Positions 1-64,000 of a DNA stretch of 64,000 bases are shown one piece after another. Source of the DNA: Enterobacteria phage vB_EcoM_IME340. Where the stretch lies: the sequence record MH051916; one strand, written 5' to 3'. How positions within the stretch are numbered: the stretch's first letter is position 1; the number at the start of each line of letters is the position of its first letter. A program made the translations under genes and the position numbers. The notes under the pieces were generated by a model. That model made no database searches. It had not been told where the DNA came from and worked only from the letters and a program-made list of their open reading frames with translations.

Positions 1-572
1 GACTATCCTTGCTTAACTCGTAGAGAGTTTGAAGGAATTGACTATGATCGTGAGACTAATTTAAATCTGACTAAATTAGAAGTAATTACGATTATGGAAC
101 AAGCATTTTGCTATCTTAATAGTAAAAGCCCAATTAAAGGCGTGTTTGTTTTTGATGACGAAGGACAAGAATCAGTTAATTCCGTAGCATTTAACAAGAT
201 TATTGACGTTATAAATAATATTGAAGATCAATGGTCAGTCCGTCGTCTGATGCAAGCCCTAGGTACGGATTTGATTGTTAATAACTTCGACCGCATGTAT
301 TGGGTAAAATTATTTGCTTTAGATTATCTTGATAAATTTAACTCAGGTTATGATTATTATATCGTTCCTGATACTCGTCAAGATCATGAAATGGATGCGG
401 CTAGGGCGATGGGTGCTACAGTAATTCATGTAGTTCGTCCTGGTCAAAAATCCAATGATACTCATATTACAGAAGCTGGATTGCCAATTCGTGATGGCGA
501 TTTAGTAATTACAAACGATGGTTCTCTTGAAGAACTTTTTTCTAAAATTAAAAATACACTAAAGGTACTATA

Positions 573-573
<1 letters not shown>
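1..573 (+). CDS. 1: deoxynucleoside monophosphate kinase (gp1), 3' portion; 5' end lies upstream of window
   Basis: Open frame from base 1 to stop at 571-573; translation matches remembered C-terminal part of T4 gp1 (..EQAFCYLN..KNTLKVL). Confidence 0.85.
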
Positions 574-1270
<697 letters not shown>

Positions 1271-1282
1271 TTTCACAAAGTT

Positions 1283-1313
1283 ATTTACACGGGGTTTTAG
1301 TTGTGATACTATT
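1283..1313 (+). promoter_or_regulatory. sigma70-type early promoter (-35 ATTTAC, -10 GATACTAT)
   Basis: ATTTAC at 1283-1288 and TG-extended -10 about 16 bp downstream; upstream A/T tract. Confidence 0.5.
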
Positions 1314-1348
1314 ACCCTATCAAAACAAATGAGTGATTGGAGAATAAA

Positions 1349-1621
1349 ATGAAAACATTTAAAGAATTTATCAATGAAGCTACTTTTAACGAAAAAGTAA
1401 AAATTAGCAAAGCTGTCAAGACTTTGATTGCTGACATCAATTACCTATATGATATTGATTTAACTGACTATGTAACAGTTGGTAACAAACGTAACTTTTT
1501 CGTGTTTGACATCTCTGAACTTGACCAGAATCAAATTAACAACATTGAGCGTTTTGCTAATGATAAGGGTCTTCGTCATGAGTCAGCGGGTTATAAAAAA
1601 TACGCAATTTATTTAAAATGA
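1349..1621 (+). CDS. internal-protein-like protein with capsid-targeting N-terminus (MKTFKEFINEA)
   Basis: ATG at 1349 preceded by GGAGAATAAA; N-terminus matches T4 Ip capsid-targeting consensus; track ORF 1337 is an upstream TTG extension. Confidence 0.65.
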   Translation: MKTFKEFINEATFNEKVKISKAVKTLIADINYLYDIDLTDYVTVGNKRNFFVFDISELDQNQINNIERFANDKGLRHESAGYKKYAIYLK

Positions 1622-1652
1622 GTTTACTTTTAAATAGGGTTGTGGTACTATT
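1622..1652 (+). promoter_or_regulatory. sigma70-type early promoter
   Basis: GTTTAC 1622-1627, -10 GGTACTATT around 1644-1652. Confidence 0.5.
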
Positions 1653-1681
1653 ATCTCATCAAAATTAATTAGGAAAATAAA

Positions 1682-1990
1682 ATGAAAACATTTAAAGAAT
1701 TTATCAATGAAGCGGCTGCACCAAAGACATTCGTTATTAATACTCAAGCGAGTCTTGATGATGAGTACGCGGAGGCAATTCTGAGGTCACTTGCTAAGAA
1801 CGGCGTTGAAGTAATCGCCTCGGACTTTAAGAAAGGGGCTTCCGAGATGTTTATTTCTATAACTAAAGGATCTAAAGCTAAAATCAAATCATCATTCGGT
1901 GTTGCTCGTACCGATCAAATCGACAATCATGACTTTAAACAAACTGGTGTTAAACGGCAGAACATAATTGCATCACGCGGAATAAAATAG
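1682..1990 (+). CDS. internal-protein-like protein (MKTFKEFINEA N-terminus)
   Basis: 102 aa ORF; same capsid-targeting N-terminus as previous gene; SD AGGAAAATAAA. Confidence 0.65.
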   Translation: MKTFKEFINEAAAPKTFVINTQASLDDEYAEAILRSLAKNGVEVIASDFKKGASEMFISITKGSKAKIKSSFGVARTDQIDNHDFKQTGVKRQNIIASRGIK

Positions 1991-2000
1991 TTTATAAACC

Positions 2001-2031
2001 GTTTACTTTTAGATGGGGTAGTGATATTATT
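2001..2031 (+). promoter_or_regulatory. sigma70-type early promoter
   Basis: GTTTAC 2001-2006, -10 TGATATTAT about 17 bp downstream. Confidence 0.5.
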
Positions 2032-2058
2032 ACCCTATCAACTACTGAGGAGAATAAA

Positions 2059-2241
2059 ATGAAACGTTGTGAATTAATTCGAAATGTTGCTATTGCAATT
2101 TCTGCTTCCGCTTTTAGTTTTTCAATGTTTGTTGGATTTATATGCGGATTATTAACTACAGCAGAAAATGTGTTTTCACTTGTAGTAGCATTTTTAATTG
2201 GTTTAATTGCTATCGTTATGGATAAAATTTCTAAAGGTTAA
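2059..2241 (+). CDS. small hydrophobic (membrane) protein
   Basis: 60 aa ORF, SD GGAGAATAAA, two hydrophobic stretches. Confidence 0.5.
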   Translation: MKRCELIRNVAIAISASAFSFSMFVGFICGLLTTAENVFSLVVAFLIGLIAIVMDKISKG

Positions 2242-2243
2242 TA

Positions 2244-2531
2244 ATGATTCTTTATGCTAAAGTATCATCCATTGAAAATGGATATAAATATGATCAAGAA
2301 GCAACTAAAGCCTTGATTGATGATTATGGCATTTTAACGTGTTTTGAAGTTGAAAAGGTTTACATTGACCGTTCATCTTCTCAGGTTAAATTAGTTAAGG
2401 AAGACCGTAAATTTAATACAGTAAATTTTGATTTCTTTATTGAAACAGAAAAAGGTCCTCTTGAATATGATATTTTCAAGAATCCTTTGGGTCTTGAATG
2501 CATCGTAAACATGTATTATCATAAATGGTAA
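2244..2531 (+). CDS. hypothetical protein
   Basis: 95 aa ORF immediately following previous stop. Confidence 0.5.
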   Translation: MILYAKVSSIENGYKYDQEATKALIDDYGILTCFEVEKVYIDRSSSQVKLVKEDRKFNTVNFDFFIETEKGPLEYDIFKNPLGLECIVNMYYHKW

Positions 2532-2628
2532 ATATGCTTTAAGAATTATTTGTTATTATTAACTCATATCGCACTGATTAATACCCTCTATCATCAAGGG
2601 TTCTTGCTTGAGAGCCTTTGTTAATAAT

Positions 2629-2701
2629 TGGGAATTAGCCAAGTTGGTAAGGCACTGGATTTTGATTCCAGGATGCAAAGGTTCGAGTCCTTTATTCCCA
2701 G
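2629..2701 (+). tRNA. tRNA-Gln (anticodon UUG), CCA not encoded
   Basis: Manual fold: acceptor TGGGAAT/ATTCCCA, anticodon stem CTGGA/TCCAG with loop TTTTGAT, T-loop GGTTCGAGTCC. Confidence 0.8.
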
Positions 2702-2702
2702 C

Positions 2703-2789
2703 GCGAGAATGGTCAAATTGGTAAAGGCACAGCACTTAAAATGCTGCGGAATGATTTCCTTGTGGGTTCGAGTCCCACTTCTCGCACCA
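2703..2789 (+). tRNA. tRNA-Leu (anticodon UAA), long variable arm, CCA encoded
   Basis: Acceptor GCGAGAA/TTCTCGC, anticodon loop CTTAAAA, T-loop GGTTCGAGTCC, 3' ACCA. Confidence 0.8.
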
Positions 2790-2794
2790 AATTT

Positions 2795-2868
<74 letters not shown>

Positions 2869-2878
2869 ATTTAATTTA

Positions 2879-2952
2879 CTCCGTGTAGCTCAGTTTGGTA
2901 GAGCGTCTGCTTTGGGAGCAGAATGTCGCAGGTTCAAATCCTGCCGCGGAGA
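2879..2952 (+). tRNA. tRNA-Pro (anticodon UGG), CCA not encoded
   Basis: Acceptor CTCCGTG/CGCGGAG, D-arm GCTCAGTTTGGTAGAGC, anticodon loop TTTGGGA, T-loop GGTTCAAATCC. Confidence 0.8.
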
Positions 2953-2954
2953 CT

Positions 2955-3044
2955 GGAGGCGTGGCAGAGTGGTTTAATGCACCGGTCTTGAAAACCGGCA
3001 GTCGCTCCGGCGACTCATAGGTTCAAATCCTATCGCCTCCGCCA
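2955..3044 (+). tRNA. tRNA-Ser (anticodon UGA), long variable arm
   Basis: Acceptor GGAGGCG/CGCCTCC, anticodon loop CTTGAAA, T-loop GGTTCAAATCC, 3' GCCA. Confidence 0.8.
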
Positions 3045-3049
3045 GTTTT

Positions 3050-3125
3050 GCTGATTTAGCTCAGTAGGTAGAGCACCTCACTTGTAATGAGGACGTCGGC
3101 GGTTCGATTCCGTCAATCAGCACCA
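3050..3125 (+). tRNA. tRNA-Thr (anticodon UGU)
   Basis: Acceptor GCTGATT/AATCAGC, D-arm GCTCAGTAGGTAGAGC, anticodon loop CTTGTAA, T-loop GGTTCGATTCC, 3' ACCA. Confidence 0.8.
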
Positions 3126-3126
3126 A

Positions 3127-3201
3127 GGCCCTGTAGCTGGAAGGTTCAAGCAAGCGACTCATAATCGCCAGATGGTGGTTCAATTCCACCCAGGGCCACC
3201 A
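3127..3201 (+). tRNA. tRNA with CAU anticodon (Ile2/lysidine type as in T4, or Met-like)
   Basis: Acceptor GGCCCTG/CAGGGCC, anticodon loop CTCATAA, T-loop GGTTCAATTCC, 3' ACCA; T4 carries an Ile tRNA with this anticodon. Confidence 0.7.
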
Positions 3202-3210
3202 AATTAATTT

Positions 3211-3297
3211 GGGGAGTTATCCCGTAGAGGTAGCGGTGTGGACTGTAAATTCATTGTCATTGCGACTCGGGTGGTTCGACTCCATCACTCCCCACCA
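3211..3297 (+). tRNA. tRNA-Tyr-like (anticodon GUA), class II with long variable arm
   Basis: Acceptor GGGGAGT/ACTCCCC, anticodon stem GTGGA/TTCAT with loop CTGTAAA, T-arm GGTGG-TTCGACT-CCATC, 3' ACCA; D-stem is only 3 bp so the call is less secure. Confidence 0.55.
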
Positions 3298-3301
3298 ATT
3301 T

Positions 3302-3376
3302 GGATGTGTAGCTCAATGGCAGAGCGATCGCCTGTTAAGCGATTGGTTATAGGTTCGAATCCTATCACGTCCGCCA
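3302..3376 (+). tRNA. tRNA-Asn (anticodon GUU)
   Basis: Acceptor GGATGTG/CACGTCC, D-arm GCTCAATGGCAGAGC, anticodon loop CTGTTAA, T-loop GGTTCGAATCC, 3' GCCA. Confidence 0.75.
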
Positions 3377-3380
3377 AATC

Positions 3381-3456
3381 CGAGGCATAGCTCAGAAGGA
3401 AGAGCAAGGACCTTCTAAGTCCTAGGTCGTAGGTTCGATCCCTACTGCCTCGACCA
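3381..3456 (+). tRNA. tRNA-Arg (anticodon UCU)
   Basis: Acceptor CGAGGCA/TGCCTCG, D-arm GCTCAGAAGGAAGAGC, anticodon loop CTTCTAA, T-loop GGTTCGATCCC, 3' ACCA. Confidence 0.8.
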
Positions 3457-3472
3457 ATTAAGTGAGGAAAAT

Positions 3473-3823
3473 ATGAAAGGTAATGTTTATTTAGTAGTTC
3501 ATGATTTAACATTCTATTTTAATCACAATGACACTGTTATTTCTGAACGTGTAATTAATTTACTTTATCAGCATGCAGATTATGTTTATGTCGAAAACGA
3601 ATACGGTCATTGGCAATTTCTCAAAAATCGTTCATTTGGTTTAGATGGTTACGAATACTTTGAACGTAAAGACCTTTTAGATAAAATTCCATTATCTACA
3701 CAATATCAAAATCACAAGTCTTTACATAAATGTCGGCTAATTCGAAATGCTGAATCTGCTTATGAAGCAATTGATTTATGGCGTAAACGCCGTGAACAGA
3801 TTGATGCTTTAAAAGAATACTAA
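3473..3823 (+). CDS. hypothetical protein
   Basis: 116 aa ORF starting 17 bp after tRNA-Arg with SD GAGGAAAATATG. Confidence 0.55.
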   Translation: MKGNVYLVVHDLTFYFNHNDTVISERVINLLYQHADYVYVENEYGHWQFLKNRSFGLDGYEYFERKDLLDKIPLSTQYQNHKSLHKCRLIRNAESAYEAIDLWRKRREQIDALKEY

Positions 3824-3829
3824 GAAACC

Positions 3830-4129
3830 GGGTCGCTACCGGTAAGTCGTCGGACTGATGTTCCCTGGAGTATAGTTTCTCCCACAGTTTTACTGTGTTC
3901 TGATTCTTTACTATCACAGCAGAAACGGCGCACAGAATTATCGATTCGAGGAAATATCTTTGCCGTAAGCCGAGTAGCGTTTTTGACGGAACGTTCGGAT
4001 ATGGTCGAGATATGGCCTTTTAAAAATATTAAGTAGCGTCAACTGCTTAATAACCGGGTTCGAATCCCGGCGTTTCGTACAAACACTTGCCTTAGCAGGT
4101 GGAACCCCGACAAGGTTGCCGCAAGGCTT
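3830..4129 (+). ncRNA. candidate structured stable RNA(s); contains a tRNA-like T-arm
   Basis: About 300 nt with no credible ORF in a dense genome; CCGGG-TTCGAAT-CCCGG T-arm motif at 4054-4072; ends at an intrinsic terminator; T4 encodes stable RNAs (species 1 and 2) beside its tRNAs. Confidence 0.35.
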
Positions 4130-4156
4130 AGCCCCGACCGAAAGGTTGGGGCTTTT
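4130..4156 (+). terminator. rho-independent terminator
   Basis: GCCCCGACC-GAAA-GGTTGGGGC hairpin followed by TTTTT. Confidence 0.7.
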
Positions 4157-4247
4157 TAGTTTGAATCACATAGAGAATGCTGTTACGGATAATAACAAAG
4201 TAATAAATAATTAATAACCAACCGATAAATTATTTCAAGGATTTTAA

Positions 4248-4811
4248 ATGAAAACCTATGCCGAGTTTTTAACCGAAGCAGCAAAATTACCATCTGAAGC
4301 AGATCTTACTAAAGTATTCTTCCACTTGGACCCAAAAGACCGCGGCGATTTTCTTAAGTGGAAAGCTAAAGCTATTGAAATGTATAACATTGATAATAGT
4401 TCTTTTACGATGAGTCAAGAAAATAAATTCAATAAAGCATTTTTCAAAATTTCTAAGAAACTGGCATCTGGCGCTCAGGTTCCTAAATCTGCCTTAGCTA
4501 CTCCTGAACGTGCACCTGTCAAAATTTCTAAGAATATGTTCGACACTAAAAAATACGTTAATGCTTTGAATAAAGCTCTTGATGCATTGGATGATGCAAA
4601 GAAGGCAGCCCGTGATCTTCAAGATGTGTACACCGATTTTGATCGTAAAACTAAAGGTTCTATTTCAAATAGCGAACGCAATAGTGTAAGTGTTTATTCT
4701 GATAGTCTTGATGTTCTTGGCGATGCGTATACTGAAATTAAAAATCGTATTAACACCGCATCTAAGCTAAAAGCTGCCGCAGAAGCTATAATAACTAAAC
4801 TAGATAAATAA
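4248..4811 (+). CDS. internal-protein-like protein (MKTYAEFLTEA N-terminus), 187 aa
   Basis: Capsid-targeting N-terminus; size similar to T4 IpIII but location differs. Confidence 0.6.
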   Translation: MKTYAEFLTEAAKLPSEADLTKVFFHLDPKDRGDFLKWKAKAIEMYNIDNSSFTMSQENKFNKAFFKISKKLASGAQVPKSALATPERAPVKISKNMFDTKKYVNALNKALDALDDAKKAARDLQDVYTDFDRKTKGSISNSERNSVSVYSDSLDVLGDAYTEIKNRINTASKLKAAAEAIITKLDK

Positions 4812-4819
4812 TTTTAAAT

Positions 4820-4845
4820 CCCTATCTAAATGATAGGGCTTTTTG
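4820..4845 (+). terminator. rho-independent terminator
   Basis: CCCTATC-TAAAT-GATAGGG hairpin followed by CTTTTT. Confidence 0.65.
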
Positions 4846-4954
4846 GTATCTAGGCCTTTCCGGGCCTCTCTAGGCATCATTTAGTTTATATCCTTTATAA
4901 TATATTATCCTACCTTTTAATTGCCCCTCCCCGCCCTAGAATTCCCCAAAACTT

Positions 4955-5051
4955 TTTAAAAATTTTTTCACAAAACTGTTTACATCCCTGTTCTTCCATG
5001 GTACTATACAACTATCAACTACTGATACAGAAAAACAACTTGGAGAATAAA
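4955..5051 (+). repeat. repeated early promoter-leader cassette (PeSL-like), copy A
   Basis: AATTTTTTCACAAAACTGTTTAC...GGTACTATACAACTATCAACT...GGAGAATAAAATG shared with copies at 20805 and 47226. Confidence 0.75.
4978..5009 (+). promoter_or_regulatory. sigma70-type early promoter
   Basis: GTTTAC 4978-4983, -10 TACTAT 5002-5007, upstream A/T-rich element. Confidence 0.65.
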
Positions 5052-5315
5052 ATGGATAATTACGGCGAACTGTTCAACTTCTTTATGAAATGTGTTTCAG
5101 AAGATTTTGGTCGTACAGTGAATGATATTAAAGTTATCGGTCCTGATCATCCGATGTTTGAAACTTACGCAGTAATGGGTAATGAAGATGGTCAGTGGTA
5201 TACTGTAAAGGTTGTGATTAACATGTTCACTGCTGAAGGTTATGTTAAACTGTCTTCTAAAGTTTACCATGATAACGATGAAATCGCAGAAGAATATTTC
5301 AATAATATGAAATAA
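5052..5315 (+). CDS. hypothetical protein
   Basis: ATG at 5052 after GGAGAATAAA; track ORF 4998 is an upstream extension through the promoter. Confidence 0.55.
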   Translation: MDNYGELFNFFMKCVSEDFGRTVNDIKVIGPDHPMFETYAVMGNEDGQWYTVKVVINMFTAEGYVKLSSKVYHDNDEIAEEYFNNMK

Positions 5316-5383
5316 TTGTGTACAAACACCAAGGACGGTGTTATTATAGACTTATCAAAACAAATACAGAAACGGAGAAATAA

Positions 5384-5560
5384 ATGACTACTTTAATTAT
5401 TTGGTTTGACGAAAATGAAGAAACATACTGCGTGAACATTGGCGAAAGCCCAATGCCAGAATTTGAATCTTCGGATAAAAACTCGGTTGTATCTTGGGCT
5501 GAAGGTTATAAAGCAGCAAAAGGCGATGTTGAAATAGTTTACAAACTATCCGGAGTATAA
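5384..5560 (+). CDS. small hypothetical protein (58 aa)
   Basis: ATG preceded by SD GGAGAAATAA; below the track length cutoff. Confidence 0.4.
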   Translation: MTTLIIWFDENEETYCVNIGESPMPEFESSDKNSVVSWAEGYKAAKGDVEIVYKLSGV

Positions 5561-5603
5561 TACTTTCATGGATTTTAAATCTTAATTAACCTAAGGAAAT
5601 ACT

Positions 5604-6197
5604 ATGAACACACTGAAGAAAATTGTTGAGTTTATTCGCACTAAACTTGGTTCTGCTATGGCTAAAAATCTATCTGTTGAAGAACAGTATACTGCCGCAG
5701 CAGCAAAACTGCTTGATAAAATTAAAGACCTAAAAACTGCTTCTGTTAAATCTATTAATGAAGAAAAACGTATTCGTGAACTTATTGTTGAAAAGAATAA
5801 ACAGGCTGAATCAAAAGAGCGTGAAATTCGCAAGCTTCTTTCCGAAGGTCAAGATGTAACAATGCATGCTAAACTCGGTTTGCTATATCGTCGAACAGCT
5901 GAACAGCTGACTACTAAAGCTGATGGTTATGCTGAAATGCGAATTGAAATCGCTAAGAAAGTAGTTGAGTTAGATGATGCTCGCCAAGAACTTGCAGTTA
6001 AATTGGAATATATCCGTGAAACTCGTGCAGCAAATGCCCTTGGAATTAGTACTGCTGATGATGTAGTTGAAATTGCAGCACTGACTAAGGTTGATATTGA
6101 AGATACTCTTGCTCGAGTTGAAACCTTTAATGGTAATATTTCTGGGGTTGAAACTACCTCTGCCGATGTTCAGGAATATATTAATTCTCTGAAATAA
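5604..6197 (+). CDS. coiled-coil protein (weak resemblance to PspA/IM30-type helical proteins)
   Basis: 197 aa, SD AAGGAAAT, strongly helical composition with heptad-like charge pattern; family assignment not established. Confidence 0.5.
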
Positions 6198-6202
6198 TGA
6201 TA

Positions 6203-6220
6203 AGGGGCTTCGGCCCCTAT
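6203..6220 (+). terminator. GC hairpin with UUCG loop (terminator/RNA-stability element)
   Basis: AGGGGC-TTCG-GCCCCT; the downstream T-run is weak. Confidence 0.45.
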
Positions 6221-6238
6221 TACTTGGAGTAAATAGGA

Positions 6239-6847
6239 ATGAAAATGCAAAGTGATTTCAATTCAATGTTTGAAGAGTTCCAAAGACAGATTGATGTTCC
6301 AGACCAATTACTACATGCTCTTAAACGCATGGCAGAAGGACGTAATTATTATTGGGGTTCTTCATATGAAACTGATGAAAGTCTTTCTGGAAGATTTTCT
6401 AGAGGTAAAAAGTCTTTAATACGTCCTGGAATACTTATTAACAGTATTGAATCAATTCATTCATTGACATGTGATTTTGATGTTGAATTTACTGATTTTG
6501 TTTCTCCTGAATGGACGGTCTGTTATTTAAACGACGATTTTGATTATCTTGGTGTTTATAGTTTAAGTGACGCATGGTTTAAACGTAATTTACAAAAGTC
6601 AAATTTATTCTATATTGATACTACAGTAAAATTTCAGGGAAAGAAATATTTCTTTACTCTTATAGTTGATTCTGAAACGAAGCATGAAAATAAACGTATT
6701 CTTAGTAAAAGAAATATCTTGAATATTGTTGATGATCTTTTTGATAAATTAGTGGAAAATCCTAATTTTGAAAGTGATTTATTACTAGAAAAATTTGTGA
6801 AGGAATGCAGAGAATATGTCAAAGCCATCAATGTATCTTCCAAGTAA
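6239..6847 (+). CDS. hypothetical protein
   Basis: 202 aa ORF with SD AGGAATG. Confidence 0.55.
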   Translation: MKMQSDFNSMFEEFQRQIDVPDQLLHALKRMAEGRNYYWGSSYETDESLSGRFSRGKKSLIRPGILINSIESIHSLTCDFDVEFTDFVSPEWTVCYLNDDFDYLGVYSLSDAWFKRNLQKSNLFYIDTTVKFQGKKYFFTLIVDSETKHENKRILSKRNILNIVDDLFDKLVENPNFESDLLLEKFVKECREYVKAINVSSK

Positions 6848-7208
6848 ACCGTTGAAGTATGAATTAAAGCGCCAGCTAATTTCTACTGATGTATTAATAG
6901 GTCCTGTTATACTTATATCATTTGTAATTCTATTGATTATTGGAGGTGTTTTAGATGTTATGACTGATATTGATTCTGGCGAAATACTTGTGTTAATGCT
7001 AATTCTTCCATTGGTAGTTCCACTTTTATTAGTACCCGTAAATTGGGTAGGATACTGGTATCAAGGAAGACATTATCGTAAACGCGTACGTGATTGGAAA
7101 GCACAGTGTAAAAAGATTAAAAAGGAACATCAGCTTAAACTTGCTGCGTATGAATTTGATGAAATTATGAAATTTGTTAAGGAATCACGATGCAAAAGCC
7201 AAAACTAA
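6816..7208 (+). CDS. membrane protein
   Basis: 130 aa ORF overlapping previous 3' end; long hydrophobic segments. Confidence 0.5.
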   Translation: MSKPSMYLPSKPLKYELKRQLISTDVLIGPVILISFVILLIIGGVLDVMTDIDSGEILVLMLILPLVVPLLLVPVNWVGYWYQGRHYRKRVRDWKAQCKKIKKEHQLKLAAYEFDEIMKFVKESRCKSQN

Positions 7209-7548
7209 ATAAAGTCAAATATTCGTTTCCTGAGTCATTTTTAATTTTTGCTGTGGCGTTGGCTGCAGCTCTTGCGGGTAGTCTTTTTGGATTGTTAATT
7301 GACTGTCTTATTTTAAACATCGACGGCACAGTAAATATAACAGAAGTTTGGAGTGAACTTCGCTATACTAAAATTATTTCATTATTTTCATTCTTTGGTA
7401 CCATGTTATATTTTCATTATGATAATTTTAAAATAAATTGGCAAAGAAAAAAAGATTACAAAATACAATTAAAAGAATATAATAGCTACATGTCTTATAT
7501 TGAAAATGAATCAATGAAAGAGTTTGTGAGTGATTGCAGGAAATTAAA

Positions 7549-7552
<4 letters not shown>
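7190..7552 (+). CDS. membrane protein
   Basis: 120 aa ORF with N-terminal hydrophobic helices. Confidence 0.5.
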
Positions 7553-8795
<1,243 letters not shown>

Positions 8796-8853
8796 TGTTT
8801 ACTTCCTCCAAGGACTTTGATACTATACATTCATCAACTACTTGGAGGAAATT

Positions 8854-9267
8854 ATGACTCGTATCAATTTAACACTTGTTTCTGAACTGACCGACCAACA
8901 TCTTATGGCTGAGTATCGTGAATTACCACGCGTATTTGGTGCAGTCCGTAAACATGTTCAAAACGGTAAACGTGTAAAGGATTTTAAAATCTCTCCAACA
9001 TTTATCTTAGGCACAGGTCACGTAACATTCTTTTATGACAAACTCGAATTTTTACGTTTACGTCAAATCGAGCTAATCGCTGAATGCTTGAAACGTGGTT
9101 TCAAAATCAAGGACACGACTGTCCAGGATATTTCCGACATCCCTGTCGAATTTCGTAATAATTATGTCCCGTCCGAAGCGTCCATTGCGATAAGTCAAGC
9201 TCGCTTAGATGAAAAAATTGCTCAACGCCCTACTTGGTACAAATACTATGGTAAATCAATTTACTAA
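8854..9267 (+). CDS. denV: endonuclease V (pyrimidine-dimer DNA glycosylase)
   Basis: [28 protein letters not shown].. matches remembered T4 DenV; SD GGAGGAAATT. Confidence 0.9.
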
Positions 9268-9273
9268 GGAAAA

Positions 9274-9534
9274 ATGAAAATGTATCAAGAATTTATCGCT
9301 GAAGCAGATGCCAAAGGCCCCAAATTTAAAGTTAAAGCTTTCGTTGGTGATGCCGAAGATTTTGGCTCATTAAAACGTAATGGGTATTTTTTCTTAGGTG
9401 GTGATGGTAAAGAAATCAACACCTATGCAAAACGTAGTGAAATTGCTTATGTTGCTGCAAGTCCTAAAGTAGATGTTGACGATATTGGATACGATTTTAA
9501 CAACTTCGGAATTATTTCTGGCGGTGAAGCTTAA
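9274..9534 (+). CDS. internal-protein-like protein (MKMYQEFIAEA N-terminus)
   Basis: 86 aa ORF with capsid-targeting N-terminus. Confidence 0.6.
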   Translation: MKMYQEFIAEADAKGPKFKVKAFVGDAEDFGSLKRNGYFFLGGDGKEINTYAKRSEIAYVAASPKVDVDDIGYDFNNFGIISGGEA

Positions 9535-9537
9535 ACG

Positions 9538-9570
9538 GTTTACGCTTAAGTATTAATATGGTATAATTAC
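9538..9570 (+). promoter_or_regulatory. sigma70-type early promoter
   Basis: GTTTAC 9538-9543, -10 TGGTATAAT ending 9568. Confidence 0.55.
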
Positions 9571-9597
9571 TCTATCAAAACAAACAAGGAAACAAAA

Positions 9598-9912
9598 ATG
9601 AAAACATATAAAGAATTTATTGCAGAATCCGCCAACCAACGCGTTGAAGGTGGTTATATTTGGATTGAACAAGTTGAGCCACCGAGCCGCACTTCTACAG
9701 GTAAATGGAAAATTACTGTTGATGGTCCTGGTGGTAAACGTAGGACTCTTAAAGAAATTAATGGGTACTATGAAGAAGCTCTTTCGGATGCAGGAACTTA
9801 CATGATGCAAATCATGATTAAAAACCCTGAAAACCGTTTTGCAGCTAAAGTCTTCCGACGCATCGGTAATAAACTTTATGACGCATACTCTAAAAACTTC
9901 CCTAAAGAATAA
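9598..9912 (+). CDS. internal-protein-like protein (MKTYKEFIAESA N-terminus)
   Basis: 104 aa ORF with capsid-targeting N-terminus. Confidence 0.6.
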   Translation: MKTYKEFIAESANQRVEGGYIWIEQVEPPSRTSTGKWKITVDGPGGKRRTLKEINGYYEEALSDAGTYMMQIMIKNPENRFAAKVFRRIGNKLYDAYSKNFPKE

Positions 9913-9938
9913 CATGAATTAAAACAATAGGAACAAAA

Positions 9939-10517
9939 ATGAAAACGTATCAAGAATTTATTGCTGAAGCTTCTGTAGTAAAGGCCAAAGGCATTAATAA
10001 GGACGAGTGGAACTATCGTGGTGGAAACGGCTTTGACCCTAAAACAGCCCCTATTGAACGATACTTAGCTACAAAAGCTTCCGATTTTAAAGCTTTCGCT
10101 TGGGAAGGACTTCGCTGGCGTACCGATTTAAATATTGAAGTTGACGGACTTAAATTTGCTCATATTGAAGATGTTGTTGCTAGTAACTTAGACGCAGCTT
10201 TTGTTAAAGCCGACAGTGATCTTCGTCGCTGGAATTTAAAACTGTTCTCTAAACAAAAAGGCCCGAAGTTTGTGCCTAAAGCCGGTAAATGGGTCATTGA
10301 TAATAAATTAGCTAAGGCTGTCAACTACGCTGGTCTTGAATTCGCCAAGCACAAATCATCATGGAAAGGTCTTGATGCAATGGCTTTCCGTAAAGAATTT
10401 GCCGATGTTATGGCTAAAGGCGGCTTTAAGGCAGAAATAGATACCTCTAAAGGTACGTTTAAGGACGCTAATGTTCAGTACGCTTACGCCGTTGCTAATG
10501 CAGCCCGTGGTAATTAA
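9939..10517 (+). CDS. internal-protein-like protein (MKTYQEFIAEA N-terminus), 192 aa
   Basis: N-terminus identical to the canonical T4 Ip targeting peptide. Confidence 0.65.
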   Translation: MKTYQEFIAEASVVKAKGINKDEWNYRGGNGFDPKTAPIERYLATKASDFKAFAWEGLRWRTDLNIEVDGLKFAHIEDVVASNLDAAFVKADSDLRRWNLKLFSKQKGPKFVPKAGKWVIDNKLAKAVNYAGLEFAKHKSSWKGLDAMAFRKEFADVMAKGGFKAEIDTSKGTFKDANVQYAYAVANAARGN

Positions 10518-10694
10518 TAAGGCCGATACTTAGGCCTATTTACATTCAAATAACATGGGAACAACCTGGACCTCATGATTCTATGAGGGATTCCCGCCAA
10601 CCTGTAATAAGGTCGAGCCCAAGTGCGGTAATGGGTAAATACAGAAATGGACAATTCACGCGCCATGGAATGGCCCAAATTTAGAGAGAATAAA

Positions 10695-11237
10695 ATGAGA
10701 ACATTTTTAACTGGTCCTTATCTATCCCTGATGAATGCTTTTACACACCATTCTGATGCTAGAGTAGAAGAAATTTGTAATAGTGGATTTTATGTACCTG
10801 ATTCGCCACATTTATTTAAAGAATACTGCACACTTCGATTAGATGGTGGACGTCAATCCGGTAAATCAACTGCAGTAACTAATTTTGCCGCTAATTGGTT
10901 GTATGACGGTGGAACAGTTATTGTTCTTTCTAATACTTCAGCTTACGCTAAAATTTCTGCGGGCCACATTAAAAAAGAATTTTCACGCTATTCTAATGAT
11001 GATATTCGATTCCGTTTATTTACTGATTCTGTCCGTAGTTTTGTTGGTAATAGAGGTAGCAAGTTCAGAGGTTTATCGCTTTCGCGGATTTTGTATATAA
11101 TCGATGAGCCTGTTAAATCTCCTGATATGGATAAAATTTACGATATTCATATTGAAACTGTGCAATACTGCTGCAATAGTAAATGTTGCATTGGTGGTAT
11201 TACTCGTCCACAGTTTTTCGTAATTGGAATGCAATGA
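10695..11237 (+). CDS. small P-loop NTPase-like protein
   Basis: ATG 10695 after GAGAATAAA; Walker A GGRQSGKST and Walker B-like ILYIIDEP. Confidence 0.55.
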   Translation: MRTFLTGPYLSLMNAFTHHSDARVEEICNSGFYVPDSPHLFKEYCTLRLDGGRQSGKSTAVTNFAANWLYDGGTVIVLSNTSAYAKISAGHIKKEFSRYSNDDIRFRLFTDSVRSFVGNRGSKFRGLSLSRILYIIDEPVKSPDMDKIYDIHIETVQYCCNSKCCIGGITRPQFFVIGMQ

Positions 11238-11563
11238 TGACAGATACGCAACTTTTCGAATATCTTTATTTTTCGCCAAAAACTATTAAAAATAAATTGG
11301 TGAATCATTTTGAAATTTTGGCAAATAACAACGTCTTGAGCGAATTTTATCCTAAGCAATACAAATTACAAAAAGGCGTATTCAAAGGATGCAGAGTTTT
11401 GTGTACTGCTCCTAATGCAAGATTAATGAATAAAATTCCATATTTTACCATGGAATTTATTGATGGACCTTTTAAAGGACTAATCACCCAAAGTTTAATG
11501 GCATATGATTCTGAGCCATTTTTAATTAAAGAACAATCTTGGATAAATTTATTTTCTAATTGA
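11234..11563 (+). CDS. hypothetical protein
   Basis: ATG 11234 overlapping previous stop; 109 aa. Confidence 0.5.
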   Translation: MMTDTQLFEYLYFSPKTIKNKLVNHFEILANNNVLSEFYPKQYKLQKGVFKGCRVLCTAPNARLMNKIPYFTMEFIDGPFKGLITQSLMAYDSEPFLIKEQSWINLFSN

Positions 11564-11569
11564 GGTTAT

Positions 11570-11932
11570 ATGAAAGCATATCAAATTCTTGAAGGCACGC
11601 ATAAAGGTACTATTTATTTTGAAGATGGTATTCAAGCACGAATTATTGTCTCTAAAACTTTTAAAGATGACTCTTTTGTAGACCCAGAAATTTTCTATGG
11701 TTTGCATGCCCGTGAAATTGAAATTGAAACACAACCTACAGTTAAAATTGAAGGTGGTCAACACCTGAACGTTAACGTTCTGCGTCGTGAAACTCTGGAA
11801 GATGCAGTTAAGCATCCGGAAAAATATCCGCAGCTGACCATCCGTGTATCCGGATATGCAGTTCGCTTTAACTCTCTGACTCCGGAACAGCAACGCGACG
11901 TTATTGCTCGTACCTTTACTGAGAGTTTGTAA
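11570..11932 (+). CDS. autonomous glycyl-radical cofactor (GrcA/YfiD-like), chimeric
   Basis: C-terminal ~60 aa (..[60 protein letters not shown]) match E. coli GrcA as I recall it; 3' half uses host-like codons (CTG, CGT, CCG). Confidence 0.8.
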
Positions 11933-12153
11933 TGGCAAAGATAATTATTGAAGGTTCTGAAGATGTGCTAAATGCTTTCGCCGAGTGGTTTAGTAATTCA
12001 GGCGAACAGCAATTTAATGAAGCGTGGAACATGGGTGATATTAGTGGAATTTATCCTACGACAGAAATTTCTGTTCAAGGATATGGAATTCATGAACCTA
12101 TTCGTTTAGTTGAATATGATTTGGGAACAGGTGAGGAAGTAAAATATGATTGA
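11932..12153 (+). CDS. hypothetical protein
   Basis: 73 aa ORF, start overlaps previous stop. Confidence 0.45.
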   Translation: MAKIIIEGSEDVLNAFAEWFSNSGEQQFNEAWNMGDISGIYPTTEISVQGYGIHEPIRLVEYDLGTGEEVKYD

Positions 12154-12412
12154 AGACATTAAAGGTTATAAGCCACATACTGACGATAAAATCAGTAAAG
12201 TGAATGCTATCAAAGACGCTGAAGTTCGTTTAGGACTTATCTTTGATGCTTTATACGATGAATTCTGGGAAGCACTAGATAATTGTGAAGACTGTGAATT
12301 CGCGAAGAATTATGCTGAAAGCCTCGATCAGTTAACTATTGCTAAAACGAAACTCAAAGAAGCCAGTATGTGGGCTTGTCGTGCTGTGTTCCAACCAGAG
12401 GAAAAATATTAA
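12146..12412 (+). CDS. hypothetical protein
   Basis: 88 aa ORF. Confidence 0.45.
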
Positions 12413-12690
12413 TGGCTCAATTAAGCGCAGGGTTTGGTTATGAGTATTATACTGCCCCTCGTCGTGTATCTGTTGCTCCTAAGAAAATTCAAAGTCTTGA
12501 TGACTTCCAGGAAGTAGTTCGTAAAGCTTTCCAGGACTATGCGAGTTATCTTAAAGAAGATTCACAGGACTGTCTCGAAGAAGATGAAATTGCTTACTAT
12601 GAGCAGCGTCTTGAACAGCTCAAAAACCTACATGAGGTTCGTGCAGAAGTTACAAAGTCTATGAATAAATTGATTAGATTTAAAGAATAA
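12412..12690 (+). CDS. hypothetical protein
   Basis: ATG 12412 overlaps previous stop (TAATG); 92 aa. Confidence 0.5.
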
Positions 12691-12692
12691 CT

Positions 12693-12724
12693 GTTTACTT
12701 TTCCTCTTGACTGTGGTATAATTT
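12693..12724 (+). promoter_or_regulatory. sigma70-type early promoter
   Basis: GTTTAC 12693-12698, -10 TGGTATAAT ending 12722. Confidence 0.6.
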
Positions 12725-12749
12725 TTCTATCAGTTAAGAGGAGAATAAC

Positions 12750-13211
12750 ATGACTATCAACACAGAAGTTTTTATCCGTCGAAATAAGCTTCGTCGTCAC
12801 TTTGAGTCGGAGTTTCGTCAAATTAACAATGAGATTCATGAGGCATCAAAAGCAGCAGGAGTCTCATCGTTTCATCTAAAATATTCTCAACATCTTCTTG
12901 ATCGTGCAATTCAACGGGAGATTGATGAGACATATGTTTTTGAATTATTCCACAAAATAAAAGACCATGTTTTAGAAGTTAATGAATTCCTGAGTATGCC
13001 TCCGCGTCCTGACATTGATGAGGATTTTATTGATGGAGTTGAATATCGCCCTGGACGTTTAGAAATTACAGATGGAAATCTTTGGCTTGGATTTACGGTT
13101 TGTAAGCCTAATGAGAAGTTCAAAAACCCGTCACTTCAATGCAGGATGGCAATTATCAACAGTCGTCGTTTACCAGGAAAGGCTTCTAAAGCAGTAATTA
13201 AAACTCAATGA
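12750..13211 (+). CDS. regB: endoribonuclease RegB
   Basis: 153 aa; MTINTEVFIRRNKLRRHFESEF.. matches remembered T4 RegB. Confidence 0.85.
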   Translation: MTINTEVFIRRNKLRRHFESEFRQINNEIHEASKAAGVSSFHLKYSQHLLDRAIQREIDETYVFELFHKIKDHVLEVNEFLSMPPRPDIDEDFIDGVEYRPGRLEITDGNLWLGFTVCKPNEKFKNPSLQCRMAIINSRRLPGKASKAVIKTQ

Positions 13212-13218
13212 GGTAAGC

Positions 13219-13764
13219 ATGAGAAAAGCACTACTCGCTGGTCTATTGGCCATTTCAATGATGGCACATAGCTCCGAGCATACTTTCAGTAATGTCCAAC
13301 TCGATAACATGCGTTACGCATATCAATTCGGGGAACAATTTTCTAAGGATGGAAAATATAAAACACACAAAAATATCCACAAGAGTGGATTAGGTCATAT
13401 AATGGCTGCTATTTTATGGCAAGAAAGCTCTGCCGGAGTTAATTTAAAATCTAAACCAAAGCATCATGCCTATGGAATGTTCCAAAATTATTTGCCGACC
13501 ATGCGAGCAAGAGTTAAGGAACTTGGTTATAATATGACCGATGCTGAAATAAAAAGAATGTTGAATAAACGGTCCAATTCAGCTTCCTGGGCGTACATTG
13601 AACTTTCTTATTGGTTAAATATACATAAGGGCGATATAAGAAAGGCAATATCCTCTTATAATTCGGGATGGAATGTTAAAGCAGGTTCTAAATATGCTTC
13701 TGAAGTCCTAGAAAAGGCTAACTACCTTAAAAATAATAAACTGTTGGAAATAGTAAATGACTAA
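13219..13764 (+). CDS. secreted protein with lytic-transglycosylase-like motif (position of T4 vs.1)
   Basis: N-terminal signal peptide; AILWQESS motif resembles transglycosylase catalytic region. Confidence 0.5.
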   Translation: MRKALLAGLLAISMMAHSSEHTFSNVQLDNMRYAYQFGEQFSKDGKYKTHKNIHKSGLGHIMAAILWQESSAGVNLKSKPKHHAYGMFQNYLPTMRARVKELGYNMTDAEIKRMLNKRSNSASWAYIELSYWLNIHKGDIRKAISSYNSGWNVKAGSKYASEVLEKANYLKNNKLLEIVND

Positions 13765-14104
13765 AATTTTGGTTTTATGTATAGGATTAATTTCATTTTC
13801 TGCTTATGCGTCAGCAGATACATCATATACTGAAATTAGGGAGTATGTGAACCGCACTGCAGCGGATTATTGTGGGAAAAATAAAGCATGCCAAGCTGAA
13901 TTTGCGCAGAAATTAATATATGCATATAAAGACGGAGAAAGAGATAAATCAAGCAGATACAAAAACGATACATTATTAAAACGATATGCTAAAAAGTGGA
14001 ATACCCTAGAATGTTCAGTTGCGGAGGAAAAAGATAAAGCCGCTTGTCATTCAATGGTTGACCGTTTAGTAGATTCTTATAATCGAGGATTGAGTACTAG
14101 ATGA
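13757..14104 (+). CDS. secreted small protein (position/size consistent with T4 vs)
   Basis: 115 aa with signal peptide; several Cys. Confidence 0.45.
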   Translation: MTKILVLCIGLISFSAYASADTSYTEIREYVNRTAADYCGKNKACQAEFAQKLIYAYKDGERDKSSRYKNDTLLKRYAKKWNTLECSVAEEKDKAACHSMVDRLVDSYNRGLSTR

Positions 14105-14580
14105 TTGTAAAATATATCAAGGGCGATATTGTCGCCCTCTTTCTTGAAGGTAATATTATTGCGCACGGGTGTAACTGTTTTCATACAATGGGCAGTGGTG
14201 TAGCTGGTCAATTAGCAAGAGCCTATCCCAAAATTTTAGAAATAGATAAAACCACTACTGAGTACGGTTCTCGTGATAAATTAGGCGATATGTCTATTGT
14301 TTTTAAACATAAACCTAATGGGTTTGGCATATGTTATAACTTGTATACGCAATACGAACCAGGTCCTAATCTTGATTATGGTGCTTTAGTAAACTGCATG
14401 ATAGAATTAAATCTACAGGCAGAAACCCTTTTGTTTAAACCGGTAATTTACATTCCACGCATAGGTTGTGGTATTGCTGGCGGCGATTGGGATAAGGTTT
14501 CTAAATTAATCGACATGTTTACTCCTGATATTGATTTAATAGTGGTGGATTATGAAAGTACATTACCCACATCCGTTTGA
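14101..14580 (+). CDS. macro-domain protein (ADP-ribose binding/hydrolase fold)
   Basis: Motifs GDIV..AHGCNCFHTMGSGVAGQLARAYP and PRIGCGIAGGDW are typical of macro domains. Confidence 0.7.
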   Translation: MIVKYIKGDIVALFLEGNIIAHGCNCFHTMGSGVAGQLARAYPKILEIDKTTTEYGSRDKLGDMSIVFKHKPNGFGICYNLYTQYEPGPNLDYGALVNCMIELNLQAETLLFKPVIYIPRIGCGIAGGDWDKVSKLIDMFTPDIDLIVVDYESTLPTSV

Positions 14581-14764
14581 TCCTAAAAACAAAGCAGTAA
14601 TTATTCGTCAATGGGAACGCATTTGCCGTACTAAATGTCCAATTAATAGTCCACATGATGTAGATAAAGACTACATTGGAACATTCGTTGAATATACATT
14701 TATTGATAAGAAAGGTCGTAAACAGCATGTAGAAGAATACTGCGTAAAGGTGACATGGTTATGA
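14552..14764 (+). CDS. small Cys-containing protein
   Basis: 70 aa ORF overlapping previous 3' end. Confidence 0.4.
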   Translation: MKVHYPHPFDPKNKAVIIRQWERICRTKCPINSPHDVDKDYIGTFVEYTFIDKKGRKQHVEEYCVKVTWL

Positions 14765-14967
14765 GCCAAACTAGTATTCTTAAAAATGCCCACTGTGAAA
14801 AGTGTAAGTGGCCGGTTGTTTTTGCTTTATGTAACGATGAAATGGCTTGTGATTTCGATTATTGGTGCTATTGTTCTAATAAAGGATGCATCAATCATAA
14901 AGGTGAAGGATTTTATTCGGGATTTTATCCTTATCCAGATTTCGTTAAAGAAGGTAAACCGAAATGA
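14755..14967 (+). CDS. small Cys-rich (probable zinc-binding) protein
   Basis: 70 aa with CEKCKW..C..C..CYC..GC pattern. Confidence 0.45.
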   Translation: MVMSQTSILKNAHCEKCKWPVVFALCNDEMACDFDYWCYCSNKGCINHKGEGFYSGFYPYPDFVKEGKPK

Positions 14968-15135
14968 ATAGTTCTGAGTTACAATATGAAGTGTTACGTG
15001 AACTTGATAATTTAATTGAACTCGCTGTTAATAAAGGTTTTGCCATTGGAATTGGTCAAAAAGATACTGATCATTTAACTGTGGAAATATTTAAGCAAAA
15101 GCGAATTATTTTAAAACTTCTGGAAATTAATATAT
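14964..15135 (+). CDS. small hypothetical protein (56 aa)
   Basis: ATG overlapping previous stop; below track cutoff. Confidence 0.35.
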
Positions 15136-15319
15136 GAGCCTAAGCAAAGAACAAAAAGACAAACTCTTTTCTCTTATCCACGAAATTATGGATAAAAATA
15201 GTGAATTGGAAAAAGTTTGTAATGAATGCGGTCCTTTTAGCGCAAATGAATATGAAGAACTTTCCAAAGAATTTGATAATAAAGAACAAGAACTCATTGA
15301 TTATATAAATTCCTTATGA
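15134..15319 (+). CDS. small helical protein, member of tandem paralog family
   Basis: 61 aa; shares S.EQK..LF.L..EI pattern with 15316, 17315, 17521, 18043. Confidence 0.5.
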   Translation: MSLSKEQKDKLFSLIHEIMDKNSELEKVCNECGPFSANEYEELSKEFDNKEQELIDYINSL

Positions 15320-15504
15320 TTACTCGCGAACAAAAGAACGAAATATTATTTTTAGTTGGTGAAATTATTAGTTTAGAAAAGGATTTGTCTTTTGAAATAT
15401 CTTCTGAATATGGAGATGCCGAAACATATTACGAATTAGTAAAATCTATCGATAAAGCTGAAAATGATTTAGAAACATATTTAGAAAATTTAACTAAGGA
15501 CTAA
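15316..15504 (+). CDS. small helical protein, member of tandem paralog family
   Basis: 62 aa; paralogous pattern. Confidence 0.5.
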   Translation: MITREQKNEILFLVGEIISLEKDLSFEISSEYGDAETYYELVKSIDKAENDLETYLENLTKD

Positions 15505-15505
15505 G

Positions 15506-16087
15506 ATGGCGAGTTTAATTTTTACTTATGCAGCAATGAATGCTGGAAAATCTGCTTCTCTTTTGACTGCTGCGCATAATTATAAAGAACGTGGAATGAG
15601 TGTATTAGTTCTTAAGCCTGCTATTGATACTCGCGATTCTGTCTGTGAAGTCGTTTCTCGCATTGGAATTAAACAGGAAGCGAATATTATTACAGATGAT
15701 ATGGATATTTTCGAGTTCTATAAATGGGCTGAAGCACAAAAAGATATTCATTGCGTATTTGTAGATGAAGCCCAGTTTTTAAAAACTGAACAAGTGCATC
15801 AATTGAGTCGAATTGTTGATACATATAATGTTCCTGTTATGGCTTATGGATTAAGGACTGATTTCGCTGGAAAATTGTTTGAAGGTTCTAAAGAACTTTT
15901 AGCGATTGCAGATAAACTTATTGAACTAAAGGCAGTTTGTCATTGCGGCAAAAAAGCGATTATGACAGCTCGATTGATGGAAGATGGAACACCAGTTAAA
16001 GAAGGTAATCAAATCTGTATTGGTGATGAAATTTATGTTTCTTTGTGTAGAAAACACTGGAACGAATTAACTAAAAAGCTCGGTTAG
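15506..16087 (+). CDS. tk: thymidine kinase
   Basis: 193 aa; P-loop AAMNAGKS, Zn-binding CHCGKKA; matches remembered T4 Tk. Confidence 0.9.
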   Translation: MASLIFTYAAMNAGKSASLLTAAHNYKERGMSVLVLKPAIDTRDSVCEVVSRIGIKQEANIITDDMDIFEFYKWAEAQKDIHCVFVDEAQFLKTEQVHQLSRIVDTYNVPVMAYGLRTDFAGKLFEGSKELLAIADKLIELKAVCHCGKKAIMTARLMEDGTPVKEGNQICIGDEIYVSLCRKHWNELTKKLG

Positions 16088-16096
16088 TGCAAAAGT

Positions 16097-16104
16097 TATA
16101 AATA
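16097..16104 (+). promoter_or_regulatory. late promoter motif TATAAATA
   Basis: Exact TATAAATA 26 bp upstream of next gene. Confidence 0.45.
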
Positions 16105-16129
16105 GGTTTATCTAACTAAAGGGGTATAT

Positions 16130-16342
16130 ATGCTACAATTAACTGAAAAGCAACTTCGCAATCTTACTGTGCTTCAATTAGATGAAATTCGTAGGGAAGT
16201 TGGAAATATCATTTCAGCTTTGCGTCGAGAAGTATCACTCAACCAATCTCCGGCAGACTATACTAGATTGCGAAATTTTGAAAAATACCTTGATAAAGTT
16301 AAGGCCGTGCATCGGCATAAAGTAAATACAGGACAAAAATGA
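16130..16342 (+). CDS. hypothetical protein (rI.1 position)
   Basis: 70 aa ORF. Confidence 0.5.
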
Positions 16343-16354
16343 TAGGAGGCCTTT

Positions 16355-16648
16355 ATGGCCTTAAAAGCAACGGCACTTTTTGCCACGCTAGGATTGTCAT
16401 TTGTTTTATCTCCATCGATTGAAGCGAATGTCGATCCTCATTTTGATAAATTTATGGAATCTGGTATTAGGCACGTTTATACACTTTTTGAAAATAAAAG
16501 CGTAGAATCGTCTGAACAATTCTATAGTTTTATGAGAACGACCTATAAAAATGACCCGTGCTCTTCTGATTTTGAATGTATAGAACGAGGCGCGGAGATG
16601 GCACAATCATACGCTAGAATTATGAACATTAAATTGGAGACTGAATGA
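16355..16648 (+). CDS. rI: lysis-inhibition regulator RI (antiholin)
   Basis: 97 aa; MALKATALFA..LGLSFVLSPSIEANVDPHFDKFMESG.. matches remembered T4 RI. Confidence 0.9.
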   Translation: MALKATALFATLGLSFVLSPSIEANVDPHFDKFMESGIRHVYTLFENKSVESSEQFYSFMRTTYKNDPCSSDFECIERGAEMAQSYARIMNIKLETE

Positions 16649-17031
16649 AATTCAGCGACTTTTCACAAAGTGGAAAACCTTCAAAGGCAGATGAATACTT
16701 AGGTTTATTAATGGCTGCACAAGCTTATTTTCATTCTGCACATTTTGAAACTAAAAGTTATGCTAGACACAAAGCATACGATTTTATTTTCTCCGAGTTG
16801 CCAGATTTAATTGATAAATTTGGTGAGCAATATTTGGGGTATTCTGGTAGAAAATACACACCTTCAATTCCAGATGCCAGTAAACTTCCTACCGACACAA
16901 TTAAAATGATTGATCGCATACTAGACCAATCTAACAGCATTTATAAAGAAATGCCTCCAGCCATCCAAAGCACGATAGATGATATTACTGGAATGTTTTA
17001 CCAGAGTAAGTATCTTCTTTCCCTCGAATAA
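16645..17031 (+). CDS. hypothetical protein (rI.-1 position)
   Basis: 128 aa ORF overlapping rI stop. Confidence 0.55.
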
Positions 17032-17035
17032 CATT

Positions 17036-17058
17036 AGTCTCCTTCGGGAGACTTTTTT
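17036..17058 (+). terminator. rho-independent terminator
   Basis: GTCTCC-TTCG-GGAGAC hairpin followed by TTTTTT. Confidence 0.75.
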
Positions 17059-17068
17059 CATTTTACCG

Positions 17069-17101
17069 GTTTACTTTCCGTTTGAGCTGTGGTACTATAC
17101 A
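17069..17101 (+). promoter_or_regulatory. sigma70-type early promoter (shares GGTACTATACAACTATC core with the repeated cassettes)
   Basis: GTTTAC 17069-17074, -10 TACTAT 17094-17099. Confidence 0.6.
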
Positions 17102-17126
17102 ACTATCGGATAAAGAGGAGAACATC

Positions 17127-17315
17127 ATGAAAATTGAAGCACTCAATCAAGAAGGAAATATCTACGTCATCATTAACGGTGATTTTTTCGTCGACATGGA
17201 TGAAGTTACCAGTGAAGAACTTGAAGAACTTCTTAAGAAACGTTATGATATGTGTGATGAAGCTGCAACTCATATGGCGTGTGCAATATTCTCTCTTTCA
17301 TATGTGGTGGAATAA
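17127..17315 (+). CDS. small acidic protein
   Basis: ATG 17127 after AGAGGAGAACATC; 62 aa. Confidence 0.5.
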
Positions 17316-17518
17316 TGATTAGTATCGAACAAGCAGATAAAATTAAAGAATTGGTAGCTTTAATTCGCAAAGCAGATGAGGAACTTAGTGACTTTGCTTG
17401 GTTTTCGGCAGGCATTGCAAATAAAGGTATTGAAGAATTTGAAGCTAAAGTTGATAATGCTGTAGAAGCTTTAGATATGTTTCTTGATGAAATTATCGAT
17501 CACAATACGAGAGTTTAA
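17315..17518 (+). CDS. small helical protein, tandem paralog family
   Basis: ATG overlapping previous stop (TAATG); 67 aa. Confidence 0.5.
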   Translation: MISIEQADKIKELVALIRKADEELSDFAWFSAGIANKGIEEFEAKVDNAVEALDMFLDEIIDHNTRV

Positions 17519-17520
17519 GT

Positions 17521-17715
17521 ATGCTGACACACGAACAGTTTGAAAAAATCATTAAATTAGCACGTGATGTTGAAATAGATTCATATCAATTAGCAGTTGA
17601 GCATTGTGAAGGATATTCATACGAAGGTATAGCAGCAGCTAAAAGAGATTTGGATAAATCTAAAGCTAAGTTAGTTCAATATCTTGAAATGATTAGGTGG
17701 AATAATGAAAACTGA
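17521..17715 (+). CDS. small helical protein, tandem paralog family
   Basis: 64 aa; MLTHEQFEKIIKLA.. Confidence 0.5.
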   Translation: MLTHEQFEKIIKLARDVEIDSYQLAVEHCEGYSYEGIAAAKRDLDKSKAKLVQYLEMIRWNNEN

Positions 17716-17878
17716 AAAGCAGATGTTTTTAATGAAGCTAATTGAAGAATATGCTAATGCAGTTTCTGACTATGAGTGTTCTTCTCGTGAAAGGGGTATA
17801 GCTTTCGCAAAAGAAGAAATGAAAATCATGGTTGATGCTCACACAAAGCTTCAGAATTTTATTGAAAACGTCATTTAA
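17705..17878 (+). CDS. small helical protein, tandem paralog family (57 aa)
   Basis: ATG 17705 overlapping previous 3' end; below track cutoff. Confidence 0.4.
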   Translation: MKTEKQMFLMKLIEEYANAVSDYECSSRERGIAFAKEEMKIMVDAHTKLQNFIENVI

Positions 17879-17880
17879 CG

Positions 17881-17912
17881 GTTTACAAGTTGGCAAGGTT
17901 ATGGTATAGTAA
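17881..17912 (+). promoter_or_regulatory. sigma70-type early promoter
   Basis: GTTTAC 17881-17886, -10 TATAGT 17905-17910. Confidence 0.55.
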
Positions 17913-18042
17913 TCTTGTCAACTGCTAAGGAGAAGAGAATGAAAATTTTGTTTGTTGTGTATGTGATGATTCAATATAATTACCCAATGTTTACGTATAA
18001 TTTGGTGAACAACATTATTGATATTATTCAAAGGAGTATGTA

Positions 18043-18228
18043 ATGACAAGTGAGCAGGCTTTTAAATTAAGAGAATTAATTGAGACGTATAGTAGAGCTG
18101 TTCATACATCAACAATTATTGATGAATCAGCTTTCTCCGGACATGCTAACAAGATTAAATACAAAACTCTTATGGAAGAAGCTAAAGTAAATCTTGATTC
18201 TTATATTGAAACTTTAATTGGTAAATAA
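18043..18228 (+). CDS. small helical protein, tandem paralog family
   Basis: 61 aa; MTSEQAFKLRELIETY.. Confidence 0.5.
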   Translation: MTSEQAFKLRELIETYSRAVHTSTIIDESAFSGHANKIKYKTLMEEAKVNLDSYIETLIGK

Positions 18229-18229
18229 T

Positions 18230-18772
18230 ATGAAAGCTGTAATTGAAACAACTGATTTGTTCGGTGACCTGGTTATCGAAAAACGTGATAATGTATACGT
18301 TCTGACGCAGGAAGACGATAATATTACTATTCTTCCTATGGAACTGGCTGCGATTTTATCTTATGCTCCCTCAGGAGTTACCGGTGTAACTAATATTACA
18401 GGCGACCTCCAAGTTCGTTTTTATCGTGGCCTTTACGGCGGTAATATTGAAACTGAATTTATGTGTCTTTCTATCAACAATTGGGCAACATTCGTTACCA
18501 AGGTGAAAGAATTCTTGGAATCTGAAACAATCGAAACACCCGAAAAGGCTAAACTTCAATGGGCTAAAGATCGCGGTGCTAGCATTATTAATCCAGTAGC
18601 TGCAAATTATACTACGACTTTGGATGTCAAGACTTCTTATGAAGATGGCGATGTCGTACTTGTTCGCCAAATTGATGATTCTCGAGCACATATTGTCACA
18701 TTTACCAAAGACGAAGCTATTGCACTAAAGACTTATCTTGATTCTGTCATTCCAACTATGATTTCAAAGTGA
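18230..18772 (+). CDS. hypothetical protein, paralog of 18779-19300
   Basis: ATG 18230; C-terminus ..KTYLDSVIPTMISK resembles ..IKYLTTVTPSMKG of next gene. Confidence 0.55.
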   Translation: MKAVIETTDLFGDLVIEKRDNVYVLTQEDDNITILPMELAAILSYAPSGVTGVTNITGDLQVRFYRGLYGGNIETEFMCLSINNWATFVTKVKEFLESETIETPEKAKLQWAKDRGASIINPVAANYTTTLDVKTSYEDGDVVLVRQIDDSRAHIVTFTKDEAIALKTYLDSVIPTMISK

Positions 18773-18778
18773 GGAAAT

Positions 18779-19300
18779 ATGTTTATTTCAAGTGGAAGTG
18801 GTTTAATTCGCGTTGAATTTAAAAATGACATCTTTCTTATTCAAGGAGATGATATTATTAAAATGAGTTATGACGAAATCAAGAAAATTTGTCATGCTCT
18901 TGAAAGTCATGGAAAAGTGAACGCTGTTATTGATATTGGCGATTTATGGGTGACACTTTATGAAGTATCCGAAGGATTTAACATTGAAGATGAAAATAAC
19001 ATTTTAGCTATTGATAAAAGAACTGATTTGTTTGATGTATTAAAAGCCTATGAGCAGTCAAATGGCGGAAGAAAAGCTGTATTGATTTATCAAAAACCGC
19101 ATTCATGTGGAACTGCTTCAATCATTTCAAATATTGAAGGCGAAGTTGATACTTATATGTGTGTTTTAAAAGCTGGTGGTGACCGTCATCCGGATTTTAT
19201 TTCTATTCGTCAAAACAATGAAGAAATTTCATTGTCAAAATCAGAAGCTGAAGCTATGATTAAGTATTTAACAACCGTTACGCCTTCAATGAAAGGATAA
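18779..19300 (+). CDS. hypothetical protein, paralog of 18230-18772
   Basis: 173 aa ORF with SD GAGGAAATATG. Confidence 0.55.
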   Translation: MFISSGSGLIRVEFKNDIFLIQGDDIIKMSYDEIKKICHALESHGKVNAVIDIGDLWVTLYEVSEGFNIEDENNILAIDKRTDLFDVLKAYEQSNGGRKAVLIYQKPHSCGTASIISNIEGEVDTYMCVLKAGGDRHPDFISIRQNNEEISLSKSEAEAMIKYLTTVTPSMKG

Positions 19301-19302
19301 TT

Positions 19303-19764
19303 ATGATTATTAATGAAAACTCTTGGCACTATAAATTATTCAAATTGTTTAACGATGAATGGCAACGACCTAAGACACTATGCGCATATTTTTGGTCTAT
19401 TGCCATACCTACATTTTTCGTTTCTATTTTTGGGTGTGCTATACTCGTAGGGTTAACAATTATTTGTGCAGAAAGCCTACAACGTTGGCTTATTTTCGGT
19501 AGTTTATGGACTCTTCTTCCATCGGCATTTATACTTGCGCTTTTGGTTGTTTTACTTATTATCGGTTCATTTGTTATTCCTGCACATTTGCGTGAAAAAT
19601 ATAAAGATTATAAATGGAAAAAGGATTATGCTTTACACGTAGAAAATATTGATAGGGCGTATAAAGGTTTACCTCCTATTCAACCCAAGAAATCGATTAT
19701 CGTTGAATTTTTAAAAGCTCGTAAAGCTAAAGTATGTCCTGTTATTGAATATAAGGCTGAATGA
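19303..19764 (+). CDS. membrane protein
   Basis: 153 aa with three hydrophobic helices. Confidence 0.55.
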   Translation: MIINENSWHYKLFKLFNDEWQRPKTLCAYFWSIAIPTFFVSIFGCAILVGLTIICAESLQRWLIFGSLWTLLPSAFILALLVVLLIIGSFVIPAHLREKYKDYKWKKDYALHVENIDRAYKGLPPIQPKKSIIVEFLKARKAKVCPVIEYKAE

Positions 19765-20774
19765 TGAAAACAGTAATGAAAAGCTATTTTGGTAGTCATC
19801 TTTATGGAATTTCTACTCCAGAATCTGATGTAGATTTTAAAGAAATCTTTGTTCCTCCTGCTCGCGATATTCTTATTGGAAACGTCAAAGAGCACATGAG
19901 TAAAAACACTAACAACACATCATCTAAAAACACTAAAGATGATATTGACCATGAACTATACAGTCTTAAGTATTTCTTTAAATTAGCAGCAGATGGTGAA
20001 ACTGTAGCATTGGATATGCTTCACACTCCACCTGAACTAGTGGTTAAATCTGATTTGCCTGATGTGTGGAAGTTTATTCAAGACAACCGTTCTCGTTTTT
20101 ATACGACTAACATGAAATCCTATTTAGGATATGTCCGCAAGCAAGCTTCTAAATATGGTGTTAAGGGTTCTCGTTTGGCCGCATTGCGTGATGTATTGAA
20201 AGTAGTTAATCAAATCCCCGATCAGTGGGTTGATTACCGAGAAGATGGAACACAAGGACAACGTCGTACTAAAATTGCAGATATTAAACACCGTCTTCCA
20301 GAAAACGAATTCTGCGAATGGGTATTTCATAATCATGAGAAAACAGGCCCGCAAACGTTCTATACTGTGTTGGGTCGTAAATATCAGACAACGCTTTCTC
20401 TTATTGAGCTTAAGCAGTCTTTGAATAAACTTGATGCTGAATATGGTGAACGCGCTCGTAAGGCTGAAGCTAATGAGGGCATTGACTGGAAAGCTCTGAG
20501 TCATGCTTGCCGTGGTGGACTCCAACTATTGGAAATTTACAAAACTGGTGACTTAGTCTATCCACTTCAAGACGCTCCATTTATTCTCGACGTGAAGTTG
20601 GGTAAACATCCATTTAAAACTGTTCAAGAGTTTTTGGAAGATGTGGTCGATCAAGTAGAAGCAGCATCCATTGAAGCTTCTAAGAACGGTATGCAGCAAA
20701 AAGTAGACATGGGTTTCTGGGATGACTTCCTTGAGAGGGTTTATCTTGAAAACCACCGAAGTTATTATAAATGA
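19761..20774 (+). CDS. Pol-beta-superfamily nucleotidyltransferase-like protein
   Basis: N-terminal GS-x10-DVD motif (YFGSHLYGISTPESDVDFKEIFV) followed by a helical C-terminal domain; 337 aa. Confidence 0.6.
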   Translation: MMKTVMKSYFGSHLYGISTPESDVDFKEIFVPPARDILIGNVKEHMSKNTNNTSSKNTKDDIDHELYSLKYFFKLAADGETVALDMLHTPPELVVKSDLPDVWKFIQDNRSRFYTTNMKSYLGYVRKQASKYGVKGSRLAALRDVLKVVNQIPDQWVDYREDGTQGQRRTKIADIKHRLPENEFCEWVFHNHEKTGPQTFYTVLGRKYQTTLSLIELKQSLNKLDAEYGERARKAEANEGIDWKALSHACRGGLQLLEIYKTGDLVYPLQDAPFILDVKLGKHPFKTVQEFLEDVVDQVEAASIEASKNGMQQKVDMGFWDDFLERVYLENHRSYYK

Positions 20775-20776
20775 TA

Positions 20777-20800
20777 GGGAGCCTTCGGGCTCCCTTTTTT
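20777..20800 (+). terminator. rho-independent terminator
   Basis: GGGAGCC-TTCG-GGCTCCC followed by TTTTTT. Confidence 0.8.
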
Positions 20801-20804
20801 ATTT

Positions 20805-20889
20805 CAAAATTTTTTTCACAAAACGGTTTACAAGCATAAAGCTTTATGGTACTATACAACTATCAACTGATACGGATTTGGAGAATAAA
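20805..20889 (+). repeat. repeated early promoter-leader cassette (PeSL-like), copy B
   Basis: Near-identical to 4955-5051 and 47226-47314 from the A/T tract through GGAGAATAAAATG. Confidence 0.75.
20825..20856 (+). promoter_or_regulatory. sigma70-type early promoter
   Basis: GTTTAC 20825-20830, -10 TACTAT 20849-20854. Confidence 0.65.
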
Positions 20890-21858
20890 ATGAAAACTGT
20901 AACTATCAATAAGGGTATCTACTTCGGTAAAGAAATCTCTGGAACTTTTGAGCTCTTAGGCGAATGGTTCCCAGATAATGCTCCGGTAGATGCACAAGGA
21001 GATGGTAAAGTTTTTGTTGAAATTGACGGTAAACGTCGCGGTGTTTGGGTTTACAAATCAGATATTTCATATGATGGTGTAAAAGTTGAAGAAGTTAAAG
21101 AATCGTATGAAGATATGAAAACCCGCATTAATAAAAGATTTAATGTTATGGGAATGATGACGAATGGTATTATTAATGGAAATATTCGTTCATTAATTAT
21201 CTCTGGCGCAGCAGGTATTGGTAAAACGTATTCTTTAGATAAAGCTTTAAATAAAGCAAATGATAATGGATACATTGAATATAAAAGCATTAATGGTAAA
21301 ATCTCTGGTATTGGTCTTTATGAGCAGCTTTGGAATAATCGTGAAGAGAATTCTGTCCTTTTGATTGATGATGTGGATGTTTTTTCTGATATGGACATTC
21401 TTAATCTTCTGAAAGCTGCTCTGGACACTGGAGAGACCCGTAAAGTCTGCTGGAGCACTGCATCTTCTTACTTAGAAGAAAAAGGCATTGACCGTGAGTT
21501 TGAATTTAAAGGAACGATTGTTTTTATCACAAACGTTGACATTGACCGCGAATTAGACCGTGGTACTAAACTTGCCCCACACTTACAAGCATTAGTGTCA
21601 CGCTCAGTTTATTTGGATTTGGGTGTTCACACTAATGAAGAAATTATGGTCAGGGTTGAAGATGTTATTCTTTCAACTGACATGATGCAAAAGCGCGGTC
21701 TTTCTGATGAAGAAACTTATAAAGCATTATCATGGATGAAAGTTAATGTTAATCGTTTACGCAATGTTTCACTGCGTACTGCTCTTTATCTTGCTGACTT
21801 TATTATGACCGACAAAAACGGTTGGGAAGAAATTGCTGAGGTTACTCTTCTGAAATAA
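20890..21858 (+). CDS. AAA+ ATPase-like protein
   Basis: ATG 20890 after GGAGAATAAA; Walker A GAAGIGKT, Walker B VLLIDDVD, sensor-like FITN; track ORF 20722 is a spurious extension through the promoter. Confidence 0.65.
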   Translation: MKTVTINKGIYFGKEISGTFELLGEWFPDNAPVDAQGDGKVFVEIDGKRRGVWVYKSDISYDGVKVEEVKESYEDMKTRINKRFNVMGMMTNGIINGNIRSLIISGAAGIGKTYSLDKALNKANDNGYIEYKSINGKISGIGLYEQLWNNREENSVLLIDDVDVFSDMDILNLLKAALDTGETRKVCWSTASSYLEEKGIDREFEFKGTIVFITNVDIDRELDRGTKLAPHLQALVSRSVYLDLGVHTNEEIMVRVEDVILSTDMMQKRGLSDEETYKALSWMKVNVNRLRNVSLRTALYLADFIMTDKNGWEEIAEVTLLK

Positions 21859-21959
21859 TTCATAAGAGGACTTCTATGACAAAAAGGCAGTTCAGAAATA
21901 GATTATATGGACTGCCATTAAAAAGATGACTAGAATTAAACTGGTAAATGGAGGTAGTG

Positions 21960-22262
21960 ATGTTATACTCAAAGGCTCGTGAAATTTACGAAACTAAGAT
22001 TAAAGAAGCTGTATTTCAATTTGCAACGACAATGCGATGGACAAATGACTGGGAGTATTCAAAAAATCATAAGAAGCCCATGGTGACAAGAAAGGCTCAC
22101 ATGTTAGTGTTAATAGACCGTGAGCAGATTAAAGCCCGAGAAGCCCTCCAGAATCATAAAAAGGCTGCCTTTGAATGGTTTATGGATAACACTGCTCCCG
22201 AGACTAAGAAAGCAGTGAGCGCATGGTTCAGTGGAAAAAATTGTGAAAGAAGTTTCTTTTAG
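21960..22262 (+). CDS. hypothetical protein
   Basis: ATG 21960 after GGAGGTAGTG; 100 aa. Confidence 0.5.
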   Translation: MLYSKAREIYETKIKEAVFQFATTMRWTNDWEYSKNHKKPMVTRKAHMLVLIDREQIKAREALQNHKKAAFEWFMDNTAPETKKAVSAWFSGKNCERSFF

Positions 22263-22264
22263 TG

Positions 22265-22296
22265 GTTTACAAGACTGTTCCTCTGTGGTACTATAC
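22265..22296 (+). promoter_or_regulatory. sigma70-type early promoter (partial PeSL-like cassette)
   Basis: GTTTAC 22265-22270, -10 TACTAT 22289-22294, followed by ACAACTATCAACT. Confidence 0.6.
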
Positions 22297-22322
22297 AACT
22301 ATCAACTACGGAGGAACACAAA

Positions 22323-22850
22323 ATGAACGCTAAAGATATTTTCAACTTGGTAAATTACAACGATGGTAAATTTAAATCTGAAGCACAAAGTAAGTTCTTT
22401 AATGACATCTCAATCGGAGGTGAAATCACTGTTGATGGAGGACAAATTTACAAATCCCGTTGGAATTGGATCGTTATTATCGATGAGATTGGTATTGTAG
22501 AAATTTACAAGAATACGAATAAAAATCGTACATTACACTGGTCTCGTGATACTAACGAACAGTACAAAAAGGATAAAGCATCTAAATTATCTCGTGTAAC
22601 TCAAGAAGATATTGAGTTCATCAAGAAAGATATTTTAATGTATGATAATTTAATTGCTGAAGAGCAAGCTGTTATTGATAAATTTGACGAGATTAAAGCT
22701 TCTCGTGAAATTCCTGATTTTATGAAAGAATCAGTGAATGAACGATACACTCTCATTTCAGAGCGTATTGAAACTTACAAAAAGCAAAGAGCTGAACGCC
22801 AAAATACTCTTCGGAAGTTTGAAGAACGGTTAAAGACGGTACTCGCATAA
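22323..22850 (+). CDS. hypothetical protein
   Basis: 175 aa ORF with SD GGAGGAACAC. Confidence 0.55.
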   Translation: MNAKDIFNLVNYNDGKFKSEAQSKFFNDISIGGEITVDGGQIYKSRWNWIVIIDEIGIVEIYKNTNKNRTLHWSRDTNEQYKKDKASKLSRVTQEDIEFIKKDILMYDNLIAEEQAVIDKFDEIKASREIPDFMKESVNERYTLISERIETYKKQRAERQNTLRKFEERLKTVLA

Positions 22851-22852
22851 CC

Positions 22853-22876
22853 GCTTTATACCAAGGATGGTATAAT
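22853..22876 (+). promoter_or_regulatory. possible MotA-dependent middle promoter
   Basis: GCTTTA (MotA-box-like) 12 bp upstream of TATAAT at 22871-22876. Confidence 0.35.
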
Positions 22877-22905
22877 GGTTCTAAGCCCTTTTAATTGAGA
22901 TTATT

Positions 22906-23313
22906 ATGAAACAGTTGATAATTAAAAGATTGAATTTATTGATATGTTGTTTATGTGTAGTAGTTGCATACGGTTATTACGCAATTAATGATTATATGCA
23001 CTATAAAGATTATGATGTTACTGTAGTTAATACTATTACAGGAACACAAGGAAAAGGGTCTAGTTTATCGTTTATTGCCGTATATGAACTCAAAGACGGT
23101 TATAGATTTAGTGAATATATTTCCCCAGAGATGTATTCTTCAATAGAAAAAGGTGATAATATTACTGTAAGTTTACGTCCTTTCGACGTAAAACAGACAC
23201 TGTTTGATAATATTATTTGGTTCTTTGGGATGGTATTAGTTCAATCTGTGTGTGGTGCTTACGTAGTCTGTTCCATCTTATTCTGTATATTTAGTAAAAT
23301 TGAAATTGAGTGA
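22906..23313 (+). CDS. membrane protein
   Basis: 135 aa with N- and C-terminal hydrophobic helices. Confidence 0.5.
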   Translation: MKQLIIKRLNLLICCLCVVVAYGYYAINDYMHYKDYDVTVVNTITGTQGKGSSLSFIAVYELKDGYRFSEYISPEMYSSIEKGDNITVSLRPFDVKQTLFDNIIWFFGMVLVQSVCGAYVVCSILFCIFSKIEIE

Positions 23314-23320
23314 GGAAAAT

Positions 23321-24211
23321 ATGTCAGTCGTAATTAATAATGTCAATGCAGTAATTAAATCTTTAGTTAATAAAAAAATGATGAATGAATGGACTGTATT
23401 TCGTCGTGGAGAGCCAGATAAATTTTTTCATAGATTTAACCCAACTTTGGATTTGAATGTTATTGACAGAGATGTTCATGCCGAAATTTTAGATAAGTTT
23501 AAAGTTGATATTGGCTTTGGATTAGAAAAACATTTACAGCGAACAAATGGGTCTGGAATGAGTTTATCTAATCGCATTATGAAAGCCCTTAATAAAATTG
23601 GAGCGTTGTCTCGTATTAATGCGAGTGAAATCCTTCGTAATTATAATAAAGGATATGACCTTTATGGTCGACTAATGCCGAAATTATCATTCGATCAAAT
23701 GATAGCGGATTTGTGGGAAAATCAACGACGATTATTAGCATTAGGCGCTCGATTAGCTAAAGGTCTAGATAAACAAATGATTTTTAAGACCAATAATACA
23801 GAAGACCTTAAATGCTTTAAATTTAGTATTCGTGGAGATGATTATTACATCAGAGCTCGCTCTACAGATTATGTTAATATGGGGCATCATCTCTGTTTGG
23901 CTTTTGAAGTTTTAAAAGAAGCTGGAACATTAGAATATTCATCTGGTGCAAAATGCCCTATTGGTTCAAGTTGTATTTTAATTTATCGCCCGGATGAATC
24001 CAGTTCAACTAAATTGCCTACGAAACCTGTACCAGTTCGTAGTAACGAAAAACATTCTGAACAAATTGATTATTTTAATAAACAGATTGAAGAGCTGAAT
24101 ATTTCTATTCAACAATATGACGATGAAATTTTCAGACTATCTGGATTGAGTAGTAAAGCTAAATCTGAGCGTGAAAAGTTAATTAAAATTGTTGATTTAC
24201 TTAAATCTTAA
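23321..24211 (+). CDS. hypothetical protein with C-terminal coiled coil (array member 1 of 4)
   Basis: ATG 23321 after GAGGAAAATATG; ~250 aa globular part plus heptad-rich tail. Confidence 0.55.
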   Translation: MSVVINNVNAVIKSLVNKKMMNEWTVFRRGEPDKFFHRFNPTLDLNVIDRDVHAEILDKFKVDIGFGLEKHLQRTNGSGMSLSNRIMKALNKIGALSRINASEILRNYNKGYDLYGRLMPKLSFDQMIADLWENQRRLLALGARLAKGLDKQMIFKTNNTEDLKCFKFSIRGDDYYIRARSTDYVNMGHHLCLAFEVLKEAGTLEYSSGAKCPIGSSCILIYRPDESSSTKLPTKPVPVRSNEKHSEQIDYFNKQIEELNISIQQYDDEIFRLSGLSSKAKSEREKLIKIVDLLKS

Positions 24212-24219
24212 GGAACACT

Positions 24220-25248
24220 ATGAAAACTCGTTCTCAAATTGAAGATATGGTTCGTAACGCTAGCGATACTCGTGATGTTATGACATTTTTGTGTGAAAAT
24301 AATTTAGATTTTGATAAAGTTAATCGTGCTATTCATCACTTTAAATATCTGAATAGCAGTGAATGGGTGCGTAATTTTAGTAAAGCAGGGTATATTACGC
24401 AAATGACTGCTCGTGAGCAGCTCACCGATTTCTGTAAAACTATTGATTATAAAAATCCTCTATTTGTTCAAGGCGTTGGTCAAAGTAAGGTCAATTTATC
24501 ATCTGGATTTTTCAATCCAAATCATTATCGTATTGAATGGAGATTTATTGCTCTGTTCCGTAGACAATTAAAGCAAATTTTATCAACTGCGAGTCGATTA
24601 AAAGGTTCTGATATTAACTTAAAGAATCTGAAATTTGATGGTTATACTCTTCAGATGGAAGTAAGACCATTAAAAGAAAATAATAGAACCGCACGAATTA
24701 GCTTTAAACCTAATACAAAAAATTCTCTTTCAATTTGTGAATGCCTTAAATCACAGTTGACAGAAGCATTTAAGTATATGGATGTTGTTGCTGGTGTTCA
24801 GTCTAAGATTTCAAAGCATTTCGAACGATTTAAATTAGACACAACAACATATGAACTTGATATGATCGTTTCATTTAAATACGATTTTTTGAGAAAGGAT
24901 GAAGTCACGCAAGAGAAAAAGCAGGAAGTGCAAGATAACTTAAATTTAAATTTATCCAATTACTCATCAAACGATCCTAAATTTTGGATGTATAGTTCAG
25001 GTAATAAGGATGCATGGAAATTCAATAAAGTGAATTTTCTTCCTGTTGAAAATCCGAGTCTTAAACCTGTTGAAAAATGGCATGCTGATGCGATTGAGAA
25101 GTCTATCAAGGCAGTAGATGATGAACTCGTTAAAGCAACTAATGAAGTGTTAGAAGCTGAAAAGATGTTAGAAAAAGCTCAAGAAAAAGTCAAAAATCTC
25201 ACGAAGCAACGTTCTAAACTGAACAATGCACTAAATGCACTGAACTAG
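24220..25248 (+). CDS. hypothetical protein with C-terminal coiled coil (array member 2 of 4)
   Basis: 342 aa; SD AAGGAACACTATG; C-terminal tail ..EKAQEKVKNLTKQRSKLNNALNALN. Confidence 0.55.
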   Translation: MKTRSQIEDMVRNASDTRDVMTFLCENNLDFDKVNRAIHHFKYLNSSEWVRNFSKAGYITQMTAREQLTDFCKTIDYKNPLFVQGVGQSKVNLSSGFFNPNHYRIEWRFIALFRRQLKQILSTASRLKGSDINLKNLKFDGYTLQMEVRPLKENNRTARISFKPNTKNSLSICECLKSQLTEAFKYMDVVAGVQSKISKHFERFKLDTTTYELDMIVSFKYDFLRKDEVTQEKKQEVQDNLNLNLSNYSSNDPKFWMYSSGNKDAWKFNKVNFLPVENPSLKPVEKWHADAIEKSIKAVDDELVKATNEVLEAEKMLEKAQEKVKNLTKQRSKLNNALNALN

Positions 25249-25279
25249 TTTACTTTACCACAAGGATGTGGTATAATGT
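25248..25279 (+). promoter_or_regulatory. sigma70-type early promoter
   Basis: GTTTAC 25248-25253, -10 TGGTATAAT ending 25277. Confidence 0.55.
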
Positions 25280-25305
25280 TCTTACTTTCTACTGAGGAGA
25301 TTAAT

Positions 25306-26307
25306 ATGACTCGTAACGAATATATCAAATCATTCAACAGCGTTATTGATGATAAAGCTATACCGATGTTTGGCCAAAATAGCGTTATTTCCATTATCAA
25401 TCAATGGCTCAATAGTGTTGACGCAAGTATTGTTTCTTCTGTTAAATTTATTCATGAAATTCGTAAAATTTCTAGCCGTGTAGATAAAGATGTTATCAAG
25501 AAAGCCTTTAAAGAGTCTCGTCTTCTTTCATATTTGGTTAATCGGGATATTCTTGGTAATTTTGGGAAAGAAATTAAACGAACCAAAGATGTAGTAGGAT
25601 ATAATTGGTTCGGTGATGTTAATTCTTATCATCTTAATGTCAAAGAAGACCCCGAGAATATTTTTACTCGTCGTTGGATTAGTAATTTCAGACTTTTCAA
25701 AGGACAGATTCTAAAATCAGCTTCTAAATTATGTTATGGCGATTATCGTCAAATTCATCCTTTGGCTTCTGATATGATTATCATAAAAGAATATGAACTT
25801 GATAAAAATAAAGTATCTATTTTTGTGAATTATGGATTTTTTACACCAGAAACTAATCAAAAGAACATTAATAAATTTTTCTCAATTGCTAGCACTATAA
25901 CTCGTCAATTAGAGACTGCACTACTTTGTATGGAAACGGTAGAAAATATTCATACTTATCCTTTTAAGAATATGTGCGGTTGGGAAGGATATAAAATTGT
26001 AGTTAGTCTTCGTGAAGTGAAATGTGCTTATTCACCGACTGATAAAGAAATTTACCAACAAAAATGTGATGAAATTGTGAATACTCCTAAAGAAGAAACT
26101 ACACTTGAGGAACTAATGGATAATCTTGATGATTCGCCTGAACCCGTAGAAATTCGTCCAGAAGTTATTGCACTAGAAAAAGCTTATAAAGAAGCTCTAG
26201 AAATTTCTAATAAAGCGCAGAAAGAATATGAGCAGGCTAAAAGGATTTGGGAAGAATCTGTTAATCGCCTTGATCGTTTAGAACAAGCTTTACAGTTAAT
26301 TAAGTAA
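25306..26307 (+). CDS. hypothetical protein with C-terminal coiled coil (array member 3 of 4)
   Basis: ATG 25306 after GAGGAGATTAAT; tail ..SVNRLDRLEQALQLIK. Confidence 0.55.
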   Translation: MTRNEYIKSFNSVIDDKAIPMFGQNSVISIINQWLNSVDASIVSSVKFIHEIRKISSRVDKDVIKKAFKESRLLSYLVNRDILGNFGKEIKRTKDVVGYNWFGDVNSYHLNVKEDPENIFTRRWISNFRLFKGQILKSASKLCYGDYRQIHPLASDMIIIKEYELDKNKVSIFVNYGFFTPETNQKNINKFFSIASTITRQLETALLCMETVENIHTYPFKNMCGWEGYKIVVSLREVKCAYSPTDKEIYQQKCDEIVNTPKEETTLEELMDNLDDSPEPVEIRPEVIALEKAYKEALEISNKAQKEYEQAKRIWEESVNRLDRLEQALQLIK

Positions 26308-26359
26308 TTTAAAGCCAAGGATGGCTCGGAGTATAAATCATTAACCAAGTGAGAAGAAC

Positions 26360-27289
26360 ATGAAAACTCGTAAACATTATATTGATTATTTTGATAGTCT
26401 TATTACTAAACACCGTAATTATCAAATCGGGCACAGAGCAGTAATCAATAATATTCTTCGTGATTTCCTTCAATATGTTGGCCAAGAAAATCATATCTGT
26501 AAAGATACACAGAACGCTTATTCTCATTCGTTGGGCAATTTGCTTGAATGGTTTAAACGTTCTCGTATGTTATCTTCTACTGTAGCTCGCGATAACATTA
26601 AAAACTTTATGAAGCCGAGCTTTATTAAATCTGAGACATCTATAACTGATTTGGTTGAATTTACTATTGTTAACGATGTTAAAAAGACTCATTTGGCTGA
26701 TTGGTTATCTACCATTCCTGAAACTAAATTTGCTGATAAATTTGCTTGTCAATTCAATGACCAAGTGAATATGCTTTTTAAGCATGCTCGCAAACTGTTT
26801 ACTGCGGGCGATGACCGTACAAATACAGTTCATGTTAAGGACTGGGTTATTGCTGATGAAGTAACACACAAGCCAGGTGGTTCATCAGTATTAATTAATA
26901 TCCAGGTTCCTTATTATTACTCACGTAATCTCGGCACCATGACAGCTAGAGAAATTAATAAGCACAACAAAACTATTCGTTCGTTATCTTATAAACTTCG
27001 CATGATGTTAAAAATCATGGACGTAGTAGAAATGTATGACGAAACCGAAAATAATGGTTCAATGTTATACAGTTCACGTATTCTAATTAAACTGAAGAAC
27101 CCTAATACATATAAGCCAGTTGTAAAAGAACCTAAAGTAGAAAAGGTTGATAACCTGAGCGAAGAACGCGAATATCTCAATGCTCGTTTGATTGAAGTTG
27201 AAGCCCAGATTGCCGAACACACCAAATTGTTAAAAGCTCTTAATGCAAAAGCAAATGGTTTACGCAATGCTATTGAGGTATTGAAATGA
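26360..27289 (+). CDS. hypothetical protein with C-terminal coiled coil (array member 4 of 4)
   Basis: 309 aa; tail ..[19 protein letters not shown]. Confidence 0.55.
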   Translation: MKTRKHYIDYFDSLITKHRNYQIGHRAVINNILRDFLQYVGQENHICKDTQNAYSHSLGNLLEWFKRSRMLSSTVARDNIKNFMKPSFIKSETSITDLVEFTIVNDVKKTHLADWLSTIPETKFADKFACQFNDQVNMLFKHARKLFTAGDDRTNTVHVKDWVIADEVTHKPGGSSVLINIQVPYYYSRNLGTMTAREINKHNKTIRSLSYKLRMMLKIMDVVEMYDETENNGSMLYSSRILIKLKNPNTYKPVVKEPKVEKVDNLSEEREYLNARLIEVEAQIAEHTKLLKALNAKANGLRNAIEVLK

Positions 27290-27603
27290 AAAAGCGTCTA
27301 TTAGAAGATATTGCAGCTTCAAGTAATTCCAGTCTAATTAAAATTATTATGGCTGGTGAAGAAGACGATCTGGAAATGCGTGGAAAGATTCATGGTTGCG
27401 ATGATTTAGACTTTAAACCTCCAGCCTGGGATGCCATTATGGTTATGGTTGAACGCCGCGAAAGGGCTTCTAAAAACGTTCCTAATTGCCCTGAATGTGG
27501 AACTGAACAGGTTCAATTAATTCATTGGCAGACTAGTAATCTTCGTTATAAATGCCGTCATTGCAAACATCGATTTGAGAGAGAAGAAAATGACCAAGCG
27601 TAA
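27286..27603 (+). CDS. zinc-ribbon protein
   Basis: 105 aa; CPECG..(17)..CRHCKH motif. Confidence 0.5.
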
Positions 27604-27832
27604 AGAATATATGGAGATTGCTGAAAAAGCAGTCCGTGAATTAGCAATAGCTTATTATAATGAACACGGTAAATTTCCTGATAGATACAGCGTGCTTAAA
27701 TCTGCTTTAACTCGTTCATATAAAAATATGCTATCAGAAGTAAGTGATATTATATACAAATATAAAGAACAAACTGGCCAAAGTCTTGATTATGACGAGA
27801 CTTTTAAACAAGTACTAGGAATTAAGGAATAA
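27590..27832 (+). CDS. hypothetical protein
   Basis: ATG 27590; 80 aa. Confidence 0.45.
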
Positions 27833-27833
27833 T

Positions 27834-28097
27834 ATGTTTAAAGTATATGGTTATGATAGCAACATCCATAAATGTGTGTATTGCGATAATGCAAAACGTC
27901 TTTTGACTGTGAAGAAACAGCCGTTTGAATTTATCAACATTATGCCGGAAAAAGGTGTTTTTGATGATGAGAAAATTGCTGAGCTTCTGACTAAACTAGG
28001 TCGTGATACTCAAATCGGATTGACGATGCCTCAGGTATTTGCTCCTGATGGAAGTCATATTGGTGGATTTGACCAATTGCGGGAATACTTTAAATGA
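27834..28097 (+). CDS. nrdC: thioredoxin/glutaredoxin NrdC
   Basis: 87 aa; CVYC active site; matches remembered T4 NrdC. Confidence 0.9.
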   Translation: MFKVYGYDSNIHKCVYCDNAKRLLTVKKQPFEFINIMPEKGVFDDEKIAELLTKLGRDTQIGLTMPQVFAPDGSHIGGFDQLREYFK

Positions 28098-28309
28098 TGC
28101 TCGAAGGAACTGATTATATCCATGACTACCGCGGAAGCGCGGTATATGTTGGTGATGAGGTTGCAGTTTATTATGGGTATGGAACTTTGATGACAGCAAA
28201 GGTTATTCAAATTAAAAATGGCCGCGCTAAACTTGAAGTTTATTATTCTAATGGTGAAAAGTCTATTTCTAAATGGAAATATGGCGATTGCATGGTTAAA
28301 CTGGGGTAA
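28094..28309 (+). CDS. hypothetical protein
   Basis: 71 aa ORF overlapping nrdC stop. Confidence 0.45.
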   Translation: MMLEGTDYIHDYRGSAVYVGDEVAVYYGYGTLMTAKVIQIKNGRAKLEVYYSNGEKSISKWKYGDCMVKLG

Positions 28310-28311
28310 AT

Positions 28312-28620
28312 ATGATTTACGATGTTGATGCAGTTTTGAGCGAAATAATCGAAGACCATGATGCATTTTCAGAAAATTATGATTTCGATTTTTCGGATTA
28401 TCTTAAACCTGTCGAAATAGAAGACTGGGTGCAAGACGGTAAATGTCAATATCGTCAGTGTGTTTATTTTAGTCCAAAACATAATGTACATGTTTCCGTA
28501 AATGAATGCCGTTCAGGTTCTTATCATTCTGACTGGTATTATGCAGTTCCTACTGTTGAACTAGTCGAACCTCGAGAACGTGTAGTAACTCAGACAATAC
28601 GAGAATGGATTACGCTATAA
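28312..28620 (+). CDS. hypothetical protein
   Basis: 102 aa ORF. Confidence 0.5.
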   Translation: MIYDVDAVLSEIIEDHDAFSENYDFDFSDYLKPVEIEDWVQDGKCQYRQCVYFSPKHNVHVSVNECRSGSYHSDWYYAVPTVELVEPRERVVTQTIREWITL

Positions 28621-28673
28621 AACCCTGGTGGGCGGCTAGATGGGAAACTGTAGAGCCAGAGCCGGAAGAATCG

Positions 28674-28704
28674 GTTTACACTGATGAAGAAACAGTATAT
28701 AATG
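28674..28704 (+). promoter_or_regulatory. sigma70-type early promoter
   Basis: GTTTAC 28674-28679, -10 TATATAAT about 18 bp downstream. Confidence 0.45.
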
Positions 28705-28743
28705 AACCTACAATAAATGACATAATTGATATGGAGATGGGAC

Positions 28744-29190
28744 ATGATTACAGTAGATAAGTGGTTTAGAATTAATCGTGCTGATAAAGAGCTGTGTAAT
28801 TACTGGCCAGAACTTAGTGCAGGTACTGTCTTTAAAGTTCGTGAACTTGTAAAAGAATGTGAAGATGATATAGAACCTGATACTGGAATTATTGAAATTG
28901 AACTTTCTGATGGAAAGATTATTAACATCTACGATAAGCCAATTACGTATTGGTGCTTATGGAATACTGAATCAGTAGAAAATGGCGAAATTGAAGAAGT
29001 TGTAGAACGAGTTGATCAAGCTATTCATAAACCTAAAGCCGCTTTTCAAGGTGAACGTATTTCATATGCATTAGCTAAATTAGCTGCGCAAGAAAATAAC
29101 GATGGTTATGAAGGAAATTTGATGCAAGCTGCGGCAGAATATATTGAATGGCTTGAAACTCAAATTTCTTTTTCTGACCGAGCGTTTTAA
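28744..29190 (+). CDS. hypothetical protein (location corresponds to T4 pin region)
   Basis: ATG 28744 after GGAGATGGG; 148 aa acidic protein. Confidence 0.5.
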   Translation: MITVDKWFRINRADKELCNYWPELSAGTVFKVRELVKECEDDIEPDTGIIEIELSDGKIINIYDKPITYWCLWNTESVENGEIEEVVERVDQAIHKPKAAFQGERISYALAKLAAQENNDGYEGNLMQAAAEYIEWLETQISFSDRAF

Positions 29191-29366
29191 TGAAAACTGA
29201 ATTGGTTTATACTGAAAAGTTAAATGGTGGTAAGGTTTGGAAACTTTTTATTAAAGGAAGTCCTACCGACTCTAATATGACCACTTGTGTAGGAACTTAT
29301 TCTCGTCCTACTAAAAAGATGATTCGGCAATATAAGCGATTGCATCGAATGTTTTACAATACTTGA
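29190..29366 (+). CDS. small basic protein (58 aa)
   Basis: ATG overlapping previous stop; below track cutoff. Confidence 0.35.
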   Translation: MKTELVYTEKLNGGKVWKLFIKGSPTDSNMTTCVGTYSRPTKKMIRQYKRLHRMFYNT

Positions 29367-29378
29367 AAATAATAAATA

Positions 29379-29401
29379 CCCTTATCTATTTAAGGTAAGG
29401 G
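29379..29401 (+). promoter_or_regulatory. hairpin sequestering the gene 49 ribosome-binding site
   Basis: CCCTTATC-TATTTAA-GGTAAGGG stem-loop covering the SD just 5' of ATG 29408; an equivalent structure is described for T4 gene 49. Confidence 0.55.
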
Positions 29402-29407
29402 TTTATT

Positions 29408-29881
29408 ATGTTATTGACTGGCAAATTATACAAAGAAGAAAAACAGAAATTTTATGATGCACAAAACGGTAAATGCTTAATTTGCCAACGAGAATTAAAT
29501 CCTGATGTTCAAGCTAATCACCTTGACCATGACCATGAATTAAATGGACCGAAAGCTGGAAAGGTACGTGGATTGCTTTGTAATCTATGCAATGCTGCGG
29601 AAGGTCAAATGAAGCATAAATTTAATCGTTCTGGCTTAAAGGGACAAGGTGTTGATTATCTTGAATGGTTAGAAAATTTACTTACTTATTTAAAATCCGA
29701 TTACACCCAAAATAATATTCACCCTAACTTTGTTGGAGATAAATCAAAGGAATTTTCTCGTTTAGGAAAAGAGGAAATGATGGCTGAGATGCTTCAAAGA
29801 GGATTTGAATATAATGAATCTGACACTAAAACACAATTAATAGCTTCATTTAAGAAGCAGCTTAGAAAGAGTTTAAAATGA
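29408..29881 (+). CDS. 49: recombination endonuclease VII (Holliday-junction resolvase)
   Basis: 157 aa; MLLTGKLYKEEKQKFYDAQNGKCLICQRELNPDVQANHLDHDHELNGPKAGKVRGLLCNLCN.. matches remembered T4 gp49. Confidence 0.9.
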   Translation: MLLTGKLYKEEKQKFYDAQNGKCLICQRELNPDVQANHLDHDHELNGPKAGKVRGLLCNLCNAAEGQMKHKFNRSGLKGQGVDYLEWLENLLTYLKSDYTQNNIHPNFVGDKSKEFSRLGKEEMMAEMLQRGFEYNESDTKTQLIASFKKQLRKSLK

Positions 29882-31695
29882 CAATTGAAAAAGAAATTGA
29901 AGGATTAATTCATAAAACTAATAAAGACCTTTTAAACGAGAATGCTAATAAAGATTCTCGTGTTTTTCCAACTCAACGGGACCTTATGGCTGGTATTGTG
30001 TCTAAACACATTGCCAAAAATATGGTCCCGTCTTTTATTATGAAAGCGCATGAAAGCGGAATTATCCATTTCCATGATATTGATTATTCTCCTGCTCTTC
30101 CATTTACTAATTGCTGTTTAGTAGATTTAAAAGGAATGCTTGAGAACGGATTTAAGCTCGGTAATGCACAGATTGAAACTCCTAAATCAATTGGCGTTGC
30201 TACTGCAATTATGGCACAAATTACTGCACAGGTTGCTTCTCATCAATATGGCGGAACGACTTTTGCGAATGTAGATAAAGTCCTTTCTCCTTATGTTAAA
30301 CGCACCTATGCAAAACATATTGAGGACGCGGAAAAATGGCAAATCGCTGATGCATTGAATTATGCCCAATCTAAAACAGAAAAAGACGTATACGATGCAT
30401 TCCAAGCTTATGAATATGAAGTAAATACTCTCTTTAGTTCAAACGGACAAACGCCCTTTGTAACAATTACATTTGGCACGGGAACTGACTGGACCGAACG
30501 AATGATTCAGAAAGCAATTCTGAAAAATCGTATTAAAGGTCTTGGTCGTGATGGGATAACTCCTATTTTCCCTAAACTTGTCATGTTCGTTGAAGAAGGT
30601 GTTAATCTTTATAAAGACGATCCGAATTATGATATTAAGCAGCTTGCTTTAGAGTGCGCAAGCAAAAGAATGTATCCTGACATCATTTCGGCTAAGAACA
30701 ATAAAGCTATCACCGGTTCATCTATTCCTGTTTCTCCAATGGGTTGCCGTAGTTTCTTGGGCGTATGGAAAGATTCGACTGGTAATGAAATTCTTGATGG
30801 ACGTAATAATCTTGGTGTTGTAACACTGAATCTTCCTCGCATTGCGCTAGATTCTTATATTGGAACACAGTTCAATGAACAGAAATTTGCCGAATTGTTC
30901 AATGAGCGAATGGATTTATGTTTTGAAGCATTGATGTGTAGAATTAGTTCCTTAAAAGGAGTTAAAGCTACTGTTGCTCCTATTCTTTACCAAGAAGGTG
31001 CATTCGGGGTTCGTCTTAAACCTGATGACGATATAATTGAGTTATTTAAAAACGGTAGAAGTTCAGTGTCCTTAGGATACATTGGTATTCACGAATTGAA
31101 TATTCTTGTCGGTCGTGATATTGGACAAGAAATTTTAACTAAAATGAATGCTCATCTTAAGCAGTGGACTGAAAGAACTGGTTTTGCTTTTAGCTTGTAT
31201 TCTACTCCTGCTGAAAACCTGTGCTATCGCTTCTGTAAACTTGATACCGAAAAATATGGAAGTGTAAAAGATGTTACCGATAAAGGCTGGTACACTAACA
31301 GTTTCCATGTTTCAGTAGAAGAAAATATTACTCCGTTTGAAAAGATTTCTCGCGAAGCCCCATATCATTTCATCGCGACAGGCGGTCACATTTCTTATGT
31401 TGAACTTCCTGATATGAAAAATAACCTAAAAGGCCTTGAGGCTGTATGGGATTATGCTGCACAACATTTAGATTATTTTGGCGTTAATATGCCAGTAGAT
31501 AAATGTTTTACGTGTGGAAGTACCCATGAAATGACTCCTACTGAAAACGGATTTGTTTGTTCTATTTGTGGAGAAACTGATCCTAAAAAGATGAACACAA
31601 TAAGAAGAACATGTGGCTATTTGGGAAATCCGAATGAACGCGGATTTAATCTTGGCAAAAATAAAGAAATCATGCATAGGGTTAAACACCAATGA
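29878..31695 (+). CDS. nrdD: anaerobic ribonucleoside-triphosphate reductase NrdD (intronless)
   Basis: 605 aa continuous ORF; C-terminal Zn ribbon CFTCGSTHE..CSICGET and glycyl-radical region RRTCGYLGNP. Confidence 0.9.
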   Translation: MTIEKEIEGLIHKTNKDLLNENANKDSRVFPTQRDLMAGIVSKHIAKNMVPSFIMKAHESGIIHFHDIDYSPALPFTNCCLVDLKGMLENGFKLGNAQIETPKSIGVATAIMAQITAQVASHQYGGTTFANVDKVLSPYVKRTYAKHIEDAEKWQIADALNYAQSKTEKDVYDAFQAYEYEVNTLFSSNGQTPFVTITFGTGTDWTERMIQKAILKNRIKGLGRDGITPIFPKLVMFVEEGVNLYKDDPNYDIKQLALECASKRMYPDIISAKNNKAITGSSIPVSPMGCRSFLGVWKDSTGNEILDGRNNLGVVTLNLPRIALDSYIGTQFNEQKFAELFNERMDLCFEALMCRISSLKGVKATVAPILYQEGAFGVRLKPDDDIIELFKNGRSSVSLGYIGIHELNILVGRDIGQEILTKMNAHLKQWTERTGFAFSLYSTPAENLCYRFCKLDTEKYGSVKDVTDKGWYTNSFHVSVEENITPFEKISREAPYHFIATGGHISYVELPDMKNNLKGLEAVWDYAAQHLDYFGVNMPVDKCFTCGSTHEMTPTENGFVCSICGETDPKKMNTIRRTCGYLGNPNERGFNLGKNKEIMHRVKHQ

Positions 31696-32162
31696 ATTAC
31701 GATAGATTTTATCCCTGCGATTTTGTGAATGGCCCTGGATGCAGGGTCGTTCTTTTCGTTACAGGTTGTTTGCATAAATGTGAAGGGTGTTATAATAAAT
31801 CAACATGGAATGCTAGAAATGGCGTTCCATTCACTGGTGAAACACTAGAACAATTAATTGAATGTTTGAATAATGATTATATAGAAGGATTAACTATAAC
31901 TGGAGGAGACCCTCTTTATCCTGATAACCGAGATGATGTTCATTGCATTGTTCAAACGGTAAAAAATCTTTATCCGAATAAAAGCATTTGGTTGTGGACA
32001 GGATATAAATTTGAAGATATTAAACAACTAGAAATGCTTAAATATGTTGATGTTATTATTGATGGGAAGTATGAGAAAAATCTTCCGACCAAAAAGCTGT
32101 GGCGAGGTTCAGATAATCAGCGACTTTGGTCAAATACCGATGGGGTGTGGAAACATGATTAA
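31692..32162 (+). CDS. nrdG: anaerobic RNR activating protein NrdG (radical SAM)
   Basis: 156 aa; CLHKCEGC cluster motif; ATG overlaps nrdD stop (ATGA). Confidence 0.9.
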   Translation: MNYDRFYPCDFVNGPGCRVVLFVTGCLHKCEGCYNKSTWNARNGVPFTGETLEQLIECLNNDYIEGLTITGGDPLYPDNRDDVHCIVQTVKNLYPNKSIWLWTGYKFEDIKQLEMLKYVDVIIDGKYEKNLPTKKLWRGSDNQRLWSNTDGVWKHD

Positions 32163-32277
32163 ACTGAATTATATTATTGATACTATAAATGATATGATTT
32201 TTCATTTTGGTCCAGAATTTTATTCGCAGTATAGTTTAGTACTTATCAATGCTTGGTTAATCAATTAAGGGTAAAAT

Positions 32278-32493
32278 ATGTATAAATTTCGTAAAGGTTT
32301 AGCTGATTTTCTTACAACTGTAACGTTCTTTTTGTTTATGGCAGTTGGAGCTATTTTTCTTATTCCTTTTATTGCTATATTTTTCGTGATTAGTTTGATT
32401 TCTCCAGAAAAAGGCTTATCTTCTAGTGAGTTCAATGAGCGTCTGGATAAAATTACTAACAAACTGAATGCGGTTCTTGATAAAAAGGCTTAA
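32278..32493 (+). CDS. small membrane protein
   Basis: 71 aa with central hydrophobic helix pair. Confidence 0.45.
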   Translation: MYKFRKGLADFLTTVTFFLFMAVGAIFLIPFIAIFFVISLISPEKGLSSSEFNERLDKITNKLNAVLDKKA

Positions 32494-32495
32494 TT

Positions 32496-32807
32496 ATGAT
32501 TAGTTTTGAGCGGTATGTGGTAGAGAGTTGGAAGGGTTTTGATATGTTCGGTAATGACTATTATTTTTATGAATGCAGTCTAAATCCTAGTTTTTGGGCT
32601 GGGCGTGAACGAGAACTTGAAGAAATTAATAACCGCGCTGAATTGTTAGGTGAATTACCTACGGTTTATTTTACCTTTGATGCATCTGGATTTGTTATCC
32701 AGGTTTATTTTCCTGAAGAAAATTCTGGCGATGATTCTGTTAACCCGCCATACTGGGCTTATCAAGGAATTATTTCTCGTGGAACAAAACTCGAACTTAA
32801 AGAATAA
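32496..32807 (+). CDS. hypothetical protein
   Basis: 103 aa ORF. Confidence 0.5.
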   Translation: MISFERYVVESWKGFDMFGNDYYFYECSLNPSFWAGRERELEEINNRAELLGELPTVYFTFDASGFVIQVYFPEENSGDDSVNPPYWAYQGIISRGTKLELKE

Positions 32808-33102
32808 GATTGAAATCTATGGCATCCCCGAAGAAGTAGGTCGTTGTCCTGGATGTCAATCAGTTACAAAACTTCTAAAGGAGCTCAATGCTCCTTTTAC
32901 TTTCTATAAAGTTCTTACAAATAATGGCAAGATTGAGTATGATCGTCCACTGATTGTATCTCTTGCTAAACGCGCTGGATTCACATCTCTTAACATTCGT
33001 TATCCAGTCATTTTCATTAATGATTCTAGACAAAAGAACATTAAACACTTCAAAGAAACTCTCATTTCACTTGGATATGATAGAGATATCATAGAAGACT
33101 AA
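32779..33102 (+). CDS. nrdH: glutaredoxin-like protein (NrdH-like); start uncertain
   Basis: CPGC redox motif (IEIYGIPEEVGRCPGCQSV); chosen GTG 32779 has AAGGA upstream; ATG 32734 is an alternative start. Confidence 0.6.
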   Translation: MEQNSNLKNKIEIYGIPEEVGRCPGCQSVTKLLKELNAPFTFYKVLTNNGKIEYDRPLIVSLAKRAGFTSLNIRYPVIFINDSRQKNIKHFKETLISLGYDRDIIED

Positions 33103-33105
33103 GAC

Positions 33106-33127
33106 GGGCCCTCTGGGCCTTTCTTTC
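33106..33127 (+). terminator. GC hairpin plus T-rich tract (probable terminator)
   Basis: GGGCCC-TCT-GGGCCT followed by TTCTTTCTC. Confidence 0.45.
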
Positions 33128-33199
33128 TCACATTCTGTATATTACCATTCTAACTATCATTCACTTCTTATCATTCCCTAAAATAATTTTCACAAAGTT

Positions 33200-33231
33200 G
33201 TTTACAAGAAGTTCAAACTGTGGTATTATTA
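33200..33231 (+). promoter_or_regulatory. sigma70-type early promoter
   Basis: GTTTAC 33200-33205, -10 TGGTATTAT ending 33229; upstream TTTCACAAAG as in the repeated cassettes. Confidence 0.6.
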
Positions 33232-33259
33232 ACATATGAATTGCCTTTGAGGATTTGAT

Positions 33260-33442
33260 ATGGTTGTGGTTGATAAAGAAATTAAAAAGGGACAATATTA
33301 TTTTATTAATGGTAATGTTGTTCGTGTTACTTATGTAAACGGTTTTGAAGTTTATTATCTTATACTTAAGTTACATAAACAGATGATTTGTGATCGTGCT
33401 GTATTTAGTTCAGTTGCTAAGGAAATTAAACTCCATGGGTAA
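33260..33442 (+). CDS. hypothetical protein
   Basis: 60 aa ORF. Confidence 0.4.
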   Translation: MVVVDKEIKKGQYYFINGNVVRVTYVNGFEVYYLILKLHKQMICDRAVFSSVAKEIKLHG

Positions 33443-33728
33443 AACGTATCGTCGTAAAGATTTAAAAGTGCGTGATTATGACTATTTCGGAAAGCGTAAA
33501 GCTCCTGATGGTGTAAGTCATAAAGATATGGTTGAAAACATTTTTCGCTCTGATAAATGGCGTAGAATGAAAGGCATTGATTCAGAAGTTAAAGATGAGC
33601 TAAATCGTCAATTACGTAGTGAAGTAAGAAAGTTGAAAAAATCAGTTTACATTGACGATGATTTTGATTACAATACTTCTCAACGAGTTGCTAAGCGCAA
33701 ATCAAACGAGTGCTATCGTTACAGCTGA
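33435..33728 (+). CDS. small basic protein
   Basis: ATG 33435; 97 aa, Lys/Arg-rich. Confidence 0.5.
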   Translation: MGKTYRRKDLKVRDYDYFGKRKAPDGVSHKDMVENIFRSDKWRRMKGIDSEVKDELNRQLRSEVRKLKKSVYIDDDFDYNTSQRVAKRKSNECYRYS

Positions 33729-33735
33729 GGAAAAT

Positions 33736-33867
33736 ATGAATATCAAACGAATGCTTTTTAAACAAGGATTATACACTTTAAATGTTGCTCCAAAAGGCGA
33801 TACGACCAAGTGGTCAGTAAATGACTGGATTAAATTCATTGATGAAAATGGTAACTGGAAAATTTAA
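33736..33867 (+). CDS. small hypothetical protein (43 aa)
   Basis: ATG 33736 after GAGGAAAATATG. Confidence 0.35.
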   Translation: MNIKRMLFKQGLYTLNVAPKGDTTKWSVNDWIKFIDENGNWKI

Positions 33868-34068
33868 ATGAATCCTGAATCTAAATTATCGCAACGAATT
33901 GCCGAAGCTCGTCGTCAGTTCTTTGAAAATATGATAGCCCAAGGTATTGATGACGAAGTTTTTCTGAACTGGTTTTGGAATCACAAATATTCAAAATGCG
34001 CAGGAGCAATATTAATATCAGCCGCAATGATGTACGAAGGCTGGAAGGGCGCCAAACAGTTTAGCTAA
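33868..34068 (+). CDS. hypothetical protein
   Basis: 66 aa ORF, start abuts previous stop. Confidence 0.45.
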   Translation: MNPESKLSQRIAEARRQFFENMIAQGIDDEVFLNWFWNHKYSKCAGAILISAAMMYEGWKGAKQFS

Positions 34069-34085
34069 GGGCTTCGGCCCTTTTT
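34068..34085 (+). terminator. rho-independent terminator
   Basis: AGGGC-TTCG-GCCCT followed by TTTTT. Confidence 0.7.
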
Positions 34086-34120
34086 GGATAATAAAATTTT
34101 AACGCAATTGAGGATAATGT

Positions 34121-34447
34121 ATGACTATTCAAATTAAAAACGCCATCAATTCTTATGCATATGATAAAGTAGTTTCTCTGCTAGAAAAAGGCGATATTGT
34201 AACTCCTCAAATTTTGGATAAATGGGAAAAAGAGCTTCATCAGATGATGAAACAGAATGATCAGAAAATTGGACGAAATACTGTCCGTGAATTGTTAGTT
34301 CAATATATCTTGTCAGAATTTGATGTTAAAGCTTTTGGCGTAGAATCTAAAGCTTATCAAAAGCATGAAATTTCTGATAAAACTATTCGTCGTATGAAAA
34401 ATCAACGCAAGAAAAAATTTGCTGACCTGAAAATTACTAAGGCATAA
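34121..34447 (+). CDS. hypothetical protein
   Basis: 108 aa ORF with SD GAGGATAATG. Confidence 0.5.
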   Translation: MTIQIKNAINSYAYDKVVSLLEKGDIVTPQILDKWEKELHQMMKQNDQKIGRNTVRELLVQYILSEFDVKAFGVESKAYQKHEISDKTIRRMKNQRKKKFADLKITKA

Positions 34448-34449
34448 TT

Positions 34450-34665
34450 ATGAATGAAGCTCTTATTAACGATTTACGTCTTGCCGGATATGAAGTAAAT
34501 ACAAACGGCATTGGTTTAACTCAAATTGAAGGAAACGGATTTATCCTTGAGTATGAATTTAGCCAATGGTGGTTATATGCTAATTACGGCAAACTGATTG
34601 AATATGTCGATCAGTTTGATTCACTAGATGCAGCTCTTGAAGCGGCTAAGTTGATGAATGTATGA
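34450..34665 (+). CDS. hypothetical protein
   Basis: 71 aa ORF. Confidence 0.45.
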   Translation: MNEALINDLRLAGYEVNTNGIGLTQIEGNGFILEYEFSQWWLYANYGKLIEYVDQFDSLDAALEAAKLMNV

Positions 34666-34931
34666 AATTTATTAATATTTCTATTACTATTGAAAATTAT
34701 GGAATTTTCTATGTTGACCAATATATGAAAATTTCATTTTTCCCAAATAAGACTGGTGTTGGATATTGGGAAAGCCATGTTTCTGAATTAAATGAAAGTG
34801 AATATGTTAGCACACATGAAAAGTTTTTAGACTTTTTATATCATGCTGATTTAACTAGTCATTACATAGATATTCATGAATTTAAAAAGATGATGGAGAA
34901 AGTGTTCCAAGCATACTGTTTACTTAGATAA
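34662..34931 (+). CDS. hypothetical protein
   Basis: 89 aa ORF overlapping previous stop. Confidence 0.45.
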   Translation: MKFINISITIENYGIFYVDQYMKISFFPNKTGVGYWESHVSELNESEYVSTHEKFLDFLYHADLTSHYIDIHEFKKMMEKVFQAYCLLR

Positions 34932-35009
34932 CTGATATCCTCTATGCTTTAAGATAGATCTTCAAATATTATGATATAATAGATCTATGAATTGAGCTAA
35001 GAGGTGAAA

Positions 35010-35567
35010 ATGTCAGAAACTAAGCCTAAATATAATTACGTAAACAATAAAGAGCTTTTACAAGCTATTATTGATTGGAAAACAGAATTAGCAAATAATA
35101 AAGACCCAAATAAAGTAGTTCGTCAGAATGATACTATCGGATTAGCCATTATGCTTATTGCAGAAGGCTTATCTAAACGTTTCAACTTTTCAGGATACAC
35201 CCAGTCTTGGAAACAAGAAATGATTGCAGATGGTATAGAAGCTTCTATTAAGGGGCTTCATAATTTTGATGAAACGAAATATAAAAACCCACATGCATAT
35301 ATAACTCAAGCTTGTTTTAATGCATTCGTCCAACGTATTAAAAAAGAACGTAAGGAAGTTGCAAAGAAATATAGTTACTTCGTTCACAATGTCTATGACA
35401 GTCGTGACGACGATATGGTTGCGTTAGTAGATGAAACTTTTATTCAAGACATCTACGATAAAATGACGCATTACGAAGAATCAACCTATAGAACACCGGG
35501 GGCTGAAAAGAAAAGTGTTGTAGACGATTCTCCTAGTTTGGATTTTTTATATGAGGCTAACGATTAA
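35010..35567 (+). CDS. 55: late-transcription sigma factor gp55
   Basis: ATG 35010 after GAGGTG; [26 protein letters not shown].. matches remembered T4 gp55. Confidence 0.9.
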
Positions 35568-35769
35568 CCTCTCCGGATTCTTGGAAGAAATACCTGAAGT
35601 TGAAGCTATTCCCTATTTACTTAAAATGTATCTCAGGGAAGTTTTAGCTCTTGACATTGATATTGATCCAGAAAATCCGTATGATACCGCTTTTAAATCT
35701 AATGGTGTAGAATTAAACTATCGGTATCATTTAACAGATGATGATTTTTATTTTATATTAGAGAAATAA
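35551..35769 (+). CDS. hypothetical protein
   Basis: 72 aa ORF overlapping 55 3' end. Confidence 0.45.
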
Positions 35770-35770
35770 T

Positions 35771-36088
35771 ATGACTGATAAACCCGAAATTAATGATGAA
35801 GTGGAAAAGCTTATTTCTTCTATTGAAGAAAAGAACCGTCTTGAAGCAGAAAGAAAAGCAAATAAGTTATTGTCTAAAAATAAACGCGAACTGAACCGTC
35901 TTTATAAACACGCTCAGATTGCAGCTGAAAACAATAATTTTGCTCAATACGAATATGCTATCAAGAAAAGTCGGGATATTCTAAAACAGCCATATAACGA
36001 TGAACTCATTAGTATTCTTTGGAAGACTACTAGATCGCAGATTGAGGATATGATTGATGCTTACACACGTAAAATTCAAGCGTCTTAA
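35771..36088 (+). CDS. hypothetical protein
   Basis: 105 aa ORF. Confidence 0.5.
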   Translation: MTDKPEINDEVEKLISSIEEKNRLEAERKANKLLSKNKRELNRLYKHAQIAAENNNFAQYEYAIKKSRDILKQPYNDELISILWKTTRSQIEDMIDAYTRKIQAS

Positions 36089-36260
36089 AATTAATGCAGG
36101 ATTTACTGAATCTTTGAATGGTCATCTTTGTGTTAAAATTTCTGAAAAAGAATACCATGATAGTTCAATTAAAGAAGTTAATCCTCCTATTGTAAGAGCA
36201 GACCCTAATATGAAAGTGTGGGTTGATTCTTATCAAGTCAAAAAATGGTGGCAACTGTGA
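36057..36260 (+). CDS. hypothetical protein
   Basis: ATG 36057; 67 aa. Confidence 0.4.
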   Translation: MLTHVKFKRLKINAGFTESLNGHLCVKISEKEYHDSSIKEVNPPIVRADPNMKVWVDSYQVKKWWQL

Positions 36261-36433
36261 AAGATGAACACCCAGACTTCTGAAAAGATTATAATAAAAT
36301 TCGTTCCTCTAAAGTAGAAATGATGAGACGCTTTAAAGAGGCTCACGATAAAGCTAAAGCAGAAGGAACTATAACGTATAAGCGCATAAAATTTAGAAGC
36401 TCTAATGAGCCTCTGTATGGTGTATTATGCGGA

Positions 36434-36452
36434 TAGGAGCTTCGGCTCCTAT
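36434..36452 (+). terminator. GC hairpin with UUCG loop (terminator/processing element)
   Basis: GGAGC-TTCG-GCTCC; the T-run is weak. Confidence 0.4.
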
Positions 36453-36502
36453 ATTGCTTTATAAATTTTTGGTAAAATAAACCAAAACAATGAGGATATT
36501 AA

Positions 36503-37705
36503 ATGAAAGTATGCATTTTTATGGCTCGAGGTCTTGAAGGTTGCGGTGTAACTAAATTTTCTCTTGAGCAGCGTGATTGGTTTATTAAAAATGGTCATGA
36601 AGTAACTTTGGTTTATGCTAAAGATAAATCATTTACTCGTAATTGCGCGCATGATTATAAGTCATTTTCAATTCCAGTTTTATTGGCAAAAGAATACGAT
36701 AAAACACTTAAGCTGGTAAATGATTGTGATATTCTAATTATCAATTCAGTTCCTGCTACTTCAGTAGAAGAAGACACCATTAATAACTATAAAAAAATTA
36801 TTGATAACATTAAACCTTCGGTTCGTGTTGTAGTTTATCAGCATGACCATTCTTCTCTTTCTTTACGCCGAAATTTGGGATTAGAAGAAACTGTTCGTCG
36901 AGCTGATGTTATTTTTAGCCATTCTGATAATGGTGATTTTAATAAAGTTTTAATGAAAGAATGGTATCCGGAAACTGTTTCTTTGTTTGATGATATTGAA
37001 GAAGCACCGACCGTATATAACTTTCAGCCTCCTATGGATATTGCGAAGGTTCGATCAACCTACTGGAAAGATGTTTCTGAAATTAACATGAATGTTAACC
37101 GTTGGATTGGTCGTACTACTACATGGAAAGGTTTTTATCAGATGTTTGATTTTCACGAAAAACATCTTAAACCTGCAGGACTAAGTACTATTATGGAAGG
37201 TCTGGAACGTTCTCCAGCGTTCATTCCTATTAAAGAAAAAGGAATTCCATACGAGTATTATCGTCTTCATCAAGTAGACCAAATTAAAATTGCTCCTAAT
37301 TTGCCAACGCAAATTCTCGACCGCTATGTAAATAGCGAAATGCTTGAACGCATGAGTAAATCCGGATTTGGTTATCAGCTAAGCAAGTTGGACAAAAAAT
37401 ATCTACAACGTTCTTTAGAATATACTCATCTCGAGCTTGGTGCATGTGGAACAATTCCGGTATTTTGGAAATCTACTGGCGAAAATTTAAAATTCCGTGT
37501 TGATAATACTCCTTTGACCTCACATGATAGCGGTATCATTTGGTTTGATGAAAATGATATGGAATCAACATTTGAACGTATTAAAGAACTGTCATCTGAC
37601 CGAGCTCTTTATGACCGTGAGCGAGAAAAAGCATATGAATTTTTGTATCAGCATCAAGATTCAAGCTTCTGCTTTAAAGAACAGTTTGACATTATTACAA
37701 AATAA
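36503..37705 (+). CDS. a-gt: DNA alpha-glucosyltransferase
   Basis: 400 aa; ..ICIFMARGLEGCGVTKFSLEQRDWFIKNGHEVTLVYAKDKSFTR.. matches remembered T4 alpha-gt. Confidence 0.9.
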   Translation: MKVCIFMARGLEGCGVTKFSLEQRDWFIKNGHEVTLVYAKDKSFTRNCAHDYKSFSIPVLLAKEYDKTLKLVNDCDILIINSVPATSVEEDTINNYKKIIDNIKPSVRVVVYQHDHSSLSLRRNLGLEETVRRADVIFSHSDNGDFNKVLMKEWYPETVSLFDDIEEAPTVYNFQPPMDIAKVRSTYWKDVSEINMNVNRWIGRTTTWKGFYQMFDFHEKHLKPAGLSTIMEGLERSPAFIPIKEKGIPYEYYRLHQVDQIKIAPNLPTQILDRYVNSEMLERMSKSGFGYQLSKLDKKYLQRSLEYTHLELGACGTIPVFWKSTGENLKFRVDNTPLTSHDSGIIWFDENDMESTFERIKELSSDRALYDREREKAYEFLYQHQDSSFCFKEQFDIITK

Positions 37706-37725
37706 AGGGCTTCGGCCCTTTAGCT
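37705..37725 (+). terminator. GC hairpin with UUCG loop (probable terminator)
   Basis: AAGGGC-TTCG-GCCCTT followed by a T-rich tract. Confidence 0.55.
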
Positions 37726-37744
37726 TTATACGGAGTTTGATATA

Positions 37745-37885
37745 ATGATATTTCTTGGATATGTGATACTTTTTCTTGCATTTTATCTATTCACTAGAGC
37801 ATGTTGGATTGGGTTCTTTAGCACTCCAGATGGATTTATTTCAATAATTTTATTTTGCATTTCAATGACGGTTCTTGATATATGA
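37745..37885 (+). CDS. small membrane protein (46 aa)
   Basis: ATG after SD GGAG; hydrophobic; stop overlaps gene 47 start. Confidence 0.35.
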   Translation: MIFLGYVILFLAFYLFTRACWIGFFSTPDGFISIILFCISMTVLDI

Positions 37886-38901
37886 AAATTTTAAATTTAG
37901 GTGATTGGCATTTAGGCGTTAAAGCTGATGATGAGTGGATTCGCGGTATTCAAATTGATGGAATTAAGCAAGCGATAGAATATTCTAAGAAAAATGGAAT
38001 TACGGTATGGATTCAATACGGTGATATTTTTGATGTGCGAAAAGCGATCACGCATAAAACTATGGAGTTTGCCCGTGAAATAGTTCAAATGCTTGATGAT
38101 GCTGGTATTACCCTGCATACTGTTGTAGGAAACCATGATATGCACTTTAAAAATACTTTAACTCCAAATGCTTCTACTGAGCTTTTGGCTAAATATCCTA
38201 ATGTTAAAGTATATGATAAGCCTACTACAGTAGATTTTGACGGATGTTTGATTGATTTAATTCCTTGGATGTGCGAAGAAAATACTGGTGAAATTCTTGA
38301 ACACATTAAAACTTCATCTGCTTCCTTTTGTGTCGGTCACTGGGAACTGAATGGATTTTATTTTTATAAAGGAATGAAATCTCACGGTCTTGAACCTGAT
38401 TTCCTTAAGACTTATAAAGAAGTGTGGTCTGGTCACTTCCATACTATCTCTGAGGCTGCTAACGTCAGATATATTGGGACACCATGGACACTAACTGCAG
38501 GTGACGAGAATGACCCTCGTGGGTTCTGGATGTTTGATACAGAAACAGAACGAATGGAATTTATTCCAAACAACACTACCTGGCATCGTCGAATTCAATA
38601 TCCATTTAAGGGAAAAATTGACTATAAAGATTTTACAAATCTATCAGTACGTGTTATAGTAACTGAGGTAGACAAAAATCTGACGAAGTTCGAATCTGAA
38701 CTAGAAAAAGTTGTGCATTCATTACGAGTTGTGTCAAAGATTGATAACTCTGTCGAGTCAGATGATAGTGAAGAAGTTGAAGTTCAATCTCTTCAGACGT
38801 TGATGGAAGAATACATTAATGCAATTCCAGACATCACTGATTCTGATCGCGAAGCACTTATTCAATATGCAAATCAGTTATATGTAGAGGCAACACAATG
38901 A
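37882..38901 (+). CDS. 47: recombination nuclease subunit gp47 (Mre11-like)
   Basis: 339 aa; phosphoesterase motifs DWHLG, GDIFD, GNHD; T4 gene order. Confidence 0.9.
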   Translation: MKILNLGDWHLGVKADDEWIRGIQIDGIKQAIEYSKKNGITVWIQYGDIFDVRKAITHKTMEFAREIVQMLDDAGITLHTVVGNHDMHFKNTLTPNASTELLAKYPNVKVYDKPTTVDFDGCLIDLIPWMCEENTGEILEHIKTSSASFCVGHWELNGFYFYKGMKSHGLEPDFLKTYKEVWSGHFHTISEAANVRYIGTPWTLTAGDENDPRGFWMFDTETERMEFIPNNTTWHRRIQYPFKGKIDYKDFTNLSVRVIVTEVDKNLTKFESELEKVVHSLRVVSKIDNSVESDDSEEVEVQSLQTLMEEYINAIPDITDSDREALIQYANQLYVEATQ

Positions 38902-39161
38902 CTTTTGATGAATTTAAAAATGTTATGATGAGTCAGCATTTTGAATGCGAAGTAAAAGATGATATTGGGCATAAAGAAATTATTGAATACTGGTTTGAAC
39001 CACTAGAGGTTGAAGATAAGTGTATTAAAAAGGTTACGGTCTGCACTGACTGGGCTGTATCTTTTAACTTCAACATTTTAGATAATGACACACCTAAATC
39101 ATTACAAGATATGGCTGTATCTTGTATTAAGGATGCATACTGTGAAGTTTTCGACATTTGA
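38898..39161 (+). CDS. hypothetical protein (46.x/47.x position)
   Basis: 87 aa ORF overlapping 47 stop. Confidence 0.5.
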   Translation: MTFDEFKNVMMSQHFECEVKDDIGHKEIIEYWFEPLEVEDKCIKKVTVCTDWAVSFNFNILDNDTPKSLQDMAVSCIKDAYCEVFDI

Positions 39162-39348
39162 CATTAACGATGAATTCATAGCAAATATTGATTACACCGA
39201 AGAAGATTCTAGATATGTTGGAATAATTTATATCACATCAAAAGCAGCACAAGGTGTTGTTTGCATGGCTGAATTTGATGAATACTTTTTAGATTATGAT
39301 GATATGATAGAATGGTCTAAAAGATACATTAAAAGGAATCTTTTGTGA
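39133..39348 (+). CDS. hypothetical protein; start uncertain
   Basis: ATG 39133 or in-frame GTG 39142. Confidence 0.4.
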   Translation: MHTVKFSTFDINDEFIANIDYTEEDSRYVGIIYITSKAAQGVVCMAEFDEYFLDYDDMIEWSKRYIKRNLL

Positions 39349-41027
39349 AGAATTTTAAACTAAACCGAGTTAGGTATCAAAATATAATGTCAGTAGGTGG
39401 AAATCCTATTGACATTCAACTAGATAAGGTTCAAAAAACTCTTATTACTGGGCGAAATGGCGGTGGTAAGTCTACTATGTTAGAAGCCATCACATTTGGG
39501 CTTTTTGGCAAGCCATTTCGTGATGTAAAGAAAGGCCAATTAATAAACAGTACAAATAAGAAAGAACTTTTAGTTGAACTGTGGATGGAATATGATGAGA
39601 AAAAGTACTATATCAAAAGAGGACAAAAACCAAATGTTTTCGAAATCACCGTTAACGGTACACGTCTTAATGAATCTGCCAGCAGTAAAGATTTCCAAGC
39701 AGAATTTGAACAGCTTATCGGAATGTCATACGCCAGTTTCAAACAGATCGTCGTACTCGGCACGGCTGGATATACCCCTTTCATGGGCCTATCCACTCCT
39801 GCAAGAAGAAAACTCGTCGAAGACCTGCTCGAGGTAGGAACATTAGCTGAAATGGATAAGCTTAATAAAGCACTAATACGTGAATTAAATTCACAAAATC
39901 AAGTGCTTGATGTTAAAAAAGATAGTATTATCCAACAAATTAAAATATATAACGATAATGTTGAACGCCAGAAAAAATTAACTGGTGATAACCTTACTCG
40001 TCTGCAGAATATGTATGATGATTTGGCAAAAGAAGCTAGAACGCTAAAATCGGAAATAGAAGAAGCTAATGAAAGATTAGTTAATATTGTTTTGGATGAA
40101 GACCCGACTGATGCATTTAATAAAATCGGTCAAGAAGCATTTTTAATTAAATCAAAAATTGACTCGTATAATAAAGTCATTAATATGTATCACGAAGGTG
40201 GATTATGTCCAACCTGTTTGTCACAATTAAGTTCCGGTGATAAAGTTGTTTCTAAAATTAAAGATAAAGTTTCTGAATGTACGCATTCATTTGAACAGCT
40301 TTCAACACACCGTGATAATTTAAAAGTTCTTGTTGATGAATACCGAGATAATATTAAAACCCAGCAGACGTTGGCAAATGATATTCGCAATAAAAAGCAA
40401 TCCTTAATCACGACGGTAGATAAAGCTAAAAAAGTTAAAGCGGCTATAGAAAAAGCATCATCCGAGTTTATTGACCATGCTGATGAAATAGCACTGCTTC
40501 AAGAAGAACTTGATAAAATTGTTAAGACAAAAACTAATTTAGTAATGGAAAAATACCATAGAGGAATTTTGACTGATATGCTCAAAGATTCTGGTATTAA
40601 AGGTGCTATTATTAAAAAGTACATTCCATTATTTAATAAGCAGATTAACCATTATCTTAAAATAATGGAAGCGGATTATGTGTTTACATTAGATGAAGAA
40701 TTTAATGAGACAATTAAATCCCGTGGTCGTGAAGATTTTAGTTATGCTTCATTTAGTCAAGGTGAAAAAGCACGAATTGATATTGCTCTTTTATTTACTT
40801 GGCGTGATATTGCTGAAAAAGTTTCAGGTGTTAAAATAAACACACTAATTCTTGATGAAGTTTTTGATTCAGCAACTGATGTTGAAGGTGTAAAAGCTAT
40901 TTCAACTATTTTAGATAGTTTAAAAAATACTAATGTTTTTGTTATTTCGCATAGAGACCATGACCCACAAGCATATGGTCAGCATCTTCAAATGAAAAAA
41001 GTTGGTCGATTTACTGTAATGGTTTAA
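39345..41027 (+). CDS. 46: recombination ATPase gp46 (Rad50/SbcC-like)
   Basis: GTG start; Walker A GRNGGGKST, central coiled coil with CPTC zinc hook, C-terminal signature/Walker B LILDEVFD. Confidence 0.9.
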   Translation: MKNFKLNRVRYQNIMSVGGNPIDIQLDKVQKTLITGRNGGGKSTMLEAITFGLFGKPFRDVKKGQLINSTNKKELLVELWMEYDEKKYYIKRGQKPNVFEITVNGTRLNESASSKDFQAEFEQLIGMSYASFKQIVVLGTAGYTPFMGLSTPARRKLVEDLLEVGTLAEMDKLNKALIRELNSQNQVLDVKKDSIIQQIKIYNDNVERQKKLTGDNLTRLQNMYDDLAKEARTLKSEIEEANERLVNIVLDEDPTDAFNKIGQEAFLIKSKIDSYNKVINMYHEGGLCPTCLSQLSSGDKVVSKIKDKVSECTHSFEQLSTHRDNLKVLVDEYRDNIKTQQTLANDIRNKKQSLITTVDKAKKVKAAIEKASSEFIDHADEIALLQEELDKIVKTKTNLVMEKYHRGILTDMLKDSGIKGAIIKKYIPLFNKQINHYLKIMEADYVFTLDEEFNETIKSRGREDFSYASFSQGEKARIDIALLFTWRDIAEKVSGVKINTLILDEVFDSATDVEGVKAISTILDSLKNTNVFVISHRDHDPQAYGQHLQMKKVGRFTVMV

Positions 41028-41082
41028 TTTATAAGAGATTATGCTTTAATTTATTAGAGTATAATCTCTATGGAGGAAAAAC

Positions 41083-41271
41083 ATGGAATATTCAACTGGA
41101 CAGCATCTATTAACTATTCCTGAAATAAAACGATATATTCTGAGAAATAATTTTTCTAATGAAGAGCATATAGTTACTGAATCTATGCTTAAGAATGCAT
41201 TTAAAGCAGAATATACGAAAATAATGTCCAATAGAAATGAAGCTTGGACTGTTACTGATTATTATGACTAA
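41083..41271 (+). CDS. hypothetical protein (45.2 position)
   Basis: 62 aa ORF with SD GGAGGAAAAACATG. Confidence 0.5.
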   Translation: MEYSTGQHLLTIPEIKRYILRNNFSNEEHIVTESMLKNAFKAEYTKIMSNRNEAWTVTDYYD

Positions 41272-41280
41272 AGGTGTATT

Positions 41281-41670
41281 ATGACTAAAATTACTGTGAA
41301 TTATACTGTTGATGTAAAAGATATTCAGCCAAAACACGTGCGTTCTGAATCAAATCCGCAAAACCAAAATAAAATTCGTCGAGCATGGGTTTTGTCTCTT
41401 TCTGATAACGCAATGGAAGTTATTCAGAACAAAATTAAATCTGCACCTGCTCGTCATGCATATTATGAAGCTATCGATCGTGAAGTGAGTGATAAATGGA
41501 TTGAACTGATGCGCAAACATACGACAGAATCTCTAAATGCTGGTGCTAAATTTATTATGACTTCATGTGGTGAACGCCTTGAAGATGATTATTGCGGTAA
41601 TGCAGATGAACGTCTAATTGTTGCTGCTCAAATTGTTGCGGAAACAATTGCTGCTGATTTTAATCGTTAA
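41281..41670 (+). CDS. rpbA: RNA polymerase-binding protein RpbA
   Basis: 129 aa; size and position between 46 and 45 match T4 rpbA. Confidence 0.7.
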
Positions 41671-41671
41671 T

Positions 41672-41694
41672 TGCTTTATTAAATTAGTTATAAA
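41672..41694 (+). promoter_or_regulatory. MotA-dependent middle promoter upstream of gene 45
   Basis: TGCTTTA MotA box at 41672-41678 and TATAAA -10 at 41689-41694. Confidence 0.5.
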
Positions 41695-41725
41695 ATTAAA
41701 TCTCATTTGAATTGAAGGAAATTAC

Positions 41726-42412
41726 ATGAAACTGTCTAAAGATACTACTGCTCTGCTTAAAAATTTCGCTACTATTAACTCTGGTATTATGCTTAAATCC
41801 GGTCAATTTATTATGACTCGCGCGGTTAATGGTACAACTTATGCAGAAGCAAATATTTCTGACACTATTGATTTTGATGTAGCAATTTATGATTTGAACG
41901 GTTTTCTCGGTATTCTGTCTCTAGTTAATGACGATGCAGAAATTTCCCAGTCAGAAGACGGTAATATTAAAATTGCTGATGCTCGTTCAACAATTTTTTG
42001 GCCAGCAGCCGATCCGAGTACAGTAGTTGCTCCTAATAAACCAATTCCATTCCCAGTAGCATCTGTTGTTACTGAAATTAAAGCTGAAGACCTTCAACAG
42101 CTATTGCGTGTATCTCGTGGTCTGCAGATTGATACAATCGCTATCACAGTAAAAGAAGGTAAAATCGTAATTAACGGTTTTAATAAAGTAGAAGATTCTG
42201 CTTTGACCCGTGTTAAATATTCTTTGACTCTTGGTGATTATGATGGTGAAAACACATTTAATTTCATTATCAATATGGCAAATATGAAAATGCAACCAGG
42301 AAATTATAAACTTCTGCTCTGGGCAAAAGGTAAACAAGGTGCTGCTAAATTTGAAGGTGAACACGCGAATTATGTAGTAGCTCTTGAAGCTGATTCTACC
42401 CACGATTTTTAA
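41726..42412 (+). CDS. 45: sliding clamp gp45
   Basis: 228 aa; T4 gene order and size. Confidence 0.9.
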   Translation: MKLSKDTTALLKNFATINSGIMLKSGQFIMTRAVNGTTYAEANISDTIDFDVAIYDLNGFLGILSLVNDDAEISQSEDGNIKIADARSTIFWPAADPSTVVAPNKPIPFPVASVVTEIKAEDLQQLLRVSRGLQIDTIAITVKEGKIVINGFNKVEDSALTRVKYSLTLGDYDGENTFNFIINMANMKMQPGNYKLLLWAKGKQGAAKFEGEHANYVVALEADSTHDF

Positions 42413-42414
42413 TA

Positions 42415-42435
42415 GAGGGCTTCGGCCCTTTATAA
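42415..42435 (+). terminator. GC hairpin with UUCG loop (terminator)
   Basis: GAGGGC-TTCG-GCCCTT followed by TATAATTT. Confidence 0.5.
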
Positions 42436-42463
42436 TTTACACTAAAACTTGAATGAGGAAATT

Positions 42464-43423
42464 ATGATTACTGTAAATGAAAAAGAACACATTCTTGAAC
42501 AGAAATATCGTCCATCTACTATCGATGAATGTATTCTTCCCGCCTTTGATAAAGAAACCTTTAAATCTATTACAAGTAAAGGTAAGATTCCGCATATTAT
42601 TCTTCATTCTCCTTCTCCAGGAACAGGTAAAACAACTGTAGCAAAAGCATTGTGTCATGACGTAAATGCTGATATGATGTTTGTGAATGGATCAGATTGT
42701 AAAATTGATTTCGTTCGCGGTCCTTTGACCAATTTTGCTAGTGCAGCTTCATTTGATGGTCGTCAAAAAGTAATCGTCATTGATGAATTTGACCGTTCAG
42801 GATTAGCAGAGTCTCAGCGACATCTTCGTTCCTTTATGGAAGCTTATAGTTCAAACTGTAGTATTATTATTACTGCTAACAATATTGATGGTATTATTAA
42901 ACCGCTTCAGTCACGCTGCCGAGTTATTACGTTCGGTCAACCGACCGATGAAGATAAAATTGAAATGATGAAGCAGATGATTCGTCGATTGACTGAAATC
43001 TGTAAGCATGAAGGAATTGCTATAGCTGATATGAAAGTTGTAGCAGCTTTGGTTAAAAAGAATTTTCCTGATTTTCGTAAAACTATTGGCGAGCTCGATA
43101 GTTATTCATCTAAAGGTGTTTTGGATGCTGGTATTTTATCACTGGTTACTAACGATCGTGGTGCTATTGATGATGTTCTTGAGTCTCTCAAAAATAAAGA
43201 TGTTAAACAACTCAGAGCTTTAGCACCAAAATATGCGGCTGATTATTCGTGGTTCGTTGGTAAACTTGCTGAAGAAATCTATACACGCGTAACTCCGCAA
43301 AGTATTATTCGTATGTATGAAATTGTTGGTGAAAATAACCAGTATCATGGAATTGCGGCTAATACTGAATTACATTTAGCATATCTTTTCATTCAATTAG
43401 CGTGTGAAATGCAGTGGAAGTGA
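42464..43423 (+). CDS. 44: clamp-loader large subunit gp44
   Basis: ATG 42464 after GAGGAAATT; Walker [18 protein letters not shown] motif. Confidence 0.9.
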
Positions 43424-43424
43424 T

Positions 43425-43988
43425 ATGAGCTTATTTGAAGATGATATTCAATTAAACGAGCATCAAGTTGCTTGGTATTCAAAAGATTGGACAGCTGTCC
43501 AATCTGCTGCTGATTCTTTTAAAGAAAAAGCTGAAAATGAATTTTTTGAAATAATTGGAGCTATTAATAATAAAACTAAATGCTCTATTGCTCAAAAAGA
43601 TTATTCAAAATACATGGTTGAGAATGCATTATCACAATTTCCTGAGTGCATGCCAGCTGTATATGCTATGAATTTAATTGGATCAGGTTTAAGTGATGAA
43701 GCCCATTTTAATTATCTGATGGCTGCTGTTCCTCGGGGTAAAAGATATGGTAAATGGGCAAAACTGGTTGAAGATTCTACCGAAGTATTGATTATTAAGT
43801 TACTTGCTAAGCGGTATCAAGTTAATACAAATGATGCAATTAACTATAAATCAATTCTTACTAAAAATGGAAAACTTCCTTTAGTATTAAAAGAACTAAA
43901 AGGTTTAGTCACGGATGATTTTTTGAAAGAAGTGACTAAGAATGTAAAAGAACAGAAACAACTCAAAAAACTAGCATTGGAATGGTAA
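43425..43988 (+). CDS. 62: clamp-loader small subunit gp62
   Basis: ATG 43425 immediately after gp44 stop; 187 aa. Confidence 0.85.
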
Positions 43989-43989
43989 A

Positions 43990-44358
43990 ATGATTGAAAT
44001 TACTCTTAAAAAACCTGAAGATTTTCTGAAAGTAAAAGAAACTTTGACTCGTATGGGAATTGCTAATAATAAAGATAAAGTTCTGTATCAGTCCTGCCAC
44101 ATTCTTCAGAAAAAAGGACTATACTATATCGTTCATTTTAAAGAAATGCTTCGTATGGATGGTCGCCAGGTTGAAATGACAGAAGAAGATGAAGTTCGTC
44201 GTGATTCGATTGCATGGCTGTTAGAAGATTGGGGACTGATTGAAATCGTTCCTGGTCAAAGAACTTTTATGAAAGATTTAACCAATAACTTCCGAGTTAT
44301 TTCTTTTAAACAAAAACATGAATGGAAACTCGTTCCTAAATATACGATTGGCAATTAA
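43990..44358 (+). CDS. regA: translational repressor RegA
   Basis: 122 aa; MIEITLKKPEDFLKVKETLTRMGIANNKDKVLYQSCHILQKKGLYYIVHFKEM.. Confidence 0.9.
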   Translation: MIEITLKKPEDFLKVKETLTRMGIANNKDKVLYQSCHILQKKGLYYIVHFKEMLRMDGRQVEMTEEDEVRRDSIAWLLEDWGLIEIVPGQRTFMKDLTNNFRVISFKQKHEWKLVPKYTIGN

Positions 44359-44380
44359 GCAAGGGGCTTCGGCCCCTTAT
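44359..44380 (+). terminator. rho-independent terminator
   Basis: AAGGGGC-TTCG-GCCCCTT followed by ATTT. Confidence 0.6.
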
Positions 44381-44436
44381 TTGGAGTATAATATATCAAG
44401 AGCCTAATAACTCGGGCTATAAACTAAGGAATATCT

Positions 44437-47133
44437 ATGAAAGAATTTTATATCTCTATTGAAACAGTCGGAAATAACATTGTTGAACGTTATATTGATG
44501 AAAACGGAAAGGAACGTACTCGTGAAGTAGAATATCTTCCGACTATGTTTAGACACTGTAAGGAAGAATCAAAATACAAAGACATTTACGGTAAAAACTG
44601 CGCTCCTCAAAAATTTCCATCAATGAAAGATGCCCGAGATTGGATGAAACGAATGGAAGACATCGGTCTCGAAGCTCTCGGTATGAACGATTTTAAACTC
44701 GCTTATATCAGTGATACATATGGTTCAGAAATTGTTTATGACCGAAAATTTGTTCGTGTAGCTAATTGTGACATTGAGGTTACTGGCGATAAATTTCCTG
44801 ACCCAATGAAAGCAGAATATGAAATTGATGCTATCACTCATTATGATTCAATTGACGACCGTTTTTACGTCTTTGATTTGTTGAATTCAATGTACGGTTC
44901 AGTATCAAAATGGGATGCAAAGTTAGCTGCTAAACTTGACTGTGAAGGTGGTGATGAAGTTCCTCAAGAAATTCTTGACCGAGTAATTTATATGCCATTT
45001 GATAATGAGCGTGATATGCTCATGGAATATATTAATCTCTGGGAACAGAAACGACCTGCTATTTTTACTGGTTGGAATATTGAGGGATTTGACGTTCCGT
45101 ATATCATGAATCGTGTTAAAATGGTTCTCGGCGAACGTAGTATGAAACGCTTCTCTCCAATCGGTCGAGTAAAATCTAAACTAATTCAAAATATGTACGG
45201 TAGCAAAGAAATTTATTCTATTGATGGCGTATCTATTCTTGATTATTTAGATTTGTACAAGAAATTCGCATTTACTAATTTGCCATCATTCTCTTTGGAA
45301 TCAGTTGCTCAGCACGAAACCAAAAAAGGTAAATTACCATATGATGGTCCTATTAATAAACTTCGCGAGACTAATCATCAACGATACATTAGTTATAACA
45401 TTATTGACGTAGAATCAGTTCAAGCAATTGATAAAATTCGTGGGTTTATCGATCTAGTTTTAAGTATGTCTTATTATGCTAAAATGCCTTTTTCTGGCGT
45501 AATGAGTCCTATTAAAACTTGGGATGCTATTATTTTTAACTCACTGAAAGGTGAACATAAGGTTATTCCTCAACAAGGTTCGCACGTTAAACAAAGTTTT
45601 CCAGGTGCATTTGTGTTTGAACCTAAACCGATTGCTCGTCGATACATTATGAGTTTTGACTTGACGTCTCTGTATCCTAGCATTATTCGTCAGGTTAACA
45701 TTAGTCCTGAGACTATTCGTGGGCAGTTTAAAGTTCATCCAATTCATGAATACATCGCAGGAACAGCTCCTAAGCCAAGTGATGAATATTCTTGTTCTCC
45801 GAATGGATGGATGTATGATAAGCATCAAGAAGGTATCATTCCAAAGGAAATCGCTAAAGTATTTTTCCAACGTAAAGATTGGAAAAAGAAAATGTTCGCC
45901 GAAGAAATGAATGCCGAAGCTATTAAAAAGATTATTATGAAAGGCGCAGGGTCTTGTTCAACTAAACCAGAAGTTGAACGATATGTTAAGTTCAATGATG
46001 ATTTCTTAAACGAATTATCGAATTACACCGAATCTGTTCTTAATAGTCTGATTGAAGAATGTGAAAAAGCAGCTACACTTGCTAACACAAATCAGCTAAA
46101 CCGTAAAATTCTTATCAACAGTCTTTATGGTGCTCTTGGTAACATTCATTTCCGTTACTATGATTTGCGAAATGCTACTGCTATCACAATTTTTGGTCAA
46201 GTCGGTATTCAGTGGATTGCTCGTAAAATTAATGAATACCTGAATAAGGTGTGTGGAACTGATGGTGAAGATTTCATCGCAGCAGGTGATACTGATTCTG
46301 TATATGTTTGCGTAGATAAAGTTATTGAAAAAGTAGGTCTTGACCGCTTTAAAGAACAAAATGATTTAGTTGAATTCATGAATCAGTTCGGTAAGAAAAA
46401 GATGGAACCTATGATTGATGTTGCATATCGTGAGTTATGTGATTATATGAATAACCGCGAGCATCTGATGCATATGGACCGTGAAGCTATTTCTTGTCCA
46501 CCGCTTGGTTCAAAGGGTGTTGGTGGATTTTGGAAAGCGAAAAAACGTTATGCTCTGAACGTTTATGATATGGAAGATAAACGATTTGCTGAACCGCATC
46601 TAAAAATCATGGGTATGGAAACTCAACAAAGTTCAACACCAAAAGCAGTACAAGAAGCTCTCGAAGAAAGTATTCGTCGTATTCTTCAGGAAGGTGAAGA
46701 GTCTGTCCAAGAATACTACAAGAACTTTGAGAAAGAATATCGTCAGCTTGACTATAAAGTTATTGCTGAAGTAAAAACCGCGAACGATATAGCTAAATAT
46801 GATGATAAAGGTTGGCCAGGATTTAAATGCCCGTTCCACATTCGTGGTGTGCTAACTTATCGTCGAGCTGTTAATGGTTTAGGTGTAGCTCCAATTTTGG
46901 ATGGAAATAAGGTAATGGTTCTTCCATTACGTGAGGGAAATCCATTTGGTGACAAGTGCATTGCTTGGCCATCGGGTACGGAACTTCCAAAAGAAATTCG
47001 TTCTGATGTACTGTCTTGGATTGACTACTCAACTTTGTTCCAAAAATCGTTTGTTAAACCGCTTGCGGGTATGTGTGAATCGGCAGGTATGGACTATGAG
47101 GAAAAAGCTTCGTTAGACTTCCTGTTTGGCTGA
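44437..47133 (+). CDS. 43: DNA polymerase gp43 (family B)
   Basis: 898 aa; exonuclease motifs (..NCDIEV..), polymerase motifs DLTSLYPSII, KILINSLYG, GDTDSV. Confidence 0.95.
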   Translation: MKEFYISIETVGNNIVERYIDENGKERTREVEYLPTMFRHCKEESKYKDIYGKNCAPQKFPSMKDARDWMKRMEDIGLEALGMNDFKLAYISDTYGSEIVYDRKFVRVANCDIEVTGDKFPDPMKAEYEIDAITHYDSIDDRFYVFDLLNSMYGSVSKWDAKLAAKLDCEGGDEVPQEILDRVIYMPFDNERDMLMEYINLWEQKRPAIFTGWNIEGFDVPYIMNRVKMVLGERSMKRFSPIGRVKSKLIQNMYGSKEIYSIDGVSILDYLDLYKKFAFTNLPSFSLESVAQHETKKGKLPYDGPINKLRETNHQRYISYNIIDVESVQAIDKIRGFIDLVLSMSYYAKMPFSGVMSPIKTWDAIIFNSLKGEHKVIPQQGSHVKQSFPGAFVFEPKPIARRYIMSFDLTSLYPSIIRQVNISPETIRGQFKVHPIHEYIAGTAPKPSDEYSCSPNGWMYDKHQEGIIPKEIAKVFFQRKDWKKKMFAEEMNAEAIKKIIMKGAGSCSTKPEVERYVKFNDDFLNELSNYTESVLNSLIEECEKAATLANTNQLNRKILINSLYGALGNIHFRYYDLRNATAITIFGQVGIQWIARKINEYLNKVCGTDGEDFIAAGDTDSVYVCVDKVIEKVGLDRFKEQNDLVEFMNQFGKKKMEPMIDVAYRELCDYMNNREHLMHMDREAISCPPLGSKGVGGFWKAKKRYALNVYDMEDKRFAEPHLKIMGMETQQSSTPKAVQEALEESIRRILQEGEESVQEYYKNFEKEYRQLDYKVIAEVKTANDIAKYDDKGWPGFKCPFHIRGVLTYRRAVNGLGVAPILDGNKVMVLPLREGNPFGDKCIAWPSGTELPKEIRSDVLSWIDYSTLFQKSFVKPLAGMCESAGMDYEEKASLDFLFG

Positions 47134-47146
47134 TAGAATAAATCTA

Positions 47147-47167
47147 GGGACCTCCGGGTCCCTTTTT
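47147..47167 (+). terminator. rho-independent terminator
   Basis: GGGACC-TCCG-GGTCCC followed by TTTTT. Confidence 0.8.
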
Positions 47168-47225
47168 CATACAAGTAATATAAATCTATACTTAGGAAAA
47201 ATAGGTGATTCTGGACTTCTGGAAT

Positions 47226-47314
47226 TCATTAAAATTTTTTTCACAAAACTGTTTACAAGACTGTTCTTCCGTGGTACTATACAACTATCAACTGATACGG
47301 ATTTGGAGAATGAA
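47226..47314 (+). repeat. repeated early promoter-leader cassette (PeSL-like), copy C
   Basis: Matches copies at 4955 and 20805 including GGTACTATACAACTATCAACTGATACGGATTTGGAGAAT. Confidence 0.75.
47251..47282 (+). promoter_or_regulatory. sigma70-type early promoter
   Basis: GTTTAC 47251-47256, -10 TACTAT 47275-47280. Confidence 0.65.
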
Positions 47315-47695
47315 ATGAAAATCGCTATTTTGGTTATTACATTGGGTCTTACTGGTTGTGTAGCTCAAGGACCGGTAGTAAATCAATCTGATGTAGGAAA
47401 AATTGTAAACTGTTCAAGCAAATTTTATAATCCTAATGTTAAGTGTTATAAAGAAGCTCCAAAACAGACAGTAGAACAAATGCAGGCGAATTTTGACGAA
47501 GCTATTCGTCCAGATGAATCTGCCCAAGCATATCGTAATTCAGATGTAATTACACGCGAAGAAAAAATTGAAAGCTACTGCGCTGAACTTTGGGCAAATT
47601 GGGCTAATAATTACCAATGGCGTACTGGTAAAAATGCTCCGATGGAGTATGTAGTGAATTCTTATAATTCATGTGTAAAAAATTTGACTAAGTGA
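47315..47695 (+). CDS. lipoprotein
   Basis: ATG 47315; signal peptide with lipobox LTGC; track ORF 47126 is a spurious extension through the promoter. Confidence 0.6.
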   Translation: MKIAILVITLGLTGCVAQGPVVNQSDVGKIVNCSSKFYNPNVKCYKEAPKQTVEQMQANFDEAIRPDESAQAYRNSDVITREEKIESYCAELWANWANNYQWRTGKNAPMEYVVNSYNSCVKNLTK

Positions 47696-47702
47696 GGAAA
47701 AC

Positions 47703-47954
47703 ATGGAAACTTTAGTAGCAGGTTCAATTTTTATGGTTTTAGTTTCAGGCGTGTTGGCTATTATTATATACATGCTTCCGTGGTTCATCGCCTTGATGCG
47801 CGGGTCAAAATCGACAGTAGGAATCTTTTTCACATCTTTACTGTTTAACTGGTCAATCATTGGTTGGTTTATTACATTTATTTGGTCAATTGCGGGTGAA
47901 ACTAAAAAATCTGTACAGCAAAATCAAGTAATTATCATCAGAGAGAAGGAATGA
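47703..47954 (+). CDS. imm: superinfection immunity protein Imm (membrane)
   Basis: 83 aa two-helix membrane protein between 43 and 42, as for T4 imm. Confidence 0.65.
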   Translation: METLVAGSIFMVLVSGVLAIIIYMLPWFIALMRGSKSTVGIFFTSLLFNWSIIGWFITFIWSIAGETKKSVQQNQVIIIREKE

Positions 47955-48100
47955 AAAGCAAAATTTTAGCAGTATTGCTTTTAATCTTGATGATTATAAT
48001 AAGTATATACTATAGCGTAGCAGTTCCTTGTATGATTCCAACGCTTATTATAGGTTGGAGTTTATTACTGTTACAAGTTAAATATGAATGTATCAATTGA
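47951..48100 (+). CDS. small membrane protein (49 aa)
   Basis: ATG overlapping imm stop; hydrophobic. Confidence 0.35.
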   Translation: MKSKILAVLLLILMIIISIYYSVAVPCMIPTLIIGWSLLLLQVKYECIN

Positions 48101-48107
48101 GGTTTAA

Positions 48108-48848
48108 ATGATTAATGACTCTATGACAGTTGAAGAAATCCGTCTTCATTTGGGAATTGCATTAAAGGAAAAAGATTTCGTAATTGATAAAACCGGTGTT
48201 AAAACTATTGAAATTATTGGCGCATCATTTGTAGCAGATGAACCTTTTATTTTTGGTGCTCTTAATGACGAATACATTCAGCGTGAACTTGAATGGTATA
48301 AGTCTCAAAGTTTGTTTGTTAAAGATATTCCAGGTGAAACACCAAAGATTTGGCAGCAGGTAGCATCTTCTAAAGGCGAAATTAACTCGAATTATGGTTG
48401 GGCCATCTGGTCAGAAGATAACTATGCCCAGTATGATATGTGTTTAGCTGAACTTGGTCAAAATCCTGATTCTCGACGTGGTATCATGATTTATACTCGT
48501 CCATCCATGCAGTTTGACTACAACAAAGATGGTATGTCAGATTTCATGTGTACGAATACAGTACAGTACCTGATTCGTGATAAGAAAGTCAATGCAGTGG
48601 TTAACATGCGTTCAAATGACGTGGTCTTCGGATTCCGTAATGATTATGCATGGCAAAAATACGTAATAGATAAATTAGTATCTGATTTGAATGCAGGTGA
48701 TTCAACTCGCCAGTATAAAGCAGGTTCTATTATATGGAATGTCGGAAGCCTTCATGTGTATTCTCGTCATTTTTATTTGGTTGACCATTGGTGGAAAACT
48801 GGCGAAACTCATATTGCGAAAAAAGATTATAACGGTGAGTGGAAATGA
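48108..48848 (+). CDS. 42: dCMP hydroxymethylase
   Basis: 246 aa; MI.DSMTVEEIRLHLG..KTGVKTIEIIGASFVADEPFIFGALNDEYIQRELEWYKS.. matches remembered T4 gp42. Confidence 0.9.
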   Translation: MINDSMTVEEIRLHLGIALKEKDFVIDKTGVKTIEIIGASFVADEPFIFGALNDEYIQRELEWYKSQSLFVKDIPGETPKIWQQVASSKGEINSNYGWAIWSEDNYAQYDMCLAELGQNPDSRRGIMIYTRPSMQFDYNKDGMSDFMCTNTVQYLIRDKKVNAVVNMRSNDVVFGFRNDYAWQKYVIDKLVSDLNAGDSTRQYKAGSIIWNVGSLHVYSRHFYLVDHWWKTGETHIAKKDYNGEWK

Positions 48849-49687
48849 TTCAATTCGTAATTCCAAGCTATCAACGCGTAGGGGCAGTTTCTGCCCTTGA
48901 TATGTTTCCGACTGATTATGAACCTCATATTGTAGTACGTGAACACGAAGAAAAAGCTTATTATGACGCTTATGGGTCTAGAGCTAAAATTGTAGTTATT
49001 CCCGATGATGTAAATGGAATTGCTGGAACTCGTAAAGCAATTACTGATATGTATGCAGGTCAACGAATTTGGATGATTGATGATGATACTACTATTCGTA
49101 TGAGTTCAATGCGAAAGAAAGATGATCGTCGCTGCGTAGATAAAATTAATCAGTTAACCCGTGAGCAGTTCTATGAATTGATTCAATACGTTGAAGATGC
49201 CATGGATTGCGGGTATTATCATGGTCATGCTCGTCTACCAATTTTTAAAATTACTTCATCTTGGGGTAATTATCGTGAAAATTCATATGGATTCACGAAT
49301 ACATGGTATGATTTAGGAAAACTTACAACAGAACAAATTGGGTATGGAAAAATTGATTTATGCGAAGATATGTATGCATTTCTCAATTTAATTAATCAAG
49401 GTTATCCACATTTGGCCTTGTTCAAATATCTGGTTGTATCCGGAAAAGCACAAGCTCCTGGCGGATGCAGCTCAATTCGTAGTAATTCTAAACATAATAG
49501 AGCGCTTGAGCAAATCAATAGAGAATTTCCAGAGCAAGCTCGTTGGAAAACATCGAATATTGAAAAGAGAAAATCGTTGGGTGAAGAAGATGAGCCATTA
49601 AAGGTTCTTCGCATGTGTGTTTCGCGCAAAGAAAAATCAGAAGCGTTTCATAAGTTTAATGCTATTCATCCAATAGCAGTTGATTAA
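48845..49687 (+). CDS. putative DNA-modifying glycosyltransferase occupying the T4 beta-gt locus (not T4 beta-gt-like)
   Basis: ATG 48845 overlaps gene 42 stop (ATGA); 280 aa with DDD motif (IWMIDDDTT); position between 42 and uvsX; sequence unlike remembered T4 beta-gt. Confidence 0.5.
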   Translation: MIQFVIPSYQRVGAVSALDMFPTDYEPHIVVREHEEKAYYDAYGSRAKIVVIPDDVNGIAGTRKAITDMYAGQRIWMIDDDTTIRMSSMRKKDDRRCVDKINQLTREQFYELIQYVEDAMDCGYYHGHARLPIFKITSSWGNYRENSYGFTNTWYDLGKLTTEQIGYGKIDLCEDMYAFLNLINQGYPHLALFKYLVVSGKAQAPGGCSSIRSNSKHNRALEQINREFPEQARWKTSNIEKRKSLGEEDEPLKVLRMCVSRKEKSEAFHKFNAIHPIAVD

Positions 49688-49764
49688 TGCCTAAATTTAT
49701 TGTGTTATAATTACCCTATCTTTAACCAGTGAGGAAAATATAATGATGCCTATGGAAAAAATGA

Positions 49765-50946
49765 ATGTCTATTGCAGATTTAAAATCCCGTTTGATTAAA
49801 GCTTCCACTTCTAAAATGACTGCTGAACTGACTACATCTAAATTCTTTAATGAAAAGGATGTAATCCGTACAAAAATCCCAATGCTTAATATTGCTATTT
49901 CCGGTGCGATTGATGGTGGTATGCAGTCTGGTTTAACCATTTTTGCAGGTCCTTCTAAACACTTTAAATCAAATATGTCTTTGACTATGGTTGCGGCGTA
50001 TTTGAACAAATATCCTGATGCAGTTTGTCTATTTTATGATAGCGAATTTGGTATCACTCCAGCTTATTTGCGATCCATGGGAGTTGACCCGGAACGAGTA
50101 ATTCATACACCAATTCAGTCAGTTGAACAACTGAAAATTGATATGGTGAATCAGCTTGAAGCTATCGAGCGTGGTGAAAAAGTTATTGTATTCATCGACT
50201 CAATCGGTAATATGGCTTCTAAGAAAGAAACGGAAGATGCCTTGAATGAAAAATCTGTGGCAGATATGACTCGTGCTAAATCACTGAAGTCATTATTCCG
50301 TATTGTTACTCCTTATTTTAGTATTAAAAACATTCCATGTGTTGCGGTTAACCATACAATTGAAACAATTGAAATGTTTAGTAAAACCGTGATGACAGGC
50401 GGTACAGGCGTAATGTATTCGGCTGATACTGTATTCATTATCGGTAAGCGCCAGATTAAAGATGGTTCTGATCTTCAGGGGTATCAATTTGTTCTAAATG
50501 TAGAAAAATCTCGTACCGTTAAAGAAAAAAGTAAATTCTTTATTGATGTTAAATTTGACGGTGGTATCGATCCTTATTCTGGATTGTTAGATATGGCTCT
50601 TGAATTAGGATTTGTAGTAAAACCTAAAAATGGTTGGTATGCTCGTGAATTTCTTGATGAAGAAACCGGCGAGATGATTCGCGAAGAAAAATCTTGGCGC
50701 GCAAAAGATACTAATTGCACTACATTCTGGGGTCCTTTATTTAAACATCAGCCATTCCGAGATGCTATTAAACGTGCTTATCAATTAGGTGCTATTGATA
50801 GTAATGAAATTGTTGAAGCTGAAGTTGATGAATTGATTAACTCAAAGGTTGAAAAATTTAAATCTCCAGAAAGTAAAAGTAAATCAGCAGCTGATTTAGA
50901 AACTGACCTAGATCAGTTAAGTGATATGGAAGAATTTAATGAATAA
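49765..50946 (+). CDS. uvsX: recombinase UvsX (RecA-like)
   Basis: 393 aa; Walker A GPSKHFKS; long stretches match remembered T4 UvsX. Confidence 0.95.
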   Translation: MSIADLKSRLIKASTSKMTAELTTSKFFNEKDVIRTKIPMLNIAISGAIDGGMQSGLTIFAGPSKHFKSNMSLTMVAAYLNKYPDAVCLFYDSEFGITPAYLRSMGVDPERVIHTPIQSVEQLKIDMVNQLEAIERGEKVIVFIDSIGNMASKKETEDALNEKSVADMTRAKSLKSLFRIVTPYFSIKNIPCVAVNHTIETIEMFSKTVMTGGTGVMYSADTVFIIGKRQIKDGSDLQGYQFVLNVEKSRTVKEKSKFFIDVKFDGGIDPYSGLLDMALELGFVVKPKNGWYAREFLDEETGEMIREEKSWRAKDTNCTTFWGPLFKHQPFRDAIKRAYQLGAIDSNEIVEAEVDELINSKVEKFKSPESKSKSAADLETDLDQLSDMEEFNE

Positions 50947-51277
50947 AGATGATTTAGATTTAGAAATTATCGACGAATCCCCCTCTTCGGAGGGGGAAGA
51001 AGAAAGAAAAGAACGTCTTTTTAATGAATCTCTTAAGATAATTAAATCTGCCATGGAAAATGTTATCCAGGAGATTGTCATTAAACTAGAAGATGGTTCT
51101 ACACACATTGTGTATGTGACAAAATTAGATTGGGTTGATGGAAAAGTCGTAATGGACTTTGCTGTTCTTGACCAAGAAAGAAAAGCTGAGTTAGCTCCTC
51201 ATGTAGAAAAATGTATTACAATGCAACTACAAGATGCATTTAATAAAAGGTCAAAGAAAAAATTTAAATTCTTTTAA
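50939..51277 (+). CDS. 40: head vertex assembly chaperone gp40
   Basis: ATG 50939 overlapping uvsX 3' end; position between uvsX and 41. Confidence 0.65.
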   Translation: MNKDDLDLEIIDESPSSEGEEERKERLFNESLKIIKSAMENVIQEIVIKLEDGSTHIVYVTKLDWVDGKVVMDFAVLDQERKAELAPHVEKCITMQLQDAFNKRSKKKFKFF

Positions 51278-51286
51278 GGAGTAAGT

Positions 51287-52714
51287 GTGGTAGAAATTAT
51301 TCTTTCTCATCTCATATTTGATCAAGCTTATTTTTCAAAAGTTTGGCCATATATGGATTCAGAATATTTTGAAAGTGGTCCAGCTAAAAATACATTCAAA
51401 TTAATTAAATCTCATGTTAATGAGTATCATAGCGTTCCATCTATTAATGCGTTAAATGTTGCATTAGAAAATAGTTCATTTACTGAAACAGAATATTCTG
51501 GTGTAAAAACACTTATTTCAAAACTAGCCGATTCTCCAGAAGACCACAGCTGGTTAGTAAAAGAAACAGAAAAATATGTTCAGCAAAGGGCGATGTTTAA
51601 TGCTACGTCTAAAATAATTGAAATTCAAACTAATGCTGAGCTTCCTCCGGAAAAACGAAATAAGAAAATGCCGGATGTTGGTGCTATTCCTGACATCATG
51701 CGCCAAGCATTATCAATTTCATTTGATAGCTATGTTGGCCATGATTGGATGGATGACTATGAAGCACGTTGGCTATCTTATATGAATAAAGCTCGTAAGG
51801 TTCCATTTAGACTCAAAATTCTAAATAAAATTACTAAAGGCGGAGCTGAGACTGGAACACTGAACGTTTTAATGGCTGGTGTTAACGTCGGTAAGTCATT
51901 AGGTCTGTGTTCATTGGCAGCAGATTATTTACAGCTCGGTCATAATGTTCTTTACATTTCAATGGAAATGGCAGAAGAAGTCTGTGCTAAACGTATTGAC
52001 GCTAATATGCTCGATGTTTCTCTTGATGACATTGATGATGGGCATATTTCTTACGCTGAATATAAAGGAAAAATGGAAAAATGGCGTGAGAAATCTACTC
52101 TCGGCCGTTTAATCGTTAAACAGTATCCTACTGGTGGAGCAGACGCTAATACATTTCGATCGCTTTTAAACGAATTGAAGCTCAAGAAGAATTTTGTTCC
52201 AACAATCATTATTGTCGACTATCTAGGTATATGTAAATCTTGCCGCATCAGAGTTTACTCAGAAAATAGTTACACAACTGTTAAAGCTATCGCAGAGGAA
52301 TTGCGTGCTCTGGCTGTTGAAACCGAAACTGTTCTTTGGACTGCAGCACAGGTTGGTAAGCAAGCTTGGGATTCTTCTGATGTTAACATGAGCGATATTG
52401 CAGAATCCGCCGGTCTTCCAGCAACAGCCGATTTTATGCTTGCGGTCATTGAAACCGAGGAGTTAGCAGCTGCTGAACAACAACTCATTAAGCAAATTAA
52501 ATCACGATATGGTGATAAGAATAAATGGAATAAGTTTTTGATGGGTGTTCAAAAAGGAAATCAGAAATGGGTAGAAATTGAACAAGATTCTACTCCAACT
52601 GAAGTGAACGAAGTAGCAGGTTCACAACAGATACAAGCTGAGCAGAATCGCTATCAAAGAAATGAATCTACTCGAGCTCAGTTAGATGCTTTAGCAAATG
52701 AATTAAAATTTTAG
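51287..52714 (+). CDS. 41: replicative DNA helicase gp41 (DnaB-like)
   Basis: GTG start after AAGGAG; Walker A GVNVGKS; 475 aa. Confidence 0.9.
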   Translation: MVEIILSHLIFDQAYFSKVWPYMDSEYFESGPAKNTFKLIKSHVNEYHSVPSINALNVALENSSFTETEYSGVKTLISKLADSPEDHSWLVKETEKYVQQRAMFNATSKIIEIQTNAELPPEKRNKKMPDVGAIPDIMRQALSISFDSYVGHDWMDDYEARWLSYMNKARKVPFRLKILNKITKGGAETGTLNVLMAGVNVGKSLGLCSLAADYLQLGHNVLYISMEMAEEVCAKRIDANMLDVSLDDIDDGHISYAEYKGKMEKWREKSTLGRLIVKQYPTGGADANTFRSLLNELKLKKNFVPTIIIVDYLGICKSCRIRVYSENSYTTVKAIAEELRALAVETETVLWTAAQVGKQAWDSSDVNMSDIAESAGLPATADFMLAVIETEELAAAEQQLIKQIKSRYGDKNKWNKFLMGVQKGNQKWVEIEQDSTPTEVNEVAGSQQIQAEQNRYQRNESTRAQLDALANELKF

Positions 52715-52745
52715 TTTACAAGCTGACAAGACTATGGTATAGTAG
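52714..52745 (+). promoter_or_regulatory. sigma70-type early promoter
   Basis: GTTTAC 52714-52719, -10 TATAGT 52738-52743. Confidence 0.55.
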
Positions 52746-52772
52746 TCTTGTTGGTTAAATGTGGAGATTGTT

Positions 52773-52964
52773 ATGGAATTAGCAAAGATTGTTTTTATTG
52801 GCTGGTTTGAAAATGGTAATATGTTTACCAAAGAAATTACTATGGATGTGTCTGATAAAGATCAAATTCTATGGGTCACTTCACAACTTGCTGAAGTTAA
52901 TAAAGCTTTAGTTAAAGCATTTGTTAATGATAAAAAAGTTTTTGAATCTGATTGGCGAGGGTAA
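52773..52964 (+). CDS. dmd: Dmd (discriminator of mRNA degradation; antitoxin against RnlA/LsoA)
   Basis: ATG 52773; small protein immediately after gene 41 as in T4; MELAKIVFIGWFENG.. Confidence 0.7.
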   Translation: MELAKIVFIGWFENGNMFTKEITMDVSDKDQILWVTSQLAEVNKALVKAFVNDKKVFESDWRG

Positions 52965-52965
52965 T

Positions 52966-53208
52966 ATGCATACGGTTTTATTTAAACCTACTCCGTATAA
53001 CGTCAGGAAAAATACTCAATTCAAAGCACTTATTGCAGATACGTGGGAATTGGTGTTAGATATTCCAGCAGAAGAAAGTCCTCCATTTGGTCGAGTGGAA
53101 TTTATTAAGTTTGCTGTGCGCCCTACGAAGCGACAGATTCGTCAATGCAAAAGATACTTTCGTAAAATAGTCAAGTTAGAGAAACAGTTATTGATGCTAG
53201 TAAAATAG
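52966..53208 (+). CDS. hypothetical protein (61.4 position)
   Basis: ATG 52966 after GAGGGTAAT; 80 aa. Confidence 0.5.
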   Translation: MHTVLFKPTPYNVRKNTQFKALIADTWELVLDIPAEESPPFGRVEFIKFAVRPTKRQIRQCKRYFRKIVKLEKQLLMLVK

Positions 53209-53210
53209 TA

Positions 53211-53242
53211 GTTTACAAGCTGATAGAGTTGTGTTATAGTAA
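53211..53242 (+). promoter_or_regulatory. sigma70-type early promoter
   Basis: GTTTAC 53211-53216, -10 TATAGT 53235-53240. Confidence 0.55.
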
Positions 53243-53271
53243 TTCTATCAGCTAATCGCGGAGAAAAGAAA

Positions 53272-53526
53272 ATGATGCTAGTTAATAGAGAATATCAGTT
53301 TAAATCAGAAGAAGATTTGGAAAAATTCGCAAGTGGTTGTGAACTGAATAGACGCACAGCTAAAGTCATAGGATTAAAACCCTTTACAGTTCTAGATTGT
53401 GAAGTTTCTAAATTCCGCAGAGGGTGTTCTATTAGCGGTCATGCTCTGGTTGATGGGAACACATTTTTCTTTGTTTTTAGCGTCAGAGAACTTTTATTGA
53501 TTAACGAACTTGAGGAAATAAAATAG
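53272..53526 (+). CDS. hypothetical protein
   Basis: 84 aa ORF. Confidence 0.5.
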   Translation: MMLVNREYQFKSEEDLEKFASGCELNRRTAKVIGLKPFTVLDCEVSKFRRGCSISGHALVDGNTFFFVFSVRELLLINELEEIK

Positions 53527-53557
53527 TTTACTTTTGTTAGAAATTGAGATACTATAT
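53526..53557 (+). promoter_or_regulatory. sigma70-type early promoter
   Basis: GTTTAC 53526-53531, -10 TACTAT 53550-53555. Confidence 0.5.
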
Positions 53558-53583
53558 AAACATAAACTACTGGGGAGATTATC

Positions 53584-53877
53584 ATGAAAAAATTTGTTTT
53601 TGCTGCAATTTTTGCTTTAGCTTCTTGTGCTGCTCAGCCTGCTATGGCAGGTTATGATAAAGATTTGTGCGAATGGTCTATGACTGCAGATCAGACTGAG
53701 GTTGAAACTCAGATTGAAGCAGATATTATGAATATCGTTGAGCGTGATCGCCCTGAAATGAAAGCTGAAGTACAAAAACAGCTTAAGTCTGGTGGTGTAA
53801 TGCAGTATAATTACGTTCTGTATTGTGATAAAAACTTCAATAATAAAAATATCATCGCTGAAGTGGTAGGTGAATAA
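53584..53877 (+). CDS. sp: Spackle (Sp) periplasmic superinfection-exclusion protein
   Basis: 97 aa with signal peptide; MKKF.FA.IFALASCAAQPAMAGYDKDLCEWSMTADQTEVETQIEADIMNIV.. matches remembered T4 Sp. Confidence 0.85.
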   Translation: MKKFVFAAIFALASCAAQPAMAGYDKDLCEWSMTADQTEVETQIEADIMNIVERDRPEMKAEVQKQLKSGGVMQYNYVLYCDKNFNNKNIIAEVVGE

Positions 53878-53889
53878 TTAGAGGTTAGT

Positions 53890-54246
53890 ATGTATAGTTC
53901 TGAATTTTCATATTTAAAAATGGAAAAAATTTCATACGATTTTATAGATGAAAAGGTTTATTACAGTTTCCATGAACCACGTTTTAATAGTGAGGTTGGG
54001 TTTATTGTAGTAAAAGACAATTTTATTTTAAAAATATATTCGGCGTTAAAGGATTTTCACTACGAAAATATTAACCTAAAATTTGATAAAGAAAACGTTC
54101 GAAATTGTGCAGTAACAATTACAGGAAATAAAGATACATGTGTTATGCTATCTGATGAAATTAATGATTTGCTAAATGACGCAGAAAGGGTTGCTATTCC
54201 ATCAATTGATGACCAAATTTTTAATGCTTTTATGAATAGAGGTTAA
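53890..54246 (+). CDS. hypothetical protein (61.2 position)
   Basis: 118 aa ORF. Confidence 0.5.
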   Translation: MYSSEFSYLKMEKISYDFIDEKVYYSFHEPRFNSEVGFIVVKDNFILKIYSALKDFHYENINLKFDKENVRNCAVTITGNKDTCVMLSDEINDLLNDAERVAIPSIDDQIFNAFMNRG

Positions 54247-54247
54247 T

Positions 54248-54412
54248 ATGAAAACATATAAAGAATTTATCAAAGAAGATATGGTAGCTGGAGATTCAGG
54301 TGGTAATCCTGAAAATATCTCTACTGGAACAACGTCAGGTGCTGTAGTAAATAAAGGTCCTGAACAGATTCCTAAAAAGAAAAAAGAGGAATCTAAAGAA
54401 AAAGAAGAGTAA
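54248..54412 (+). CDS. small protein with internal-protein-like N-terminus (MKTYKEFIKE), 54 aa
   Basis: ATG after GAGGTTAAT; capsid-targeting-like N-terminus; Gly/Lys-rich tail. Confidence 0.4.
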   Translation: MKTYKEFIKEDMVAGDSGGNPENISTGTTSGAVVNKGPEQIPKKKKEESKEKEE

Positions 54413-54414
54413 AA

Positions 54415-55443
54415 ATGTCATCAATACCTTGGATTGATAATGAGTTTGCATACCGTGCATTAGCTCATTTACCTAAATTCACACAAGTAAATAATAGTTC
54501 AACTTTTAAATTACGGTTTAGATGTCCTGTTTGTGGAGATTCAAAAACCGACCAAAATAAAGCCCGTGGATGGTATTACGGTGATAATAATGAAGGAAAT
54601 ATTCATTGTTATAACTGTAACTATCATGCACCAATCGGAATATATTTAAAGGAGTTTGAACCTGATTTATATCGTGAGTATATCTTTGAAATAAGAAAAG
54701 AAAAAGGTAAAAGTCGTCCAGTAGAAAAACCTAAAGAACTTCCTAAACAACCCGAGAAGAAAATAATTAAATCTCTTCCGTCATGCATTAGATTAGATAA
54801 ACTGACGGAAGACCATCCAATTATAAAATACGTAAAAGCTCGCTGTATTCCAAAGGATAAATGGAAATATCTTTGGTTTACAACTGAATGGCCTAAATTA
54901 GTTAATAGTATAGCACCAGGAACATATAAAAAGGAAATACCTGAGTCTCGTCTTGTTATTCCAATTTATAATGTTAATGGAAAAGCTGAGTCTTTTCAAG
55001 GACGTGCATTAAAGAAAGATGCTCCTCAAAAATATATCACCATCAAAGCTTATCCTGAGGCAACAAAAATCTATGGTGTTGAACGGGTTAAAGACGGTGA
55101 TGTATATGTTCTAGAAGGACCTATAGATTCGCTTTTTATTGAAAATGGTATAGCTATTACAGGCGGTCAATTAGACCTAGAAATTGTTCCATTTAAAGAT
55201 AGACGTGTATGGGTTTTAGATAATGAACCTCGTCATCCTGACACTATTAAGCGAATGACTAAATTAGTTGATGCAGGAGAAAGAGTTATGTTTTGGGATA
55301 AATCTCCCTGGAAATCAAAAGATGTTAATGATATGATTAGAAAGGAAGGTGCAACCCCTGAACAAATTATGGAATATATGAAAAATAATATTGCCCAGGG
55401 GTTGATGGCTAAAATGCGGTTATCTAAATATGCTAAGATTTAA
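54415..55443 (+). CDS. 61: DNA primase gp61
   Basis: 342 aa; N-terminal zinc ribbon CPVCGDS..CYNCNYH; Toprim-like core. Confidence 0.9.
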   Translation: MSSIPWIDNEFAYRALAHLPKFTQVNNSSTFKLRFRCPVCGDSKTDQNKARGWYYGDNNEGNIHCYNCNYHAPIGIYLKEFEPDLYREYIFEIRKEKGKSRPVEKPKELPKQPEKKIIKSLPSCIRLDKLTEDHPIIKYVKARCIPKDKWKYLWFTTEWPKLVNSIAPGTYKKEIPESRLVIPIYNVNGKAESFQGRALKKDAPQKYITIKAYPEATKIYGVERVKDGDVYVLEGPIDSLFIENGIAITGGQLDLEIVPFKDRRVWVLDNEPRHPDTIKRMTKLVDAGERVMFWDKSPWKSKDVNDMIRKEGATPEQIMEYMKNNIAQGLMAKMRLSKYAKI

Positions 55444-55640
55444 ATTAACCCAACTAAAGCAAATGCTAAATCTACGAATGTATCAAGAGTAACTACTGGA
55501 ATATTAATACCATGCGCAATAGCAACTGGCGATAAAACAAAATTCCAAAGTAAAATTCCTATCATAGCAGAAATAGTAAAAGCTATACGTTTTTTATTAC
55601 CTTTGATGGCATTAACAAGTGCCATTAATTTTTGTACCAT
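55440..55640 (-). CDS. small membrane protein on the opposite strand
   Basis: 66 aa, two hydrophobic helices; strong SD (AGGAGG 5 nt upstream of ATG on minus strand); converges on gene 61. Confidence 0.6.
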   Translation of the reverse strand: MVQKLMALVNAIKGNKKRIAFTISAMIGILLWNFVLSPVAIAHGINIPVVTLDTFVDLAFALVGLI

Positions 55641-55710
55641 ATGTCCTCCTTATTGCTTTATATATTTATTGTATAATTAATCTACTAATCCATGAATTGA
55701 AAGGATATAT

Positions 55711-56361
55711 GTGAATTACCAAAAAATTTACTCGGCTTTAATTACAAAAGCTAAATGCCGGCATCTTGGCGGATATAAAGAACGCCATCATATAATTCCT
55801 AGATGTATGGGAGGAACAGATGGCAAAAACAATCTTGTTGAGTTAACTGCGCGTGAGCATTTTATAGCTCATAGATTATTAACTAAAATATATCCAGATG
55901 TGAGAGGATTGCATTATGCTGTAAATTTAATGCGATATAATAAAGGTGTTAAATTAACAAGTAGATTAATAGAAACCCTTAAAATCCAAAACTCCGTTCT
56001 TTTCTCGGGTGAAAATAATCCTAGATATGGCAAGCCGTCATGGATTAAAGGCAAAAAGACCCCAGAAGAAACTAAAGCCAAAATGCGTCTAGCTCATAAA
56101 GGTAAAATTATATCCGATGAAGCCAAGGCTAATATGAGTAAAGCCCGAAAAGGAAGATTTAGCGGTAAAAATTCACCTCGATATGGTTTACCAAATCCTA
56201 GGCGAGGAGAAATATGGAATAGTTATGATGCGCTTTATGAATTATGGGTTTATAATAATAGACCTAAACGCACAAAATTTAATAAAATAGCTGTCAAGGC
56301 AGGTTATCCTAATATCTGCTATAGACATATGATAGAAAACTTCATAAGAAAGGAAAAATAA
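55711..56361 (+). CDS. HNH homing-endonuclease-like protein
   Basis: GTG start after AAGGA; HNH motif ERHHIIPRCMGGTDGKNNLVELTAREHFIAH; repeated GxNNPRYGK DNA-binding modules. Confidence 0.75.
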   Translation: MNYQKIYSALITKAKCRHLGGYKERHHIIPRCMGGTDGKNNLVELTAREHFIAHRLLTKIYPDVRGLHYAVNLMRYNKGVKLTSRLIETLKIQNSVLFSGENNPRYGKPSWIKGKKTPEETKAKMRLAHKGKIISDEAKANMSKARKGRFSGKNSPRYGLPNPRRGEIWNSYDALYELWVYNNRPKRTKFNKIAVKAGYPNICYRHMIENFIRKEK

Positions 56362-56362
56362 C

Positions 56363-56881
56363 ATGCCACATTTCAACGAATGTAGTCAACTGATCGCTGG
56401 TGCAGATAAAGCTCAAAATGAATATTGGGATATTCTCGGTGACGAAAAAGACCCGCTGCAGGTTATGCTTGATATGCAGAAATCTCTACAGGTTCGTTTA
56501 GCTAAAGATAAACCTGAATATAATCGTCATCCTGATGATTTGGCTACTGCTGGTGAAGTTGTTGATTGGCTGCGTAATCAGAAAGATTATATTGACGATG
56601 AATTCCGTGAACTTCTGACATCTCTTGGTGGTATGAGCAATGGCGAAAAAGATGCATCTGCTGTATGGAAGCCTTGGAAAGCTCAACATGGTGAACGTCG
56701 TGAAACTCTGATTACTGATTTGTCTCCACAAGACCAGTTGGAAATTAAATTCGAAATGATTGATATTCTTCATTTCGTTCTGAACATGTTCCAAGGTCTT
56801 GGTCTTACGGCTGAAGAAATCTTTAAACTTTATTATCTGAAAAATGCTGAAAACTTCGCTCGTCAAGACCGAGGTTATTAA
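56363..56881 (+). CDS. 56: dCTPase/dUTPase gp56
   Basis: 172 aa; ..NEYWDILGDEKDPLQVMLDMQ.. and C-terminal ..EEIFKLYYLKN.ENFARQDRGY match remembered T4 gp56. Confidence 0.9.
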   Translation: MPHFNECSQLIAGADKAQNEYWDILGDEKDPLQVMLDMQKSLQVRLAKDKPEYNRHPDDLATAGEVVDWLRNQKDYIDDEFRELLTSLGGMSNGEKDASAVWKPWKAQHGERRETLITDLSPQDQLEIKFEMIDILHFVLNMFQGLGLTAEEIFKLYYLKNAENFARQDRGY

Positions 56882-56925
56882 TAGCTCGTTTATTTAAACG
56901 ACGACTTAAAAGCCGCGAGAATTAT

Positions 56926-56933
56926 TATAAATA
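56926..56933 (+). promoter_or_regulatory. late promoter TATAAATA upstream of soc
   Basis: Exact TATAAATA 31 bp upstream of soc ATG. Confidence 0.65.
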
Positions 56934-56963
56934 ATCATGTAATTTAAATAAAAGGAGAATTAC

Positions 56964-57209
56964 ATGGCTAGTACTCGCGGTTATGTTAATATCAAAACGT
57001 TTGAGCAGAAATTAGATGGAAATAAGAAAATTGAAGGAAAGGAAATTTCTGTAGCTTTCCCTCTTTATTCTGACGTTCACAAAATTTCTGGCGCTCATTA
57101 CCAGACATTCCCTTCAGAAAAAGCAGCATATACTACTGTATATGAAGAAAATCAACGTACTGAATGGATTGCTGCAAACGAAGATTTGTGGAAAGTAACT
57201 GGCGGTTAA
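56964..57209 (+). CDS. soc: small outer capsid protein Soc
   Basis: 81 aa; MASTRGYVNIKTFEQKLDGNKKIEGKEISVAFPLYSDVHKISGAHYQTFPSEKAAYTTVYEENQRTEWIAANEDLWKVTGG. Confidence 0.95.
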   Translation: MASTRGYVNIKTFEQKLDGNKKIEGKEISVAFPLYSDVHKISGAHYQTFPSEKAAYTTVYEENQRTEWIAANEDLWKVTGG

Positions 57210-57215
57210 TAATTC

Positions 57216-57243
57216 AAGGACTCCTGAAGGAGTCCTTTTTTTT
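57216..57243 (+). terminator. rho-independent terminator
   Basis: AAGGACTCC-TGAA-GGAGTCCTT followed by a 7-8 T run. Confidence 0.85.
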
Positions 57244-57253
57244 CATTTAAACG

Positions 57254-57285
57254 GTTTACTTTCCAAAACAAGTATGGTATAATAA
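57254..57285 (+). promoter_or_regulatory. sigma70-type early promoter
   Basis: GTTTAC 57254-57259, -10 TGGTATAAT ending 57283. Confidence 0.6.
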
Positions 57286-57309
57286 AATTATCTTATAGAG
57301 GAGAGCACC

Positions 57310-57516
57310 ATGTTAAATCGTTGGATTAAACCAAATGAAGATTTAGATATTATCATTTCACGGCATGTAATGAAGAAATATGAACTACAACCATGGTCTA
57401 CAGAAGTTGTTGTGCATTCATTTATGATGTACGCAGATGGTTCTGTCGAATTTAATGCAGAGATTCGATATGATTATGGTGAGAAGCAAGTTGAATTCAA
57501 GAGAGGCTTTTTGTAA
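57310..57516 (+). CDS. hypothetical protein
   Basis: 68 aa ORF with SD GAGGAGAGCACC. Confidence 0.5.
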   Translation: MLNRWIKPNEDLDIIISRHVMKKYELQPWSTEVVVHSFMMYADGSVEFNAEIRYDYGEKQVEFKRGFL

Positions 57517-57857
57517 TGTTTATCTTTAATTGGTTTAAAAATTTCTTTACGGATTTTTTCTTTACAGCTCCTGGAGAAGGTGTAGTTCCTATTTCAAATG
57601 ACTACCTTCCTTTAACTGTAGTTGAATATGTTTATATGGGAGATGGAACAGTAGAAGCGGTTACTATGACTTATGAAGAAGCCCAGGAATATTATAAAAA
57701 TCCTTGGCGCTGGTCAACACCTACTACATCATCTAATACAAAGAATACACAGTCTAATTCTGATTCATATGACACTAATGTTCCTGTTCATGTATGGGCG
57801 GGCGATTCATGTGGAAGTTCTTGTGATTCTAGTTGTTCATCTACATCTTGTGATTGA
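57516..57857 (+). CDS. hypothetical protein with Cys/Ser-rich C-terminal tail
   Basis: 113 aa; hydrophobic/aromatic N-terminus; tail ..[17 protein letters not shown]. Confidence 0.5.
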
Positions 57858-57865
57858 GGAAAATT

Positions 57866-58351
57866 ATGGAAGCGATTTTGTTTGAAATGTATATTAGCAG
57901 TAATAGTATGTCGTTTGCTAAAGACGTTCCAATTACTGTAGCAGTAATGATTGATAAGGGTTATTGTGACCCAATGTATCTCGTAGAAAATTTCGTTTCA
58001 ATGCCAGTTCCAGAAGATGCTGAAATAAAACTTAAAAAGATTGGTATCATTGAAACTGTACCAAATATTCCATTTAGAGCAATTGAAGCATTTACTAAAT
58101 CCGAATACATTAATGTTAGCGCAGAACAATATAATGATAAACCTTTATCTTTCTATTCGTATGATTCATTATATAGTTGGAAAATAGATAAAGGAAATAA
58201 ATTTATAATTGCGAGTGAAGATGCGTTATCATACTTTATTTCTTCTGTATGGAATAGTTTACATCCAAATTTGCTAAAAATTCATGAATTTGATGATGCT
58301 CCTACTGTTGTTTTGGGTAAAGTAAATGAAAGTTCTGAAGAAAATGCTTGA
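57866..58351 (+). CDS. hypothetical protein (size/position compatible with T4 mrh)
   Basis: ATG 57866 after GAGGAAAATT; 161 aa. Confidence 0.5.
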
Positions 58352-58529
58352 ATGGTTCAATAGACCAAACTCAATGTACATTGACGATGGTTGGGTTGAA
58401 CAAGCAAATAAAGAAATGCAGAACGAATCAGAAGAATGGATGAAATCAATGATTAATGCTGAGAAAGAAAAGAAATTAGAACGCTCAGCGCTTAAATTGA
58501 TGAGAGACATCTATGGGGATAAATCATGA
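58326..58529 (+). CDS. hypothetical protein
   Basis: 67 aa ORF overlapping previous 3' end. Confidence 0.45.
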
Positions 58530-58689
58530 ACAGAGATATGACGCTAGAAGAGGCCAAGGCTAAAGCAAATGAAGCATTGGATTTGCTTCTTAAAATTGGC
58601 AGTAAAATGATGGAAGAGAATGAAAAATATATCCAGGAAAACAAAATTCCTGACGGCCCATTAGTAGGCAAAAGGAAATCACATGATTG
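58526..58689 (+). CDS. small hypothetical protein (54 aa)
   Basis: ATG overlapping previous stop. Confidence 0.35.
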
Positions 58690-59153
58690 AAGTAGCAAAA
58701 CATTATTCAATAGAATTTATGTCTAAAGAAGGTAAATCAGTAAATACGCTTGATAAAAAGTGCTCATTAATTATTCCTTTAGCAGAAAATCCGGATCTTT
58801 TAATTAAAGATATAAAAGAAAGAAAATACCCAGAAAATGTTATCCTAATTATAAAGCATACTGAAGATATTTTGCAGAATACTGATTCACCATTTTCTTC
58901 TTCTGAAGCTTTAACTATTAAAGGATATAAAAGAGCTCATGAATATGGTCTTTTTGACCTGTTTGAAGATGATAACGTTAAATTAGCGAGTCAACCTTCT
59001 AAAAGTAAAACATTCATTATTGAAGATATTAAAGACATAAATGCATTTGTTAAGATGGTCTGGGCTCATTTTGATGTTGGACTACGCTGGAGAATGTCCG
59101 AAGAAGAAAGAAAAATTATTGAAGCTAATCGTTATTTTGGTTTTTATCGCTAG
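58683..59153 (+). CDS. hypothetical protein
   Basis: 156 aa ORF. Confidence 0.5.
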
Positions 59154-59161
59154 GAATTAAT

Positions 59162-59344
59162 ATGGATTTATTTGAGATGTTAGAAGATAATCATTCTACG
59201 AATATCCAGAATGATTCTAGTGATTATAAGAAAGAGTACCGTATAGTATTACAGAATTATGGAATTGAAGCCCCAGATGCTCTTCTAGAAGAACTAGCTT
59301 CATACCATCTTGACCCTCCGCCCTGGGCTCCCTGGGCAAAATAA
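59162..59344 (+). CDS. hypothetical protein
   Basis: 60 aa ORF. Confidence 0.4.
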   Translation: MDLFEMLEDNHSTNIQNDSSDYKKEYRIVLQNYGIEAPDALLEELASYHLDPPPWAPWAK

Positions 59345-59355
59345 TTCAAAAAGTT

Positions 59356-59388
59356 GTTTACTTTCCTTCCTAACAATGATATGATAGC
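59356..59388 (+). promoter_or_regulatory. sigma70-type early promoter
   Basis: GTTTAC 59356-59361 and -10-like GATATGATA. Confidence 0.45.
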
Positions 59389-59399
59389 TTCTGAAGTAT

Positions 59400-60035
59400 A
59401 TGGAGGCTATCATGATTATTAATCTTGCAGATGTTGAACAGTTATCTATAAAAGCTGAAAGCGTTGATTTTCAACATGATATGTATAAAAAGGTCTGTGA
59501 AAAATTTACTGACTTTGAACAATCAGTTCTTTGGCAATGTATGGAAGCCAAAAAGAATGAAGCTCTTCATCGGCAGTTGAATAAAATCATTAAAAAGCAT
59601 TTAACTGAATCACCTTATCAGTTATATCGTGGTATATCAAAATCGACAAAAGAACTCATTAAAGATTTACAAGTCGGAGAAGTGTTTTCAACGAACAGAG
59701 TAGATTCATTTACTACTAGTTTGCACACAGCGTGTTCTTTTTCTTATGCTGAATATTTCACTGAAATAATATTTCGCTTAAAAACTGATAAAGCTTTTAA
59801 TTATTCTGACCATATCAGCGATATTATACTTTCTTCTCCTAATACTGAGTTTAAGTATACATATGAAGATACTGATGGATTAGATTCAGAACGTACTGAT
59901 AACTTAATGATGATTGTACGTGAACAAGAATGGATGATTCCAATTGGAAAGTATAAAATAACTTCTATTTCAAAAGAAAAATTACACGATTCATTTGGAA
60001 CATTTAAAGTGTATGATATTGAGGTAGTTGAATGA
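59400..60035 (+). CDS. modB: ADP-ribosyltransferase (ModB-like)
   Basis: R-S-E motif set: YRG, FTTS, REQEWMIP; first of two tandem ARTs as in T4 modB-modA. Confidence 0.65.
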   Translation: MEAIMIINLADVEQLSIKAESVDFQHDMYKKVCEKFTDFEQSVLWQCMEAKKNEALHRQLNKIIKKHLTESPYQLYRGISKSTKELIKDLQVGEVFSTNRVDSFTTSLHTACSFSYAEYFTEIIFRLKTDKAFNYSDHISDIILSSPNTEFKYTYEDTDGLDSERTDNLMMIVREQEWMIPIGKYKITSISKEKLHDSFGTFKVYDIEVVE

Positions 60036-60634
60036 AATATTCAGCAATGCAATTAAAAGATTTTAAAATCAAATCAATGGATGCATCGGTGCGTGCTTCT
60101 ATTCGTGAAGAATTACTTTCTGAAGGATTTAATTTATCTGAAATTGAACTTTTAATTCATTGTATTACTAATAAGCCAGACGACCACTCTTGGTTAAATG
60201 AAATAATCAAATCTCGTTTGGTTCCAAACGATAAACCTCTTTGGAGAGGTGTTCCAGTTGAGACTAAGCAAGTGTTAAATCAAGGAATTGATATTATTAC
60301 ATTTGATAAAGTAGTATCAGCTTCATATGATAAAAATATAGCTCTACATTTTGCTTCTGGATTAGAATACAATACACAAGTTATTTTTGAATTCAAAGCT
60401 CCTATGGTATTTAATTTTCAGGAGTATGCTATAAAAGCTCTACGTTGTAAAGAATATAGTCCAAGTTTTAAGTTTCCAGATAGCCATCGCTATCGTAATA
60501 TGGAATTAGTTTCAGATGAACAAGAAGTAATGATACCAGCTGGAAGTGTATTTAGAATTGCGGATAGATACGAGTATAAAAAGTATTCAACATACACTAT
60601 CTATACTCTTGACTTTGAAGGATTTAATCTATAA
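60032..60634 (+). CDS. modA: ADP-ribosyltransferase (ModA-like)
   Basis: 200 aa; LWRG, SASYD, EQEVMIP motifs; paralog of previous gene. Confidence 0.65.
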   Translation: MKYSAMQLKDFKIKSMDASVRASIREELLSEGFNLSEIELLIHCITNKPDDHSWLNEIIKSRLVPNDKPLWRGVPVETKQVLNQGIDIITFDKVVSASYDKNIALHFASGLEYNTQVIFEFKAPMVFNFQEYAIKALRCKEYSPSFKFPDSHRYRNMELVSDEQEVMIPAGSVFRIADRYEYKKYSTYTIYTLDFEGFNL

Positions 60635-60690
60635 TGGAAGGACTTAGATTCATTATACCATGAAAGTTTTAAAGCATTTTTCATAAAGTT

Positions 60691-60722
60691 GTTTACAAGC
60701 TGAAGTAAAAATGTTATAGTAT
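60691..60722 (+). promoter_or_regulatory. sigma70-type early promoter
   Basis: GTTTAC 60691-60696, -10 TATAGT 60715-60720. Confidence 0.55.
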
Positions 60723-60749
60723 AAGTAGTTAACCGTCCGTGAGAAAAAT

Positions 60750-61496
60750 ATGAAACTGTCTAAAAATCAAATTCGTAAAATTACACGTCGTCTAGAGCAT
60801 ACTCAGGCATCTGCTAAAAGACGTTCTAAAGATTTTAACTTAGACTTCAATTACATTAAGAACATTTTAGATCAGAAAGTTTGCGCTTACTCGGGAGAAC
60901 CTTTTGATAATCATATTGAAGGAGAGAAATTATCATTAGAACGTTTTGATAATAACGTTGGATACATTAAAGGGAATGTTATTGCAGTAAAGAAAAAGTA
61001 TAATACATTTCGTTCTGATTATACTTTAGAAGAGTTGATTGAAAAGCGTGATTTATTTGCTTTGCGAATTGGTCGTTCATCTGCGAAAAAAGTTCATAAA
61101 CTAAATTTAGATGAAAAGAAATGGGCTAAAATCAAAAAGACTTATAATCAAATTAAAGCTATACAGAAAAAACGCGAAAACCGAATTGAGCACATTTCTC
61201 AGCTTTCTAAATCAAAACAAACCTCTGACGTTAAGCTAACGATTATAGCACTTAAAGCTCGTATTGATGGTTCTCGTATAGCAGAAGGCGCTGAAGTTGT
61301 TAAACTAAACGTTCTTCTTAAAGGCTCGGATTGGAAAACTGTGAAAAAATTGTCAGAAGCAGAAATGCAATATGATATGTGTGATAAAATTATTCAAGGT
61401 GTAGAGCGGTATCAAAACTTGTCTTTTATTGATAAACTTAAACTGAAAAGAGGATACCCGCTAAATTGTTCAATTTTTAAACTTATCCGAGGATAA
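60750..61496 (+). CDS. srd: Srd-like protein
   Basis: 248 aa basic protein located between mod genes and dda as T4 srd. Confidence 0.55.
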   Translation: MKLSKNQIRKITRRLEHTQASAKRRSKDFNLDFNYIKNILDQKVCAYSGEPFDNHIEGEKLSLERFDNNVGYIKGNVIAVKKKYNTFRSDYTLEELIEKRDLFALRIGRSSAKKVHKLNLDEKKWAKIKKTYNQIKAIQKKRENRIEHISQLSKSKQTSDVKLTIIALKARIDGSRIAEGAEVVKLNVLLKGSDWKTVKKLSEAEMQYDMCDKIIQGVERYQNLSFIDKLKLKRGYPLNCSIFKLIRG

Positions 61497-61497
61497 T

Positions 61498-61809
61498 ATG
61501 TTTTATGTATATGCGATAGTGTATAGAGATAAAGATGGATTTGCGGTGCCTGTTCCGCTTGATGAACATCGTCCTGCTGTATTTTTTGAAAGGGAGATTG
61601 CTGATAAAGTATTTACTACTCTTAAAGAGCAGTATCAACTAGCTTTAGGTATGGGAATTCCGAGATTAGTTGAGACTCCACGCAAGTTTTGGTTTAATAA
61701 AATAGAAGTTAAACACGTTAAGCCTGATGTAGACACACAAAGATTATATCGGCGAATTTTAGATACTGGGCGTATTGTTAGTATACCAATTGCAGGGAAT
61801 TTACGATGA
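61498..61809 (+). CDS. hypothetical protein (dda.1 position)
   Basis: 103 aa ORF. Confidence 0.5.
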   Translation: MFYVYAIVYRDKDGFAVPVPLDEHRPAVFFEREIADKVFTTLKEQYQLALGMGIPRLVETPRKFWFNKIEVKHVKPDVDTQRLYRRILDTGRIVSIPIAGNLR

Positions 61810-63125
61810 CATTTGATGATTTGACCGAAGGCCAGAAAAATGCCTTTAACATCGTTATGAGGGCTATTAAAGAAAAGAAACATCATGTAACTATTAATGG
61901 ACCTGCTGGTACTGGTAAGACTACTCTTACTAAGTTCATCATTGAAGCTTTAATATCTACGGGCGAAACTGGAATTATTTTAGCAGCTCCTACACATGCA
62001 GCTAAAAAGATTCTTTCAAAACTATCAGGGAAAGAAGCGAGTACTATTCACAGTATTCTTAAAATTAACCCAGTAACATACGAAGAAAACGTTCTTTTTG
62101 AACAAAAAGAAGTACCGGATTTAGCTAAATGCAGAGTATTAATCTGCGACGAAGTATCAATGTATGATAGAAAGCTATTTAAAATTCTGCTTTCAACTAT
62201 TCCACCTTGGTGTACTATAATTGGAATAGGCGATAATAAGCAAATTAGACCTGTTGACCCAGGAGAAAACATTGCTTATATCAGTCCATTCTTTACGCAC
62301 AAAGATTTTTATCAATGTGAACTCACTGAAGTTAAACGCAGTAATGCTCCTATTATTGATGTAGCTACTGATGTTCGCAACGGTAAGTGGATTTATGATA
62401 AAATTGTTGACGGGCATGGAGTACGTGGATTTACTGGTGATACCGCTTTACGCGATTTTATGGTAAATTATTTTTCAATCGTCAAATCGCTAGATGATTT
62501 GTTTGAAAATCGCGTAATGGCATTTACGAATAAATCTGTTGATAAGTTAAATAGCATTATTCGCAAAAAGATTTTTGAAACTGATAAAGATTTTATCGTT
62601 GGTGAAATTATTGTAATGCAGGAACCATTAATTAAAACATATAAAATTGATGGAAAGCCTGTGTCAGAAATTATTTTTAATAATGGACAATTAGTTCGTA
62701 TTATAGAAGCAGAGTATACATCAACATTTGTTAAAGCTCGTGGTGTTCCTGGAGAATATCTAATTCGTCATTGGGATTTAACAGTAGAAACTTACGGCGA
62801 TGATGAATATTATCGTGAAAAGATTAAAATAATTTCATCTGATGAAGAGCTGTATAAGTTTAACTTATTTTTAGGTAAAACGGCAGAAACTTATAAAAAT
62901 TGGAATAAAGGTGGAAAAGCTCCATGGAGTGATTTTTGGGATGCTAAATCACAGTTTAGTAAAGTGAAAGCACTTCCTGCATCAACATTCCACAAAGCTC
63001 AGGGCATGTCTGTAGATCGTGCTTTCATCTATACGCCTTGTATTCATTATGCAGATGCTGAACTAGCACAGCAGCTTCTTTATGTTGGTGTCACTCGTGG
63101 TCGTTATGATGTGTTTTATGTATGA
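61806..63125 (+). CDS. dda: DNA helicase Dda (SF1B)
   Basis: 439 aa; Walker A GPAGTGKTT, Walker B LICDEVSM. Confidence 0.9.
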   Translation: MTFDDLTEGQKNAFNIVMRAIKEKKHHVTINGPAGTGKTTLTKFIIEALISTGETGIILAAPTHAAKKILSKLSGKEASTIHSILKINPVTYEENVLFEQKEVPDLAKCRVLICDEVSMYDRKLFKILLSTIPPWCTIIGIGDNKQIRPVDPGENIAYISPFFTHKDFYQCELTEVKRSNAPIIDVATDVRNGKWIYDKIVDGHGVRGFTGDTALRDFMVNYFSIVKSLDDLFENRVMAFTNKSVDKLNSIIRKKIFETDKDFIVGEIIVMQEPLIKTYKIDGKPVSEIIFNNGQLVRIIEAEYTSTFVKARGVPGEYLIRHWDLTVETYGDDEYYREKIKIISSDEELYKFNLFLGKTAETYKNWNKGGKAPWSDFWDAKSQFSKVKALPASTFHKAQGMSVDRAFIYTPCIHYADAELAQQLLYVGVTRGRYDVFYV

Positions 63126-63131
63126 TTAAAT

Positions 63132-63392
63132 TTGAGGAAGCTATTCGTGGAAATAACTAAAGACCAGTTTTATCTACTTCAAGATAAAGTGAGCGAAATT
63201 TATGAAATAGCTTATAGTAAAAATCGCAAAAACGTGAAAATTGAATCAGGCAAGTTAATGCTTCAATTGGAAGAAATTGAACGAGATTTGATTGCGTTAG
63301 AATTCTTTTGCGGTGAAGTGAAAACTGTTACAATTAGTGATTATATTTTAGGTGAAATTAGCCATCTTTATAAGGCGATTATTAATGATTGA
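63132..63392 (+). CDS. hypothetical protein, paralog of next gene; start uncertain
   Basis: 86 aa; shares EEIE.D...ISDY..GEI..L pattern with 63385-63627. Confidence 0.45.
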   Translation: MRKLFVEITKDQFYLLQDKVSEIYEIAYSKNRKNVKIESGKLMLQLEEIERDLIALEFFCGEVKTVTISDYILGEISHLYKAIIND

Positions 63393-63627
63393 ATTAAGTT
63401 TACACCAATTTAAATCTCTTATGGCAAATGTTAAAGCTGTCATTGAGGAAAATCCAGGACCTGATAATGTTACTATTCGCGAAAAAGCTTCAAAGATAGT
63501 ATACAGTCTTGAAGAGATACAAAAAGATATTGAATCTATTGCAAAATTTATTGATGAGCCCATTAATAAAGTTTATATCCAAGATTATACTGTAGGTCAA
63601 ATTCGCGATTTAGCAAGGAAAATTTAA
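63385..63627 (+). CDS. hypothetical protein, paralog of previous gene
   Basis: ATG 63385; 80 aa. Confidence 0.45.
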   Translation: MIELSLHQFKSLMANVKAVIEENPGPDNVTIREKASKIVYSLEEIQKDIESIAKFIDEPINKVYIQDYTVGQIRDLARKI

Positions 63628-64000
63628 TGTTTGATTTTATTATAGATTTTGAAACAATGGGAAGCGGTGAAAAGGCAGCTGTTATTGATTTGGCTGTTAT
63701 TGCCTTTGACCCTAATCCAGAAGTAGTTGAAACATTTGATGAATTAGTTTCACGCGGCATTAAAATCAAGTTTGATTTAAAAAGCCAAAAAGGACATCGT
63801 CTTTTTACTAAAAGCACTATTGAATGGTGGAAAAATCAGTCTCCTGAAGCTCGAAAAAATATTGCACCATCAGATGAAGATGTAAGCACTATCGATGGTA
63901 TTGTAAAATTTAATGATTACATCAATGCACATAACATCGATCCTTGGAAATCTCATGGCTGGTGCCGTGGAATGTCGTTTGATTTTCCAATTTTAGTCGA
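63627..64000 (+). CDS. dexA: exonuclease A (DexA), 5' portion; 3' end beyond window
   Basis: MFDFIIDFETMGSGEKAAVIDLAVIAF.. (DEDD exonuclease motif I); position after dda as in T4. Confidence 0.8.
   Translation, partial: MFDFIIDFETMGSGEKAAVIDLAVIAFDPNPEVVETFDELVSRGIKIKFDLKSQKGHRLFTKSTIEWWKNQSPEARKNIAPSDEDVSTIDGIVKFNDYINAHNIDPWKSHGWCRGMSFDFPILV

Follow-up and report, generated by a model that had tools for sequence, protein, structure and literature searches.

The Mob and Seg homing endonucleases of phage T4 are encoded by promoter-less cassettes; nicking has been described for MobA and MobE, and gene 56 is the target of SegF (PMC2988022). T4 SegF, a GIY-YIG enzyme whose gene lies between gene 56 and soc, cleaves gene 56 in T2-type phages and causes localized marker exclusion (PMC2988022). 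MobE (141 aa) is encoded between nrdA and nrdB, in the orientation of the host operon and beside an essential nucleotide-metabolism gene, and nicks nrdB of phages without the endonuclease gene (PMC2988022). MobD occupies another T4 locus, the nrdC.11/mobD.1 site. Early and middle T4 transcripts all share one polarity and only late ones run in the opposite direction; nine of 50 T4 late promoters carry an A at position -13 (PMC2988020). Small proteins of T4-like phages such as RB69ORF029w and RB32ORF030w form the family PHROG 2024.

We analysed 64,000 nt of Enterobacteria phage vB_EcoM_IME340 (MH051916; hereafter the window), in which an HNH endonuclease gene and a minus-strand membrane-protein gene lie between genes 61 and 56. 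The first-pass annotation had read the pair as a mobile-element insertion, possibly with a small cargo gene. Our analysis makes it very probable (roughly 0.85) that the two are independent neighbours, a mobile Mob-type HNH gene and a resident, predicted late membrane gene of PHROG 2024.

Layout of the locus

The left neighbour is gene 61, encoding DNA primase (54415–55443, plus strand; PHROG 47, E = 2e-105), whose product is 98–100% identical to the primases of Tequatrovirus relatives. The right neighbour is gene 56, encoding dCTPase/dUTPase (56363–56881, plus strand; PHROG 173, E = 6e-47; Pfam dUTPase_2), the presumed target gene of the HNH endonuclease. Close relatives carry two strongly differing forms of gene 56: gp56 of the window is 73% identical to that of T4, against 98% for gp61. 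Gene 56 is followed after 82 nt by soc (56964–57209, plus strand; Pfam Soc, E = 1e-54), and no segF match was found in that gap or elsewhere in the window, as the first-pass annotation had claimed. Its statement that T4 has other content, possibly dam, at the 61–56 junction was also right: T4 has dam there and segF after gene 56. In phage IME537 a 186-aa ORF lies next to dam. The small gene (55440–55640, minus strand) and the HNH gene (55711–56361, plus strand) lie at the positions given at first pass, are divergent, as described, and are separated by a 70-nt control region in which plus- and minus-strand promoter elements overlap.

A terminator-like hairpin follows gene 61 (55603–55638, plus strand), found in a consensus scan as an 11-pair stem followed by TTTTTG; it falls within the stretch that encodes, on the opposite strand, the N-terminus of the small protein, and the same region is annotated as a terminator in phage fPS-90. 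A MotA-dependent middle promoter was read from the sequence at 55651–55677 on the plus strand (box tatTGCTTTA at 55651–55660, 11-nt spacer, -10 TATAAT at 55672–55677), using the consensus and spacing rule of PMC2988021. The element is unchanged in HNH-less relatives and annotated in fPS-90; it is predicted to serve gene 56 in empty alleles, and both HNH and gene 56 in the window. A read-through extension of gene 61 was considered and rejected: in the window, T4 and genome L020 the frame past its stop runs on for 66 codons, in L014 it is interrupted by a stop, and an open frame is to be expected opposite a hydrophobic ORF. An Rfam scan of 54300–57400 returned no credible RNA family.

The HNH gene encodes a predicted Mob-type homing endonuclease

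The gene at 55711–56361 starts with GTG and encodes 216 aa matching PHROG 655 (‘homing endonuclease’, E = 1e-59). The protein comprises a nuclease region (approximately aa 17–60), NUMOD3 repeats (approximately aa 97–160) and a three-helix C-terminal domain (aa 165–216). NUMOD3 was recognized in three stretches, including GENNPRYGK and GKNSPRYGL (Pfam, E = 7e-7), in agreement with the GxNNPRYGK modules of a 216-aa HNH endonuclease noted at first pass. The Pfam HNH match is weak (E = 0.035), as are the structural matches to HNH domains, and a sequence search of solved structures gave nothing useful (best match an RxLR effector, E = 0.15). The beta-beta-alpha-metal motif of HNH (His-Me finger) nucleases, with its catalytic His, structural Asn and metal-binding His, is nevertheless present: the model places strands at 24–27 and 42–45 followed by a helix at 47–60, and H26, H27, N41, E49, H50 and H54, invariant among 38 homologues, are all retained in the window protein. 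The catalytic residues are thus intact; their degeneration had been named in advance as evidence against the mobile-element reading. The reading frame is intact in all copies, with dN/dS of 0.07–0.20, and the gene is under strong purifying selection.

Of the T4 proteins, MobE is 63% identical over the N-terminal nuclease domain (aa 1–81) but has neither the NUMOD3 region nor the C-terminal domain. Like MobE, the window gene is free-standing and lies in the host transcriptional orientation beside an essential nucleotide-metabolism gene, here gene 56 rather than nrdB. MobD is 34% identical over the full length (E = 4e-34) and shares the C-terminal motif W..YD.LY.LW..NRPKR..F....GYP, which indicates the same domain architecture, although its linker differs and its nuclease domain is less similar to that of the window protein than is that of MobE. 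SegF is likewise the product of a free-standing homing gene that adjoins gene 56, but it belongs to another nuclease family and is encoded on the other side of gene 56. The homology to characterised Mob proteins, the N-terminal HNH domain joined to a distinct C-terminal DNA-binding region, and the sporadic occurrence of the gene between conserved genes, with empty-site alleles, together identify the product, by sequence, as a free-standing, putatively active member of the T4 Mob family of homing endonucleases. The gene has already been annotated in relatives as ‘homing endonuclease’ or ‘mobE’, the latter being the name of the counterparts in phages IME08 and VR5.

Insertion boundaries and empty sites

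Alignment of the 61–56 junction, the comparison proposed at first pass, placed the HNH insertion (net 651 bp) within the ribosome-binding site of gene 56, bounded by two copies of the 7-nt direct repeat GAAAGGA. The sequence of the filled allele is TTGAAAGGA/TATATGTG...AAGAAAGGA/AAAATAACATG (slashes mark the edges) and that of the empty allele TTGAAAGGAAAAATAATG. In the alignment of filled with empty alleles, the left repeat copy (55699–55705, plus strand) corresponds to the native gene 56 Shine-Dalgarno site, now apparently serving HNH, and the left edge falls directly after 55705. The right copy (56348–56354, plus strand) lies in the last HNH codons (RKEK-stop), ends with the insertion at 56354 and would provide the Shine-Dalgarno site of gene 56. 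The insertion begins 59 nt upstream of the start of the small gene, which therefore lies outside the boundaries. Clean empty-site alleles are common, for example in T4_ev240 and H31–H40. With these sharp boundaries, many empty sites, patchy spread and an intact nuclease motif, the HNH part of the proposed mobile-element insertion holds.

Distribution and lateral transfer of the endonuclease gene

At an identity of at least 90%, the HNH protein was found in 54 phage records, against approximately 500 Tequatrovirus records without it, and approximately 10% of Tequatrovirus records carry the gene. It also lies directly upstream of gene 56 in Jiaodavirus (92% aa identity), Dhakavirus (78%) and genome L018 (79%), so that one insertion site is common to three genera. 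Compared with the Jiaodavirus copy, the HNH gene is 93–98% identical at the nucleotide level over most of its length, while its flanks are only 38–70% identical; identity so far above that of the flanks indicates lateral transfer between Tequatrovirus and Jiaodavirus. The HNH sequence is itself mosaic, combining Jiaodavirus-like with Dhakavirus-like segments.

The first 54 nt of gene 56 (56363–56416, plus strand) are of Jiaodavirus type, being 98% identical to the Jiaodavirus loci L051 and L025 and only 77% identical to the HNH-less Tequatrovirus L006. The pattern of Jiaodavirus-like versus Tequatrovirus-like identity flips after 56416, and matches to Klebsiella phages stop at query position 217, which is the same nucleotide. 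We infer from this switch that 56363–56416 is a co-conversion tract brought in with HNH; the tract is shorter, to approximately +34, in IME537, fPS-90 and 235Ecol030PP.

HNH-type flanks also occur without HNH, in L025, L010 and phage PD112, and the HNH-type start of gene 56 was read directly in L010 and PD112; HNH-less CE1 and EC128, with a 98% match over the junction, probably retain it as well. In two lineages, HNH-bearing and empty alleles differ in the Shine-Dalgarno-to-ATG spacing and in the first approximately ten codons of gene 56. These substitutions were ruled out as proof of immunity, since identical flanks exist without HNH. The altered codons at the start of gene 56 could accordingly be a footprint of the donor and have nothing to do with immunity, and the HNH target could lie elsewhere than at the 5′ end of gene 56.

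An alternative is that HNH is ancestral at this site and was repeatedly lost, the surviving copies being domesticated or inert remnants rather than actively homing genes. The site shared by three genera would fit such a history, as would the HNH-less alleles with HNH-type flanks, which resemble precise losses between the GAAAGGA repeats. However, the contrast in identity between HNH and the neighbouring DNA, with its sharp switch at 56416, requires recent lateral transfer, and neither the intact, selected reading frames nor the mosaic structure of the gene suits an inert ancestral remnant; losses belong to the normal gain-and-loss cycle of homing genes and are no argument against mobility. We therefore regard an ancestral, non-homing HNH as improbable. 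Presence of both genes in all close relatives, with no empty sites, had been named at first pass as the pattern that would speak against an insertion; this pattern was found for the membrane gene and not for HNH.

The small minus-strand gene

The gene at 55440–55640 encodes 66 aa and is convergent with gene 61, the two stop codons overlapping by 4 nt. It was described at first pass as the only convincing minus-strand gene, and is indeed the sole minus-strand ORF of at least 50 aa in the 64 kb that combines a Shine-Dalgarno site with a position clear of plus-strand ORFs. That site, read from the sequence as AAGGAGG (55645–55651, minus strand) 4 nt before the ATG, agrees with the strong AGGAGG ribosome-binding site reported earlier. 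The product was assigned to PHROG 2024 (proteins of 61–74 aa) by a full-length profile match (E = 3e-31), its position convergent with gene 61 and its hydrophobic core with the motif W-N-x4-P-x5-G-x3-P. The AlphaFold model (pLDDT 75) contains helices at 2–13, 16–42 and 52–62. The earlier description as a two-helix membrane protein stands for the long transmembrane helix 16–42; in the model the hydrophobic C-terminal helix 52–62 is too short to be counted as a second span. We infer a small inner-membrane protein.

The ORF was detected by tblastn in 691 phage records, including T4, RB69, RB32 and T6, with or without HNH or dam, and at an identity of at least 90% in approximately 500 Tequatrovirus records. 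Orthologues convergent with the primase gene occur in nearly every Tevenvirinae locus examined, and the positional orthologues in other genera all match PHROG 2024. Some phages carry two paralogues in tandem. The gene tracks the host lineage, with 92–97% identity within Tequatrovirus (gp61, 98–100%) and approximately 50% across genera. The T4 copy is intact but missing from the reference annotation (NC_000866, 17738–17938, clockwise strand), which would explain why the protein escaped study. Literature searches on RB69ORF029w/RB32ORF030w, T4 Ribo-seq, unannotated ORFs and T4 start sites yielded nothing relevant to the small ORF, neither transcript nor protein data, and a profile search of 1.84 billion proteins with its alignment returned only six representatives and no link to a larger family.

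A late-promoter-like box, AATAAATA (55663–55670, minus strand), lies 13 nt upstream of the Shine-Dalgarno site and is the A(-13) variant of the T4 consensus TATAAATA. ATAAATA is strongly depleted in the window (12 copies, 39 ± 6 expected), and only three copies lie on the minus strand, one of them the box of the small gene. Upstream of the orthologues, all genera retain a box of TATAAATA, NATAAATA or TATTAAATA type; the Jiaodavirus orthologues have only 3 nt between box and Shine-Dalgarno site, an awkward distance for a late start site. Given the box and the polarity of T4 transcripts, the gene is most likely transcribed late from the TATAAATA-like promoter. For the T4 copy, a clockwise late start is predicted approximately 6 nt downstream of GATAAATA, near 17.72 kb. 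The predicted promoter interleaves with the MotA promoter, which has been implicated in oriA priming.

The 66-codon ORF might instead be non-coding, the stretch being kept because it terminates gene 61, serves as a regulatory spacer or gives rise to a late RNA antisense to the primase mRNA. The plus-strand terminator hairpin lies within its first codons, the T4 reference annotation omits it, and in one record, T4_ev240, the frame is broken by a 1-nt deletion. In addition, the predicted late transcript would run antisense into gene 61, because the scan found no minus-strand terminator. Against this, the frame is open in every genus despite saturated synonymous sites (dS >1), with dN/dS of 0.14–0.39; the ATG and strong Shine-Dalgarno site are conserved across genera; W32, N33, P38, G44 and P48 are invariant across subfamilies only 20–29% identical; and the tandem paralogues also speak for a protein. 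We regard a non-coding ORF as improbable. An antisense role of the transcript could coexist with coding.

That the two genes move together as a single cassette, the membrane gene being cargo of, for example, exclusion or toxin function, was suggested by their adjacency, divergence and shared control region, but is already refuted by the distribution of the small gene, which occurs in genomes without HNH, in genomes with dam and in each genus tested, in approximately 690 records regardless of HNH or dam, and diverges with its hosts while HNH is 92% identical between genera; the boundary 59 nt upstream of its start also excludes it from the insertion. Of the earlier proposal, the insertion was therefore retained for HNH and the cargo gene dropped.

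Discussion

A resident membrane gene and a mobile endonuclease gene thus very probably meet at this junction, and they are divergent neighbours only because HNH landed beside the resident gene. In the scheme that we propose, HNH would have inserted, as a cassette without a promoter of its own, into the translation-initiation region of gene 56, borrowing that gene's MotA middle promoter and Shine-Dalgarno site; its own translation would begin at the weak GTG, and the replacement Shine-Dalgarno site in its last codons would be handed to gene 56. In mixed infections, by analogy with MobE and MobA, the enzyme may nick or cut genomes that lack HNH, within or close to the conserved 5′ end of gene 56. 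Repair by recombination from an HNH-bearing genome would then copy the endonuclease gene together with flanking donor sequence, and the Jiaodavirus-type first 54 nt of gene 56 may be the trace of such an event.

Gene 56 is the landing place of a second, unrelated homing gene, with SegF on its 3′ side in T4 and the Mob-type HNH on its 5′ side in the window. The locus is a clean natural case of intergeneric transfer in which the co-conversion tract has been mapped, and also shows domain-level mosaicism within an endonuclease gene and footprint alleles left by loss. The HNH gene fits established homing-endonuclease biology and is ordinary enough to hold no surprise for a specialist; more interest attaches to the overlooked, probably late membrane gene. 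With low confidence, we guess that its product acts late, in the envelope or in connection with lysis, and it is possible, if somewhat doubtful, that PHROG 2024 proteins are an unrecognised late-expressed component of T4 with roles in lysis timing, the envelope or membrane-associated assembly. In T4, whose genome is among the best annotated, a conserved membrane-protein gene that is intact and apparently transcribed late is missing from the reference annotation.

Gene order between genes 61 and 56

The window derives from a Tequatrovirus, a T4-like phage, and carries the gene 41 helicase, gene 61 primase, gene 56 dCTPase, soc and mrh genes, all on the plus strand. A 2-kb query over the locus matched 840 phage records, the best being Escherichia phage vB_Eco-B1.1 and its relatives (96–98% identity); a 301-nt piece was 100% identical to vB_Eco-B1.1. 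Gene 61 (+) ends at 55443 and is followed by a 66-codon minus-strand ORF (55640 to 55440; the small gene), whose stop shares 4 nt (TTAA) with that of the primase and whose ATG lies 4 nt downstream of an AAGGAGG Shine-Dalgarno site on the same strand. The HNH endonuclease ORF (216 codons, +) extends from a GTG at 55711 to 56361, with the gene 56 ATG one base later; gene 56 (+) runs to 56881, and soc begins at 56964.

The features described in the first-pass annotation were all found in the sequence. Among ORFs of at least 50 aa in the 64 kb, the small gene was the sole minus-strand ORF that lay outside plus-strand ORFs and had a Shine-Dalgarno site, in agreement with its description as the single convincing minus-strand gene. 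T4 has dam between 61 and 56, in line with the other content (possibly dam) proposed for this junction, and segF between 56 and soc; segF had no match between gene 56 and soc in the window, again as proposed. Elsewhere in the window, ten contiguous tRNA genes (Gln, Leu, Gly, Pro, Ser, Thr, Met/Ile-CAT, Tyr, Asn and Arg; 2629–3456) form a cluster with no endonuclease gene within it, where T4 has eight tRNAs and segB.

Insertion of the HNH gene

The junction was aligned with those of T4_ev240 (HNH-less), T4, IME537 (dam plus HNH), and fPS-90 (HNH only), which placed the HNH ORF, as a discrete insertion, within the gene 56 ribosome-binding site. The sequence of empty alleles is ...AATTGAAAGGAAAAATA-ATG(56) and that of filled alleles ...AATTGAAAGGA|TATATGTGAATTAC...AAGAAAGGA|AAAATAAC-ATG(56), a net gain of 651 bp, and a 7-nt direct repeat, GAAAGGA, flanks the insertion (55699–55705 and 56348–56354). 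The comparison suggested earlier thus gave sharp edges and empty alleles for the HNH gene. By tblastn, the HNH protein occurred at ≥90% identity in 54 records and the small ORF at ≥90% in about 500 Tequatrovirus records, so that roughly one in ten carries HNH; this patchiness, together with the empty alleles, upholds the proposed mobile insertion. Below 90%, tblastn found a 78% copy in one Dhakavirus and other Mob-like genes at other loci (≤50%). The HNH-56 junction was present in 43 records at ≥80% coverage, Klebsiella Jiaodavirus and Dhakavirus phages included, and the gene is annotated 'mobE' in Dhakavirus IME08 and VR5.

The small gene had also been suggested as cargo of the HNH gene. This was wrong: the insertion edges exclude it, it is present in relatives without HNH, and filled and empty alleles are identical over the small gene and the 59 nt from it to the left boundary. 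In IME537, a 186-aa ORF and dam separate HNH from the small gene, and HNH is nevertheless directly upstream of gene 56; HNH therefore goes with gene 56 rather than with the small gene.

In dam-bearing relatives, this 186-aa ORF (phrog_8706; IME537 locus L002, 2332–2889; locus L008, 1601–2158), which is not in the window, adjoins the dam start. Its similarity to type II restriction enzymes is weak (PADLOC REase_II, E 9e-5; Pfam DpnII, E 0.0045, below threshold); DpnII cleaves GATC, the Dam site. In T4, all that remains of it is the 3' end, about 21 codons (L005, 4149–4211). Possibly, the dam cassette of T-even phages is a GATC restriction-modification module in a decayed state.

Probable donor lineage and possible footprints of loss

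The window was 93–98% identical to a Jiaodavirus copy (L051) over 55709–55996 and 56237–56416, with flanks at only 38–70%. At its start, gene 56 was 98% Jiaodavirus-like over 54 nt (56363–56416) and only 77% like an HNH-less Tequatrovirus (L006); just past 56416 the identities flip to 56% for Jiaodavirus versus 92–98% for Tequatrovirus, and Klebsiella phage matches end exactly at this switch point. The native gene 56 start of two HNH-less Jiaodavirus-like contigs (L024 and L025) has the same sequence as 56363–56416, and we interpret that stretch as a putative co-conversion tract, the donor being Jiaodavirus-like. In IME537, fPS-90 and 235Ecol030PP, the donor-type tract is shorter, ending near +34, which suggests either independent events or subsequent recombination. 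Over its central NUMOD3 region (about 56057–56236), the HNH gene was 98% like a Dhakavirus-like copy (L018) and only 76–78% like that of Jiaodavirus, and is thus itself recombinant. Locus L010 and phage PD112 lack HNH, yet retain GAAAGGAAAAA(A)TAAC-ATGCCACATTTCAACGAATGTAGT, which is what would be left by precise deletion between the GAAAGGA repeats; CE1 and EC128, which matched the same junction at 98%, probably do likewise.

Gene 56 (56363–56881) is sharply dimorphic among phages with primases 98–99% identical: gp56 of the window was 98% identical to that of some relatives and only 70–73% to that of T4 (L005), L042 and L047, which fits repeated, endonuclease-driven replacement of gene 56. One locus (L040, IMGVR_UViG_2974741249, 100–4300) is heavily rearranged, with fragmented primase matches, gene 56 present as two partial copies, HNH as a copy of 81% identity, and two more endonuclease-like matches within 4 kb.

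The HNH protein and its presumed target

The HNH protein matched PHROG 655 'homing endonuclease' (E 1e-59) and, over three stretches containing GENNPRYGK and GKNSPRYGL, Pfam NUMOD3 (E 7e-7). It shares 63% identity with T4 MobE over aa 1–81 (E 2e-33) and 34% with T4 MobD over aa 1–211 (E 4e-34), the latter match spanning the C-terminal motif W..YD.LY.LW..NRPKR..F....GYP. Degenerate catalytic residues, which would have spoken against the proposed mobile element, were not found: Y3, E24, H26, H27, P30, G35, N41, E49, H50 and H54 are invariant among 38 aligned homologues and all present in the window protein, so the HNH motif is not degenerate. All copies examined were intact (dN/dS 0.07–0.20). 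The AlphaFold model (pLDDT 85) has strands at 24–27 and 42–45 and a helix at 47–60, followed by a helical linker and a three-helix C-terminal domain; fold searches gave weak matches to the HNH domains of Cas8-HNH, IscB, Gme and GVE2 HNH and to small helix-turn-helix DNA-binding domains.

The sequence around the insertion point, AATTGAAAGGAAAAATA-ATGGCNCAYTTTAAYGAATGT, is conserved across genera, the type of site that homing enzymes prefer, and we infer a candidate target near this point. In two lineages, filled and empty alleles differ around it; the flanks of filled alleles also occur in HNH-less alleles, so that immunity and footprint are inseparable in silico. A nick would be the default expectation for the cut.

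Predicted expression

A MotA box (tatTGCTTTA, 55651–55660, +) lies in the shared upstream region, 11 nt from TATAAT (55672–55677). Both fit the published middle-promoter consensus and spacing (wwwTGCTTtA at 12 ± 1 bp from the −10 element; PMC2988021), and the fPS-90 record labels the element as a middle promoter. The HNH cassette is promoter-less and takes over the native Shine-Dalgarno site of gene 56, for which its last codons (AGA AAG GAA AAA TAA) rebuild a second such site; no plus-strand terminator was predicted inside the cassette. The GTG start overlaps an out-of-frame start-stop (ATGTGA, 55709–55714) that could reduce endonuclease translation; the Jiaodavirus copy has CTGTGA and Dhakavirus copies a normal ATG at this position. 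The annotated T4 oriA point (T4 16763), about 22 nt into gene 56 (compared with window 56363–56390), falls within the stretch replaced by donor-type sequence, and HNH puts 651 bp between it and the MotA promoter, the source of the transcript proposed as the oriA primer (PMC3016281).

Every small-gene orthologue has a strong Shine-Dalgarno site, with a box (TATAAATA, NATAAATA or TATTAAATA) 3–13 nt above it. The window box, AATAAATA (55663–55670, −), is late-promoter-like and of the A(−13) variant found in 9/50 T4 late promoters (PMC2988020). ATAAATA, the late-promoter core, is three-fold depleted in the window (12 observed versus 39 ± 6 expected), and only three copies are on the minus strand, one being this box. 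From the box, its conservation and this depletion, the small gene is predicted to be most likely late; a late envelope or lysis-related role would be a guess. Exact TATAAATA copies number six in the window, all on the plus strand, one of them upstream of soc (56926–56933).

A conserved, predicted small membrane protein

By tblastn, the small gene was present in 691 records (685 at ≥80% coverage), including T4 (AF158101 17738–17935, 94% identity), T6, RB14, RB32 (RB32ORF030w) and RB69 (RB69ORF029w). The T4 copy is intact at 66 codons (NC_000866 17738–17938; L005 4239–4436), and neither NC_000866 nor AF158101 has a feature annotated there. Minus-strand ORFs of 61–74 codons directly follow gene 61 in nearly all fetched Tevenvirinae loci, and all match PHROG 2024 (E 1e-15 to 1e-28). 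W32, N33, P38, G44 and P48 are invariant among subfamilies only 20–29% identical, and dN/dS was 0.14–0.39, with synonymous sites saturated between genera. Only six members turned up when 1.84 billion representative proteins were searched with a profile; the family is confined to T4-like phages. The AlphaFold model (pLDDT 75) has an N-terminal helix (2–13), a 27-residue hydrophobic helix (16–42), a loop and a short hydrophobic helix (52–62).

Two phages carry tandem paralogues (L014 and L039, 2512–2918, −), one of MGTLFYQIWKL type and one of MLKLSSLIQAIKG type, of which most genera retain just one. In T4_ev240 (LR597657; L001, about 2193), a 1-nt T-run deletion, which could be a homopolymer sequencing error or real inactivation, breaks the frame, and a 42-aa fragment is annotated. 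The plus-strand frame after the gene 61 stop (55444–55640) is open for 66 codons in the window, T4 and L020 and has a stop in L014; most likely, this open frame merely mirrors the opposite-strand ORF, which is hydrophobic.

The HNH gene is an ordinary element of a kind already annotated, for which boundaries, donor lineage and footprints are mapped here. The small gene, resident and conserved, is probably expressed late, encodes a predicted membrane protein and is missing from the T4 reference annotation; it is the one part of the finding worth an experiment.
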